Positions 1-53,213 of a stretch of 53,213 nt of DNA are shown here, piece after piece. The first letter of the stretch is position 1. Every line of letters starts with the position of its first letter. A model generated the notes under the pieces. The model saw only the letters and a list, made by a program, of their open reading frames with translations, made no database searches and was not told the DNA's origin. A program made the translations under genes and the position numbers. Source of the DNA: Sphingomicrobium sp. (GTDB taxonomy: Bacteria; Pseudomonadota; Alphaproteobacteria; Sphingomonadales; Sphingomonadaceae); NCBI GenBank assembly GCA_039920065.1, contig JBDSEL010000019.1, forward strand, positions 1-53,213. Direction: 5' to 3'.

Positions 1-16
1 CGAGCGGGCTCGCCAT
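1..16 (-). CDS. rpsB: 5' end (partial) of probable 30S ribosomal protein S2
   Basis: ATG at 16 reads MASPL(V) after a GGAAGGAG SD. It has a structured leader, and psd-pssA-rpsB is the usual sphingomonad order. Only 5 codons are visible. Confidence 0.6.
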
Positions 17-108
17 AAGACTTCTCCTTCCGGTTTCTTCCTCGACGGAGCCATGTACCAGCCGTTGGCTGGAACCGGTTTATGTCAGCTCCGTCTGCGG
101 GATGCGCG
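17..108 (-). promoter_or_regulatory. Structured 5' leader, probably the rpsB (S2) autoregulatory leader
   Basis: Nested inverted repeats GACGGAGC (44-51)/GCTCCGTC (88-95) and CCAGCC (58-63)/GGCTGG (67-72) lie between the promoter and the SD. Confidence 0.55.
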
Positions 109-110
109 GG

Positions 111-139
111 CCACTAGCCCAAGCCCGCCGCTATTTCAA
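111..139 (-). promoter_or_regulatory. sigma70-type promoter of rpsB
   Basis: Minus strand TTGAAA-N17-TAGTGG, with GC immediately before the -10. Confidence 0.6.
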
Positions 140-167
140 GGGCTTGGCGGGGTCGGAATAGCAGGAC

Positions 168-196
168 TTGACAACCAAGAACAAAGCATGAACATT
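168..196 (+). promoter_or_regulatory. sigma70 promoter overlapped by an alphaproteobacterial LexA (SOS) box
   Basis: TTGACA (168-173)-N17-AACATT (191-196). GAAC-AAAGCAT-GAAC at 179-193 is GAAC-N7-GAAC, the reverse complement of GTTC-N7-GTTC. Confidence 0.75.
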
Positions 197-228
197 GCCA
201 TCTCCAGCACCGGCGATCGTGCGGTTTT

Positions 229-253
229 GGAACGAAACGGGTCCATGGCTGTT
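229..253 (+). promoter_or_regulatory. EcfG (general stress sigma)-type promoter
   Basis: GGAAC (229-233)-N17-GTT (251-253), just upstream of the AAGGA SD of the ORF at 280. Confidence 0.55.
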
Positions 254-279
254 TAGCCGTCAAAGAAGGACATCATGCA

Positions 280-507
280 ATGACTGCAGCGCTTGGCACT
301 CTCGCTTTCCTGACCACCGTGTGGATGCTCGTCGTCGTTACCGCGATGGTCCTTGAGCAGAGCGGCGGGAAAATTCTCGCCGCCCTTAAGGGCCATGTGG
401 CCGTTGCACCCGTCCGTTCAGCTACGATCCGGATTCGCTATGGGTCGCACTCGGCTCGGGCAGCTCAGCCGATCCGCGCTACCGCCAGGCTGCGCGCCGC
501 TGCTTGA
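280..507 (+). CDS. Small hypothetical membrane protein (75 aa), candidate SOS/stress-induced
   Basis: AAGAAGGA SD 9 nt before the ATG; N-terminal hydrophobic helix; basic tail ending LRAAA; LexA box and EcfG-type promoter upstream. Confidence 0.7.
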   Translation: MTAALGTLAFLTTVWMLVVVTAMVLEQSGGKILAALKGHVAVAPVRSATIRIRYGSHSARAAQPIRATARLRAAA

Positions 508-1237
508 CCCGCGCGTAGGACATCAGGCTGAAGGGCACGGTCGCAAGGTAGATCAGCGACACCGCCAATAGAGTGATCCACGGTTCGTTGAACAAGGCCG
601 CGCCCAATAACGCCACGCCGGCAAGTCCGAACAGCCGCCACCCGCGGCGGATGCGGATCGACGACCAGCTGTAGGTCGGCAGGCTCGAGATCATCAGCAC
701 CGCGACGAACAACGTCCACGGCATGACCACAATCCAGCTTCGAAACCATTCATTCCCGCTGATCAGCCACAGGAAGATCGGCACGAACGCGACCCCTGCC
801 CCCGCTGGCGCCGGGACCCCGGTATTGAAGCCGGCCGACTTGTGCGGCTGGTGATCCGAATCGATCCGCGCATTGAACCGCGCCAGCCGCAGTGCGCAAC
901 AGACCGCTAGCGCAAGCGCGACCGTCCAGCCGAACTTGGGCGCATATTGCAGCGACCACAGATAGAGGATCACTGCGGGCACCGTCCCGAAGGCGATATT
1001 GTCGCTCAGCGAATCGAGTTCGGCACCGAATTTGCTTTCGGCGCGCAGGAGCCGCGCGATCCGACCGTCCATGGCATCGAGGACCCCAGCGATGACGATC
1101 GACGCCAGTGCCAGCTCCCATTGCTCGCCAATCGCGAAGCGCACCGCCGACAGCCCGAAGCACAAGGCCATGGCCGTGACGGCATTGGGCAGGAAAGCGC
1201 GAAACGCGATGCCGCGCCCCTCGCGCGCCTCTATCAC
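479..1237 (-). CDS. pssA: CDP-diacylglycerol--serine O-phosphatidyltransferase
   Basis: CDP-alcohol phosphatidyltransferase motif DAMDGRIARLL..S.FGAELDSLSD; coupled to psd by a GTGA overlap. Confidence 0.93.
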   Translation of the reverse strand: MIEAREGRGIAFRAFLPNAVTAMALCFGLSAVRFAIGEQWELALASIVIAGVLDAMDGRIARLLRAESKFGAELDSLSDNIAFGTVPAVILYLWSLQYAPKFGWTVALALAVCCALRLARFNARIDSDHQPHKSAGFNTGVPAPAGAGVAFVPIFLWLISGNEWFRSWIVVMPWTLFVAVLMISSLPTYSWSSIRIRRGWRLFGLAGVALLGAALFNEPWITLLAVSLIYLATVPFSLMSYARVKQRRAAWR

Positions 1238-1974
1238 TGGCTGACGCCGGTTAATTTGGGATCGCCGCCGACTTCGCCGATGATCGTTTCGCCGGCAATC
1301 GAACGCTGGCCGAGCAGGACCCGCGGCACCGTTCCGGCGGGCAGATAGACATCGACCCTGCTGCCGAAGCGAATCAGTCCAACGCGCTGGCCGGCCTCGA
1401 CCGTATCGCCCTCGCGGACGAACGCCATGATCCGCCGAGCGATCAGCCCGGCGATCTGGGTGAAGCCGATCTTGAGCCCGTCGTCGCGCTCGATCAGGAA
1501 GTGTTGACGCTCATTATCCTCACTCGCCTTGTCGAGGTCAGCATTGACGAATTTGCCCGGGACATAGGCCATGCGCTTGACCCGACCGCTGATTGGCGCG
1601 CGATTGATGTGGACATCGAACACGCTCATGAAAATCGACACCCTGGTATAGTCACCGTCGGGCATGCCCTCGGAACCGCGCAATTCGGGGGGCGGCGGGA
1701 CCTTGGAGATCAGGATCACCAGCCCGTCGGCGGGCGCGGTAATCCATTTGTCGCTGCGCGGGGTCACGCGAATGGGATCGCGGAAGAAGGCGGCGACCCA
1801 GATCGTCAGCAAAATCAGCAGCCAGCCGACGAAATGGCTGATCATGACATAGACGCTGAACGCGATCACCGCGGCGATGACGACGAACTTGCGGCCTTCG
1901 GGATGGACTGCGGGGAAACGCCATTTGACGGGCGCGACGGGGAGATGGGCGTTGGGCTTGTCTAGATCGGGCAT
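1234..1974 (-). CDS. psd: Phosphatidylserine decarboxylase proenzyme
   Basis: FFRDP, SIFMSVFDVHINRAP and GLIRFGSRVD (self-cleavage GS) motifs; start taken at MPDLDKP. Confidence 0.95.
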   Translation of the reverse strand: MPDLDKPNAHLPVAPVKWRFPAVHPEGRKFVVIAAVIAFSVYVMISHFVGWLLILLTIWVAAFFRDPIRVTPRSDKWITAPADGLVILISKVPPPPELRGSEGMPDGDYTRVSIFMSVFDVHINRAPISGRVKRMAYVPGKFVNADLDKASEDNERQHFLIERDDGLKIGFTQIAGLIARRIMAFVREGDTVEAGQRVGLIRFGSRVDVYLPAGTVPRVLLGQRSIAGETIIGEVGGDPKLTGVSQ

Positions 1975-2060
1975 TCGCAGACCCTTAAAGCGCACCCTTG
2001 CCGCGCACAACGGCGCATCCTAGAGGCCGGTGCAAATCTTCCAGTACGACAAGGAAAATC

Positions 2061-3290
2061 ATGGCCAAGATCAAGGTGAAGAACCCGGTCGTCGAGCTCG
2101 ACGGTGACGAAATGACCCGCATCATCTGGCAATGGATCCGCGAAAAGCTGATCCTGCCCTATCTCGATCTTGAGCTGGTCTATTTCGATCTTGGAGTCGA
2201 ACATCGCGACGCCACCGACGATGAAGTCACCATCGAAGCCGCCAACGCGATCAAGCAGCATGGGGTTGGCGTCAAATGCGCGACCATTACGCCCGACGAG
2301 CAACGCGTCGAAGAGTTCAAGCTCAAGAAGATGTGGAAATCGCCCAACGGCACCATCCGCAACATCCTGGGCGGCGTGGTTTTCCGCGAGCCCATCGTCA
2401 TTTCGAACATACCGCGACTGATCCCCGGCTGGACCGACCCGATCGTCGTCGCCCGTCACGCCTTTGCCGACCAGTATAAAGCGACCGATTTCCGAGTTCC
2501 CGGCCCCGGCCAGCTGACCATGAAATGGGTCGGCAATGACGGCCAGGAAATCGAGCATGTGGTGTTCGATTATCCAAGCTCGGGCGTCGCCATGGGCATG
2601 TACAATCTCGACGACAGTATTTGCGACTTCGCCCATGCCTGCTTCAACTATGGCATCAATCGCCAATGGCCGGTCTATCTGTCGACCAAGAACACCATCC
2701 TGAAAGCCTATGACGGCACCTTCAAGGATACGTTCCAGGAGATTTATGACAAGGATTACAAAGCCAAGTTCGATAGCCTTGGGATCGAATATCAGCATCG
2801 CTTGATCGACGACATGGTCGCATCCGCGCTCAAGTGGAGCGGCAAGTTCATCTGGGCGTGCAAGAATTACGACGGCGACGTTCAGTCGGACCAGGTCGCA
2901 CAGGGCTTTGGCTCGCTCGGGCTGATGACCTCGGTCCTGACCACGCCTGACGGCAAGACGGTCGAGGCCGAGGCCGCCCACGGCACCGTCACCCGCCACT
3001 TCCGCCAGCACCAGCAGGGCAAGGCGACCTCGACCAACCCGATTGCCTCGATCTACGCCTGGACCGGCGGCCTTAAGTATCGCGGCCGCTTCGACGACAC
3101 GCCCGAAGTGGTGAAATTCGCCGAAACGCTCGAACGCGTCTGCGTCGAAACCGTCGAAAGCGGACAGATGACCAAGGATCTCGCGATCCTCGTCGGCCCC
3201 GAGCAAGCGTGGATGACGACCGAACAATTCTTCGAGGCAATCGTCCAGAACCTCGACAAGGCAATGGCGGCGCAGGGTATCGGCGCGTGA
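2061..3290 (+). CDS. icd: NADP-dependent isocitrate dehydrogenase (type II)
   Basis: [32 protein letters not shown] and [12 protein letters not shown] motifs; AAGGA SD. Confidence 0.97.
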
Positions 3291-3940
3291 AGTGGCGGCT
3301 GCGGGACAGCGTTTCCGTAGTCTTAGCTCTGCTCGCTGCGCCGGTGTTCGCGCCCGAGCTGTTGGCCTTTCCCTATCGCGCGACGTCGGCCGATCTCAAG
3401 GTCTTCAGCGAAGTTCCGATCGACCGAAGATCGCTCGACGCAGTCACGGCCAAGACGCTCGCGCTGGTTGCAGCGAGCCCACTTGCTGAGGCGCATGAGC
3501 AGCGCCGAATTTTCCTAACTACCGGCGGTTGGCGCTGGACTTGGCTCGCCTTGCGGGAACGCGACTCCTTTGGCCTTTCGCGCCCGGGCCGTGAAACGAT
3601 CGTTCTCAATCGCAGTGACCTTGCCGCCGACCGGATTTCGAACGGCAGCTCCTTGGGCAACCGCCGAAGCCTGTCGGGAACGCTGGCGCACGAGATTTGC
3701 CACGGCATGACCCACCGCCGCTTCGGCATTGGCAGTGTCTGGACCAAGCCGGCGTGGCTCAACGAAGGCTATTGCGACCATGTCGCGCGCGAAAGCAGCT
3801 TGAGCGATGCCGATGTCGCCCGATTGACAGCCGCCGGACAATCCCACCCGGCGTTGATCTACTACGAAGGTCGTCGCCGCGTTGCGGCCGAGCTGGCGCG
3901 CAACCACGGCGATGTCGACGCCTTGTTCGCCGCTTACTAA
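3287..3940 (+). CDS. Putative zinc metallopeptidase-like protein (HExxH)
   Basis: LAHEICH plus downstream WLNEGYCD (gluzincin-like third ligand); hydrophobic N-terminus; GTGA overlap with the icd stop. Confidence 0.6.
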
Positions 3941-5139
3941 GCGGTCGGCGAGCTTACCCGCTCACGCCGCACGCCAAGGCCGATGATCCGCCCCGGTATC
4001 CGGCGCAGCAATGGATAATTGTCGAGCAATTTGACGATGGCCGGAACCCGCACTGGTCCACCGCCAAGGACTCGCCCGACGATCCGGTCCTGAGCCGCCC
4101 GCTGACCCGCCTGGATCACCCGCGTCGGGAACAGCCGCCGCCGCTGGACCTTGGCGAGCAAGCCATCGACCGGCTCGCCCCGGCGCAGCGGCCACGCCAG
4201 GACGTTGGCCGCAGCGACCGCGTCCTGGATCGCCAGATTGATGCCGATGCCGCCGATCGGGCTCATGGCGTGGGCCGCATCGCCAATCGCCAGCAGCCCC
4301 GGCCGCGACCATGAGGTCAGGCGATCGAGCGTCACGGCAAGCATTTTGACGTCCTCGTCCTTCATCAGAAATTCGCCGTCGAACCTGATGTCTGGAAAGG
4401 CTTTTTGGGTTTCCGACCTGAGCCACGACAAGCCACGCGCGCGAACCGCAGCTTCCGCCCCCTTGGGGATCAGGAACGCCGCCTGCCAATATTCATCACG
4501 ATCGATCAGCACGACCATCCGCCCCGGCGCCACCGATGCGCGCAGGGCGTCGCCACCATCGTCGCTCTTGGGCAGCTTGAACCACAATACGTCCATCGGC
4601 GCGCCGATCACTTCGACCGGCAGTAGGCCCAGACTGCGGACCAGCGACGAACGCCCATCGGCGGCGATCACCAGGCGCCCGGCCCGCTCCTCGCGTCCGG
4701 ACGCATAACGCACGCCGGTCACCCGCCCCGCCTTCTCGATCAAATCGGCGACCGGCTCCTCCATGGCCAGCGTGAACGCGGGCAATTTCGCGGCTTCGTC
4801 GCGCAGGAAGTCGAGAAATTCCCACTGCGGCATCATGGCGATGAACGGCGCCGGGGTGGCGAGGTGCGACAGATCGCCGATCGTCCAGTCGCGGTCGGCG
4901 ATGCGGATGCGCGCGCTCGTCAAGCGATTGTGCGGCCGCTTCAGGAACTGCGCGAGCAGCCCGAGCTGGTCGAGGATTTCCATCGTCGAGGGGTGGACCG
5001 TGTCGCCGCGAAAATCGCGGAAGAAGTCGGCGTGTTTCTCGATCACTTTGACCGGGATGCCGGCCCGCGCCAGCAGATAACCGGCCATCATCCCCGCCGG
5101 TCCTCCGCCAATGATGAGCACGTCCTGTGTTGCCGTCAT
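3937..5139 (-). CDS. FAD-dependent oxidoreductase/monooxygenase (UbiH-like family)
   Basis: GGGPAG Rossmann motif, IAADG, GDAAHAMSPIGGIGINLAIQDA. Confidence 0.9.
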   Translation of the reverse strand: MTATQDVLIIGGGPAGMMAGYLLARAGIPVKVIEKHADFFRDFRGDTVHPSTMEILDQLGLLAQFLKRPHNRLTSARIRIADRDWTIGDLSHLATPAPFIAMMPQWEFLDFLRDEAAKLPAFTLAMEEPVADLIEKAGRVTGVRYASGREERAGRLVIAADGRSSLVRSLGLLPVEVIGAPMDVLWFKLPKSDDGGDALRASVAPGRMVVLIDRDEYWQAAFLIPKGAEAAVRARGLSWLRSETQKAFPDIRFDGEFLMKDEDVKMLAVTLDRLTSWSRPGLLAIGDAAHAMSPIGGIGINLAIQDAVAAANVLAWPLRRGEPVDGLLAKVQRRRLFPTRVIQAGQRAAQDRIVGRVLGGGPVRVPAIVKLLDNYPLLRRIPGRIIGLGVRRERVSSPTA

Positions 5140-5194
5140 GACGTCGCCATAAGCGGCTTCCCCCCGGTGCGGTCAAGGCGCTAGGCTTCGGCCC

Positions 5195-6943
5195 GTGATT
5201 ACCCCCGATCCGATCGCCAACAGCGGCTTTGCCGATGCGCTGACCATCCTCGGCGCTGCAGGCATCGTCATTCCGACCTTTGCCCGCCTGCGGATCAGCC
5301 CGGTGATCGGCTTCATCCTGGTCGGGATCATTGCTGGTCCGTTCATGCTTGGGGCGCTGTCGGCGCACTATCCGTGGCTTCGCACAATCTCGATCAGCGA
5401 CCCGGGCGGGATCGAGCCATTCGCCGAGCTCGGCATCATCCTGCTGCTGTTCTCGGCCGGACTGCATATCAGTTTCCGGCGGCTGCGGGCGATGCGGCGC
5501 GAAGTGTTCGGGGTTGGCGCTGGCGAACTGATCGGTTGCGCGGCGCTGATCACCCTTGGTCTGCTGGTCGCCGATTGGCCGGTCGACAGCGCGGTCGCGG
5601 TCGGGCTTGCGCTCGCACTATCGTCGACCGCACTGGTCCTGCCGATTTCGGGCACCGATGGGCCTGTCGGACGAAGTGCTTTCGCGATGCTGCTGTTCGA
5701 AGACCTGGCGCTGGTCCCGATGCTGTTCGCGATCGAGCTGCTGGGTGGCGAGGCCGATGCCGGCAACATCATGCGCACCGCGGTGCTGGGCATCGCGGTG
5801 GTCGCTGCGATGCTCATCCTCGGTCGCCTGCTGCTGCCGATGCTGTTCGCCCAGGCCGCGCGGACCAAAAATCCGGAGCTGTTCCTGGCGATCAGCCTGC
5901 TGACGGTCATCCTCGCGTCGCTGGCCACGGGCGCGGTTGGCCTGTCGCCGATCCTCGGCGCACTGATCGCCGGCATCCTGATCGGCGAAACCGATTATCA
6001 TGCCGAGGTCGAGGCGATTACCGCACCGCTCGCCGGCCTTGCGCTCGGCATCTTCCTCATCACCATCGGGATGCGCATCGACCTGCCGCAGCTCGGCGCT
6101 CGACTGGGCGAGGTGCTGCTTGCGGTCGCCGCAGTCATTGCCGCCAAGGCGCTGGTCACCGCCGCCATGCTGCGCTGGTCGGGCGTGCGCACTGGCGCGG
6201 CGCTTGAGACCGGGGTGATGATGGCCAGCCCGTCGGAGACCAGCCTGATCGTGCTCACCGCCGCCGGCGCTTCGGGCCTGCTCCGCGGCGAGACGGTGCA
6301 ATTCTGGACCACGGTTACCGCCATCGGCCTGACCGTTACGCCGATCCTCGCCGCGCTCGGTCGCCGCCTGTCGACTCGGATCGAGCGCGATATCGGCGTG
6401 GGCGCGGCGGTCAGCGTCCATGGCCGCACGGTCATCTTTGGCTTCGGCCGCGTCGGGCAGATCCTCGCCGACATGTTGAGCGAGCACCATCGCCCCTATC
6501 TCGCGGTCGATAGCGATGTCGATGCCGTCGCCGCCGCCCGCCGTCGCGGCTATGAGGTGCTCTACGGCGACGTTGGCCGCGCCGAATTCGCTGACCGGCT
6601 CGACCTCGGTAATGCCGCCGCCTTGGTCCTGACGATGGACGAGCCGGTGCTGGTGGCGCGCATCGCCCGGCGCATCCGCGGCTTTCATCCCGAGCTTCCG
6701 ATCATCGCCCGAGCGCGCGATTCGCGCCACGCCGCGACGCTCTATCGGGCGGGCGTCACCGACGCCGTTCCGGAAACGCTCGAGGCCTCGCTCCAGCTCG
6801 CCGAAGCGACGCTGGTCGACATTGGCGTGGCGATGGGACCGGTCATCGCCAGCATCCACGAAAAGCGCAGCCAGCAACGGGCGGAAATCATGGCCTTCGG
6901 CGATTTGGAGGCCGAACCGAGCCTCGGGCGACGGCGAGACTAA
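5195..6943 (+). CDS. KefB/KefC-like K+ efflux antiporter (CPA2) with C-terminal TrkA-N/KTN domain
   Basis: Multi-TM region with LALSST and LLFEDLA; C-terminal [18 protein letters not shown]. Confidence 0.9.
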
Positions 6944-9597
6944 GCGGAGACCGTCGCCAGCGCGGCCCGGACCGCCGCCAGCGCATCCTCGGCCTTGTCT
7001 CCGTCGGGACCGCCGCCTTGGGCCATGTCGGGGCGCCCGCCGCCACCCTGGCCGCCAAGGGCGGTCACTGCGGCCTTGACCAGATCGACCGCGCTGACAG
7101 CGGCGAGCAGGTCATCAGTGACACCTACCGCGACGCTGGCGCGGCCATCGTTGACGGCGATCAGTGCCGCAATCCCCGAGCCAAGGCGCCCCTTCATCGC
7201 GTCGACTTCGCTGCGCAGGCCCTTGGGGTCGAGGCCGTGAACGATCTGGCCAAGGAAATTCTGGCCAGCGATGCTTTCGGGGCCAGCGGCCTCGTTCTTG
7301 GCCGCGCCGCCGCCCAGCGCCAGCGCCTTTTTGGCCTCGGCCAATTCGCGTTCAAGGCGACGGGCATTGTCGACCAAGGCCGCGATCCGCGCCGGGACAT
7401 CGTCGGGCGCGGTCTTGAGGGTGGCCGCAGCTTCGCGCAGCTTGAGGTCGCGATTGCCGAGCCACAGGCGCGCGGCCTCGCCGGTCAGTCCTTCGATCCG
7501 GCGAACGCCCGAGCTGACCGCGCTTTCGGAAATGATCTTGAGCAGCTGGATGTCGCCCAGCGCGCGGACGTGGGTGCCGCCGCATAGCTCGACCGAATAA
7601 TCGGTGTTGCTGCCCTTGCCCATCGACAGCACGCGGACCTCGTCGCCATATTTCTCGCCAAACAGTGCCATGGCCCCGGCCGCAATAGCGTCGTCGGGGG
7701 TCATCAGCCGCGTCGTCACCGGTTGGTTGCCGCGGATCTGGGCGTTGACCTCGGCCTCGACCGCGGCGAGCTGATCGGCGGTCATCGCCTGATTGTGCGA
7801 AAAGTCGAAGCGGAAATGCTCGTCGGCTACCAGGCTGCCCTTCTGCGTCACATGGTCGCCCAATTGGTGGCGAAGCGCAGCATGGAGCAAGTGGGTCGCG
7901 CTGTGATTGGCGCGCACGCGATCGCGGCGCTCGGCGTCAACCCTCTGTTGCAGCACGTCGCCGACCGCGACCTCACCCTTCACGACCCGGGTCTTGAGCA
8001 CATGAAGTTTGCCCAGCGGTTTCGACGTATCCTCAACTGCGCCTTCGAAGCCCTTGAGCGAACTCAATTTTCCGTGATCACCGATCTGGCCACCGCTTTC
8101 GCCGTAAAAGGGCGTCTGGTTGAGCAGCAGCTGGACGATTTCGCCTTCGCCCGCGCGCTCGACCGGTTCGCCGTCCTTGACCATCGCCAGCACCACGCCT
8201 TCGCCTTCATCGCCCGAATAGCCGATGAACTCGGTCGTGCCATGCTGTTCGGCGAGGTCGTACCAAAGATCGTCGCTGAACTTGTCGCCCGAGCCCTTCC
8301 ATGCCGCGCGCGCTTGGCGCTTCTGCTCGGCCATTGCGGAATCGAAGCCGGCCCGTTCGACCCCCATCCCGCGCGCCCGCAGCGCATCTTCGGTGAGGTC
8401 ATAGGGGAAGCCGAACGTGTCATAGAGCTTGAACGCAGTTTCGCCCGCCAGCGTGCCGCCATCGCCCATCGTGGCGGTCGCTTCGTCGAGCAGTTTTAGA
8501 CCGTTGGCGAGCGTCCGCCGAAACCGCGTCTCCTCCTGCAGCAAAGTCGCTTCGATCAGCGGCTGGGCGCGGACCAGTTCCGGGTAAGCCGACCCCATTT
8601 CCGCAACCAGCGCAGGCACCAGGCGCCACATCAACGGGTCCTTGGCGCCCAGCAGATGGGCGTGGCGCATTGCCCGGCGCATGATCCGCCGGACGACATA
8701 ACCGCGACCATCATTGGCTGGCAAAACACCATCGGCGATGAGGAACCCCGAGGCTCGTAAATGATCGGCAATGACCCGGTGGCTGGCCTGGCTGTCGCCC
8801 TCGGCGAGGGTGCGGGTCAGCTCCTCCGACGCATGGATCAGCGCCTTGAATGTATCGGTGTCGTAATTGTCGGTAACGCCCTGCATCACCGCGGCGACAC
8901 GCTCGAGCCCCATGCCGGTGTCGATGCTCTTGTTCGGCAACTCGCTGACGATTTCGTCATTGGCCTGCTCATATTGCATGAACACCAGGTTCCAGATTTC
9001 GACGAAGCGGTCGCCGTCCTCGTCGGGGCTGCCGGGCGGACCGCCGGGGATATGGTCGCCATGATCGTAGAAGATCTCCGAACAGGGCCCGCACGGACCA
9101 TCCGAGCCCATGGCCCAGAAATTGTCCTTGGTCGGAATGCGGATGATCCGGCTCTCGGGTAGGCCGGCGACCTTTTTCCACAGATCGAATGCTTCATCGT
9201 CGGTGTGATAGACGGTCGCGGTCAGGCGATCGGGCGACAGGCCCCATTCCTTGGTCAGCAAGGACCACGCCAGCGTGATCGCCTGCTCTTTGAAATAATC
9301 GCCGAACGAGAAATTGCCGAGCATTTCGAAGAAGGTGTGGTGGCGCGCGGTGTAGCCGACATTGTCGAGATCATTGTGCTTGCCGCCGGCGCGGACGCAT
9401 TTCTGCGAGCTCGCAGCGGTCGTGTAGGGCCGCGTCTCGAGGCCGGTGAAGACGTTCTTGAACGGCACCATGCCGGCGTTGACGAACATCAAGGTCGGGT
9501 CGTTGTGCGGCACCAACGGCGCACTGGGCACGGCTTGGTGGCCGTTGGCGGCGAAGAAATCGAGGAAACCGCGGCGGATATCGTTGGTCGAGCTCAT
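6940..9597 (-). CDS. alaS: Alanine--tRNA ligase
   Basis: [36 protein letters not shown] editing site, [12 protein letters not shown]; start MSSTNDIRR. Confidence 0.98.
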
Positions 9598-9702
9598 GAC
9601 CGTCCAGATATGCCGGATGCTGCATTGCGGCAAGGATCAGAAAAGCGCGCGCTTCACCTTGTCTCGCCGCTGGGTTAGTCGTGCCACCAGGGGAGGCTCA
9701 GG

Positions 9703-10527
9703 ATGCAGCGTTATTTATCGGGACTCCTGCGGGTCGTGAATCTCAAGAGCGTGCTGATCAGCGCGCTTGCGGTGCTCTCGACGTGGGTCAGCATGAAGCT
9801 CGACTTCAAGGCCGATTTCCCACTGACGCTGATCGCCACCGCGATCGTCTTCCCGCTCGTTTTCTCGATCAACACGGCCTATAATCGACGCGAGAAGAGC
9901 CTTGAGGAATATGGTGCGCTGAAGGCCAATGGCCGTGCCATTGCCCTGGCCTCGCGCGACTGGCCGGCGGTCAGCGATGCGGTGCGCGACCGCGAAGTCC
10001 GCGATGCCCTGCGACAATTGTTCGATTCCTGCCGCTCGATGGTCATGAGCCCGTTGGATGAGCGCGACACGCACGAGGCGGTCGTCCTCCACGCCTTTTC
10101 GCGACTGTCGGAAGTGATCGAGCATATGCGCGCGGGCGGCCTGGCGGCAACCGAATGTTCGCGTGCCAATGGCTATCTGACGCGAATGATGAGCGCCTTC
10201 GAGACGATCAAGCATATTCACAAATATCGCACGCCGCGCACGCTGCGCGCGTTCAGCGATTTCTTCATCCTGCTCCTGCCGATCCTCTACGGCCCCTATT
10301 TCGCTTATCTGACGGGTGAGCTTAACCGCGAATTGTTCTTCGTCATGCCGATCCTGTTCGCGCTCATCTTCACCGGCCTCGCCAATATCCAGGACGATCT
10401 GGAAAATCCGTTCGACGGCATCGGCAAGGACGACGTGGCGATCGACCCCGATCGTTACCTCGCCTCGGTCGAGATGCTGACCGGCGCACCACCGAGCCCG
10501 CTTGAGAGCGGCAAACCGCGCCGCTAA
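9703..10527 (+). CDS. Bestrophin-like (YneE/UPF0187) ion channel family protein
   Basis: About 4 TM segments; FSINTAYNRR and C-terminal LENPFDG..DD signature; GGAGG SD. Confidence 0.75.
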   Translation: MQRYLSGLLRVVNLKSVLISALAVLSTWVSMKLDFKADFPLTLIATAIVFPLVFSINTAYNRREKSLEEYGALKANGRAIALASRDWPAVSDAVRDREVRDALRQLFDSCRSMVMSPLDERDTHEAVVLHAFSRLSEVIEHMRAGGLAATECSRANGYLTRMMSAFETIKHIHKYRTPRTLRAFSDFFILLLPILYGPYFAYLTGELNRELFFVMPILFALIFTGLANIQDDLENPFDGIGKDDVAIDPDRYLASVEMLTGAPPSPLESGKPRR

Positions 10528-10538
10528 GCAGTCGCACC

Positions 10539-11522
10539 ATGGCAAAATCGACCGCGATTCCGCGCTACAAGCGCTCCCGCCCCAAGGGTTCGGCAATCGG
10601 CCGCTTTATCCGCTTCCTGGTCAAGCTGGTGCTGGGCGTGATGCTGTTCTCGATCCTGTGGGTGCTGGCCTATCGAATCGTCCCGCCACCGACGACCGCG
10701 ACCATGGTCGGCGACATCATCGCCGGGCGTGGTGCCACCCGCGACTGGATGGGCATCGGTCAGATCGACCGCGACATGGTCCGTGCCGCGATCGCCGCCG
10801 AGGATGGCAAATTCTGTCAACACCAGGGCTTCGACTGGGACGCGATCCAGGACGCGGCCAAGCGCAACGCCTCGGGCGGGCGGATCCGCGGCGGGTCGAC
10901 CATCAGCCAGCAGACTGCCAAGACGACCTTTCTGTGGAATGGCGGCGGCTATGTCCGCAAGGGCGCCGAGGCATGGTTTACCTTCCTGATCGAGCATCTG
11001 TGGGACAAAGGCCGGATCATGGAAGTCTATCTCAACAATGCCGAGACCGGGCTTGGCACTTATGGCGTCAATGCCGGATCTCAACGCTATTTCGGCCATG
11101 ATTCAAGCGCGATGAGCGCTGATGAGGCGGCGCGCATTGCCGCCGTCTTGCCGCTGCCCAAGAAACGCGGTGCAGTCGCGCCCAAGGGCTTCACCCGCCG
11201 TTATGGCAACACCATCGCTGCGCGCATCGGCGTGGTCGGTCGCGACGGGCTCGACGCCTGCGTTTATGCCGGCACCACCGCGCCGCCGAACAAAGCGCCG
11301 CCCAAGGTGAAGAAACCAGCGATCGTTCCCGGCGACGAATATGAAACCGCCAGTCCGCCGCCGCCGGAGGCAAGTGTCGACGAGACCCCGCTAGAACCAA
11401 CGGCTGGGGCGGTTCCGGCAGCGGACCCGGCGCTGCCACCCGTCGAAGGCCCGCCGCTGGAGCCTGCCCCCGCCCCCGAACCGCCCGGCGAGCCCGAACC
11501 GCAACCCGTGAGCCAATCATGA
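10539..11522 (+). CDS. mtgA: Monofunctional biosynthetic peptidoglycan transglycosylase with Pro/Glu-rich C-terminal tail
   Basis: GT51 motifs AAEDGKFCQH, RGGSTISQQTAK, RKGAE, IMEVYLN. Confidence 0.93.
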   Translation: MAKSTAIPRYKRSRPKGSAIGRFIRFLVKLVLGVMLFSILWVLAYRIVPPPTTATMVGDIIAGRGATRDWMGIGQIDRDMVRAAIAAEDGKFCQHQGFDWDAIQDAAKRNASGGRIRGGSTISQQTAKTTFLWNGGGYVRKGAEAWFTFLIEHLWDKGRIMEVYLNNAETGLGTYGVNAGSQRYFGHDSSAMSADEAARIAAVLPLPKKRGAVAPKGFTRRYGNTIAARIGVVGRDGLDACVYAGTTAPPNKAPPKVKKPAIVPGDEYETASPPPPEASVDETPLEPTAGAVPAADPALPPVEGPPLEPAPAPEPPGEPEPQPVSQS

Positions 11523-11995
11523 GCACCGACCGCCCCGACCACGCCGGAGTTCGCTTCCCGCCGCCGCTGATTTTCCTAGGGCTGACCTTGGCCGGTCCGC
11601 TGCTCGACCGGCTGCTCGGTCTCGCTCCGCTGGATCTGGAGCGTCCGGTCAGGATCGTGCTTGTCCTCGCCTTCATCGCCGTCGGCCTGGCTCTCGTTCT
11701 CGCTGCGATCCGCCGTTTCTTGCGCGCCGGCACCCGGGTCGAACCGTGGGCGCCCTCCAGCGCCATTGTCAGCGACGGCATTTACCGGTTCACCCGCAAC
11801 CCAATGTATGTCGGAATGGCGCTGGTCATGATTGGCCTAGCACTGATCATCGGCAGCCCGGCGTCCTTGGCGATGGTTGCGGTGGCCGTGATCGTCGTCG
11901 ACCGCTATGTCATCCGGCGCGAGGAGGCCTATCTCGTTCAAAAATTCGGGACCGATTACACGAACTATCGCCGTCGCGTCCGCCGCTGGCTGTAA
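11519..11995 (+). CDS. Isoprenylcysteine carboxyl methyltransferase (Ste14/PEMT) family membrane protein
   Basis: GIYRFTRNPMY and IRREEAYL..KFG.DY..Y..RVRRW motifs. Confidence 0.88.
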   Translation: MSTDRPDHAGVRFPPPLIFLGLTLAGPLLDRLLGLAPLDLERPVRIVLVLAFIAVGLALVLAAIRRFLRAGTRVEPWAPSSAIVSDGIYRFTRNPMYVGMALVMIGLALIIGSPASLAMVAVAVIVVDRYVIRREEAYLVQKFGTDYTNYRRRVRRWL

Positions 11996-14900
11996 TCAGC
12001 TGACCAGCGCCAACCGAGCGGGCTCCTGCGCGCTCAATGTCGCGCTGCCCTCACCCGTGATGCGTTCGATCCGCGCGGCGATTTCAGCGTCGAGCAGGAA
12101 ATCGCGGCCGGCCACCAATGCCGCTTCGCCGCCCGTCGCCAGTCCAATCACCAGCCGGACGAGTCCGTTGCCGCCGCGCACGCCGTCGAGTTCGCGCGCG
12201 ATGGCCGGGATCAACGCGTCGTCCGCGACCCGGATCTCTAGTTGCAGGCGAGTTCGCTTGGCGAGCGTGTCGAGGGGCTGGAACCGTTTGACGGTCACTC
12301 GCGGCATGTCGTCGCCGACGCGCTTGTCGAGTTCGACCGACAACAGGCCGCAGCCCTGCCCGCCCGCCGCCGCTTCGAGCGCCGCAGTCGCCTCGTCGTC
12401 GAACGCCATGGCCCCGAACTGGCCGCTCGAATCGCTGAGGTCGGCCATCAGATAGCGACGGCCTCGCGCCGAGGTTCGCCACCGCGTGCCCTCGACCAGC
12501 GCGGCCATGGTTGCAGTCGCCCTTGTGCCCTCGGCGATGCGAATATCTCCCAGCTCGCCATAAGTCTTGACCCCGTTGACCGCGAGCAGATGGCGATGCG
12601 CCTCGACCGGGTGTGCTGCGAAATAGAAACCGAAGCTATCGCGTTCGGCCGCCATGCGCTGCGCCATCGACCATTCCGCTCCCCTGGGCAGGCGGATCGC
12701 GACGATATCGGCGCTGCCGCTGCCGCCGAACAGCGCGGCCTGGCCGGTGGTCCGCTGGTCGAACGCGCTGGCGGCATGGGCCAGGATTGTCTCGGCCCCG
12801 GCATAAACTGCGGCGCGGTCGGCCCTCAGGCCATCGAACGCGCCGGCCCCCGCCAGGCTTTCGATCTGGCGGCGGTTGAGCCACTTGGGATCGATCCGCG
12901 CAGTGAAGTCTTCCAGGCTGGCGAATTCTCCTTTGGCCTCGCGCTCGGCGACGATGCACTCCATCGCCTTGTCGCCGACCCCCTTCAATGCGCCGAGCGC
13001 ATAGCGGACCGCTCCATCTTCGACCGCGAAACGGGCCAGGCCATGGTTGATATCGGGCGGCAGGCAATCGATCCCGCCGCGCCGCATGTCCTCGACGAAC
13101 AGGGCGAGCTTGTCGGTCTGGGCCAGATCGAAACTCATCGAGGCGGCGGTGAATTCGGGCCGGTGATGCGCCTTCAGCCACGCGGTTTGATAGGCGATCA
13201 GTGCATAGCCGGCGGCATGGCTCTTGTTGAACCCATAGCCGGCGAACTTGTCGATCAAGTCGAACAATTCGGTCGCCTTGGCCTCGCCGATGGCGTTGAG
13301 CGCGCAGCCGTCGACGAAGCGAGCGCGTTGGGCATCCATCTCGCTTTGGATTTTCTTGCCCATCGCTCGGCGCAGCAAATCGGCATCGCCAAGGCTGTAC
13401 CCGGCCAGCACCCGGGCCGCTTCCATGACTTGTTCCTGATAGACGAAGATGCCGTAGGTCTCGCCCAGCACTTCCTCCAACAGCGGATGCGGGTAGGCGA
13501 TGGCCTGGCGCCCATTCTTGCGGTCGCCGAACAGCGGGATATTGTCCATCGGGCCGGGGCGGTAGAGCGAGACGAGCGCGATGATATCTTCGAACTTGGT
13601 CGGGCGCACCGCCGCGAGCGTCCGCCGCATGCCTTCGGATTCAAGCTGGAACACGCCGACCGTGTCGCCGCGCTGGAGAATCTCGAACACCGCCGGATCG
13701 TCCCACGGCAATTTCTCGAAATCGATCACGATGCCCTGCTCGACAAGGAGGCGCTGGCATTCCTTGAGCACCGACAGGGTCTTGAGGCCGAGGAAATCGA
13801 ACTTCACCAGCCCCGCAGCCTCGACATATTTCATGTCGAATTGAGTCACCGGCATGTCCGAACGCGGGTCGCGGTAGAGTGGGACCAGCTCGTCCAGCGG
13901 GCGGTCGGCGATGACCACTCCGGCGGCGTGGGTCGAGGCGTGCCGCGGCAGTCCCTCGAGCTTCATCGCCAAATCGAATAGGCGTGTGACGTCGGCATCG
14001 CCCTGATATTCGCGGCGCAGTTCAGGCACGCCCTCGAGCGCGCGATCGAGCGTCCACGGATCGGTCGGGTGATTGGGGATGAGCTTGGCCAGCCGATCGA
14101 CCTGGCCATAACTCATCTGCAGCACTCGACCGACGTCCTTGAGGACCGCGCGTGCCTTCAATCGCCCAAAGGTGATGATCTGTGCGACCCGGTCGCGGCC
14201 ATATTTAGCCTGGACGTAGGAAATGACCTTGTCGCGATGAGTTTCGCAGAAATCGATGTCGAAATCAGGCATTGAAACACGTTCGGGGTTGAGAAACCGC
14301 TCGAACAACAGCCCGAGCGCGAGCGGATCGAGGTCGGTGATGGTCAGCGCCCAGGCGACCACGCTGCCGGCGCCCGATCCGCGCCCGGGTCCGACCGGAA
14401 TGTCACCCGCCTTGGCCCATTTGATGAAGTCGGCGACGATCAGGAAATAGCCCGCGAAGCCCATGTTGACGATCACGTCGAGCTCGAACTCGAGCCGCTC
14501 GGCATAGGCTGCGCGCTCTTCGGCGGGACGTTCGCTTAGTCGCAGGTCAAGGCCCGCCTGGGCGTCGCGGCGTAGCGCCTCGTCCTCGTCCTCGCCCATG
14601 CGCGGCAGGATCGGCCGCCGCGACGGCGCCGCGACGGCACAGCGCTGGGCGATGACCGACGTATTGTCGAGCGCCTCGGGAATGTCGGCAAAGATTTCGG
14701 CCATCATCGACCCGGTCTTGAGCCAGGCATCGGCCGAGGAGGTCACCCGCTCGCCGCTTTCGACGAAGGCCGAATTGGCGATGCACAGCAACGCGTCGTG
14801 GGCGGCGTGGAAATTGGGCTCGCCGTAGGACACCGGGTTGGTCGCCACCAGCGGAATACCGCGATCCATCGCAAGCTCGATCAAGCCCGGCTCGGCGGCC

Positions 14901-15442
14901 TCCTCGACCGGATCGTGGCGACGGCTAAGCTCGATATAGAGGCGATCAGGGAACAGTGTTTGGAGCGCATCGCAATAGGCTTCGGCCTTGGCTGGCTGGC
15001 CCTCGTCGAGCAACCGCGCGATCGCCCCCTCGCTGCCCGCCGTCAGTGCGATCAGGCCATCGGTGCGCCCGTTGAGCGCCGCGAAGCCGACATGCGGCTC
15101 CTCCGCCACCGGTCGGTCGAGATGTGCCGAGGATACCAATTTGCACAGATTGTCGTAGCCGGCTTCGTCCTTGGCCAGCAGCACCAGCCAGTCGTAGCTC
15201 TGCCCACCGTGGCATTCGGCCGGGCGCGACACCGCCAACATCGCGCCGATGATCGGTTGCACGCCCTTTTTGAAACAAGCGTCGCCAAACGGCATGGCGC
15301 CATAGAGACCGTTGCGGTCGCAAATGGCGACGGCGGGGAAGCCCAGTCCGGCGGCGCGGTCGGGGATTTCCTTGGGCTCGATCGCGCCTTCGAGCATGGT
15401 GAAGGACGAGAATACGCGCAGCGGGACGAAGGGCCGGGTCAC
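11996..15442 (-). CDS. dnaE: DNA polymerase III alpha subunit
   Basis: PHP domain, GPGRGSGAGS, NPERVSMPDFDIDF, KFDFLGLKTL, FAGYGFNKSH; GTG start at VTRPFVPL. Confidence 0.98.
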   Translation of the reverse strand: MTRPFVPLRVFSSFTMLEGAIEPKEIPDRAAGLGFPAVAICDRNGLYGAMPFGDACFKKGVQPIIGAMLAVSRPAECHGGQSYDWLVLLAKDEAGYDNLCKLVSSAHLDRPVAEEPHVGFAALNGRTDGLIALTAGSEGAIARLLDEGQPAKAEAYCDALQTLFPDRLYIELSRRHDPVEEAAEPGLIELAMDRGIPLVATNPVSYGEPNFHAAHDALLCIANSAFVESGERVTSSADAWLKTGSMMAEIFADIPEALDNTSVIAQRCAVAAPSRRPILPRMGEDEDEALRRDAQAGLDLRLSERPAEERAAYAERLEFELDVIVNMGFAGYFLIVADFIKWAKAGDIPVGPGRGSGAGSVVAWALTITDLDPLALGLLFERFLNPERVSMPDFDIDFCETHRDKVISYVQAKYGRDRVAQIITFGRLKARAVLKDVGRVLQMSYGQVDRLAKLIPNHPTDPWTLDRALEGVPELRREYQGDADVTRLFDLAMKLEGLPRHASTHAAGVVIADRPLDELVPLYRDPRSDMPVTQFDMKYVEAAGLVKFDFLGLKTLSVLKECQRLLVEQGIVIDFEKLPWDDPAVFEILQRGDTVGVFQLESEGMRRTLAAVRPTKFEDIIALVSLYRPGPMDNIPLFGDRKNGRQAIAYPHPLLEEVLGETYGIFVYQEQVMEAARVLAGYSLGDADLLRRAMGKKIQSEMDAQRARFVDGCALNAIGEAKATELFDLIDKFAGYGFNKSHAAGYALIAYQTAWLKAHHRPEFTAASMSFDLAQTDKLALFVEDMRRGGIDCLPPDINHGLARFAVEDGAVRYALGALKGVGDKAMECIVAEREAKGEFASLEDFTARIDPKWLNRRQIESLAGAGAFDGLRADRAAVYAGAETILAHAASAFDQRTTGQAALFGGSGSADIVAIRLPRGAEWSMAQRMAAERDSFGFYFAAHPVEAHRHLLAVNGVKTYGELGDIRIAEGTRATATMAALVEGTRWRTSARGRRYLMADLSDSSGQFGAMAFDDEATAALEAAAGGQGCGLLSVELDKRVGDDMPRVTVKRFQPLDTLAKRTRLQLEIRVADDALIPAIARELDGVRGGNGLVRLVIGLATGGEAALVAGRDFLLDAEIAARIERITGEGSATLSAQEPARLALVS

Positions 15443-15502
15443 GCCCGCGACTATGCGGCGTCGCCTGCCCGCGCGCAAAGACTAAGCCTTACTTATCCCC
15501 AT

Positions 15503-16402
15503 CTATCGCGGCGGCGACCAGCGCCCGGTGGCGATGTCGCCAATCTCACGGATGCGGTCGTTATAGGCACCCCCGACGCATGCCGCACTGGAGCAATTGT
15601 CGCGATAGGCGAGGAAGCGGTCGCGGGTCTGGCGGAGCAAGGCCTGCTGCTGCGGCGACCCCTGCGCCATCGCCCGGCCGTAAACGCCAGCCATATTCCG
15701 ATCGAGGTTGGCCAGGCCAGGGTCGGCGCAGACCATTCGCTCGCTCTGGGTGCGGGCCTTGGTGCAATCGTAGCTTGGCCGCGCGCTCGCGGTCGGCCGC
15801 GGCGGCACCGGCGGCGGCGCAAGCGGTGCTAGCGGATCCACTGCCGGGGGGCCCCGGTCGGCCATCTCCACATCGACTGGCATCGGCGGCGGCGCGCTTG
15901 GCTGTACGGGGGATAAAGTGAGGCCGGCAAGCTCACTGACAATCTGCTGGGCGTCGCGCAACTGGACAACGCGCCGGCTTGTCGGATCGACGGCATAATA
16001 GACATCGCTCATCAACAAGCGGCGGCCGGCGGCGGTAGTCACGCCCGGCGGAAGGTCGATCGCCATCGAGCCGACGCAATCGACCATGCCGGGCAAGCGG
16101 CCCTCGCCCTCAGCAGCAGCATTTTCAACGCGAATAGAGGCAATTGAAGTGATATTCTGATATGTCGTCGCTTCCTCCGGCCGGGCGCGTTGCGCCTCCT
16201 GGAAAAGTGCGCGCTTGACCTGGTTATAGATCGTCTGGCCGGCGCAGGCCTTGTTGAGATCGGGGTTGTCGGCGGCGATCGTCGTGGCACTGTCGCCGAG
16301 CCGGTCCTGGTCGCTGTTGCGGGTCGCGGCGAAGACGATCAGCAGCAACAGCAGAAGGCCAATGCCGCCGAGCAGCGCGAGGGTGTTGTTGGGACGCTCC
16401 AT
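15503..16402 (-). CDS. Membrane-anchored protein with C-terminal LprI/DUF1311 (lysozyme-inhibitor-like) domain
   Basis: N-terminal TM, Pro-rich linker, then PSYDC.KA....E..VC.D..L..LD....RD.C...C...Y..RI..I. Confidence 0.75.
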   Translation of the reverse strand: MERPNNTLALLGGIGLLLLLLIVFAATRNSDQDRLGDSATTIAADNPDLNKACAGQTIYNQVKRALFQEAQRARPEEATTYQNITSIASIRVENAAAEGEGRLPGMVDCVGSMAIDLPPGVTTAAGRRLLMSDVYYAVDPTSRRVVQLRDAQQIVSELAGLTLSPVQPSAPPPMPVDVEMADRGPPAVDPLAPLAPPPVPPRPTASARPSYDCTKARTQSERMVCADPGLANLDRNMAGVYGRAMAQGSPQQQALLRQTRDRFLAYRDNCSSAACVGGAYNDRIREIGDIATGRWSPPR

Positions 16403-16452
16403 CGGCCAAGCTTAGCAGGGCAAAGCGTGCGGCCAAGCGGATTTCGACCGCT

Positions 16453-17119
<667 letters not shown>

Positions 17120-17127
<8 letters not shown>

Positions 17128-18370
17128 AGCGAAGCACCTGCACCGGGTCGGTGCCCGCAGCCTTATAGGCCGGATAAAGGGTGGCAAGGAACGACAGGAC
17201 CAGCGCAGTGAGCACTATCGTCACCACCTCCACCGGGTCGGTCTTCGACGGTAATTCGGTCAGCACGCGCACTGTCGGATCCCACAGATTGGCGCCAGTC
17301 AGCGTCTGAATGGCATTGACGATCGGCTGGCGGAAAAACAGGAAGATCGCACCCAGGACCATGCCCAGCACGATGCCGAGCGAGCCGATGGTCACGCCGA
17401 CCGTGACGAACACCTTCATCATCCCGCGCCGGCTCGCGCCCATCGTTCGCAGAATGGCGATGTCGCGGGTCTTGGCGCGGACCAGCATGATCAGCGACGA
17501 CAATATGTTGAACACCGCGACCAGCACGATCAGCGAGAGGACGACGAACATCGCCACCCGCTCGATCTCCAGCGCTGAGAACAGGGCACTGTTCATCTGC
17601 CGCCAGTCGACCAGCACGCCCTGCCCCGCGACCACGCGCTGCAGCGGGGCGAGGATTTCGCCGACCTTGTCGGGGTCGGTAGTCTGCAATTCGACCATGC
17701 CGACATTGTCGCCAAGCATCGTCAAGTCCTGCGCATCTTCCATCGGCATGATCACGAACGCCTTGTCGTAATCGTAGACGCCAATCTCGAACACCGCTCC
17801 GACGGTGTAGGTGACGATGCGCGGAACGGTCCCGACCACCGTCGAGCGGCCTTCGGGACTGATCAGGCTGATCTGGGTGCCGGGGCCAGCGCCGAGTTGC
17901 CGCGCTAGACCGGAACCGATCGCCACCCGCCCGGTCATCGGCGCGATGCTCTTGAGGTCGCCGGCCAGAACATTGGAGGTGATGGTCTTGTTGGCCATGA
18001 CGTCGGGCCAGCGCATCCCGCGCACCAGCACACCTTCGACGCGGCCATTGGATGAGGCCATCAGCGGTTGCTCGATCAACGGCAAGGCCGAGGTTACACC
18101 TGGCGTTGCCCTCGCCTTGTCGGCGATCTGCCGCCAATTGCCAAGCATGCCGTCATAGCCCTGGACCACCGCATGGCCATTGAGGCCGACAATCTTGTCG
18201 AGCAATTCGGCGCGGAAGCCGTTCATCACGCTCATCACGATGATCAGCGCCGCAACTCCCAGTGCGACCGCGAGCAGGCTGATCGAGGCGACCATGAAGA
18301 TGAACCCTTCGCCCTTGCCCGGGAGCAAATAACGGCGGGCGAGCATGCGCTCGGCGCGGCTGAGGATCAT
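17120..18370 (-). CDS. Lipoprotein-releasing ABC transporter permease LolC/E
   Basis: [29 protein letters not shown]...DPVQVLRYE; start MILSRAE overlaps the proS stop. Confidence 0.95.
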
Positions 18371-19689
18371 GCCGTCAGCCTTGCAACGACGTCGCCGATC
18401 GCAAGCTCGACCTTGTCGCCGCTCTTGCGGTGCTTGAGTTCGACCGTTCCCGAAGCGACACCGCGGGGGCCGATGATGACTTGCCACGGCAGACCGATGA
18501 GGTCCATCGAGCCGAGCTTTACCCCGCCGCGCTCGTCGCGGTCGTCGTAAAGCACTTCGACCCCCGCAGCCTGGAGCTCGGCGTACAGCGTGTCGGCAAC
18601 GCCGGCGCTGGCCTCGTCGTCGGCGCGCATGGACACCAACCCGACTTTCCACGGCGCGACCGCTTCGGGCCAGATGATGCCATTGTCGTCGTGGCTGGCC
18701 TCAATGATTGCGCCCACCAGCCGCGACACACCGACGCCGTAACTGCCCATGTGCGGGATGACGGGGCTGCCGTCCTTGCCGGAGACCTTGAGGCCCATCT
18801 TGCGGCTGTAGAGCTCGCCGAAATTGAAAATATGACCGACTTCAATCCCGCGCCCAGTTCGCTTCTGGTCGCTCGAAAGTTCGTTCCAGCGACCTTCATC
18901 GTGGGTTTCGTCGGTTGCTGCATAGGTCGAATTGACACGGTCGAAGAGACCCTGGAGCCCCGCTTCGTCGCTATAATGGAGTTCGGACTGCTGCCAATCG
19001 AAACTCTCATAGGCTGCATCGTAAAAGACTTCGCTTTCGCCGGTCGGGGCAAGCACGATGAACTCGTGGGAAAGATCGCCGCCAATCGGCCCGCTGGCGG
19101 CTTTCATCGGGACCGCCTGGATGCCCATCCGCTGAAAGGTGCGCAGATAGGCCAGCATCTGGCGATAATAGCTCAGCCGCGCCCCGGCCTCGTCGAGGTC
19201 GAAGCTGTAGGCGTCCTTCATCAGGAATTCGCGGCCGCGCATCACGCCGAAGCGCGGGCGGACTTCGTCGCAGAATTTCCATTGGATGTGATAGAGCGTG
19301 CGCGGCAGATCGCGGTAGCTTTTGACATCATCGCGGAACAGCGCGGTGATCATCTCCTCATTGGTCGGACCATAGAGGATTTCGCGATCGTGGCGGTCCT
19401 TGATGCGCAGCATTTCCGGACCGTAGGCGTCATAGCGGCCCGACTGACGCCACAGATCGGCGGATTGCAGCGTCGGCATCAACAGCTCGATCGCGCCGGC
19501 GCGGTCCTGTTCTTCGCAGACGATCTGCTCGATCTTCTTGAGCACTCGAAAGCCGAGCGGCAGCCAGGCGTAGATGCCGGCAGCGGTCTGGCGAACCAAG
19601 CCGGCGCGAAGCATCAGCTTGTGGCTGACGATCTGGGCGTCGGAGGGACTTTCCTTGAGGACCGGCAGGAAGGCTTGGGTAAGGCGCAT
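18367..19689 (-). CDS. proS: Proline--tRNA ligase (short alphaproteobacterial type)
   Basis: [53 protein letters not shown]. Motif 2 reads FCDE instead of FRDE. Confidence 0.97.
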
Positions 19690-19747
19690 GGCGCCGCGTC
19701 CTAGGGGTGAGCGCCCTCGCTTGCAATGCCGCGCCACCCGCCGAGCC

Positions 19748-19769
19748 GCTGTGGCGAATGCGACACAGC
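19748..19769. promoter_or_regulatory. Palindromic putative operator between proS and the candidate sRNA
   Basis: GCTGTG-GCGAATGCGA-CACAGC inverted repeat. Confidence 0.35.
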
Positions 19770-19802
19770 TGCGTCCCAATTGGAGCCATCCACGATTTTG
19801 AA

Positions 19803-19973
19803 GGCGACAGCCGGTGCCGGCGCGCATAGGCGATGGCCACCGGACGCGGCCCTTGGGCCTAAGTGTTCGGATCCTGGCTGAGCGATTGGGGACGTTCGCC
19901 GGAAACTCCAAGGGGGCTGACGAGCAATCGTCACGCAAGCGCGCCCGGGTCGCCAGTCGATCCGGGCGTTTTT
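19803..19973 (+). ncRNA. Candidate structured small RNA (family unassigned)
   Basis: Helices CCGGTG/CACCGG and CCCTTGG/CCAAGGG, a TGACGA-GCAA-TCGTCA tetraloop hairpin, then an 11-bp stem plus T5; no credible ORF. The 5' end is approximate. Confidence 0.6.
19942..19973 (+). terminator. Rho-independent terminator
   Basis: CGCCCGGGTCG-CCAGT-CGATCCGGGCG followed by TTTTT. Confidence 0.8.
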
Positions 19974-20026
19974 GTATCTGGATCCGCAGCGTTGGATTTC
20001 CCGACCGCGCGCTTTAAGCGAATGCC

Positions 20027-21190
20027 ATGACAGACCAAGACAAATGGAAGGCCACTCGCCTGGTCGAGGGCGGGCGCCGCAAGGAATGGCAGCAGCGGTT
20101 GATCAACGTCCCGGTCCATCGCGGATCGACCTTGCTGTTCGAGAGTTGCGCCGATCTTCTCGCCGCGAAACCCGGCCCCGGAGCACATTATTACGGACTT
20201 CACGGAACGCCGACGCAGTGGGCGCTGAGCGAGGCGCTGACCGGTCTCGAGCCGGGCGCGGTCGGGACCTGCCTCTACCCCTCAGGACTGGCGTCGGTCA
20301 CCGCGGCGCTGCTGACCGTGCTGCGTGCCGGGCAGCAATTGCTCGTCCCCGACAGCATCTATGGCCCGACCCGACGCTTCTGCGACAATCACCTTGCCCG
20401 CTTCGGGGTCGAGACGATCTATTATCCGCCGACCGCGAGTGCCGACGATCTGGCCGCGCTGGCCGGCGATGACACTGGCGCGATCATGCTCGAAAGCCCG
20501 GGCTCGATGACGATGGAAGTGCAGGACGTGCCGGGGATCTGTGCCATGGCTCGAGCGCGCGGCATCGCCACAATCCTCGACAACACTTGGGCGACACCGC
20601 TGCTGTTTCCAGCACTCGAGCATGGCGTCGACATCAGCGCGATGGCGCTGACCAAATTCGTCGGCGGCCATGGCGATTTGATTGCTGGCTGCGCAAGCGC
20701 CGGGCCGGAATGGTTCGAGCGGCTCCAGACCGCCAGCTGGGACCTTGGCTTTGCCTTGTCGCCCGATGATGCCTGGCTGGCCGCGCGCGGGCTTCGCACA
20801 ATGGGGCTGAGGATGTGCCATCAGGAAGCCAGCACGCTCGCTATTGCCGAATGGCTCAGCGGTGAGGCCCGCGTCGGCCTGATGCTCCACCCGGCCTTCG
20901 CCAGCTGCCCCGGCCATGAATATTGGAAACGCGACTTCGGCGGCTCGTCGAGCCTGTTCTCGTTCGAGTTTCTGGGCAGCCCGGCCGAGCGCGCGCGGTT
21001 CATCGACGGCCTGAAGCACTTCTCGATCGGCTTCAGTTGGGGCGGCTATGAAAGCCTGGCGACCCCGGTCGATCCGGTCCGGACCATCGGCCCCGCCCCC
21101 GCCACCAACCTCGTCCGGCTGCAAATCGGCCTTGAGGAGCCCGGCGACCTCATCGCCGACCTCGACCAGGCTTTCGCCGCGCTGCGCTGA
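20027..21190 (+). CDS. metC: Cystathionine beta-lyase
   Basis: PVHRGST, YGLHGTPT, ESPGS, DNTWATPL, LTKFVGGHGD (PLP Lys), IGFSWGGYESL. Confidence 0.92.
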   Translation: MTDQDKWKATRLVEGGRRKEWQQRLINVPVHRGSTLLFESCADLLAAKPGPGAHYYGLHGTPTQWALSEALTGLEPGAVGTCLYPSGLASVTAALLTVLRAGQQLLVPDSIYGPTRRFCDNHLARFGVETIYYPPTASADDLAALAGDDTGAIMLESPGSMTMEVQDVPGICAMARARGIATILDNTWATPLLFPALEHGVDISAMALTKFVGGHGDLIAGCASAGPEWFERLQTASWDLGFALSPDDAWLAARGLRTMGLRMCHQEASTLAIAEWLSGEARVGLMLHPAFASCPGHEYWKRDFGGSSSLFSFEFLGSPAERARFIDGLKHFSIGFSWGGYESLATPVDPVRTIGPAPATNLVRLQIGLEEPGDLIADLDQAFAALR

Positions 21191-21200
21191 ACCGGGACTT

Positions 21201-21277
21201 TGGTAGCGGAGGAGGGGCTCGAACCCCCGACACGCGGATTATGATTCCGCTGCTCTAACCAACTGAGCTACTCCGCC
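21201..21277 (-). tRNA. tRNA-Met (CAT), elongator type
   Basis: GGCGGAGTAGCTCAG...GCGGAAT-CAT-AATCCGC...GTTCGAG...CTCCGCTACCA cloverleaf with paired position 1-72. Confidence 0.93.
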
Positions 21278-21356
21278 CCAAGGGCAATATGGCGACCGCA
21301 ATAAGGGTCGCCAGCGGCGCGGCATATAGGTGCGCTTCCACGCCCGGTCAACGCGA

Positions 21357-21381
21357 GGAACCGCGACGCGCGCGCCTCGTT
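21357..21381 (+). promoter_or_regulatory. EcfG-type promoter
   Basis: GGAAC-N16-CGTT, ending 27 nt upstream of the ATG at 21409. Confidence 0.7.
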
Positions 21382-21408
21382 GTCCGGCGAAATGGAGCGA
21401 GCAATATC

Positions 21409-21834
21409 ATGGACCCCTTGACCCCTCTCGATACCCTGTGCCGGATCATCCTTCGCGCCCGCGAATATGAAGCGCAGACCGCCAGCGATTACGACCCCGG
21501 CGAGGATGCCGACAATATCGACGATAGTGATGGCGCTGCGCTCAGCGTGCTCGACGATGATGCGAATACCAGTGTCGAGGAGGAATTGACCGCGGCGTTC
21601 GAAGACCTCGGCGAAGATCAGCTGGCCGAAGTGCTCGGCTTCTGCTGGGTCGGCGCCGGCACCTACGAGGCAAGCGACTGGGACGAGGCGATGGAAGAGG
21701 CCAATTCGCTGGTCAGCGAGGGCGTCGATGGTGCGGTCGAGGAATTGCTTGAAATGCCGATGCTGGCGTCGGTCCTCGAATCCGGCATGGCCGCGTTCGA
21801 ACTGAGCTGCGACGGGATCGGCAACCTCACCTAA
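21409..21834 (+). CDS. DUF3775-like acidic protein
   Basis: CRIILRARE...EDQLAEV....WVG.G.Y...DW.EA...LL.MP.L...LE.G pattern; GGAG SD. Confidence 0.75.
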   Translation: MDPLTPLDTLCRIILRAREYEAQTASDYDPGEDADNIDDSDGAALSVLDDDANTSVEEELTAAFEDLGEDQLAEVLGFCWVGAGTYEASDWDEAMEEANSLVSEGVDGAVEELLEMPMLASVLESGMAAFELSCDGIGNLT

Positions 21835-22355
21835 GGCAAGATCCCGCGAAAGGCATAGGTCGCAAGGCGCTCCCACGGTCCGCCGAGATAGCGCTGCAGG
21901 CCAAGTCCGGCGATTGTCAGTGGCACCGGGCGAAACTCGGCCTCGAGCTGCGCCAGAAGCGCCCGCGCGACTTTGGGCTGAACCTTGTTCTGGATGGTCA
22001 CATGGGGCCGCCAGCCGCCGCTGTCCTGGGCACTGAGCAGGCCATGAAAGGCATTCGCAAGTTCGGCGCGGACAGCGTCGAGATCGGGCGAAGCGACGCG
22101 AAAGGCGACACCGCCGCCAAGGTCCATCAATCCTTCGATCGAGGCCCGCGGGGGTGGTTGTCGAACCGCTTCGCTCAGGCGATGGCGGACCTCGGCCTCC
22201 GCGGTTGGCGGAAGCGCGTGAAACATCGTCAAATGCGCATCGAGATGATTGCGTTCGAGCGGGAAATGCTGACTGCGCAGCCGCGTCAGCCAGGCGTGAT
22301 CGGGGCCGCCGAGCTGGACGGTGACGATTAGCGCACCGCTCAAGCCGCCGGCCAC
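21831..22355 (-). CDS. 2H phosphoesterase (2'-5' RNA ligase-like) family protein
   Basis: Two HxT motifs: AHLTMF and PHVTIQ. Confidence 0.85.
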   Translation of the reverse strand: MAGGLSGALIVTVQLGGPDHAWLTRLRSQHFPLERNHLDAHLTMFHALPPTAEAEVRHRLSEAVRQPPPRASIEGLMDLGGGVAFRVASPDLDAVRAELANAFHGLLSAQDSGGWRPHVTIQNKVQPKVARALLAQLEAEFRPVPLTIAGLGLQRYLGGPWERLATYAFRGILP

Positions 22356-22900
22356 TGGCCGCGCTCGACCCTCGCTAAGCCCTGAATGCCACCATCGAGG
22401 TTCGCGCGCACGCCTTCCCCTTCAATCGCCAGATTTGGCCAGTCAATGCGCCGCAACGTCTCGCCCACCCCGGCCACCCCGCCATCGGAAAACACCAGGT
22501 AACGGATTTTGCCGCTGGCGGCGCCGGCCAAAGCGTCGACGCAATGGCCAACCGTCTCGCACCCGGCGGTGATTGGTGCGCGGGTCAGCAGCGACAGTGG
22601 GAACAGCGCCTCGCCCGGCGTCGCCTCGCTTTGTTTGGCAGCGCCGAGCGCGCCGGCCTCGACCTTGGCCTGACGCCCAAGCCAGCGCAACATGCCGAAG
22701 ATGTTGAGTAGGGTCAGGACGGCGTTGGTCCACACCAGCGCGCTTTGTCCCGTCACGATCCCGGTCGCTAGCCAGGCGAGCGAGCCGATCAGGAAAATGC
22801 CAAAGCCGATCCCGGTAATCCGCGCGCCAAGGCTAGAGGCGGTGATGAGCGCTGCGGCGATGGTCGCGGCAGTGGCGACCCACTGAATGATTTCGATCAT
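22340..22900 (-). CDS. Membrane protein (3 TM) with C-terminal PRC-barrel-like domain
   Basis: Hydrophobic N-half; C-half G.TVG.CVD.L....SGKIRYLV.S.GGVAGVGE. Weak EcfG-like GGACC-N16-CATT at 22909-22933. Confidence 0.7.
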   Translation of the reverse strand: MIEIIQWVATAATIAAALITASSLGARITGIGFGIFLIGSLAWLATGIVTGQSALVWTNAVLTLLNIFGMLRWLGRQAKVEAGALGAAKQSEATPGEALFPLSLLTRAPITAGCETVGHCVDALAGAASGKIRYLVFSDGGVAGVGETLRRIDWPNLAIEGEGVRANLDGGIQGLARVERGQWPAA

Positions 22901-22936
22901 CAAGCCGGAATGCCGTAGCCGTGCAAAAGGTCCGGC

Positions 22937-24901
22937 CTAGATTTCAACCTGGCTACCAAGCTCGACCACCCGGTTGGTTGGCAGCTTGAAGAATTCCATC
23001 GCGCTTTCCGCGTTGCGCAGCATCCATGAGAACAGTTTCTCGCGCCAGATCGCCATGCCCGGTCGAGCACTTGCAAGCAGCGTCTGGCGAGCGAGGAAGA
23101 AGCTGGTGTCCATCGTCCGGCAGGTCGCGCCGCAATCCTTGAGCTCGGCCAGCGCGACGGGAACGTCGATTTCCTCCATGAAGCCATAGCGCAGGACGAT
23201 CCGGTAAAAGCCTTCACCATAATCGGTCACTTCGCTGCGCTTGCCCTCGGCAACGTAGGGAATGTCCTCGATCCGCACGGTCAGCAGCATGACCCGCTCG
23301 TGCAGCACCTTGTTGTGCTTAAGGTTGTGCAGCAGCGCATGCGGCACCCCGCTAGCCGAGCTGGTCATGAATACCGCGGTTCCGGACACGCGAGTGGCGC
23401 TCGGCGCGGCCGACTTGATGAAGATCTCCATCGGCAGGCTGGCCTCGTTCATGCGGTCGATCATCAGCTTGCGGCCCTTCGCCCAGGTGGTGAGGAAGGT
23501 GAAGGCGATGGCGCCGATCAACAGCGGGAACCAGCCGCCATCGGGGACCTTGAGCAGATTGGCCGACAGATAGGCGAAATCGACGGTGAAGAAGAGGACC
23601 AGGAGGAAGCCGACCCAGAATTTGTTCCAGTTCCACATATGCCGCAGCACAACCGAGATCAGGACCGTGTCGATGATCATCGCGCCGGTCACCGCAATGC
23701 CATAAGCGGCGGCCAGGTTGGACGAACTGCGGAAGGTCAGGACGAGCAGGATGACCATCGTCAGCAGCGCCCAGTTGATCACCGGAATGTAGATCTGGCC
23801 GGCGGCGCTTTCGCTGGTGTGGGTGATGCGCAGGCGTGGGATGAAGCCCAACTGGATCGCCTGCTGAGTGACCGAGAAGGCGCCCGAAATAACCGCCTGG
23901 CTGGCGATGATCGTGGCCGCGGTGGCGAGCAGGACGAGCGGCAGGCGAAGCGAATCCGGAGCGAGATAGAAGAACGGGTTCTTGACCGTTTCAACCGCTT
24001 CGGCCGGGCTTAACGACAATAGCATCGCGCCTTGCCCCAGATAGTTGATCAGCAGGGCCGGAAGAACGAAGTAAATCCACGACACGCGGATCGGCTTGCG
24101 CCCGAAATGCCCCATGTCAGCATACAGCGCCTCGGCCCCGGTAACCGCCAGCACGACCGATCCCAGGGCAATGAACGCGCGCACTGGATCGGCAACGACG
24201 AAGGCGCCGATGTTGAGTGGGTTGAGCATCGCCAGGATGACCGCCGGATAATCCATGATGTGGATCACGCCGAGGACTGCCAGAACCGCGAAATAGACCA
24301 GCATGACCGGCCCGAACAAAAGCCCGACCTTGGCCGTGCCGCGCGACTGGATCGCGAATAGGCCGACCAGGATGGCGATCGCGGTCGGCACCACGAACGG
24401 TTCGAAACTGGGATTGACGGTGGTCAGCCCCTCGACTGCGGATAACACCGAGATCGCCGGCGTGATCATCGAATCGCCGTAGAACAACGCCGTCGCGAAC
24501 ACCCCCATGAGGATGATCCCGCTGGTCCATCGGCGCTTGCCGCCAAGGCTTCGGTTGATGAGGGCAAGCAGCGCCAGGCTGCCGCCCTCGCCCTTGTTGT
24601 CGGCGCGCATGACGATCAACACATATTTGAGCGTGACGATGATCATCATCGACCAGAAGATCAGGCTCAACACCCCGAAGATGTGGAGCTTGTCCGGACT
24701 CAGCGTGTGGTGGCCGGCAAAGGTTTCGCGGAAAGCGTAGATTGGCGAGGTGCCGATATCGCCATAGACGATCCCGACCGCGGCGATCGCCAGCTTGTAC
24801 ATCGGGCCGTGCGCGTGGCCCTGCGTATCGTGAGACAGAAAGTTCGAATCTGCGGCGGGATCGACTGCGGGATCGACAGCATCGGGGACAGTGGCGGTCA
24901 T
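22937..24901 (-). CDS. kup: Potassium uptake protein Kup
   Basis: [64 protein letters not shown]. Confidence 0.97.
24855..24880. repeat. 12-bp tandem repeat in the kup N-terminus (AVDP units)
   Basis: GCGGGATCGACT GCGGGATCGACA GC. Confidence 0.6.
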
Positions 24902-25083
24902 GCGATCTTGAAACTCACCCTGCTGACTGTCGAAAGGTCGATCCGATCCGTGGGGCTTCAACGCCTCCCCTGCGGGGCGGTTCACCTAGCACCCGCCCAA
25001 TGCCGCCGCAATCATGCAGGGACAAGGGCTCGCAAGGCGGTTATAGCCCGCGCCAATCCCAATCTCATGTGGAGCGAATCAGC

Positions 25084-26190
25084 ATGCGCGTCGGTGTGCC
25101 CAAGGAAATCAAGAACCACGAATATCGCGTCGGTCTGACCCCCGCGAGCGTTGCCGAACTAACCGCCTGCGGGCACGAGGTGTTCGTCGAAACCAAGGCC
25201 GGCATGGGCATCGATTTCTCGGACAAGAGTTTCGAGAATGCCGGTGCGACCATCCTCGCCACCGCGGCCGAGATCTTCGCCAAGGCCGACATGATCGTCA
25301 AGGTGAAGGAGCCGCAGGCGGTCGAGATCGCCATGCTGCGGTCCGATCAATTGCTGTTTACCTACCTCCATCTCGCCCCAGATCCCGACCAGGCCAAGGG
25401 GCTGATGGCTTCGGGCGCGACCTGCATTGCCTATGAAACGGTGACCTCGAATTCTGGCGCCTTGCCGCTGCTCAAGCCGATGAGCGAGGTCGCCGGCCGG
25501 ATGTCGGTCCAGGTCGGTGCGCATTACCTGGAAAAGGAACAGGGTGGTCGCGGCGTCTTGCTCGGCGGGGTTCCCGGCGTGGCGCCGGCCAAGGTCGCCA
25601 TCCTCGGCGGCGGCGTCGCCGGCATCAACGCGGCGCAGATCGCCACCGGGCAGCGCGCCGACGTCACCATCTATGACATCAACAACGACCGCCTGGCCGA
25701 ACTCGACATGCATTTCGGAAGCACGATCAAGACCGCCTTTGCGTCGAAGGCCGCAATTGCCCAGGCAATCCAGGAGGCCGAATTGGTGATTGGCGCGGTC
25801 CTCGTCCCCGGCGCCGCTGCGCCCAAGTTGGTCACTCGCGATCAGCTCAAGACGATGAAGCGCGGTTCGGTCCTGGTCGACATCGCGATCGATCAGGGCG
25901 GCTGTTTCGAAACGTCCAAGGCGACGACCCACGATGACCCCGTCTATACGATCGATGGCGTCATTCATTATTGCGTCGCCAACATGCCCGGCGCAGTCGC
26001 TCGGACCAGCACGTTCGCGCTGAACAATGCGACCCTGCCGTTTGCGCTCAAGCTTGCCAATCTGGGCGCGCAAAAGGCGATGGCGGCCGATCCGCACCTC
26101 GCCAACGGCCTCAATGTTTCGGGGGGCAAGATCCGCAACCAGCCGGTCGCCGAGGCGCTCGGCCTGCCCTACGAACCGGCTAAATTCTAG
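25084..26190 (+). CDS. ald: Alanine dehydrogenase
   Basis: MRVGVPKEIKNHEYRVGLTP, FTYLHLA, PMSEVAGR, DIAIDQGGCFETS, YCVANMPGAV. Confidence 0.97.
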   Translation: MRVGVPKEIKNHEYRVGLTPASVAELTACGHEVFVETKAGMGIDFSDKSFENAGATILATAAEIFAKADMIVKVKEPQAVEIAMLRSDQLLFTYLHLAPDPDQAKGLMASGATCIAYETVTSNSGALPLLKPMSEVAGRMSVQVGAHYLEKEQGGRGVLLGGVPGVAPAKVAILGGGVAGINAAQIATGQRADVTIYDINNDRLAELDMHFGSTIKTAFASKAAIAQAIQEAELVIGAVLVPGAAAPKLVTRDQLKTMKRGSVLVDIAIDQGGCFETSKATTHDDPVYTIDGVIHYCVANMPGAVARTSTFALNNATLPFALKLANLGAQKAMAADPHLANGLNVSGGKIRNQPVAEALGLPYEPAKF

Positions 26191-26846
26191 GGACGTTGCG
26201 GCGGTGATTGCGGCAGCGATTGCGGCAGTGATTGTGGCAGTGATGGCGGAGCGCTGAGCGCCGCCACGCCTTGCTCGATCAGCGGGCGCCAGCCGGCTTT
26301 GGCCGGCGCGGTGGCGAGGATCGATTGCCAAATAGCGAGCGCCGCCTGGGGATCGCCCGACCGAGCCATTGCGACGCCGTAGAAGAACGGCCCCGCCGGA
26401 TTGCCGGGCGCAACTTCGGCGGCGCGGCGAAAGGCGAATTCGGCGGGCGGAGTGAGCATTCCCGCATGATCTACCAGCGCATTGCCAAGCCCGACCCACA
26501 ATTGCGGATCGCCGGGATAGCGCTGGGTGGCGTTGGTCAAAATTCCGACCGCGTCCTTGGTCTTGCCGTCGCGGGCCAGCGCTTCGGACATGCGCACCCA
26601 GCCTTCGCCCGACCCGAAGGTGCCGAAAAAGGCGTGACGCGGGGTGGTGAGGTCGAGCACCTTGTCCTGGGCGCGGACGTGCGCCGGGGCCTCGCGGATG
26701 CCGGGCCTGCCCTGCATGGCATAGCCCGCGGCGCCGAGCATCAGCGCTGCTGCAGCGGCGGTCAGCGACGCGCCCTTGAGGCCGAGCAGGCGCAAGACCA
26801 GCAGCGCCACGCCGATGATCAGGAACAGCGTCAACCAACCGCTCAT
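26187..26846 (-). CDS. Cytochrome c biogenesis TPR protein (CcmI/CycH-like)
   Basis: Two N-terminal TMs, GYAMQGRPG, TPR-like helices; last gene of the ccm operon. Confidence 0.8.
   Translation of the reverse strand: MSGWLTLFLIIGVALLVLRLLGLKGASLTAAAAALMLGAAGYAMQGRPGIREAPAHVRAQDKVLDLTTPRHAFFGTFGSGEGWVRMSEALARDGKTKDAVGILTNATQRYPGDPQLWVGLGNALVDHAGMLTPPAEFAFRRAAEVAPGNPAGPFFYGVAMARSGDPQAALAIWQSILATAPAKAGWRPLIEQGVAALSAPPSLPQSLPQSLPQSPPQRP
26196..26249. repeat. 12-bp tandem repeat (about 4.5 copies) encoding SLPQ/SPPQ at the CcmI-like C-terminus
   Basis: TTGCGGCGGTGA TTGCGGCAGCGA TTGCGGCAGTGA TTGTGGCAGTGA TGGCGG. Confidence 0.8.
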
Positions 26847-27250
26847 GACCGCTTCCCCCGCACCCGCCGGGCAACGATCGCGCCGCCAAGGATCAGCAGC
26901 ACCAACGGCACCAGCCACAGCGGCAAGGCGGCACCGCTCGCGGTCGGCTTGTAACTGATCCAGTCGCCATAGCGTTCGATCAGCCAGGCGCGGATTTGTC
27001 CCGGCGTCTGGCCCTCGGCAATGCGGCGGCGGACGAGATCTCGCATGTCCCCGGCAAGCCCGGCATCGCTATCGGCGATCGACTGGCCCTGGCACACCAG
27101 GCAGCGGATTTCGTCCATCAGTGTCTGCGCCGCGGCTTCCTGGCGCGCGTCGGGCAATTGGCGGTCGGACCAATAGGCCGGCGGCATCGTACTGTCGGCC
27201 AGCGCGGGCACCGCCAAGGTGAGCATCAAGGCGAGGAATATCCGGGTCAT
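26843..27250 (-). CDS. ccmH: Cytochrome c-type biogenesis protein CcmH
   Basis: IRCLVCQGQSIADSDA motif; signal peptide and C-terminal TM. Confidence 0.93.
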   Translation of the reverse strand: MTRIFLALMLTLAVPALADSTMPPAYWSDRQLPDARQEAAAQTLMDEIRCLVCQGQSIADSDAGLAGDMRDLVRRRIAEGQTPGQIRAWLIERYGDWISYKPTASGAALPLWLVPLVLLILGGAIVARRVRGKRS

Positions 27251-27777
27251 CGCGCCGCCTCGACCTGGGTCAGGATGGCAGGGATATCCGCGGCCGCGAT
27301 CGGGCCGATGTGCTGCGCCCGGATCACGCCAGCACGGTCGACGATGAAGCTTTCGGGCACGCCGGATGAGCCGAGCGCGATCTGGACCTCGCTCTGATCG
27401 TCGGCGCCGATCCGGTCGAACGGGTCGCCGTGGCGGGCGAGAAAGGCCTGCAGATCCTCTTCGCGGTCGCGGATCGCGATGCCATCGATTTTCACGCCGC
27501 GGCGCTTCAACTCGGCCAGGACACCGGCCTCGGTCGCGCAGGGCACGCACCAGCTGGCGAAGATATTGACCAGGCGCGGGCCCGCGCCACCGGTCAGGTC
27601 GCGCGACGACAAGCCGCGCTTGCCCGGGACCGCCGCTGGCAGGTTGAATACTGGGACTCGTTGCCCGGTCAGTTGCGAGGCGACTTGAGTGTCGGGCGGG
27701 GTCGCCAGCCGCCACACCATCGCCCCGACCAGCGCCACAAAGAGCGCAAGCGGGATGAAGCGCCAGTGCCTGGTCAT
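27247..27777 (-). CDS. ccmG: Thiol:disulfide interchange protein CcmG/DsbE
   Basis: VNIFASWCVPC and GVPESFIVD. Confidence 0.92.
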   Translation of the reverse strand: MTRHWRFIPLALFVALVGAMVWRLATPPDTQVASQLTGQRVPVFNLPAAVPGKRGLSSRDLTGGAGPRLVNIFASWCVPCATEAGVLAELKRRGVKIDGIAIRDREEDLQAFLARHGDPFDRIGADDQSEVQIALGSSGVPESFIVDRAGVIRAQHIGPIAAADIPAILTQVEAAR

Positions 27778-29702
27778 GCGCGCCGCCAATCGTTGGCGCC
27801 GCGGCGGCTGCGGCGAAAGCGCAGCGGCAGCCGCCCGAGCAGCGCGATTGCTCCCCCCAATCCGATCAGCAGGCCCCCTGTCCAGATGAGCGTGACGAAC
27901 GGCTTCCACCACAAGCGCAACTGCCAGCCGCCGCCGGAATCGGGCTTGCCGATGACGGTATAGAGTTGGCCGTTCCAGAAGGTCTCGATCGCCGCTTCGT
28001 TGGTTTCGGCCGGGGGTGCCCAATAATAATGGGTGCGCGGGTTGAGGCGAATTTCACCGGTTCCGCGCGAGGCCGCGAGCTGCCCCTCGATGCCCACCCA
28101 ATTCTCGCCCGCGACCGGTTGGACCTGTTCGAACTGGACCAGCCACGGCCCGACATTGACGCGCTCGCCGGGTTTGACCACCGCCAAAGTTTCGACCGTG
28201 AACGCGGCATTGGCAGCAGCGCCGGCAAGCGCGACCGCCATCCCAAAATGGGCGATCGCCATGCCCCACGTCGGCAGCGGAATGCGCAGCGGATTGCGCC
28301 CGACCAGCGGCACCAGCGCCGCCGGTGCAAGATAAGTGGCGACGCTGATCCCGAGGCGCGGCAACCAATTGATGTGCGGCGCGAGGATGATCGTCGTGAC
28401 CAGCGCGGTCGCTCCAAACAGCGCGGGGACTAGGAGCTTCTTGAGTATGGGGCGAGTCTCGCGCCGCCACGACAGCAATGGCCCGACACCGACCAACAGC
28501 GCCAGCATCAGCGTCAGCGGACCCGCGACGAGATTGAAATAAGGTGCGCCGACTGACAGTTTCGCGCCGCTCACCGCCTCCACCAGCAAGGGGTAGAGCG
28601 TGCCGACGAAAACCGTGCCGAGGATGACCGCAAGGATCAGATTGTTGATCACCAGTCCCGTCTCGCGGCTGATTAGCTCGAACGGCGCGCCTTCGCGAAG
28701 CGCGGGCGCGCGCACTGCGAAAAGGGTCAAGGCCGCGCCAACGTAGATCGCCAGCAAGGCCAGCAGGAAGGCGCCGCGCTGCGGATCGATGGCGAAAGAA
28801 TGAACCGAAGTCAGGATGCCCGAGCGGACCAGGAAGGTGCCGACCATCGACATCGAAAAGGCGATCACCGCGAGCATCATCGTCCACGCCTTGAGCGCCC
28901 CCCGCGCGGCCAGCACGTTGAGCGAATGGAGCAAGGCGGTGGCCGCGAGCCACGGCATCAGCGAGGCATTCTCGACCGGGTCCCAGAACCACCAGCCGCC
29001 CCAGCCCAACTCGTAATAGGCCCAATAACTGCCAGCAGTGATGCCGATCGTCAGCAGCACCCAGGCGCCGAGCACCCAAGGCCGCATTGCCCGCGCCAAC
29101 CGACTATCGACCTCGCCGCTGAGCATCGCGCCGACCGCCAGGCTGAACGCGACCGACAAGCCGACATAGCCAAGGTAAAGTGTCGGCGGATGGAAGGCCA
29201 AGCCGGGGTCCTGGAGCAAGGGATTGAACCCCTGCCCATCGAGCGGCGCCGGGAACACGCGCGCGAACGGGTTCGAAGCCACCAGCAGGAAGGTGAAGAA
29301 GCCAAGCGCAAGCGCGGCCTGGGCGCCGAGCGCGGCGGTCAGCGTGCGCTCCCCCGCGCGGCGCGAGAATAGCGCCATCCACGCCCCCGACGCGGCCAGG
29401 ATGGTGACCCACATCAGCATCGAGCCTTCGTGGTTTCCCCACGCCGCGGCGACTTTGTAAATAAATGGCTTGGCGCTGTGGCTATTGGCGACGACCAGCG
29501 CGACCGACAAATCGGTGCGCGCGAACACCAGCAGCAGCGCGGTGAAGGCGATGAACGTCAGCAGCCCCTGCACCACTGCGACCGGGCGCATGGCGGCGAC
29601 CGCTTCGGTCCGCCCGCGAAAGGCGATCAGCGACAGGATTAACTGGAACGCGGCCAGGCCGGCGGCGAGCCACAGGGCGGCCAGGCCAGCCTCGGCGATC
29701 AT
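27774..29702 (-). CDS. ccmF: Heme lyase CcmF
   Basis: WGNHEGS, HPPTLYLGY, WAYYELGWGGWWFWDPVENASLMPW, SVHSF. Confidence 0.97.
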   Translation of the reverse strand: MIAEAGLAALWLAAGLAAFQLILSLIAFRGRTEAVAAMRPVAVVQGLLTFIAFTALLLVFARTDLSVALVVANSHSAKPFIYKVAAAWGNHEGSMLMWVTILAASGAWMALFSRRAGERTLTAALGAQAALALGFFTFLLVASNPFARVFPAPLDGQGFNPLLQDPGLAFHPPTLYLGYVGLSVAFSLAVGAMLSGEVDSRLARAMRPWVLGAWVLLTIGITAGSYWAYYELGWGGWWFWDPVENASLMPWLAATALLHSLNVLAARGALKAWTMMLAVIAFSMSMVGTFLVRSGILTSVHSFAIDPQRGAFLLALLAIYVGAALTLFAVRAPALREGAPFELISRETGLVINNLILAVILGTVFVGTLYPLLVEAVSGAKLSVGAPYFNLVAGPLTLMLALLVGVGPLLSWRRETRPILKKLLVPALFGATALVTTIILAPHINWLPRLGISVATYLAPAALVPLVGRNPLRIPLPTWGMAIAHFGMAVALAGAAANAAFTVETLAVVKPGERVNVGPWLVQFEQVQPVAGENWVGIEGQLAASRGTGEIRLNPRTHYYWAPPAETNEAAIETFWNGQLYTVIGKPDSGGGWQLRLWWKPFVTLIWTGGLLIGLGGAIALLGRLPLRFRRSRRGANDWRRA

Positions 29703-30139
29703 TGCTCGAGCGTCCTGCCAACGCGATGCTCGGCCGACAGATTGCCAAGCTCGGGCGGCATGTAGCGCTCGTCATGCTTGGCGAGGATATTGTCGGCGAC
29801 GAACACCGGCCCTTCCATGCGTCCCTCTGCGACCGCTCCGCTGCCCTCGCGGAACAGGTCGGGCACGATGCCGCGGAAACGGACAGGGGTGACCGCTTTG
29901 CCGTCGCTGACCCGGAAGCGGATGGTGACTCCATCGGGCAGATGTTCGACCGAGCCCGCCTCGACCATCCCGCCGAGGCGCAGCGCCCGCCCCGGCTCGG
30001 CTTTGCCGGCGGCGATGTCGGCGGGAGTGAGGAAATAGGCAGCGCGGTCCTTGAGCCCCCACATTGCGAGCAGGACCGCACCGGCGAGTGCGGCGACGGC
30101 AGCGATCACGAGCAGCAGGCGCTGGTGCTTGGGCTTCAC
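29699..30139 (-). CDS. ccmE: Heme chaperone CcmE
   Basis: LRLGGMV, PDLFREG, LAKHDERYMP; GTG start at VKPKHQR. Confidence 0.95.
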   Translation of the reverse strand: MKPKHQRLLLVIAAVAALAGAVLLAMWGLKDRAAYFLTPADIAAGKAEPGRALRLGGMVEAGSVEHLPDGVTIRFRVSDGKAVTPVRFRGIVPDLFREGSGAVAEGRMEGPVFVADNILAKHDERYMPPELGNLSAEHRVGRTLEQ

Positions 30140-30264
30140 GGGCGGGTCAGGTCGTCGGCAGCGCGCTCGGCCCGGCGCATCCCGCTCCACGCCCACGCCA
30201 GTAACCCTGCGGTCATGACGATTGCCACGCTATAAGCGGCAATGACGAAGGGCCACGGGTTCAT
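30136..30264 (-). CDS. ccmD: Heme exporter protein CcmD (42 aa, below the ORF-track cutoff)
   Basis: MNPWPFVIAAYSVAIVMTAGLLAWAWSGMRRAERAADDLTRP; overlaps the ccmC stop (ATGA) and the ccmE start (GTGA). Confidence 0.85.
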   Translation of the reverse strand: MNPWPFVIAAYSVAIVMTAGLLAWAWSGMRRAERAADDLTRP

Positions 30265-30977
30265 GGCTGGCCCATCCGGCGCAGGCGCGCCTCAACCTTG
30301 GTGTCCGCCAAGTCCTTGCGCATCAGCATCAACACGGCGGCCGCGAACAGCGCGGTGAACCCGATCATGGTCAGCGGCAGCGGCCACAGGATAGCGGGCG
30401 CGATGCTCGACCCGGTCACCGAAATGCTCTGCCCCTGGTGAAGCGTGCGCCACCACAGCACCGAATAATGGATCACCGGCAGGTTGATCGCTCCGACCAG
30501 TCCGAAGATTGCGGCGATGCGCTCGTCGCCGCCGCGTTCGCGTTCCGCTGCCGCGAGCCCGATATAGCCGAGGTAAAGGAAGAATAGGATTAGCATCGAC
30601 GTCAGCCGCCCGTCCCATTCCCACCACGTACCCCAGGTCGGGCGACCCCAGATCGAGCCGCTGGCGAGGCAGATGAAGGCGAATACCGCACCGGCCGGCG
30701 CAATTGCTCGTCCGGCAATCGCGGCCAAGGGATGGCGCCATGCCAATTGGCTTAGCGAGGCGCCGGCAATCCCCATCCACCCAGCCATTCCAAGCCATGC
30801 CGCGGGCACATGGATGTAGAGGATGCGCACGGTCTCGCCCTGCAGATAGTCCGGCGGCGTCAGCGTCAAGCCCGCCGCCATGCCGGCGCTTGCGGCAATC
30901 AGGCCAATCGCCAACAGCCACGGCGTTGCTCGCCGCGCCAGGCGCAGGAAGCGGGCCGGATTGGCGAATGCGTGCAT
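30261..30977 (-). CDS. ccmC: Heme ABC transporter permease CcmC
   Basis: YIHVPAAW, WGRPTWGTWWEWDGRLTS (WWD domain), WWRTLHQ. Confidence 0.96.
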   Translation of the reverse strand: MHAFANPARFLRLARRATPWLLAIGLIAASAGMAAGLTLTPPDYLQGETVRILYIHVPAAWLGMAGWMGIAGASLSQLAWRHPLAAIAGRAIAPAGAVFAFICLASGSIWGRPTWGTWWEWDGRLTSMLILFFLYLGYIGLAAAERERGGDERIAAIFGLVGAINLPVIHYSVLWWRTLHQGQSISVTGSSIAPAILWPLPLTMIGFTALFAAAVLMLMRKDLADTKVEARLRRMGQP

Positions 30978-30988
30978 GAAGGCCTGTA

Positions 30989-32038
30989 TTAGCCCCTGCC
31001 GATCAGGCGCTGCGCCATGGCGTCGGCGACGGCCGCGGGATTCGACCCGCCGGAATCGCTTTCGTCCCAGATCTGCTCGAGCCGGCGGGGAATCCCCTCG
31101 ATCCGCTCGCGCACTATGCCAGCATCGCCGTCGGCCAGATATTCGGTACACACGTTGATGATCCCGCCGGCGTTGATGACGTAATCGGGGGCATAGAGAA
31201 TGCCGCGCGCCTTGAGCCGGTCGCCGTCGGCATCGGTCGCCAGCTGGTTATTGGCGCCGCCCGCAACGACCGGCACCCGGAGCGATGCGATCGACTGTTC
31301 GGTCAGGATCGCACCGAGTGCGCACGGGCTCAGAACGTCGGCCTCGATGGCCATGATTTCGTCGGGTGAGACAACGGTCCCGCCGACCGTTTGCGCCAGT
31401 TCATCGGCGCGCTCGGCATTGATATCGGCGATCGTGATCTTCGCGCCTTCGGCGGCGGCGTGCAAAGCAACGCCCTTGGCGACGCTGCCAGCGCCCTGGA
31501 TGGCGAGATGGAGGCCCTCTAGGCTGTCCTTGCCCAGGGCATGGCGAATTGCCGCCTTGATGCCGAGGAAGACGCCTAGCGAGGTGTGCGGGCCCGGATC
31601 GCCGCCGACCGCCGCGCCCTCGACCGGCAGGCCAGCGACGAACTTGGTCGCGCGCGACACCTCGATCATGTCGGCGACACTCATGCCCACATCCTCGGCT
31701 GTAACATAGCGGCCGCAGAATTGGTCGACGGCCTTGCCGAACGCGTGCAGCAGCTCGGGGGACTTGGCCTGCTCGGGATTGGCGAGCAGCACCGACTTTC
31801 CGCCACCGAGCGGAAGCCCGGCCATGGCGTTCTTGTAACTCATCCCGCGCGACAGGCGCAGCGCATCGACCAGCGCCAGATCGTCTTCAGCATAATGCCA
31901 GAAGCGCGCGCCGCCAGCGGCAGGGCCGAGGTGCGTGGAATGGATCGCGATGATCGACTTGAGCCCGGTGGCGCGATCAGTAATGAAGCTGACGTTCTCG
32001 TGATCGTCGAAATCTGCGAGATCCCAGGGCGTCGACAT
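30989..32038 (-). CDS. Leu/Phe/Val dehydrogenase
   Basis: HSTHLGPAAGG, LSRGMSYKNA, GGGKSV, YVTAEDVG, GGANNQL, YAPDYVINAGG. Confidence 0.92.
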   Translation of the reverse strand: MSTPWDLADFDDHENVSFITDRATGLKSIIAIHSTHLGPAAGGARFWHYAEDDLALVDALRLSRGMSYKNAMAGLPLGGGKSVLLANPEQAKSPELLHAFGKAVDQFCGRYVTAEDVGMSVADMIEVSRATKFVAGLPVEGAAVGGDPGPHTSLGVFLGIKAAIRHALGKDSLEGLHLAIQGAGSVAKGVALHAAAEGAKITIADINAERADELAQTVGGTVVSPDEIMAIEADVLSPCALGAILTEQSIASLRVPVVAGGANNQLATDADGDRLKARGILYAPDYVINAGGIINVCTEYLADGDAGIVRERIEGIPRRLEQIWDESDSGGSNPAAVADAMAQRLIGRG

Positions 32039-32073
32039 GGAGCGTAAATTCCCTCGATACGGGCACGGAAAAA

Positions 32074-32151
32074 TGGGGCGATCGACGGGGCTTGAACCCG
32101 CGACCCTCGGTACCACAAACCGATGCTCTAACCAGCTGAGCTACGATCGCC
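32074..32151 (-). tRNA. tRNA-His (GTG) with encoded G-1 and C73
   Basis: G-GCGATCG-TAGCTCAG...TT-GTG-GT...CGATCGC-C-CCA. Confidence 0.95.
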
Positions 32152-32264
32152 ACAAATGGCTCCTAAGGACGGTTCCTTCTGGCGCCGGGGCCACTTAAGG
32201 ATGGATGGCCGGGAAGGCAAGCGAGGCGCCGAGACGCCGACGCTGCCAGCGAGGTGGTGAAACG

Positions 32265-32693
32265 ATGAATTCGACGATTGAAAAGTTCGGCTATCCGGCG
32301 ACTCTGGTCAAGGCCTATGACCATTGGCTGGTCCTCGTTCGTCCGGCCCAGGTCACGCTCGGCTCGCTCGTTATGGCCGCGCGCAGCGATGCGACCGCTT
32401 ATGCCGATCTGCCCGCTGCTGCGTTCACCGAGCAGGCACGGGTCGTTGCCGACATCGAGCAGGCGCTGGCCGCATTCACTGCGTTCGAGCGGATCAATTA
32501 TCTGATGCTGATGATGGTCGACCCCCATGTCCACTGCCATGTCATCCCGCGCTATTCGTCCTCGCGCCGCTGGCGCGGGCGCGATTTCGTCGATAACGGC
32601 TGGCCCGGCGTACCCCAGCTGGCGAGCGCGGAGGCGCTGAGCGACGACGACATCGCGCAGATGGTTGGCGACTTGGCGGTCAAGTTTCGCTAA
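32265..32693 (+). CDS. HIT family hydrolase
   Basis: RPAQVTLGSL and histidine triad PHVHCHVIPRY; GAGGTGG SD. Confidence 0.88.
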   Translation: MNSTIEKFGYPATLVKAYDHWLVLVRPAQVTLGSLVMAARSDATAYADLPAAAFTEQARVVADIEQALAAFTAFERINYLMLMMVDPHVHCHVIPRYSSSRRWRGRDFVDNGWPGVPQLASAEALSDDDIAQMVGDLAVKFR

Positions 32694-32762
32694 ACTGCGT
32701 TACTATAATTTCTTGCACGATTCGTTTCGACAGCGCATCCTTCAAGGCCCCCGGAGAATCAG

Positions 32763-33467
32763 ATGAGTCGTCGTGCCAAATCGCCAGTGCCGAACATCGG
32801 TCTGCACGATCGATTCGTCGCGGCGGGCCTTGAGCCGCATATTGCCACCCTGATCGACGAGATGCCGGCCAAATATGTGACGGTCGAGCCGCGCCGCGCC
32901 TTTCGCGAGCCCGGCGCACCGCGCAACGAAGTCATGTTCGTTCGCTCGGGCTTGCTGTGCAAATATAAAGCCGATGCCAGCGGCCGCCGGCAGATTGTCG
33001 CACTGCGCTTCCCCGGCGAAGGCATTTTGCCGCACGAAGGCAATGCCGAATTCGGCATCCAGGCGATCGTGCGAAGCGAAGTCAAAATTGGCGCTGCCGA
33101 GGATTTCGATCCGATCGTCGAGGCCCAACCGGCGCTGCAACGCTTCTTCTGGCGGATCATCCAACGCAACGAGGCGATCGGCTATGAATGGCTGGTCAAT
33201 TGCGGCCGTCGCGATTCCACTGCGCGGGTCGCGCATCTGCTGTGCGAAACGCAGGTGAGGATGCAGGCCGACCAGTCGCGCCTCTACAATCCCTTCACGC
33301 AGCAGCAGATCGCCGACATTACCGGGCAAACCTCGGTCAACGTCAACCGCGTGTTCGCCGATCTCGAACGGCAGGGGCTGATCAAGCGCCAGGGCCGCGA
33401 TATCGAGTTCCCCGACCTCGGCGAGTTCCGCCGTGTCGCGAGCTTCCACCCCAATTATCTAGGCTAA
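32763..33467 (+). CDS. Crp/Fnr family transcriptional regulator
   Basis: cNMP-like beta-roll (GRRQIVALRFPGE), ARVAHLLCE, HTH TQQQIADITGQTSVNVNRV; no FNR Cys cluster. Promoter-like TTGCAC-N17-CATCCT at 32713-32741. Confidence 0.88.
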   Translation: MSRRAKSPVPNIGLHDRFVAAGLEPHIATLIDEMPAKYVTVEPRRAFREPGAPRNEVMFVRSGLLCKYKADASGRRQIVALRFPGEGILPHEGNAEFGIQAIVRSEVKIGAAEDFDPIVEAQPALQRFFWRIIQRNEAIGYEWLVNCGRRDSTARVAHLLCETQVRMQADQSRLYNPFTQQQIADITGQTSVNVNRVFADLERQGLIKRQGRDIEFPDLGEFRRVASFHPNYLG

Positions 33468-33513
33468 GGCCGGCCATTTCCAGTCGAGCGTGGGCAGTTG
33501 AAGGACTGCCGAA

Positions 33514-33588
33514 TGGTGGGCGCGGTAGGGATTGAACCTACGACCCCACCCGTGTGAAGGGTGTGCTCTACCACTGAGCTACGCGCCC
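33514..33588 (-). tRNA. tRNA-Val (CAC)
   Basis: GGGCGCGTAGCTCAGTGGTAGAGC-A-CACCC-TTCACAC-GGGTG...GGTTCAATCC...CGCGCCCACCA. Confidence 0.95.
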
Positions 33589-33679
33589 CAGGATCCGGTG
33601 GATCGGGAACGCGCGCATATAAAGCGGCGCGCGCACCTGTCCAGCGCCCGCGTTGCCAGCGGCCTGACCTAGCGAGCGC

Positions 33680-33952
33680 TTATTGAACCGCGTCTTTGAG
33701 GATTTTGCCGGGGCGGAATTTGGGCTGCGACGTGGCCTTGATCTGGATCGGTTCGCCAGTGCGCGGGTTACGGCCGGTCGACGCCTTGCGACGGGTGACC
33801 GAGAAACTCCCGAACCCAACGAGTCGCACTTCGTCGCCGCGCTTCAAGGTTGCGGTGATGATCTCGAGCATGGTTTCGACCGCGCGGCCGGCATCATTAC
33901 GGGTCATTCCCGCACGATCCGCGACGTGGCCGATCAGTTCCTGCTTGTTCAT
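33680..33952 (-). CDS. hupB: HU family DNA-binding protein
   Basis: MNKQELI...VRLVGFGSF...GRNPRTGE..PKFRPGK.LKD; lon-hup-tRNA-Val synteny. Confidence 0.93.
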   Translation of the reverse strand: MNKQELIGHVADRAGMTRNDAGRAVETMLEIITATLKRGDEVRLVGFGSFSVTRRKASTGRNPRTGEPIQIKATSQPKFRPGKILKDAVQ

Positions 33953-34032
33953 GCGCTGCTCCCTTGCCTCGCGCCGGACTCCGGCACGCGGCCGCGGCAT
34001 TAATCCTCAAGCGCGCGCGGAAGTCAAAGAAA

Positions 34033-36432
34033 TCAATGCCGAAGCGGCGCTCCGCCATCACCGACCACGGGTGCGACCGGCGGTTCGGCGGCACGTTCAT
34101 CCTCTTCGGTCCACTCGATCGCTGTCAATTTCTGGGTCAAGGCTCGTGCCAGCACCTCATCGATATGGGCGACCGGAATGATTTCGAGCCCGCTTTTCAC
34201 ATTGTCCGGAATCTCGGCCAAATCTTTTTCGTTCTCCGCCGGAATCAGGACGGTGCGAATGCCGCCGCGCAGCGCCGCAAGCAGCTTCTCCTTAAGCCCG
34301 CCGATTGGCAGAACCCTGCCGCGCAGCGTGACTTCGCCGGTCATCGCGACGTCGCGGCGAACCGGGACCCCGCTCAGGGTCGAGATGATCGCGGTGACCA
34401 TCCCGATGCCCGCCGACGGACCGTCCTTGGGCACGGCGCCTTCGGGCAAGTGGACGTGGATGTCCTTGCGCGCAAAAATCGACGGCTTCACGCCATATGC
34501 GGGGGCTCGCGCCTTGACGAAGCTCATCGCCGCCTGGATCGATTCCTGCATCACTTCGCCGAGTTTGCCGGTGGTCTTGATCTGGCCCTTGCCCGGGACG
34601 GTGACCGACTCGATGGTCAGCAGTTCGCCGCCGACTTCGGTCCAGGCGAGGCCGGTGACCGCGCCAATCTGATCCTCCTCCTCGCCGATCCCGAAGCGAT
34701 ATTTGCGAACGCCGAGGAAGTCATTGAGGTTGTCGGGCGTGAGCGAGACAGTCTCGACCTTATGCTCGAGGATTTGACGGAGCGATTTGCGCGCGACCTT
34801 GGCCAGCTCGCGCTCCAGCGTGCGCACGCCGGCCTCGCGGGTGTAGTGGCGGATGATCGTGCGCAAACCCTCGTCGATGAAGTCGAGTTCGCCGTCCTTG
34901 AGGCCATGCGCTTCCAACTGCTTGGGGATAAGGTGGCGCTTGCCGATCTCGAGCTTTTCGTCCTCGGTGTAACCCTCGAGCCGGATGATTTCCATGCGAT
35001 CGAGCAGAGGTTGCGGCATGTCGAGGCTGTTCGCGGTGGTGACGAACATCACGTCGCTAAGATCGTAATCGATTTCCAGATAATGGTCCTGGAACTTGCT
35101 GTTCTGTTCGGGGTCGAGGACCTCGAGCAGCGCCGACGACGGATCGCCGCGAAAGTCCTGGCCCAGCTTGTCGATCTCATCGAGCAGGAACAACGGGTTT
35201 GAGGTTCCCGCCTTCTTGAGGTTGGCGATGATCTTGCCCGGCATTGAGCCAATGTAGGTGCGGCGGTGACCACGGATTTCGGCCTCGTCGCGAACCCCGC
35301 CGAGCGACTGGCGGACGAATTCGCGTCCGGTGGCGCGGGCGATCGAGCGGCCGAGCGAAGTCTTGCCCACGCCCGGCGGACCGACCAGGCACAGGATCGG
35401 GCCTTTGAGGCGATTGGTGCGCGCCTGGACCGCGAGGTATTCGACAATCCGTTCCTTGACCTTGTCGAGGCCATAATGGTCCTCATCGAGGATCGACTGG
35501 GCTTCGGCGATGTCCTTCTTGACGCGGCTCTTCTTGCCCCACGGCAGGCCTAGCAGCACATCCAGATAGTTGCGCGCGACAGTCGCTTCGGCCGACATCG
35601 GAGCCATTGCGCGGAGCTTCTTGAACTCGGCATTGGCGCGGGTCTTGGCTTCCTTGCTCAGCCGGGTCTTGCGGATCTTCTCGGCCAGTTCGGCCAGCTC
35701 GTCGCCGCCCTCTTCGCCTTCATTGCCAAGCTCGCGCTGGATCGCCTTCAACTGCTCGTTGAGGTAATATTCGCGCTGGGTCTTTTCCATCTGGCGCTTG
35801 ACGCGGCTGCGGATCTTCTTCTCGACCTGAAGCACGCCAAGCTCGCCTTCCATGAAGGCGAATACCATCTCCAGCCGGCGCGCAGGGTTTAGTTCGCCGA
35901 GCAGCGCCTGTTTGTCGCTGACCTTGATCGACAAATTGGAGGCGACCGCATCGGCCAGGATCGAGGGATCCTCGATCTCGCTCAGCTGGATCCCGGTCTC
36001 GGGCGGGAGGCGCTTATTGAGTTTGGCGTAATTTTCGAACTGGTCGATGACCGACCGCATCAGCGCCGCGGCTTCGGGGCCATCGGGCTCTACTTCGGCC
36101 ACGTCCTCGACCTCGGCAACCACATAGCCATCGCGCTGTGTCAGGCCGGTCAACCGCGCCCGGCGAGCGCCCTCGACCAGCACACGGACAGTGCCATCGG
36201 GCAGCTTGAGCAGCTGCATCGCCGTGGCCACGACCCCAAGGTCGTAAAGCGCGTCGCGATCGGGGTCGTCGTCGCTCGGATCGAGTTGGGCGACGAGGAA
36301 CAATTCCTTGTCGGTCGCCATTGCCGCTTCGAGTGCTGCAACGGATTTCTCGCGGCCGACGAACAGCGGCACGATACGATGAGGAAACACGACGATGTCG
36401 CGCAACGGCAGAATGGGAAGCGTACGGGTCAT
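34033..36432 (-). CDS. lon: ATP-dependent protease La (Lon)
   Basis: [44 protein letters not shown]. Upstream TTG..CCCATAT resembles an RpoH-type promoter. Confidence 0.98.
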
Positions 36433-36574
36433 CGCCGACATATGGGCGGCCCCTGCCCTTGGCGCAACAAAGCCGCCGGTCTTTTCCACCATAACCGCGC
36501 CGTGCCTACCATATGCACGCCAGATGGATGGGGGATTCCGCTTTCGTTCAGTTTGGGCCACTATGATCGGCGCC

Positions 36575-38047
36575 GTGAACAAATCCCTCCTCCTTGCGAC
36601 CTTGAGTGTCCTCGCCCTGCCAGTGGCCGCGATTGCCCAATCGGGTTATCCGGGCCCCGCGCCCTACCCCGTCTATCCGGCGCCCTATCCGCCGCCCTAT
36701 CCCCCAATGCCGCAGGCACCGATGCCGGCGCAGATGCCGCCTCCGGCAGTGGCCGAGCCGTGGCTCGCGCGCCCGCCGGTGATGAACGGCCAGGTTCCCG
36801 CCGCCGGCCAGCAGGGACGAAGCAGCACCGCCCTGGAACCGATCGATTTGCCCCCGGCGATCGAGCAGGGCGTCGACATGATCTACATCGACCAGGAGTT
36901 GGTGCCGCGCGCGGTCCACGATGACGGTCAGCTCCACGACATCAGCTTTGCCGACTGGAGCGGCGCGCCGGTCGACATGTTTACCTCGGTCAACCCGATT
37001 TACACCGACCTTCGCCGCGGCCTCGTGCGCTATCGCCAGCGGTGGGGCGACTTGCCGCAAATCCCGATTTCCGAAGGCCCGGCGCTCAAGACCGGCTCGA
37101 CCGGCGAGCGCGCCAATGCGCTTCGCCAGCGCCTTGGCCTTGCCCCCGGCGACGCGGTTGACGCCGCCGCCGCCGCCGCACTCAAGGAATTCCAGGCCGC
37201 CCACGGCATCAAGGCCGATGGAATCGCTGGCGCTGGCACGATCGAGGCGCTCAATCTCGGTGCAAGCCACTATGAGCAGCTGATTATCATCAACATGGAG
37301 CGCGCCAAGCGCCTCCCCGCGCCCGAGGAACAGCGCCGCTACGCGATCGTCGATTCGGGCAGCGCGCGGCTGTCGCTGTGGGAGAACGGACGCAAGGTCG
37401 ACAGCATGAAGATCGTCGTCGGCAAGGAAGAAACCGCGACCCCGATGATGGCTGCCTACATCCGCTTCGCCAGCGTCAATCCTTATTGGAACGTGCCGCC
37501 CGAACTGGTCCGCAGCCTGATCGCACCGCGCGTCGCAGCGCAGGGAACGTCCTATCTCACCGACCGCGAATATCAGGTGCTGGCCGATTACACCCCGGAG
37601 GCCAAGCTGATCGATCCATCGACGGTCGACTGGCAGGCGGTGGTCGATGGCCGCCAGGAAGTGCGCCTGCGCCGGCTCCCCTCGCCCGCGAATTCGATGG
37701 GCATGATGAAGTTCATGCTGCCCAATTATTTCGGGATATACCTCCACGATTCGCCCGAAAAGGCGCATTTCACCAAGAACGAGCTGTGGATTTCCAACGG
37801 CTGCGTCCGGGTCGAGGATTACAAGCGCTTCGCTCGCTGGCTGTTCGACGGCAGCGTGCCCCAGGGCGCCGATCCCAAGACCGAGCAGGAAGTGAATCTG
37901 CCGCAGCCGGTGCCGGTCTACATGACCTATCTGACCGTCCAGCCGACCGAGAGCGGAGTCGCCTTCCTCGCCGACCCCTACCGCCGCGACGCCCACCTGA
38001 TGGAACGGTATGGGACGCAACTCGCGGCCGCCGTGCGGGGCGAATAG
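36575..38047 (+). CDS. L,D-transpeptidase (YcbB/LdtD-like) with PG-binding domain and Tyr/Pro-rich N-terminal extension
   Basis: Signal peptide; FQ..HG...DG..G..T PG-binding motif; NPYWNVP, MKFMLPN, IYLHDSP, SNGCVRV. Start is GTG 36575 or ATG 36563. Confidence 0.9.
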
Positions 38048-38093
38048 TCAAGCGGCGCTAATTCCCAGGTCGTCCTAGAGCGACCCCACTAGA

Positions 38094-39365
<1,272 letters not shown>

Positions 39366-39529
39366 TGGGTTCCTTGTCTTTCCGGTCGGTCGCGGTCGTC
39401 CAATCGGGGACCATGCTAGCCCGGTTTATGCCACAATCAACTGCCGAAGGGGTTAATGCACCGCTTTGGGATGGTCGCGGCGCTGTTAGCCATATGGAAA
39501 GCCGGGCCCGCCGGGGCAAGGCTCGACGG

Positions 39530-40267
39530 TCAGCCGCCCAGTGCGACCAACGCCTCGCGCATCGCATCCTGGAAGTCCGAGCGGGCGTAAATGTCGTTGT
39601 GGCCAGCGCGCGCGATGGTCGTGTCGAACACCAGCTTGGGTGCTCGTTGGCGAAGGGCGTCGGTGCGCTCGATGGCGACGATCTCATCGCGTTCGGCGGC
39701 GATGATCGCGGCCGGGACCTTGGCTTTTTCGAGCGCGTCGGCGGCGGCCACCTCATGCGCGAACAGGGCCGAGATCGGAAGCCACGGGTAAAAGCTTTGC
39801 GCGACCGCTTTCAAACTGTCGAACGGGGTGACCAGTACGATCCCCTTGAGCTTGCGGATGGTGGCGAGTTCGCAGGCGATCCCGCTGCCGATGCTGAACC
39901 CAGCCGCGAAGACCTTGGTCGGGGCCAATTTATCGACCGCGAAATCATAGACCAGCGGGGCATCGGCGATCAGCGCCTCGGCCGAGGGCGTTCCGGTCGA
40001 GGGGGCATAGCCGCGGTAATGAAAGACCACGACATGCGCCCGCGGGTACACTTCGTGGAGGTAGGCGCCGACGTCCTGACCGTTCCAGCCATTGCCGCCA
40101 AAGCCCAGCACCAGTTCGCTCGACGGCTCAGCCGGCTTGAAATGGACCCCCTTGAGCGTTGCCCGGTCTGGCGTGCGCAGCTGCCATTCCTCGGCATCGG
40201 GCGGAATTCGCCCGGCCAGCGGCACCGCATGCGTTGGAAATACGAAATGGGTCTGAAAATCGATCAT
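39530..40267 (-). CDS. Alpha/beta hydrolase (ABHD-like)
   Basis: FGGNG, YRGY, nucleophile GFSIG, D in RDEIV, H in AGHND. Confidence 0.85.
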   Translation of the reverse strand: MIDFQTHFVFPTHAVPLAGRIPPDAEEWQLRTPDRATLKGVHFKPAEPSSELVLGFGGNGWNGQDVGAYLHEVYPRAHVVVFHYRGYAPSTGTPSAEALIADAPLVYDFAVDKLAPTKVFAAGFSIGSGIACELATIRKLKGIVLVTPFDSLKAVAQSFYPWLPISALFAHEVAAADALEKAKVPAAIIAAERDEIVAIERTDALRQRAPKLVFDTTIARAGHNDIYARSDFQDAMREALVALGG

Positions 40268-40304
40268 TATGACCGGGCCGCCGGGCGACGCTGTGCGCAA
40301 TGGG

Positions 40305-40664
40305 TCAAGCGGATGCCGTAAACTCGTCGATGACGGTCGCGACGCGTTCGATCGTATACGGTTTCTCGAGCAAGGGAGAATCGCGAAATTCGGGTGGCGG
40401 CGGATCAACGTGGCCGCCGGTCGCGAGGATGAAGGGGATGCCGCAGTCATGGAGGCGGGTGGCGACCGGCCACACGTTCTCGCCCTTCAAATTGACATCG
40501 AGGATGGCGAGATCGAACCCGCCCTTGTCGACCGCCTCCAGCGCCTGAGCGAGGGAATCGACGGCCGCGACGATGGTGTGGCCAAGCGTGTCGAGAAAAT
40601 CCTCGAGCATCATCGAAATGAGTGGTTCGTCCTCAACGATCAGAACATTGCGGGGACTGGACAT
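40305..40664 (-). CDS. sdrG: Single-domain response regulator of the FAT GUY (SdrG/MrrA) type
   Basis: LIVEDEPLISMMLEDFL, AILDVNL, PFILATGG (PFxFATG[G/Y]-like), KPY; directly downstream of cckA. Confidence 0.8.
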   Translation of the reverse strand: MSSPRNVLIVEDEPLISMMLEDFLDTLGHTIVAAVDSLAQALEAVDKGGFDLAILDVNLKGENVWPVATRLHDCGIPFILATGGHVDPPPPEFRDSPLLEKPYTIERVATVIDEFTASA

Positions 40665-40703
40665 GACGGCTTGCGATACTGCCAAGTTACGAAAGCGCAA
40701 CGG

Positions 40704-43091
40704 TTATTTTGGACCGATCGCGCGGCGTGCGGCTTCGGCCAGGTCGGTGACCGAAAATGGCTTGGGCAGGAAATTGACGTTGTCGAGGTCGATCGACTTT
40801 CGCAATTGCTCCTCGGCATAGCCGGACATGAAGAGAATCTTGAGGTCGGGCCGCGACTTGCGGGCTTCGGCGACCATCGTCGGCCCGTCCATGCCGGGCA
40901 TCACAACATCGCTGATAAGCAGGTCGAACACATCGCCGCGGGACAGAATATCGAGCGCTTCCTCGCCATGGTCGGCGGTGGTCACGACATAGCCGTGGCG
41001 GGTGAGCGCGCGTTCGGCGACGCTGCGCACGGTCGGCTCGTCCTCGACCAGCAGGACATTGCCGCTGCCCCACAATTCGTCCTTCTTGGCCGCGGCCGGC
41101 TTGCGCGACTTTGGCGGGTGGGCCTCCTCGCGGTGAACCGGCAGATAGATGACGAACCGAGTCCCCTCGTCAACCTTGGAATCGGCGAAGATGAACCCGC
41201 CCGACTGTTTGACGATCCCGTAGACGGTGGACAGGCCAAGTCCGGTGCCCTTGCCGACTTCCTTGGTCGTGAAGAATGGTTCGAAGATTTTGCCCAGCAC
41301 ATTGGCGGGAATGCCGCTCCCGGTATCGGTCACCGACAAGGCGCTGTAATCGTCGATCGGCAGGATGTCGCTGCCCAGTTCGGCGACCTGGTCCGCGCGA
41401 ACCGAATAGGTCTGGATGGTCAGCGTGCCCCCGCCCTTCGCAGTCATAGCGTCGCGGGCGTTGACGGCCAGATTGATGATCACCTGCTCCAACTGCCCCG
41501 GATCGGCGCGGACCGGGCCGACTGCGCGGCCGTGCTTGACCACCAACTGGACCATCTCGCCAAGCAGTCGCTTCAACAGGTGCGAGACTTCGCTGACCAC
41601 GTCGGGCAGCTGCATCACCTGCGGCCGCAGCGTCTGCTGGCGCGAAAAGGCAAGCAGCTGGCGAGTGAGGCCGGCGGCGCGGTTGGAGTTCGACTTGATC
41701 TGCTGGATGTCGTCATAGTCGCTGTCGCCGGGCGTGTGACGCATCAGCATAAGGTCGCAGTGGCCGATGATCGCGGTCAGGATATTGTTGAAATCGTGGG
41801 CGACGCCGCCGGCCAGCTGGCCAACCATCTGCATCTTGGTCTGCTGCGCCACCTGGCGCTTGAGCTTGGCCTCCTCGCTATTGTCCTTGAGCAGCAGCAG
41901 GACGACCGCGTCGCCAAGGCCGCGGATACCGGCGATGGTCAGTGCGACCGGCTCGTCCGCCTGGCGCGCCAAGCGAACTGCAAGGTCGCCCGACATGGCC
42001 GGCCCACGCGCATTGCGGCGGACCGCATCGGCGACCGGTGCCTTGTCTTCCTTGACCACCAGATCGCCGGGATAGACCGGGGTCGTGACGCTGGCGATCC
42101 CCGCTGCCTGGCGAAAGGCCTGGTTGAGCGTCAGAAAGCGGCCGTCGCGATCGACGAGTGCAAGGCCGACCGGCAGCACGTCAAGCAGGGCTTGGACGTT
42201 GGCGGCCTGGTTGAGCGAGGTGCCGTCACCATGTTCGAGGATCAGGAAGGTTCCCGCCCCGCTTTCGGCTTCGGGGTCGAGCGGCAGATAGATTCCGCGC
42301 AGGACCGGGGCGTTTTCCCCCTCTGCGGTCAATTGCAGCGACTGGTCCTCGCCGGCGCGGACACAATCACGGAAATTGACCGAACCGATTTCCTGCCCGG
42401 CCTTGAGTGCGCGGGCGACGAACGGTTGGTTGCCGGCCAGGACGACCCCGGCATCGTCGATCACCGCGACCATGATGTCGGCCGCGGCCAGCCGTTCGCC
42501 CATGACCGCTTCGGCCCGGCGTGCGGTCAGCATCAGCGCATCGATCGGCGCCGGCGCTGGAAAGCGCCACAGCAAGCGGTCGGCGGCTTCCCCGACCCGC
42601 TCGATCTCCACCGCCAAGGGCCCGTCGTCGGTTTCGATGCCGCCGGCACAACCGGCGCCGTCGCGCCACGCCATAGTTCGCGCGGCCTCGATGCCCTCGC
42701 GCGCATCGTCATCCTTGGCCAGCGCCAAGGGCGTCGTGCCGGTCCCGAAGCGATCACGATAGGCGGCGTTGGCGGCCAGCAATTTGCCTTCGCCGTCGGT
42801 CAGCGCGACCGGCTCGCGATGGAGCCCGATGGCCGCACCGATCAGTGAGAAATCAGCCCCCCCGGCAAGCGTCGCCGGGACGAGAACACCCCTCCCCGTT
42901 CGCTGCACGCCGGCGGCGATGGCCCCGACAATCCCGGTGCCGGCCGCAACCAAGGCCGCCGTTTCCAGCCCCGCCACGACTAAAACCAGCGCGGTGCTCA
43001 GGCCCGCGCCGGCGATTAGCGCGGGCAGCAGCCAACGATCGATCGGTCCAATCGGCTCGGCGTCGAGCAGGCTGAGGTCTTGATGAAGCAT
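40704..43091 (-). CDS. cckA: Cell-cycle hybrid histidine kinase CckA
   Basis: 2 TM plus PAS domains, KMQMVGQLAGGVAHDFNN, LLAFSRQQTL, FFTTKEVGKGTGLGL, C-terminal receiver (SDVVMP..SGYAEE). Confidence 0.9.
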   Translation of the reverse strand: MLHQDLSLLDAEPIGPIDRWLLPALIAGAGLSTALVLVVAGLETAALVAAGTGIVGAIAAGVQRTGRGVLVPATLAGGADFSLIGAAIGLHREPVALTDGEGKLLAANAAYRDRFGTGTTPLALAKDDDAREGIEAARTMAWRDGAGCAGGIETDDGPLAVEIERVGEAADRLLWRFPAPAPIDALMLTARRAEAVMGERLAAADIMVAVIDDAGVVLAGNQPFVARALKAGQEIGSVNFRDCVRAGEDQSLQLTAEGENAPVLRGIYLPLDPEAESGAGTFLILEHGDGTSLNQAANVQALLDVLPVGLALVDRDGRFLTLNQAFRQAAGIASVTTPVYPGDLVVKEDKAPVADAVRRNARGPAMSGDLAVRLARQADEPVALTIAGIRGLGDAVVLLLLKDNSEEAKLKRQVAQQTKMQMVGQLAGGVAHDFNNILTAIIGHCDLMLMRHTPGDSDYDDIQQIKSNSNRAAGLTRQLLAFSRQQTLRPQVMQLPDVVSEVSHLLKRLLGEMVQLVVKHGRAVGPVRADPGQLEQVIINLAVNARDAMTAKGGGTLTIQTYSVRADQVAELGSDILPIDDYSALSVTDTGSGIPANVLGKIFEPFFTTKEVGKGTGLGLSTVYGIVKQSGGFIFADSKVDEGTRFVIYLPVHREEAHPPKSRKPAAAKKDELWGSGNVLLVEDEPTVRSVAERALTRHGYVVTTADHGEEALDILSRGDVFDLLISDVVMPGMDGPTMVAEARKSRPDLKILFMSGYAEEQLRKSIDLDNVNFLPKPFSVTDLAEAARRAIGPK

Positions 43092-43140
43092 CTAGCGCGC
43101 GGCCTTTCGCGCCGCTTGTAGCGAGTTTGGCGAAGGTCCG

Positions 43141-43620
43141 TCAGCCATGGTTGCGCAGCAGCCGCTGCTTCTCGCGATTCCAGTCGCGCGTCTTGATCGT
43201 CTCGCGCTTGTCATGCGCCTTCTTGCCGCGGGCCAGCGCCAGCTCGACCTTGGCCTTGCCGGCGGCGTTGAAATAGAGTGACAGCGGGACCAATGTCAGG
43301 CCCTGGCGCTGGATCGCGCCGGTCAGCTTGTTGATCTCCCGCCGCTTGAGCAGCAGCTGGCGCGGCCGTTTGGGATCGTGGTTCATCCAGCTGCCGCTTT
43401 TGTACATCGGGATGTTGGCGTTGATCAGCATGACATTGACGCCGTCGACCGTGGCATAGCTTTCGGCAATCGAACCCTCGCCGCCGCGCAGCGATTTGAC
43501 CTCCGTACCCTGGAGCGAAATGCCGGCCTCGAATTTCTCCTCGACGAAATATTCGTAATAGGCCCGCCGGTTATCGGCGACGACCTTGTGCTTGTCGAAG
43601 GGTTTGATAGCGCGCGGCAT
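43141..43620 (-). CDS. smpB: SsrA-binding protein SmpB
   Basis: [32 protein letters not shown]. Confidence 0.97.
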
Positions 43621-43627
43621 CGGGTTT

Positions 43628-44500
43628 CTAAGTCAATTCCGCATGCGCCAGCGCGGCATCGACCTCGGCGCGCGACGCGGCAGATGGCGCGGTCATCGGG
43701 GCGCGCAGGTCGGTCGGGAAATCGGGGCGAACCTTATTCAGCGCATATTTGGCTGGGCCAGGCGAAGCGTCGCTGAACAGCGCAGCGTGGAGCGGGAACA
43801 GCCGGTCCTGGAGAGCCAGCGCGTCTTCCCACCGTCCCTCGCGGGTTGCCCGCTGAAAATCGGCGCATAGCCGCGGCGCGACATTGGCGGTGACCGAAAT
43901 ACAGCCGACCCCGCCCATCGCATTGAAGCCTAGCGCCATATCGTCATTGCCGCTGAGCTGGACGAAATCCGTGCCGCAGGCCTCACGTTGGGCCGAGACG
44001 CGGGCGAGATTGCCGGTCGCGTCCTTGACCGCAACGACATTCGGCAATGCCGCCAACCGGCCCATCGTCTCGACCGCAATGTCGGTGATCGTGCGAGACG
44101 GCACGTTGTAGAGGACGATCGGGATGCCGATGTCGGCAACCGCCGCGAGATGGCCGTAAATGCCGTCCTGATTGGGCCGGTTGTAATAAGGCGGCACGTG
44201 AAGCGCCGCAGTTGCACCGGCGGCCATAGCGCTTTTGGTGAACTCGATCGCATGAGCGGTGTCGTTCGATCCGCAGCCCGCGATGACCGGCACCTTGCCC
44301 GCTGCCACCTCGACCGCGATCTCGATCATCCGCCGGTGCTCGGCGGTGGTAAGCGTCGCGCTTTCGCCGGTGGTGCCGCAGGGGACCAGGCCGTCGCTGC
44401 CCTCGGCCAGCTGCCAGGCGATAAAGTCTCGGAATAGCGCTTCATCGACTCGTCCTGCCGCAAACGGCGTCACAAGCGCGGGGATCGAGCCGAAAAACAT
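43628..44500 (-). CDS. dapA: 4-hydroxy-tetrahydrodipicolinate synthase
   Basis: ALVTPF, CGTTGES, PYYNRP, LYNVP, VKDAT. Confidence 0.96.
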
Positions 44501-44564
44501 GGTCTACCTTTCTCATGGCCGCGGCGGCGCCCGTTCAGCGCCTGATAAGGAGGGGTTTGCCAGA

Positions 44565-46520
44565 ATGTCCAGCATGAGCCGTGTATTGTACCTTGTGCCG
44601 CTGGCCGTGGCAGCGACGACCGCGGGCGCGGTGCAATATGCAGCGCCTTATGTTCAGCCGACCGCGCAGAATTATGGCGTGGATGTCGGCTATTCGCTCA
44701 ACGACTGGCGGCGACTGCGCGCAAGCAGCGGCTACAGTTTTGCGGATTATGCGCGGTTCCTCAATTCGAACCCCGGCTGGCCGGAAGAGAAGAAGCTGCG
44801 CGGCTGGGCCGAACGCGCCATGCACCCTGGGGAAAATGCTGCGACCGTGCTTACGTACTTCGCCAAGGAACGACCGCAATCGGGCAATGGCTGGGCGCGG
44901 CTGGCCGATGCCTATGTGGAGGCCCGCCGACCGGCGGATGCGCTGACCGCATCGCGCTGGGCGTGGAGTTCGCCCGATCTTTCGACCACCGACGATGGCG
45001 CGATCTGGGCGCGATATTCGGCCAATCTCACCCGCGCGGACCATGATGCGCGGATCGATGCCTTGCTGTTCGACAAGCAGCCCCAGGCTGCGCAGCGCTT
45101 CCTCGCTTTGGCCAGCCCTGCGCGGCAAGCGGCGTTCGCGGCGCGGATCGCGATGCAATCGAACGCCCCCGATGCCGAGGCCCGCTACGGCGCGGTGATC
45201 GGCCAGGTAACCAGCGATGCCGGCTTGATGATGGACCGTGCGCGGTTCCTGCGCGGCAATGGCTATGCCAATTCGTCGCAAGATCTGTTCGCCCGCAGCC
45301 ACCAGTTCAGCAATCGCCCCGCCGATGTCGATCGCTTCCTCGAAATGGCGCTGATCCTGGCGGGAGAAGCGCAGCAGGCGCGGCAATATCAAACTGCTTA
45401 CAACATCGCTCGCCAACTCGATGATTTGTTCGCAAACGGTGCTGATGTCACCGCACAAAGCTATGGTATGCGGGATAAATATACCAGTCTCGCGTGGCTC
45501 GGCGGCCGCGTCGCCTACGATCGCCTCAATAATTGGATCGGGGCTGCGGCGCTGTTTGAACGCTTTGGCCGCGGTGGCAAGTCGCTGCAGGTCGTCACCA
45601 AGGGCAGTTATTGGGCTGGCCGATCCTATGCTGCTGCCGGGCGATCCGTGGAAGGCAATGCCTTGTTCGCCCGCGCCGCTGCGCAGCCCGAGCTGTTTTA
45701 CGGCCAGCTCGCGCTCGAGCGGCTGGGCCGCGCCGTTCCCGCGCCCCCGGCCCCGGCCAACATGGCCTCCCCAACGCAGCGCGCCGCCTTCAACAGCCGC
45801 CGTCTGGTCCAGGCCATGAGAGTTCTGGCGCAGCAGGGCCGCTCGACCGAACAGGCCTTGTTCGTCCAGGCGCTGGCAACGTCCCTCGACAATGACGGCG
45901 ACCGGATGCTGGCCCTCGACTTTGGCCAGCAATTGGGCCGGCAGGACATTCCAGTGTGGGTCGCTCGGCAGGCGCGCAACAATGGCTCGTCCTTTTACGT
46001 TCGCCAGGCCTATCCTTCGCTTCCCAACAGCGGCAGCGCGGCCTGGTCGCTGGTTCACGGCATCACGCGCCAGGAAAGTTCGTTTGATCCCTATGCCATG
46101 AGCCACGCCGGCGCGCTCGGCATGATGCAATTGATGCGACCGACCGCGCGCGAGCAGGCGGGCAAGATGGGCCTCGGCTACGATGCCAATCGCCTGCTGT
46201 CCGACCCCAATTACAATGTCGCCTTGGGCTCGGCCTATCTGCAGCGCATGCTCAGCACATGGAACGGCAGCTATCCGTTGGCGATCGCCAGCTACAATGC
46301 CGGGGCCGGCAACGTCCGTAAGTGGATCCGTGGCTATGGCGACCCGCGCAGCAGCGTCGACATGGTCCGCTGGATCGAGGCGATCCCGATCCTGGAGACC
46401 CGCGGCTATGTCCAGCGGGTGGTCGAGAATGCCGTCGTCTATGACGCGATCAGCCGCGCGCCGGGGTCGCAATCGGCGCTCCACGTTTCGCGCTACCTCG
46501 GTAAGTCCACACCGGGCTAA
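44565..46520 (+). CDS. Slt70-like soluble lytic transglycosylase
   Basis: Signal peptide, TPR-like superhelix, GH23 motifs RQESSF, GMMQLM, ASYNAG, ETRGYVQRV. Start is 44565 or 44574. Confidence 0.92.
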   Translation: MSSMSRVLYLVPLAVAATTAGAVQYAAPYVQPTAQNYGVDVGYSLNDWRRLRASSGYSFADYARFLNSNPGWPEEKKLRGWAERAMHPGENAATVLTYFAKERPQSGNGWARLADAYVEARRPADALTASRWAWSSPDLSTTDDGAIWARYSANLTRADHDARIDALLFDKQPQAAQRFLALASPARQAAFAARIAMQSNAPDAEARYGAVIGQVTSDAGLMMDRARFLRGNGYANSSQDLFARSHQFSNRPADVDRFLEMALILAGEAQQARQYQTAYNIARQLDDLFANGADVTAQSYGMRDKYTSLAWLGGRVAYDRLNNWIGAAALFERFGRGGKSLQVVTKGSYWAGRSYAAAGRSVEGNALFARAAAQPELFYGQLALERLGRAVPAPPAPANMASPTQRAAFNSRRLVQAMRVLAQQGRSTEQALFVQALATSLDNDGDRMLALDFGQQLGRQDIPVWVARQARNNGSSFYVRQAYPSLPNSGSAAWSLVHGITRQESSFDPYAMSHAGALGMMQLMRPTAREQAGKMGLGYDANRLLSDPNYNVALGSAYLQRMLSTWNGSYPLAIASYNAGAGNVRKWIRGYGDPRSSVDMVRWIEAIPILETRGYVQRVVENAVVYDAISRAPGSQSALHVSRYLGKSTPG

Positions 46521-46529
46521 GGTCGGGCG

Positions 46530-47015
46530 ATGTCCGACCGCGTCCGTTTCATTACCCAGCAGGGCCTGGCCCGACTTCGCGCCGAATATGACGCCTTGTT
46601 CGGGGTCGAACGGCCGAAATTGGTCGAGACGATCAGCTGGGCGGCGGCCAATGGCGATCGCTCGGAGAACGGCGATTACATCTATGGCCGCAAGCGCCTG
46701 CGCGAGATCGATCGCCGGCTTGGTTATCTCGCCAAGGTGATGAAACAGGCCAAGGTTGTCGATCCCGCGGCGCAGGACACTGATCAAGTGCGCTTTGGCG
46801 CGCGGGTCGAGCTTGCCGACGAATTTGGCAATCGCCGAACGCTGACCATCATGGGTGACGACGAGGCTGACGCGGCGACGGGCACGATCGGCTGGAATGC
46901 ACCGCTGGCACGGGCGCTGGTCGGTGCACGCGTCGGTCACGAGCGAATCGTGTCCCTTCCCGGCGGCGAGAAAAGTTACGAAATCCTCGGCATTGCCTAT
47001 CCGTCCAAAGACTAA
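46530..47015 (+). CDS. greB: Transcription elongation factor GreB
   Basis: ERP......WAAANGDRSENGDYIYGRKRLREIDRR. Confidence 0.95.
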   Translation: MSDRVRFITQQGLARLRAEYDALFGVERPKLVETISWAAANGDRSENGDYIYGRKRLREIDRRLGYLAKVMKQAKVVDPAAQDTDQVRFGARVELADEFGNRRTLTIMGDDEADAATGTIGWNAPLARALVGARVGHERIVSLPGGEKSYEILGIAYPSKD

Positions 47016-47737
47016 GCGGCGCGTTCCCCGGTGGCGAGCATATGGGGCGGCTCGAGCGGCATCGCTAATCGATAGGCATCGAGCACCGCCGTCAGCGCGC
47101 TATCGGCGGCATGGGCCGAATCATTGCCGTCGATGAAGGTCCACGGCGACCAGCGGGTGTCGCTATTGTCGCGCAGGTCCTCGATCGCCTGACCATAGCC
47201 TGGGTGCGATGCGTCAAGCTCCAATGAAGCGTCGGCCAACCATGGATCGGCGGCGCGTTCGGCCAGGCGCCGGGCTTGCACCTCGGGGTCGACGGTAAAG
47301 AATAGTTTCACCAGCAAGGTGCCGTAGTCGCGCTGCTGCGCCTCGAACTCGTTGATCTCGTCGAACGCGCGCGCCAGCATCTTGCCCTCGACCTCGCCTG
47401 CAAGCCGCTCGTCGATCACGCGCCGATACCAGCTGCGCAGGAACATGGTCGTCTCGCCGGCGGCCGGAAGGTGGCGCCAGAAGCGCGCCAGCCAGTGGCC
47501 GTCGGCGCTCGATCGGCGCTCGCGATGGATGCAGTGGACGGCGAAATGGCACGGGTCGAATGTCGCCGCGAGCGCCTTGAGCGCGGCCTTCTTGCCCGCC
47601 CCGTCAGGTCCTTCGACCAGGACGATGACTCGCCGCCCGTGCGCGATCTGCGCCAATTGGGCGCGCGCCAGCTCGGCGCACAGCTTGCTTTGCGCTTCGC
47701 CCGGCGTCCTGGTTGGATCGCTCCGCAACTCCGTCAT
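47012..47737 (-). CDS. Polyphosphate kinase 2 (PPK2) family protein, degenerate
   Basis: EGPDGAGK Walker A, RFW..LP..G, DEINEFEAQQ, DTRWSPW..IDGND; Walker B DRSWY reads LRSWY. Confidence 0.8.
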   Translation of the reverse strand: MTELRSDPTRTPGEAQSKLCAELARAQLAQIAHGRRVIVLVEGPDGAGKKAALKALAATFDPCHFAVHCIHRERRSSADGHWLARFWRHLPAAGETTMFLRSWYRRVIDERLAGEVEGKMLARAFDEINEFEAQQRDYGTLLVKLFFTVDPEVQARRLAERAADPWLADASLELDASHPGYGQAIEDLRDNSDTRWSPWTFIDGNDSAHAADSALTAVLDAYRLAMPLEPPHMLATGERAA

Positions 47738-47864
47738 GTCCCCTGCTCCCGGTCAGACTGGTAAACCGGGAATTCGCCAGACACAATTATGTCGCTCGAC
47801 GGGCCGGGCGAAATTCGTGCTGAAATAGGACGTTCGAGGTCTTGAGCGGCCGCAAGCCCGCGAC

Positions 47865-49640
47865 CTAGCTGTCGGTGACGACCCGGATCGCCAGTTCCTT
47901 GAGCTGCCGGGCGGTGACTGGTGCCGGTGCGTTCATCAGCAGGTCTTCGGCTTTCTGGTTCATCGGGAAGGCGATAACTTCGCGGATGTTAGGTTCGTCG
48001 GCGATCAGCATGACTATGCGGTCGATGCCGGGGGCGGACCCGCCGTGCGGCGGAGCGCCGAACTTGAACGCGCCGATCATGCCCGGGAAGTTGGTGTCGA
48101 CTTCGTCGCTAGAATAGCCGGCGATTTCAAACGCCTTGTACATGATATCGGGCCGGTGGTTGCGAATCGCGCCCGAGCTTAGCTCAACGCCATTGCAGAC
48201 GATGTCATATTGCCACGCCAGGATGTCGAGCGGGTCCTTTGTCTCGAGCGCTTCCATCCCGCCCTGGGGCATCGAAAAGGGATTGTGGCTGAAATCGACC
48301 TTCTTATTGTCCTCGTCATATTCGAACATCGGGAAATCGACGACCCAGCAGAATTTGAACCCGCCGTGCTCGATCAGGTCGAGCTGTTCGGCGACGCGGG
48401 TGCGGGCAAGGCCGGCGAGCTTGGCCGCGTCGCTTTCCTTGCCGGCGGCGAAGAAGATGCCGTCATCGGGTCCAAGGCCGAGCTGGGCGGCAATCGCGTC
48501 CATGCCCTCGATGCCGTGGTTCTTGGCGATCGGGCCGCCCCATTCGCCGGCTTTGCGGGTGGCATAGCCAAGGCCGGCGAAGCCCTCGCCGCGCGCCCAA
48601 TCGTTCATCTCGTCGAAGAACTTGCGGCTTTTCTCGGCGGTGCCCGGCGCGGCGACCGCGCGGACCACCATGCCCTTGTCGACCAGTCCGGCGAACAGGC
48701 CGAAGCCCGAACCCTTGAAGTGATCGCCGACGTCGTGGACGATCAGCGGATTGCGCAGATCGGGCTTGTCGCTGCCATATTTCAGCATCGCATCCTTGTA
48801 GGGAATGCGTGGATAGTCGCCCGCCGGAGTGACCGCGCGGCCATCAGCGAATTCGGCAAACACCCCCGACAACACCGGTTCGATCGCATTGAACACGTCG
48901 TCCTGGGTGACGAAGCTCATTTCGAAGTCGAGTTGGTAGAATTCGCCCGGGCTGCGGTCGGCGCGCGCGTCTTCGTCGCGGAAGCACGGAGCGATCTGAA
49001 AATAGCGGTCGAAGCCAGCGACCATCAGCAATTGCTTGAACATCTGCGGCGCCTGCGGGAGCGCGTAGAACTTGCCTGGATGGACCCGGCTGGGCACCAG
49101 ATAATCGCGCGCGCCCTCGGGCGAGGACGCGGTCAGGATGGGCGTCTGAAACTCGGTAAAGCCCTGCTCGATCATCCGCCGGCGGATCGACGAGATGATT
49201 TGCGCGCGAAGCACGATGTTGCGGTGAACGCTCTCGCGGCGAAGGTCGAGATAACGGTATTTGAGGCGGATATCTTCGGGATATTCGGCCTCGCCAGCGA
49301 CCGGCATGGGCAGCTCGGCGGCGCTCGACTGGACCTCGACCGATTGGGCGATGACCTCAATGTCCCCCGTGGCGAGCTTGGCATTGACCGCCCCACCTTC
49401 GCGCCCGACGACCTCGCCGGTGATCGTCACGACCGATTCGACGCGCAGCGAATCGAGCAGAGCGAGCGCCTCGGTCCCGGTCCGCGCCACGATCTGGGTC
49501 AGCCCGTAATGATCGCGCAAATCGACGAACAGCACACCACCATGATCGCGCTTGCGGTGGATCCATCCGGACAGGCGGACGGTCGACCCGACGTCGCTGG
49601 AACGAAGGTCGGCGCAGGTGTGGGAACGGTAGGCGTGCAT
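47865..49640 (-). CDS. aspS: Aspartate--tRNA ligase (probably non-discriminating Asp/Asn)
   Basis: RDHGG (His typical of the ND type), [38 protein letters not shown]. Confidence 0.97.
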
Positions 49641-49758
49641 GACGGGTCTCGAACAACGAAAGGGGTGGTTGCGATACGGAAAAATGCGCGCGCCGCGCTT
49701 CCCCGTGCCGAAGAGTTTTGTCAACCCGTCGAGGCGCGGCTATGGCCCCCGCTAAGCC

Positions 49759-50946
49759 ATGCGAATCCATCCCCTAATCAACCGCACCGAAGACTTGGAG
49801 TCGCTCGTCGAGCGCTTGTCGGCTCATCCGTTCGTCGCCGTCGACACCGAGTTCATGCGCGAAAACACCTATTGGCCGGAATTGTGCTTGATCCAGGTGG
49901 CCTCGCCCGATGAGGCCGCGGCGATCGATCCGCAGGCCGAGGGCATCGACATGTCGTGCCTGCTCGACCTGTTCGTCAAGAACAACGAAGTGCTCAAGGT
50001 CTTCCACGCTGGCGGCCAGGACCTGGAAATCATCCACAATCTCACCAGCAAGGTGCCGATTCCGTTGTTCGACACCCAGATCGCGGCGATGGCGCTCGGG
50101 CATGGCGAGCAGATCGGTTACTCCAATTTGATCGAGAGCCTGCTCGGTCATAGCCTCGACAAGGGTGCTCGGTTCACTGATTGGTCGCGCCGCCCGCTCG
50201 ACAAGCGCCAGATCGATTATGCAATCGCCGACGTTACCCACCTCGCCACCGTATTTCCGCGCATGGTCGAAAAATTGAAAAAGACCGGGCGCGGCGGCTG
50301 GCTGGACGAGGAGATGGAGCGCCTGGCCGATCCGTCGAGCTTCGCCTTCCCGCCCGAGGATGCATGGAAGCGGCTCAAGCTGCCAAGCCGCAACCCGCTG
50401 GTGCTCGGCCGCTTAAAAGCGGTGGCGGCGTGGCGCGAAACCGAGGCACGGCAGAAGAATCTGCCCCGGGGCCGGATTATCAAGGACGATACGCTGAGCG
50501 AAATCGTACTCCACCCGCCCAAGGAGCAGGAAGATCTCGGCCGAATTCGCGGGCTCAGCGCGGGTTGGCGCAACAATGATATTGGCGCGCGGCTGATGGG
50601 CGCGTTGGCCAAGGCCCAACCTCTCGACGCTGAGGAATTGCCCGATCGCGAACCGCGCCGTCCCGGCCTGACCAAAGATGGCGTATTGGTCAGCGACCTG
50701 TTGAAATTACTTCTTAAGATCCGGGCCAAGGAAACCGGCGTCGCTGCGCGTCTCATTGCCCGCGCCGACGAGCTGGAAGCGCTTGCCGCCGGCGTTCGGC
50801 GCGATCTCAAAATCCTTGGCGGCTGGCGGTTCGACCAGTTCGGCAAGGATGCGCTAGATTTGGTCGAGGGCCGACTCGGCTTTGCCATCGAACAAGGCAA
50901 GTTGAAGATGAGCCGCCTTGCCAATGAGGAGACGATCGATGCGTAA
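49759..50946 (+). CDS. rnd: Ribonuclease D
   Basis: VDTEFMRENTYWP, KVFHAGGQD, FDTQIAA, DWSRRPL...YA..DV, HRDC domain. Confidence 0.95.
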   Translation: MRIHPLINRTEDLESLVERLSAHPFVAVDTEFMRENTYWPELCLIQVASPDEAAAIDPQAEGIDMSCLLDLFVKNNEVLKVFHAGGQDLEIIHNLTSKVPIPLFDTQIAAMALGHGEQIGYSNLIESLLGHSLDKGARFTDWSRRPLDKRQIDYAIADVTHLATVFPRMVEKLKKTGRGGWLDEEMERLADPSSFAFPPEDAWKRLKLPSRNPLVLGRLKAVAAWRETEARQKNLPRGRIIKDDTLSEIVLHPPKEQEDLGRIRGLSAGWRNNDIGARLMGALAKAQPLDAEELPDREPRRPGLTKDGVLVSDLLKLLLKIRAKETGVAARLIARADELEALAAGVRRDLKILGGWRFDQFGKDALDLVEGRLGFAIEQGKLKMSRLANEETIDA

Positions 50947-51226
50947 ATTGCTGCTGCTGTTGCCGGTGCTCGCCGCGGGCTGCGCCGATCTCTACCCGCC
51001 GCCGGTCCCGCCGCATTTCGAGGGTAAATGCGATGCCGCTGCGGCGCAAAGCTTTGTCGGCCAGGCGGTCAGCCAGGACGCCGGAACCGCAATCAAGGCG
51101 GCGACTCGCGCGACTTTTTTCCGCTGGGCCGCCCCCAACACGATGTTGACGATGGATTTCAGCCCGGTGCGGGTGACGGTCCACTACGGGTCCGACAACC
51201 GGATCAGCCAGATCGTCTGCGGCTAG
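50939..51226 (+). CDS. Peptidase inhibitor I78 family lipoprotein
   Basis: Lipobox LAAGC, CDA..AQ.FVG, TMDF...RV, C-terminal CG. Confidence 0.85.
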   Translation: MRKLLLLLPVLAAGCADLYPPPVPPHFEGKCDAAAAQSFVGQAVSQDAGTAIKAATRATFFRWAAPNTMLTMDFSPVRVTVHYGSDNRISQIVCG

Positions 51227-51846
51227 GCCGCTTCCCCGATCAACTTGGAATCGCTTAGGGCTCGTCGTACCGTCGGCAGGCTGAGCCGCGCCCGCTCGGC
51301 GATAGCGAAGCGGTCGACCACCTCCACCGCCCGCTCCGCAGTCCAATAATCGCGGTGCAGCCGCTGCGCCATGAAGCGCAACGCATCGCCCGGAATATGC
51401 AACCCGCGATCAGCGAAGTGCAGCTGGATGAGATGCGTGAACAAAGGGTCGTCGGGAAGCGCGATTGTCACCACTGGCGTTACCGCCAAGCGGGTTTTGA
51501 GATCGGGCAATCGCGGATGCCAGGCCGGCGGCGCGCGGTCGGCGACCATGACCAACGGCCGCCCGCTGTCCTGCGCCTCATTCCAGGCGTGAAACAGCTC
51601 CTCTTCATCGCGCTGCTCGGAATCGTCGAACAGGCGCCCGCCGACCCGCTCGACAAAAGTTCGCGCGAGCAATGAGCGGCCAGATCGGCGCGGCCCGGTC
51701 AGGATCGTCGCCTTGACCGGCCACAGGCTCCACTGGCGGAAATGGTCGAACGCCGCGCGGTTGGCATCGGTCAGGATGAAGCGCGAATCGCCTTCGGTCT
51801 GCGGCCAGTCGAGCGGAAGCGCGATCTGGTCGAGCTTGGGCTTCAC
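51223..51846 (-). CDS. hdaA: HdaA/DnaA-like regulatory inactivator (short form)
   Basis: N-terminal clamp-binding QIALPL, F.....N..A, GP..SGRS.L, LFH.WN, LPDL.TRL. Confidence 0.8.
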   Translation of the reverse strand: MKPKLDQIALPLDWPQTEGDSRFILTDANRAAFDHFRQWSLWPVKATILTGPRRSGRSLLARTFVERVGGRLFDDSEQRDEEELFHAWNEAQDSGRPLVMVADRAPPAWHPRLPDLKTRLAVTPVVTIALPDDPLFTHLIQLHFADRGLHIPGDALRFMAQRLHRDYWTAERAVEVVDRFAIAERARLSLPTVRRALSDSKLIGEAA

Positions 51847-53150
51847 GGGCTGAATGTCCCGCTGCTGTTGGACTGGGGCGATTGCGCCGGCGGCGTGGCC
51901 GGTTGCGGTTGCGGCTGGGTCGGCGGCGGCGGGCTCGGAATGGGCGGCGGCCTATCGGATCCCGATTTGATGCGGATGACTGAGCCCGAGGCTTCGACCG
52001 TCCAGCCGCGCGCGGCAAGCGCTGCACCCAGTTGCTGGATACTGCCCTTAAACGACACCAGGATGTAGCTTGTGCCGCCCGGATTGATCTGCTGCGGGCT
52101 GGCGCTCTCGATACCGCCAAGCGTGCGCAGATGCGCCATTGCAAAATTATAGGCGCTGACGTCCTTGCCGCTGACCTGGATCTGGAGCGCAGTGGCCGGC
52201 ACGGTTGCCTGCGTGGTCGGCGCCTCCGCCTCGTCGATCACTTCCTCGACTGGCGGCGGCGGCAGGTTGAGCGACGGATCGCGCGCCAGCTGACCGGCGG
52301 CGAGCGCCTGTCCGAACAAGGCGTCCATGCGCTTGACGCCAGCGGCCATCATTGCCGGGATCGAATCGCTGTCGTTGGCGGTCAAGGTGAAGCCGCCGAC
52401 AATCTGGTTGTCGGGGCCGTGGCGGGCAATGAACCGGGCCCTTGCCGGTCCGCCGGGATAAAGCCGCTGCAGCTGCACTTCGGCGACCAGGATATCCGCC
52501 GCGCCGTAGAGATCGACGATATTTCGCCACCAGCCGCGGCCCGGGCGACTAAGCTGAGCGGCATTGACCAAAACCGGGTCGACGCCGAGGCCGGAGATGC
52601 GGACATAGTCGATCGCGCTGTCGGTGGTTCGGAACTGGGCCCAGGCGCGCTGCCATGCATTGCGCAGCTCGACGCTGGTCGCGGTGCCGCCGCTGACCGT
52701 CACCGGGATCAGCAGCATCGGCTGCGAGCGGCGCACCTCGCCCCCCGACACGCCGAGATATTCAGCGGCACGGGCGCGGTCGAACATCACCCCCAAATCG
52801 GCGATATAGCGATTGGGGCCAATCTCCTCGCGCTCGACATTGATCGAGCTGACGATCTGGTCGAGGGTCGAATCCGGCAGATTAGGCGCTTCGCTCAGCG
52901 GCAACTTGTGCATTTCGGCATAGAGTTTCTTGAAGCCCTCGCGCTGGGCGATGCGCCAACCTGCATAGCGCGCGGTGAGCGAGTCCTTGGCCCCGACATC
53001 GACGTGGATGCCGCCAATTTCGAGCTGGCCGGAACTATCAATTGGGAGAATCCCGCGATTTCCCGCTTCGAGCTGCCCATAGACGACCGCCGACGCGCCG
53101 GCGATCGCGAGCAGCAGGATGATCAATATTGCGGTCGGGCGGCGAAGCAT
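51843..53150 (-). CDS. Conserved exported protein upstream of hdaA (DUF2066-like), Pro/Gln-rich tail
   Basis: N-terminal TM/signal; VDV.A....AR..G...A.R and V..E..G..RYIA.L.V.F pattern; GTGA overlap with hdaA. Confidence 0.6.
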   Translation of the reverse strand: MLRRPTAILIILLLAIAGASAVVYGQLEAGNRGILPIDSSGQLEIGGIHVDVGAKDSLTARYAGWRIAQREGFKKLYAEMHKLPLSEAPNLPDSTLDQIVSSINVEREEIGPNRYIADLGVMFDRARAAEYLGVSGGEVRRSQPMLLIPVTVSGGTATSVELRNAWQRAWAQFRTTDSAIDYVRISGLGVDPVLVNAAQLSRPGRGWWRNIVDLYGAADILVAEVQLQRLYPGGPARARFIARHGPDNQIVGGFTLTANDSDSIPAMMAAGVKRMDALFGQALAAGQLARDPSLNLPPPPVEEVIDEAEAPTTQATVPATALQIQVSGKDVSAYNFAMAHLRTLGGIESASPQQINPGGTSYILVSFKGSIQQLGAALAARGWTVEASGSVIRIKSGSDRPPPIPSPPPPTQPQPQPATPPAQSPQSNSSGTFSP

Positions 53151-53213
53151 CGCGCCGCTTTTGGCGATAACGGCGTGGAAATCCAAGCGGCTTGTCTCTA
53201 TCGGCCCCAAAGA

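Follow-up and report, generated by a model that had tools for sequence, protein, structure and literature searches.

A LexA-boxed small membrane protein gene between rpsB and pssA, a candidate SOS division inhibitor of the sphingomonads

We found that the short open reading frame (ORF) lying between rpsB and pssA in a Sphingomicrobium genome is a real, conserved and previously unnamed sphingomonad gene for a membrane protein. By analogy with known systems we lean, with slightly better than even confidence, towards a product that would be an SOS-induced, ClpXP-degraded inhibitor of late cell division, inserted with its N terminus out and its C terminus in. In the window, which is the whole 53,213-nt stretch of DNA that was analysed, the gene and the elements around it are arranged as follows:

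1-145, minus strand: rpsB promoter, leader and first codons (ATG at 16-14; the contig end cuts the gene), divergent from the small gene
168-173, plus strand: TTGACA, the -35 element of small-gene promoter P1, sigma-70-type as read from the sequence
179-193, plus strand: LexA-type operator GAAC-AAAGCAT-GAAC, overlying the P1 spacer and the start of the -10
191-196, plus strand: AACATT, inferred putative -10 of P1, 17 nt past TTGACA; non-consensus, three of six matches
229-253, plus strand: EcfG-type promoter P2, GGAAC-N17-GTT, at -51 to the small-gene start; optional in the family
266-270, plus strand: Shine-Dalgarno sequence AAGGA, 9 nt ahead of the ATG
280-507, plus strand: the small gene, 75 codons, single-pass membrane protein; ATG at 280, stop at 505-507
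298-354, plus strand: transmembrane helix, residues 7-25; predicted to extend to about residue 36 with an amphipathic pattern
479-1237, minus strand: pssA (CDP-alcohol phosphatidyltransferase), PF01066; the TIGR00473 match is below cut-off
499-507, plus strand: C-terminal Ala-Ala and stop, a likely ClpXP degron, encoded inside the pssA overlap

Every element that a first-pass annotation had listed here (TTGACA, GAAC-N7-GAAC, GGAAC-N17-GTT, the Shine-Dalgarno sequence, the 75-aa ORF and its RAAA end) was recovered at exactly the same position. The promoter that it had placed beneath the box is borne out in its TTGACA -35 and its perfect box, but less so in its -10, which departs from consensus, and a sigma-70 scan made no call.

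The small gene and pssA are convergent, their 3′ ends overlapping by 29 nt (479-507) with no terminator seen between them, and psd lies beyond pssA. The resulting order, rpsB / small gene / pssA / psd, recurs in Sphingomonas melonis and Porphyrobacter, as their published gene tables show. Neither the pssA overlap nor the back-to-back placement with the rpsB leader figures in the first-pass annotation. On the other side, the rpsB leader and start match those ahead of rpsB in eight genus loci, and TTGAAA-N17-TAGTGG on the minus strand is a putative rpsB promoter. The rpsB 5′ leader (window 1-120, minus strand) is conserved genus-wide and possibly forms an S2 autoregulatory structure, with no Rfam match; an Rfam scan of window 1-600 was empty. 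A two-codon frame, ATG-CAA-TGA (275-283), runs across the true start and has similar counterparts in three genus loci and in one of 85 family loci; it is probably incidental.

A protein search matched 20 of 41 genomes, namely this genome, 19 of 24 from the genus and none of 16 from other families. Two further weak matches (L021 and L022) are other genes and are left out of the 20; among the 20, row L014 (G020) comes from an unpublished genome, and no conclusion rests on it. Downstream of the 20 matched loci pssA is found in 19, and upstream rpsB is found in 17, the remainder stopping at contig edges. Over codons 2-38, which lie outside the pssA overlap, pS is 0.52 versus a pN of 0.25 (91 pairs, 14 genus loci), and the identity by codon position is 0.70, 0.80 and 0.53. 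By this comparison the small ORF is under purifying selection as a protein.

Because the protein diverges fast, with single-protein and genus-profile searches reaching only 10 of 200 family genomes, its range was surveyed by synteny. We matched pssA in 195 of the 200 family genomes and examined the flank in 89. At 85 of these 89 loci a small ORF with an N-terminal hydrophobic helix faces pssA; together with the excess of pS over pN, this upholds the first-pass proposal of an uncharacterised small membrane protein as both real and conserved. The counterparts are 52-111 aa long, with a median of 78 (85 loci; a few starts are uncertain). In the other four of the 89 genomes the counterpart sits 3-5 kb from rpsB, away from pssA, and no counterpart was found in four genomes of two family genera.

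Outside the family, a profile search gave three weak matches in 49 genomes, none with a LexA box, and among 27 pssA loci of sister families a single one had a LexA-boxed hydrophobic ORF, about 1.1 kb off. This ORF (L322, genome G025) encodes 60 aa with an N-terminal hydrophobic helix and an AAE end, lies about 1.1 kb past pssA and may be a distant counterpart. The divergent unit at rpsB was seen in none of 40 flanks from other alphaproteobacterial families (40 of the 120 listed).

In the databases we found 64 close relatives and, at the level of 50% identity, 271 representatives, any names among them being "hypothetical". Neither Pfam nor NCBIfam has a family that covers the window protein, and no single entry was matched by more than one of 86 members. 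Furthermore, Foldseek against the PDB gave no match for the small protein, and only unnamed clusters scored 0.9 or above in the ESM Atlas. A literature search, with subscription papers outside its scope, found no study of the small gene, and no phenotype, target or DNA-damage experiment for any counterpart.

The most hydrophobic 19-residue stretch of the protein is residues 7-25 (Kyte-Doolittle 2.25); past residue 26 there are nine K/R and no D/E, and the protein ends in RAAA. AlphaFold2 predicts one helix, residues 2-36, followed by an unstructured tail (mean pLDDT 79.8). Among the 85 counterparts, 83 have no K/R within the first eight residues and 83 have a net positive tail. Read by the positive-inside rule, this charge pattern predicts an N-out, C-in topology with a cytoplasmic basic tail. 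The membrane helix keeps its hydrophobicity with few identities (20% mean column identity, compared with 74% for FtsW) and is almost without a charged or polar face. The cytoplasmic helix (residues 26-38, with an I32/A35/L36 face) equals the membrane helix in its degree of conservation. Modelling of residues 1-45 from a genus counterpart together with FtsW of the same genome scored 0.00, with controls not folded, and weighs neither for nor against an interaction.

A perfect GAAC-N7-GAAC box lies ahead of 83 of the 85 family ORFs, compared with a mean of 1.0 in shuffles, and the remaining two have one mismatch. Such boxes are rare in the genome, with 30 perfect instances on both strands of the 1.72-Mb assembly and about 0.001 expected per 112-nt stretch. 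The promoter context is kept as well: TTGAC starts 9-12 nt before 66 family boxes, a TTG-type word stands directly upstream in 73 of the 83 boxed loci, TTGAC and box occur together in 19 of the 20 genus loci, and the A and the T 3′ of the box are retained in 65 and 47 of 67 family boxes, respectively. The operators are sometimes doubled among the family loci. This genome encodes lexA, over the model cut-off, and carries a box of the same type before its lexA, recA and imuA-like genes. The alphaproteobacterial LexA operator consensus is GTTC-N7-GTTC, in agreement with Caulobacter (PMC12700426). The first-pass assignment of GAAC-N7-GAAC as a LexA-type operator is thereby supported on both counts, family-wide co-conservation and occurrence of the same motif at lexA and recA. 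Furthermore, box and ORF are found together in seven loci without rpsB in the fetched stretch and in four loci where pssA is not adjacent. Because the two stay together when either neighbour is not adjacent, the box belongs to the small gene. Motif and position together suggest that LexA represses P1.

Five more AT-rich perfect LexA boxes (G000 C147:7319, C62:6495, C110:2375, C17:1606 and C25:9310) lie before or near genes labelled by sequence appearance as radical-SAM-like, VOC-like and radA-like, among others; these genes are candidate members of the SOS regulon of this genome.

Published expression data are available for the Porphyrobacter ULC335 counterpart KVF90_09800, which lies between pssA and rpsB and is transcribed (baseMean 3633; PMC10674011). 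It shifts by -0.85 and +1.46 in two of four mutant-versus-wild-type comparisons, the other two having no value; in the same two comparisons recA shifts by -1.31 and +1.57 and lexA by -0.91 and +0.73 (PMC10674011). It also falls in the same temporal cluster as recA and lexA, along with recN, ruvA, uvrB and a Y-family polymerase (PMC10674011). This co-variation is modest support for SOS control, because the cluster is large (at least 180 rows) and mixed and also holds pssA (PMC10674011).

The C terminus is conserved as well. Ala-Ala ends 77 of the 85 counterparts and Val-Ala another four, against a genome background of 61 AA ends among 1927 long open frames (3.2%); a low-GC counterpart (L255) lacks the Ala-Ala end. 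At 78 of the 85 loci the small gene overlaps pssA in the same frame, and in these 78 overlaps AGG is the pssA arginine codon under the stop and the last alanine in every one of 45 cases, compared with 21 of 330 elsewhere in pssA. The next pssA arginine is CGG in 66 of 69 cases and never CGC, a codon that would encode glycine in the small gene and that is used in 143 of 330 cases elsewhere. Five copies that stop short of pssA end in AA (four) or VA (one), and all four relocated copies end in AA. The pssA codon choice and the nine non-overlapping copies (eight AA, one VA) show that the Ala-Ala that the first-pass annotation had pointed out is selected for itself. Terminal Ala-Ala is the main recognition element of ClpXP (PMC7652416), and the end of the small protein is likely a ClpXP degron. 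The spacing of the two stop codons varies, but we rejected this as a sign of independence from pssA, the ORF stop being fixed against the Y-x-x-V-K/R-R motif of pssA.

P2 is present in only part of the family. In the 1.72-Mb assembly GGAAC-N17-GTT occurs 31 times on both strands, about 0.001 being expected per 112-nt stretch, and the motif is found at -48 to -53 in 15 of the 20 genus loci; three other genus loci lack the whole segment between the box and the ribosome site. Across the family the N17 form is present in 19 of 81 loci and the N17-18 form in 30 of 81, compared with 0.16 and 0.36 in shuffles; the spacer lengths peak sharply, and the loci carrying the motif are scattered across an rpsB tree. 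The genome has nepR, itself with a promoter of the GGAAC-N17-GTT form. The small-gene motif matches published EcfG motifs (PMC6599016, PMC7083833). In S. melonis, the counterpart Sphme2DRAFT_3336, between rpsB and pssA, has an EcfG motif 49 nt upstream, yet the published RNA-seq lists it as not EcfG-regulated: its dependence on ecfG is log2 -0.22 (FDR 0.42) and -0.48 (FDR 0.064), and under a stress mix it rises by 0.69 in wild type and by 0.44 without ecfG. For this reason P2 is probably a minor input, conserved but optional, that adds a weak general-stress signal in some lineages, this one included. Accordingly, of the dual LexA and EcfG control proposed in the first pass, the EcfG motif is real, but its restriction to 19-30 of 81 family loci and the S. 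melonis record weaken its part in the control; likewise, the box, the hydrophobic helix and the Ala-Ala are co-conserved across the family whereas the EcfG motif is not.

We also found DnaA-box-like 9-mers. Counted by the DnaA-box consensus, 18 of 85 loci have an exact word no more than 130 nt from the start and 32 of 85 have one with at most one mismatch, compared with 0.03 and 1.7 in shuffles. They mostly lie 40-60 nt upstream and are often fused to the GTT of P2. In a quick, weakly supported tree 26 of the 32 loci fall in one 35-row subtree, and they represent a few events rather than 32, because kin are not independent. None of the 20 genus loci, the copy in the window included, has such a 9-mer. 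In L065, L074, L076, L084, L101 and L116, among others, and also in L258, L259 and L262, the 9-mers upstream of the counterpart often come in twos or threes at a spacing of about 11 nt, fused to or just past the EcfG -10. TCCAC-containing words are present in a few sidA promoters (L192, L180 and L186), a hint of recurrent DnaA input to SOS division inhibitors. CtrA sites (TTAA-N7-TTAA) were found in none of the 85 family loci, and GANTC is not enriched there (43 versus 45 in shuffles).

The small gene shows the anatomy of the SidA-like functional class, with a LexA operator that overlies the promoter and one membrane-spanning helix in the product. Like the small protein, SidA of Caulobacter crescentus is a small, LexA-boxed alphaproteobacterial inner-membrane protein, with a similar TTGAC and GAAC-N7-GAAC promoter layout and a chromosomal gene that is single-copy in the genomes examined. 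SidA differs, however, in being about 29 aa long, basic before the helix, with invariant S13/V18/W19 and without a cytoplasmic tail or Ala-Ala degron, whereas the small protein has a median of 78 aa, the reverse charge pattern and no sequence homology. The SidA model NF033228 matched neither the window protein nor any of 86 family members, and hhalign of the small-protein family against a 28-row SidA alignment gave a probability of 0.1%. By these comparisons the small gene is not a SidA homologue.

The position of the two genes differs as well, SidA being encoded directly upstream of dnaE and the small gene between rpsB and pssA. In another family all 30 of 30 SidA-like ORFs examined lie before dnaE, and for 17 of them a perfect box stands at most 90 nt away. 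The dnaE of the window (11996-15478), ahead of which we saw neither a box nor a small ORF, shares its strand with rpsB and is 11.5 kb distant from it; elsewhere in the alphaproteobacteria dnaE starts within about 5 kb of rpsB in 28 of 40 loci. We examined 28 loci of the order, including 23 from sister families, and found no SidA-like unit at dnaE in any. An origin of the small gene as an inverted sidA was considered and rejected, there being no homology and no box at dnaE in these 28 loci. LexA-boxed membrane ORFs of 35-43 aa are found upstream of dnaE in three other alphaproteobacterial families (L132:4131-4235, L163:3955-4062 and L139); two of them were scanned and did not match NF033228, and they are possibly distant SidA forms.

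SidA was over cut-off in none of 101 family genomes, with a positive Caulobacter control. A functional analogue of SidA is plausible because no SidA homologue was found in the family, and the small protein may work like SidA. The absence of SidA alone demands no replacement, because the sister-family loci examined had no SidA-like unit at dnaE and almost never the small gene.

Other known systems offer further points of comparison. Sda of Bacillus subtilis, an unstable checkpoint protein of small size, is said to have both DnaA and LexA sites in its promoter, a combination that resembles the one-third of the family with DnaA-box-like 9-mers; it is a soluble inhibitor of a sporulation kinase, with no relation to the small protein. 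TisB of Escherichia coli is an SOS membrane peptide and, like DinQ of the same species, is LexA-repressed and single-pass; both are much shorter and are controlled by antisense RNA, whereas the Rfam scan of window 1-600 identified no such RNA at the small gene. DinQ is a toxic SOS single-pass peptide (PMC3567139). DidA of C. crescentus inhibits division as a single-pass protein of 71 aa, and its ORF overlaps a neighbouring frame (PMC4211646); by description it resembles the small protein in size, in its single pass and in the overlap. Unlike the LexA-boxed small gene, it is SOS-independent and DriD-driven, and no Pfam or NCBIfam match of the window protein or of family members was named DidA. 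YneA of B. subtilis, SosA of Staphylococcus aureus and ChiZ of Mycobacterium are SOS-induced small bitopic proteins that block late division, and proteolysis of YneA allows division to restart (PMC13396833). YneA carries a LysM domain on the outside, and the proteases that cut it, CtpA and DdcP, reside in the membrane, in contrast to the unstructured, predicted cytoplasmic basic tail and the ClpXP-type end of the small protein. More generally, the SOS division inhibitors found in several phyla are small membrane proteins without relation to one another that act on late division, on FtsW or FtsN, and their usual form is an unstable single-pass microprotein under tight repression (PMC4211646, PMC13396833).

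By analogy, a block of late division is the likely action of the small protein. In undamaged cells LexA at 179-193 would block sigma-70 polymerase at P1, and upon DNA damage RecA-driven LexA cleavage would open P1. The basic tail would lie in the cytoplasm, within reach of ClpX, while the helix, like SidA, DidA and YneA, would target the septal peptidoglycan synthase complex FtsW/FtsI/FtsN. The septum-building step would be delayed until ClpXP removed the protein via its Ala-Ala, upon which division would resume. Several observations speak against the division reading: the identity of the helix is loose for a specific interface with a protein as conserved as FtsW, the protein has no sequence link to SidA and the opposite charge pattern, the counterpart L255 lacks the Ala-Ala end, and the Porphyrobacter cluster is large and mixed.

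The same anatomy can be read in other ways. Since it would suit any small-protein regulator, whatever its target, the protein might be an SOS regulator of a different membrane protein, such as an efflux pump, a protease, the elongation machinery or a competence apparatus; the well-kept cytoplasmic helix 26-38 fits such a role, but the degron, the sometimes doubled operators and the DnaA-box-like sites suggest a harmful, cell-cycle-timed product, and we regard this reading as unlikely. A harmful product could also be a growth-arrest peptide that acts on the membrane itself, by depolarisation or energy drain in the manner of DinQ and TisB, and whose action is ended by proteolysis instead of an antitoxin RNA. 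LexA control, the degron and a single hydrophobic helix with low residue-level conservation are all consistent with it, yet pore-forming type I toxins usually have a charged or polar helix face, which is almost missing here, and a protein of 70-110 residues with a long basic tail is a poor fit, so that we consider such a peptide quite unlikely.

The remaining alternatives start from the neighbouring genes. The convergent same-frame overlap with pssA at 78 of 85 loci and the lack of a terminator between the two genes would suit a role in tuning phospholipid synthesis, either by binding of the protein to PssA or Psd or by a transcript that runs antisense into pssA-psd and damps its expression. 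In Porphyrobacter, pssA counts do move with the small gene, but upwards and not downwards, a pattern that fits reads shared by the two genes (the strandedness of the library is not stated). Furthermore, the gene survives apart from pssA with box and degron intact, and the overlap locks the two genes together regardless of function; we judge a lipid role decidedly improbable. Improbable in the extreme, and largely refuted, is the reading that takes the ORF for an antisense shadow of pssA, or that assigns the box to the divergent rpsB promoter. It draws on the overlap of the last codons with the basic tail of pssA and on the distance of about 40 nt between the rpsB promoter and the box. Against a shadow stand a pN well below pS outside the overlap and the rare pssA codons exactly beneath the stop and Ala-Ala; against service to rpsB stands the joint occurrence of box and ORF away from rpsB and from pssA.

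An extension of the division reading deserves mention, although we hold it to be rather unlikely: a checkpoint with three inputs, in which a fast-evolving, ClpXP-degraded microprotein would be controlled by LexA nearly always, by EcfG in about a third of the family and by DnaA. Its DnaA part draws on DnaA-box-like sites that abut the EcfG -10, mainly in one large subclade. That such a build would be sphingomonad-family-wide, and not found elsewhere in our searches, is likewise a tentative proposition. Were it true, damage to the chromosome, stress on the cell or a lack of DnaA engagement would each suffice to hold division.

Our literature search found no SOS division inhibitor for the sphingomonads, and the small gene provides one concrete, family-wide candidate, with counterparts in the model strains at Sphme2DRAFT_3336 and KVF90_09800. 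It would also offer a clean case of a likely degron that is written antisense to a lipid-synthesis gene and visibly bends the codon use of pssA. If the division reading is true, the sphingomonads would have evolved an SOS checkpoint independently, one with a built-in cytoplasmic off-switch, absent from SidA, and with a promoter that in some lineages may also read general stress and DnaA.
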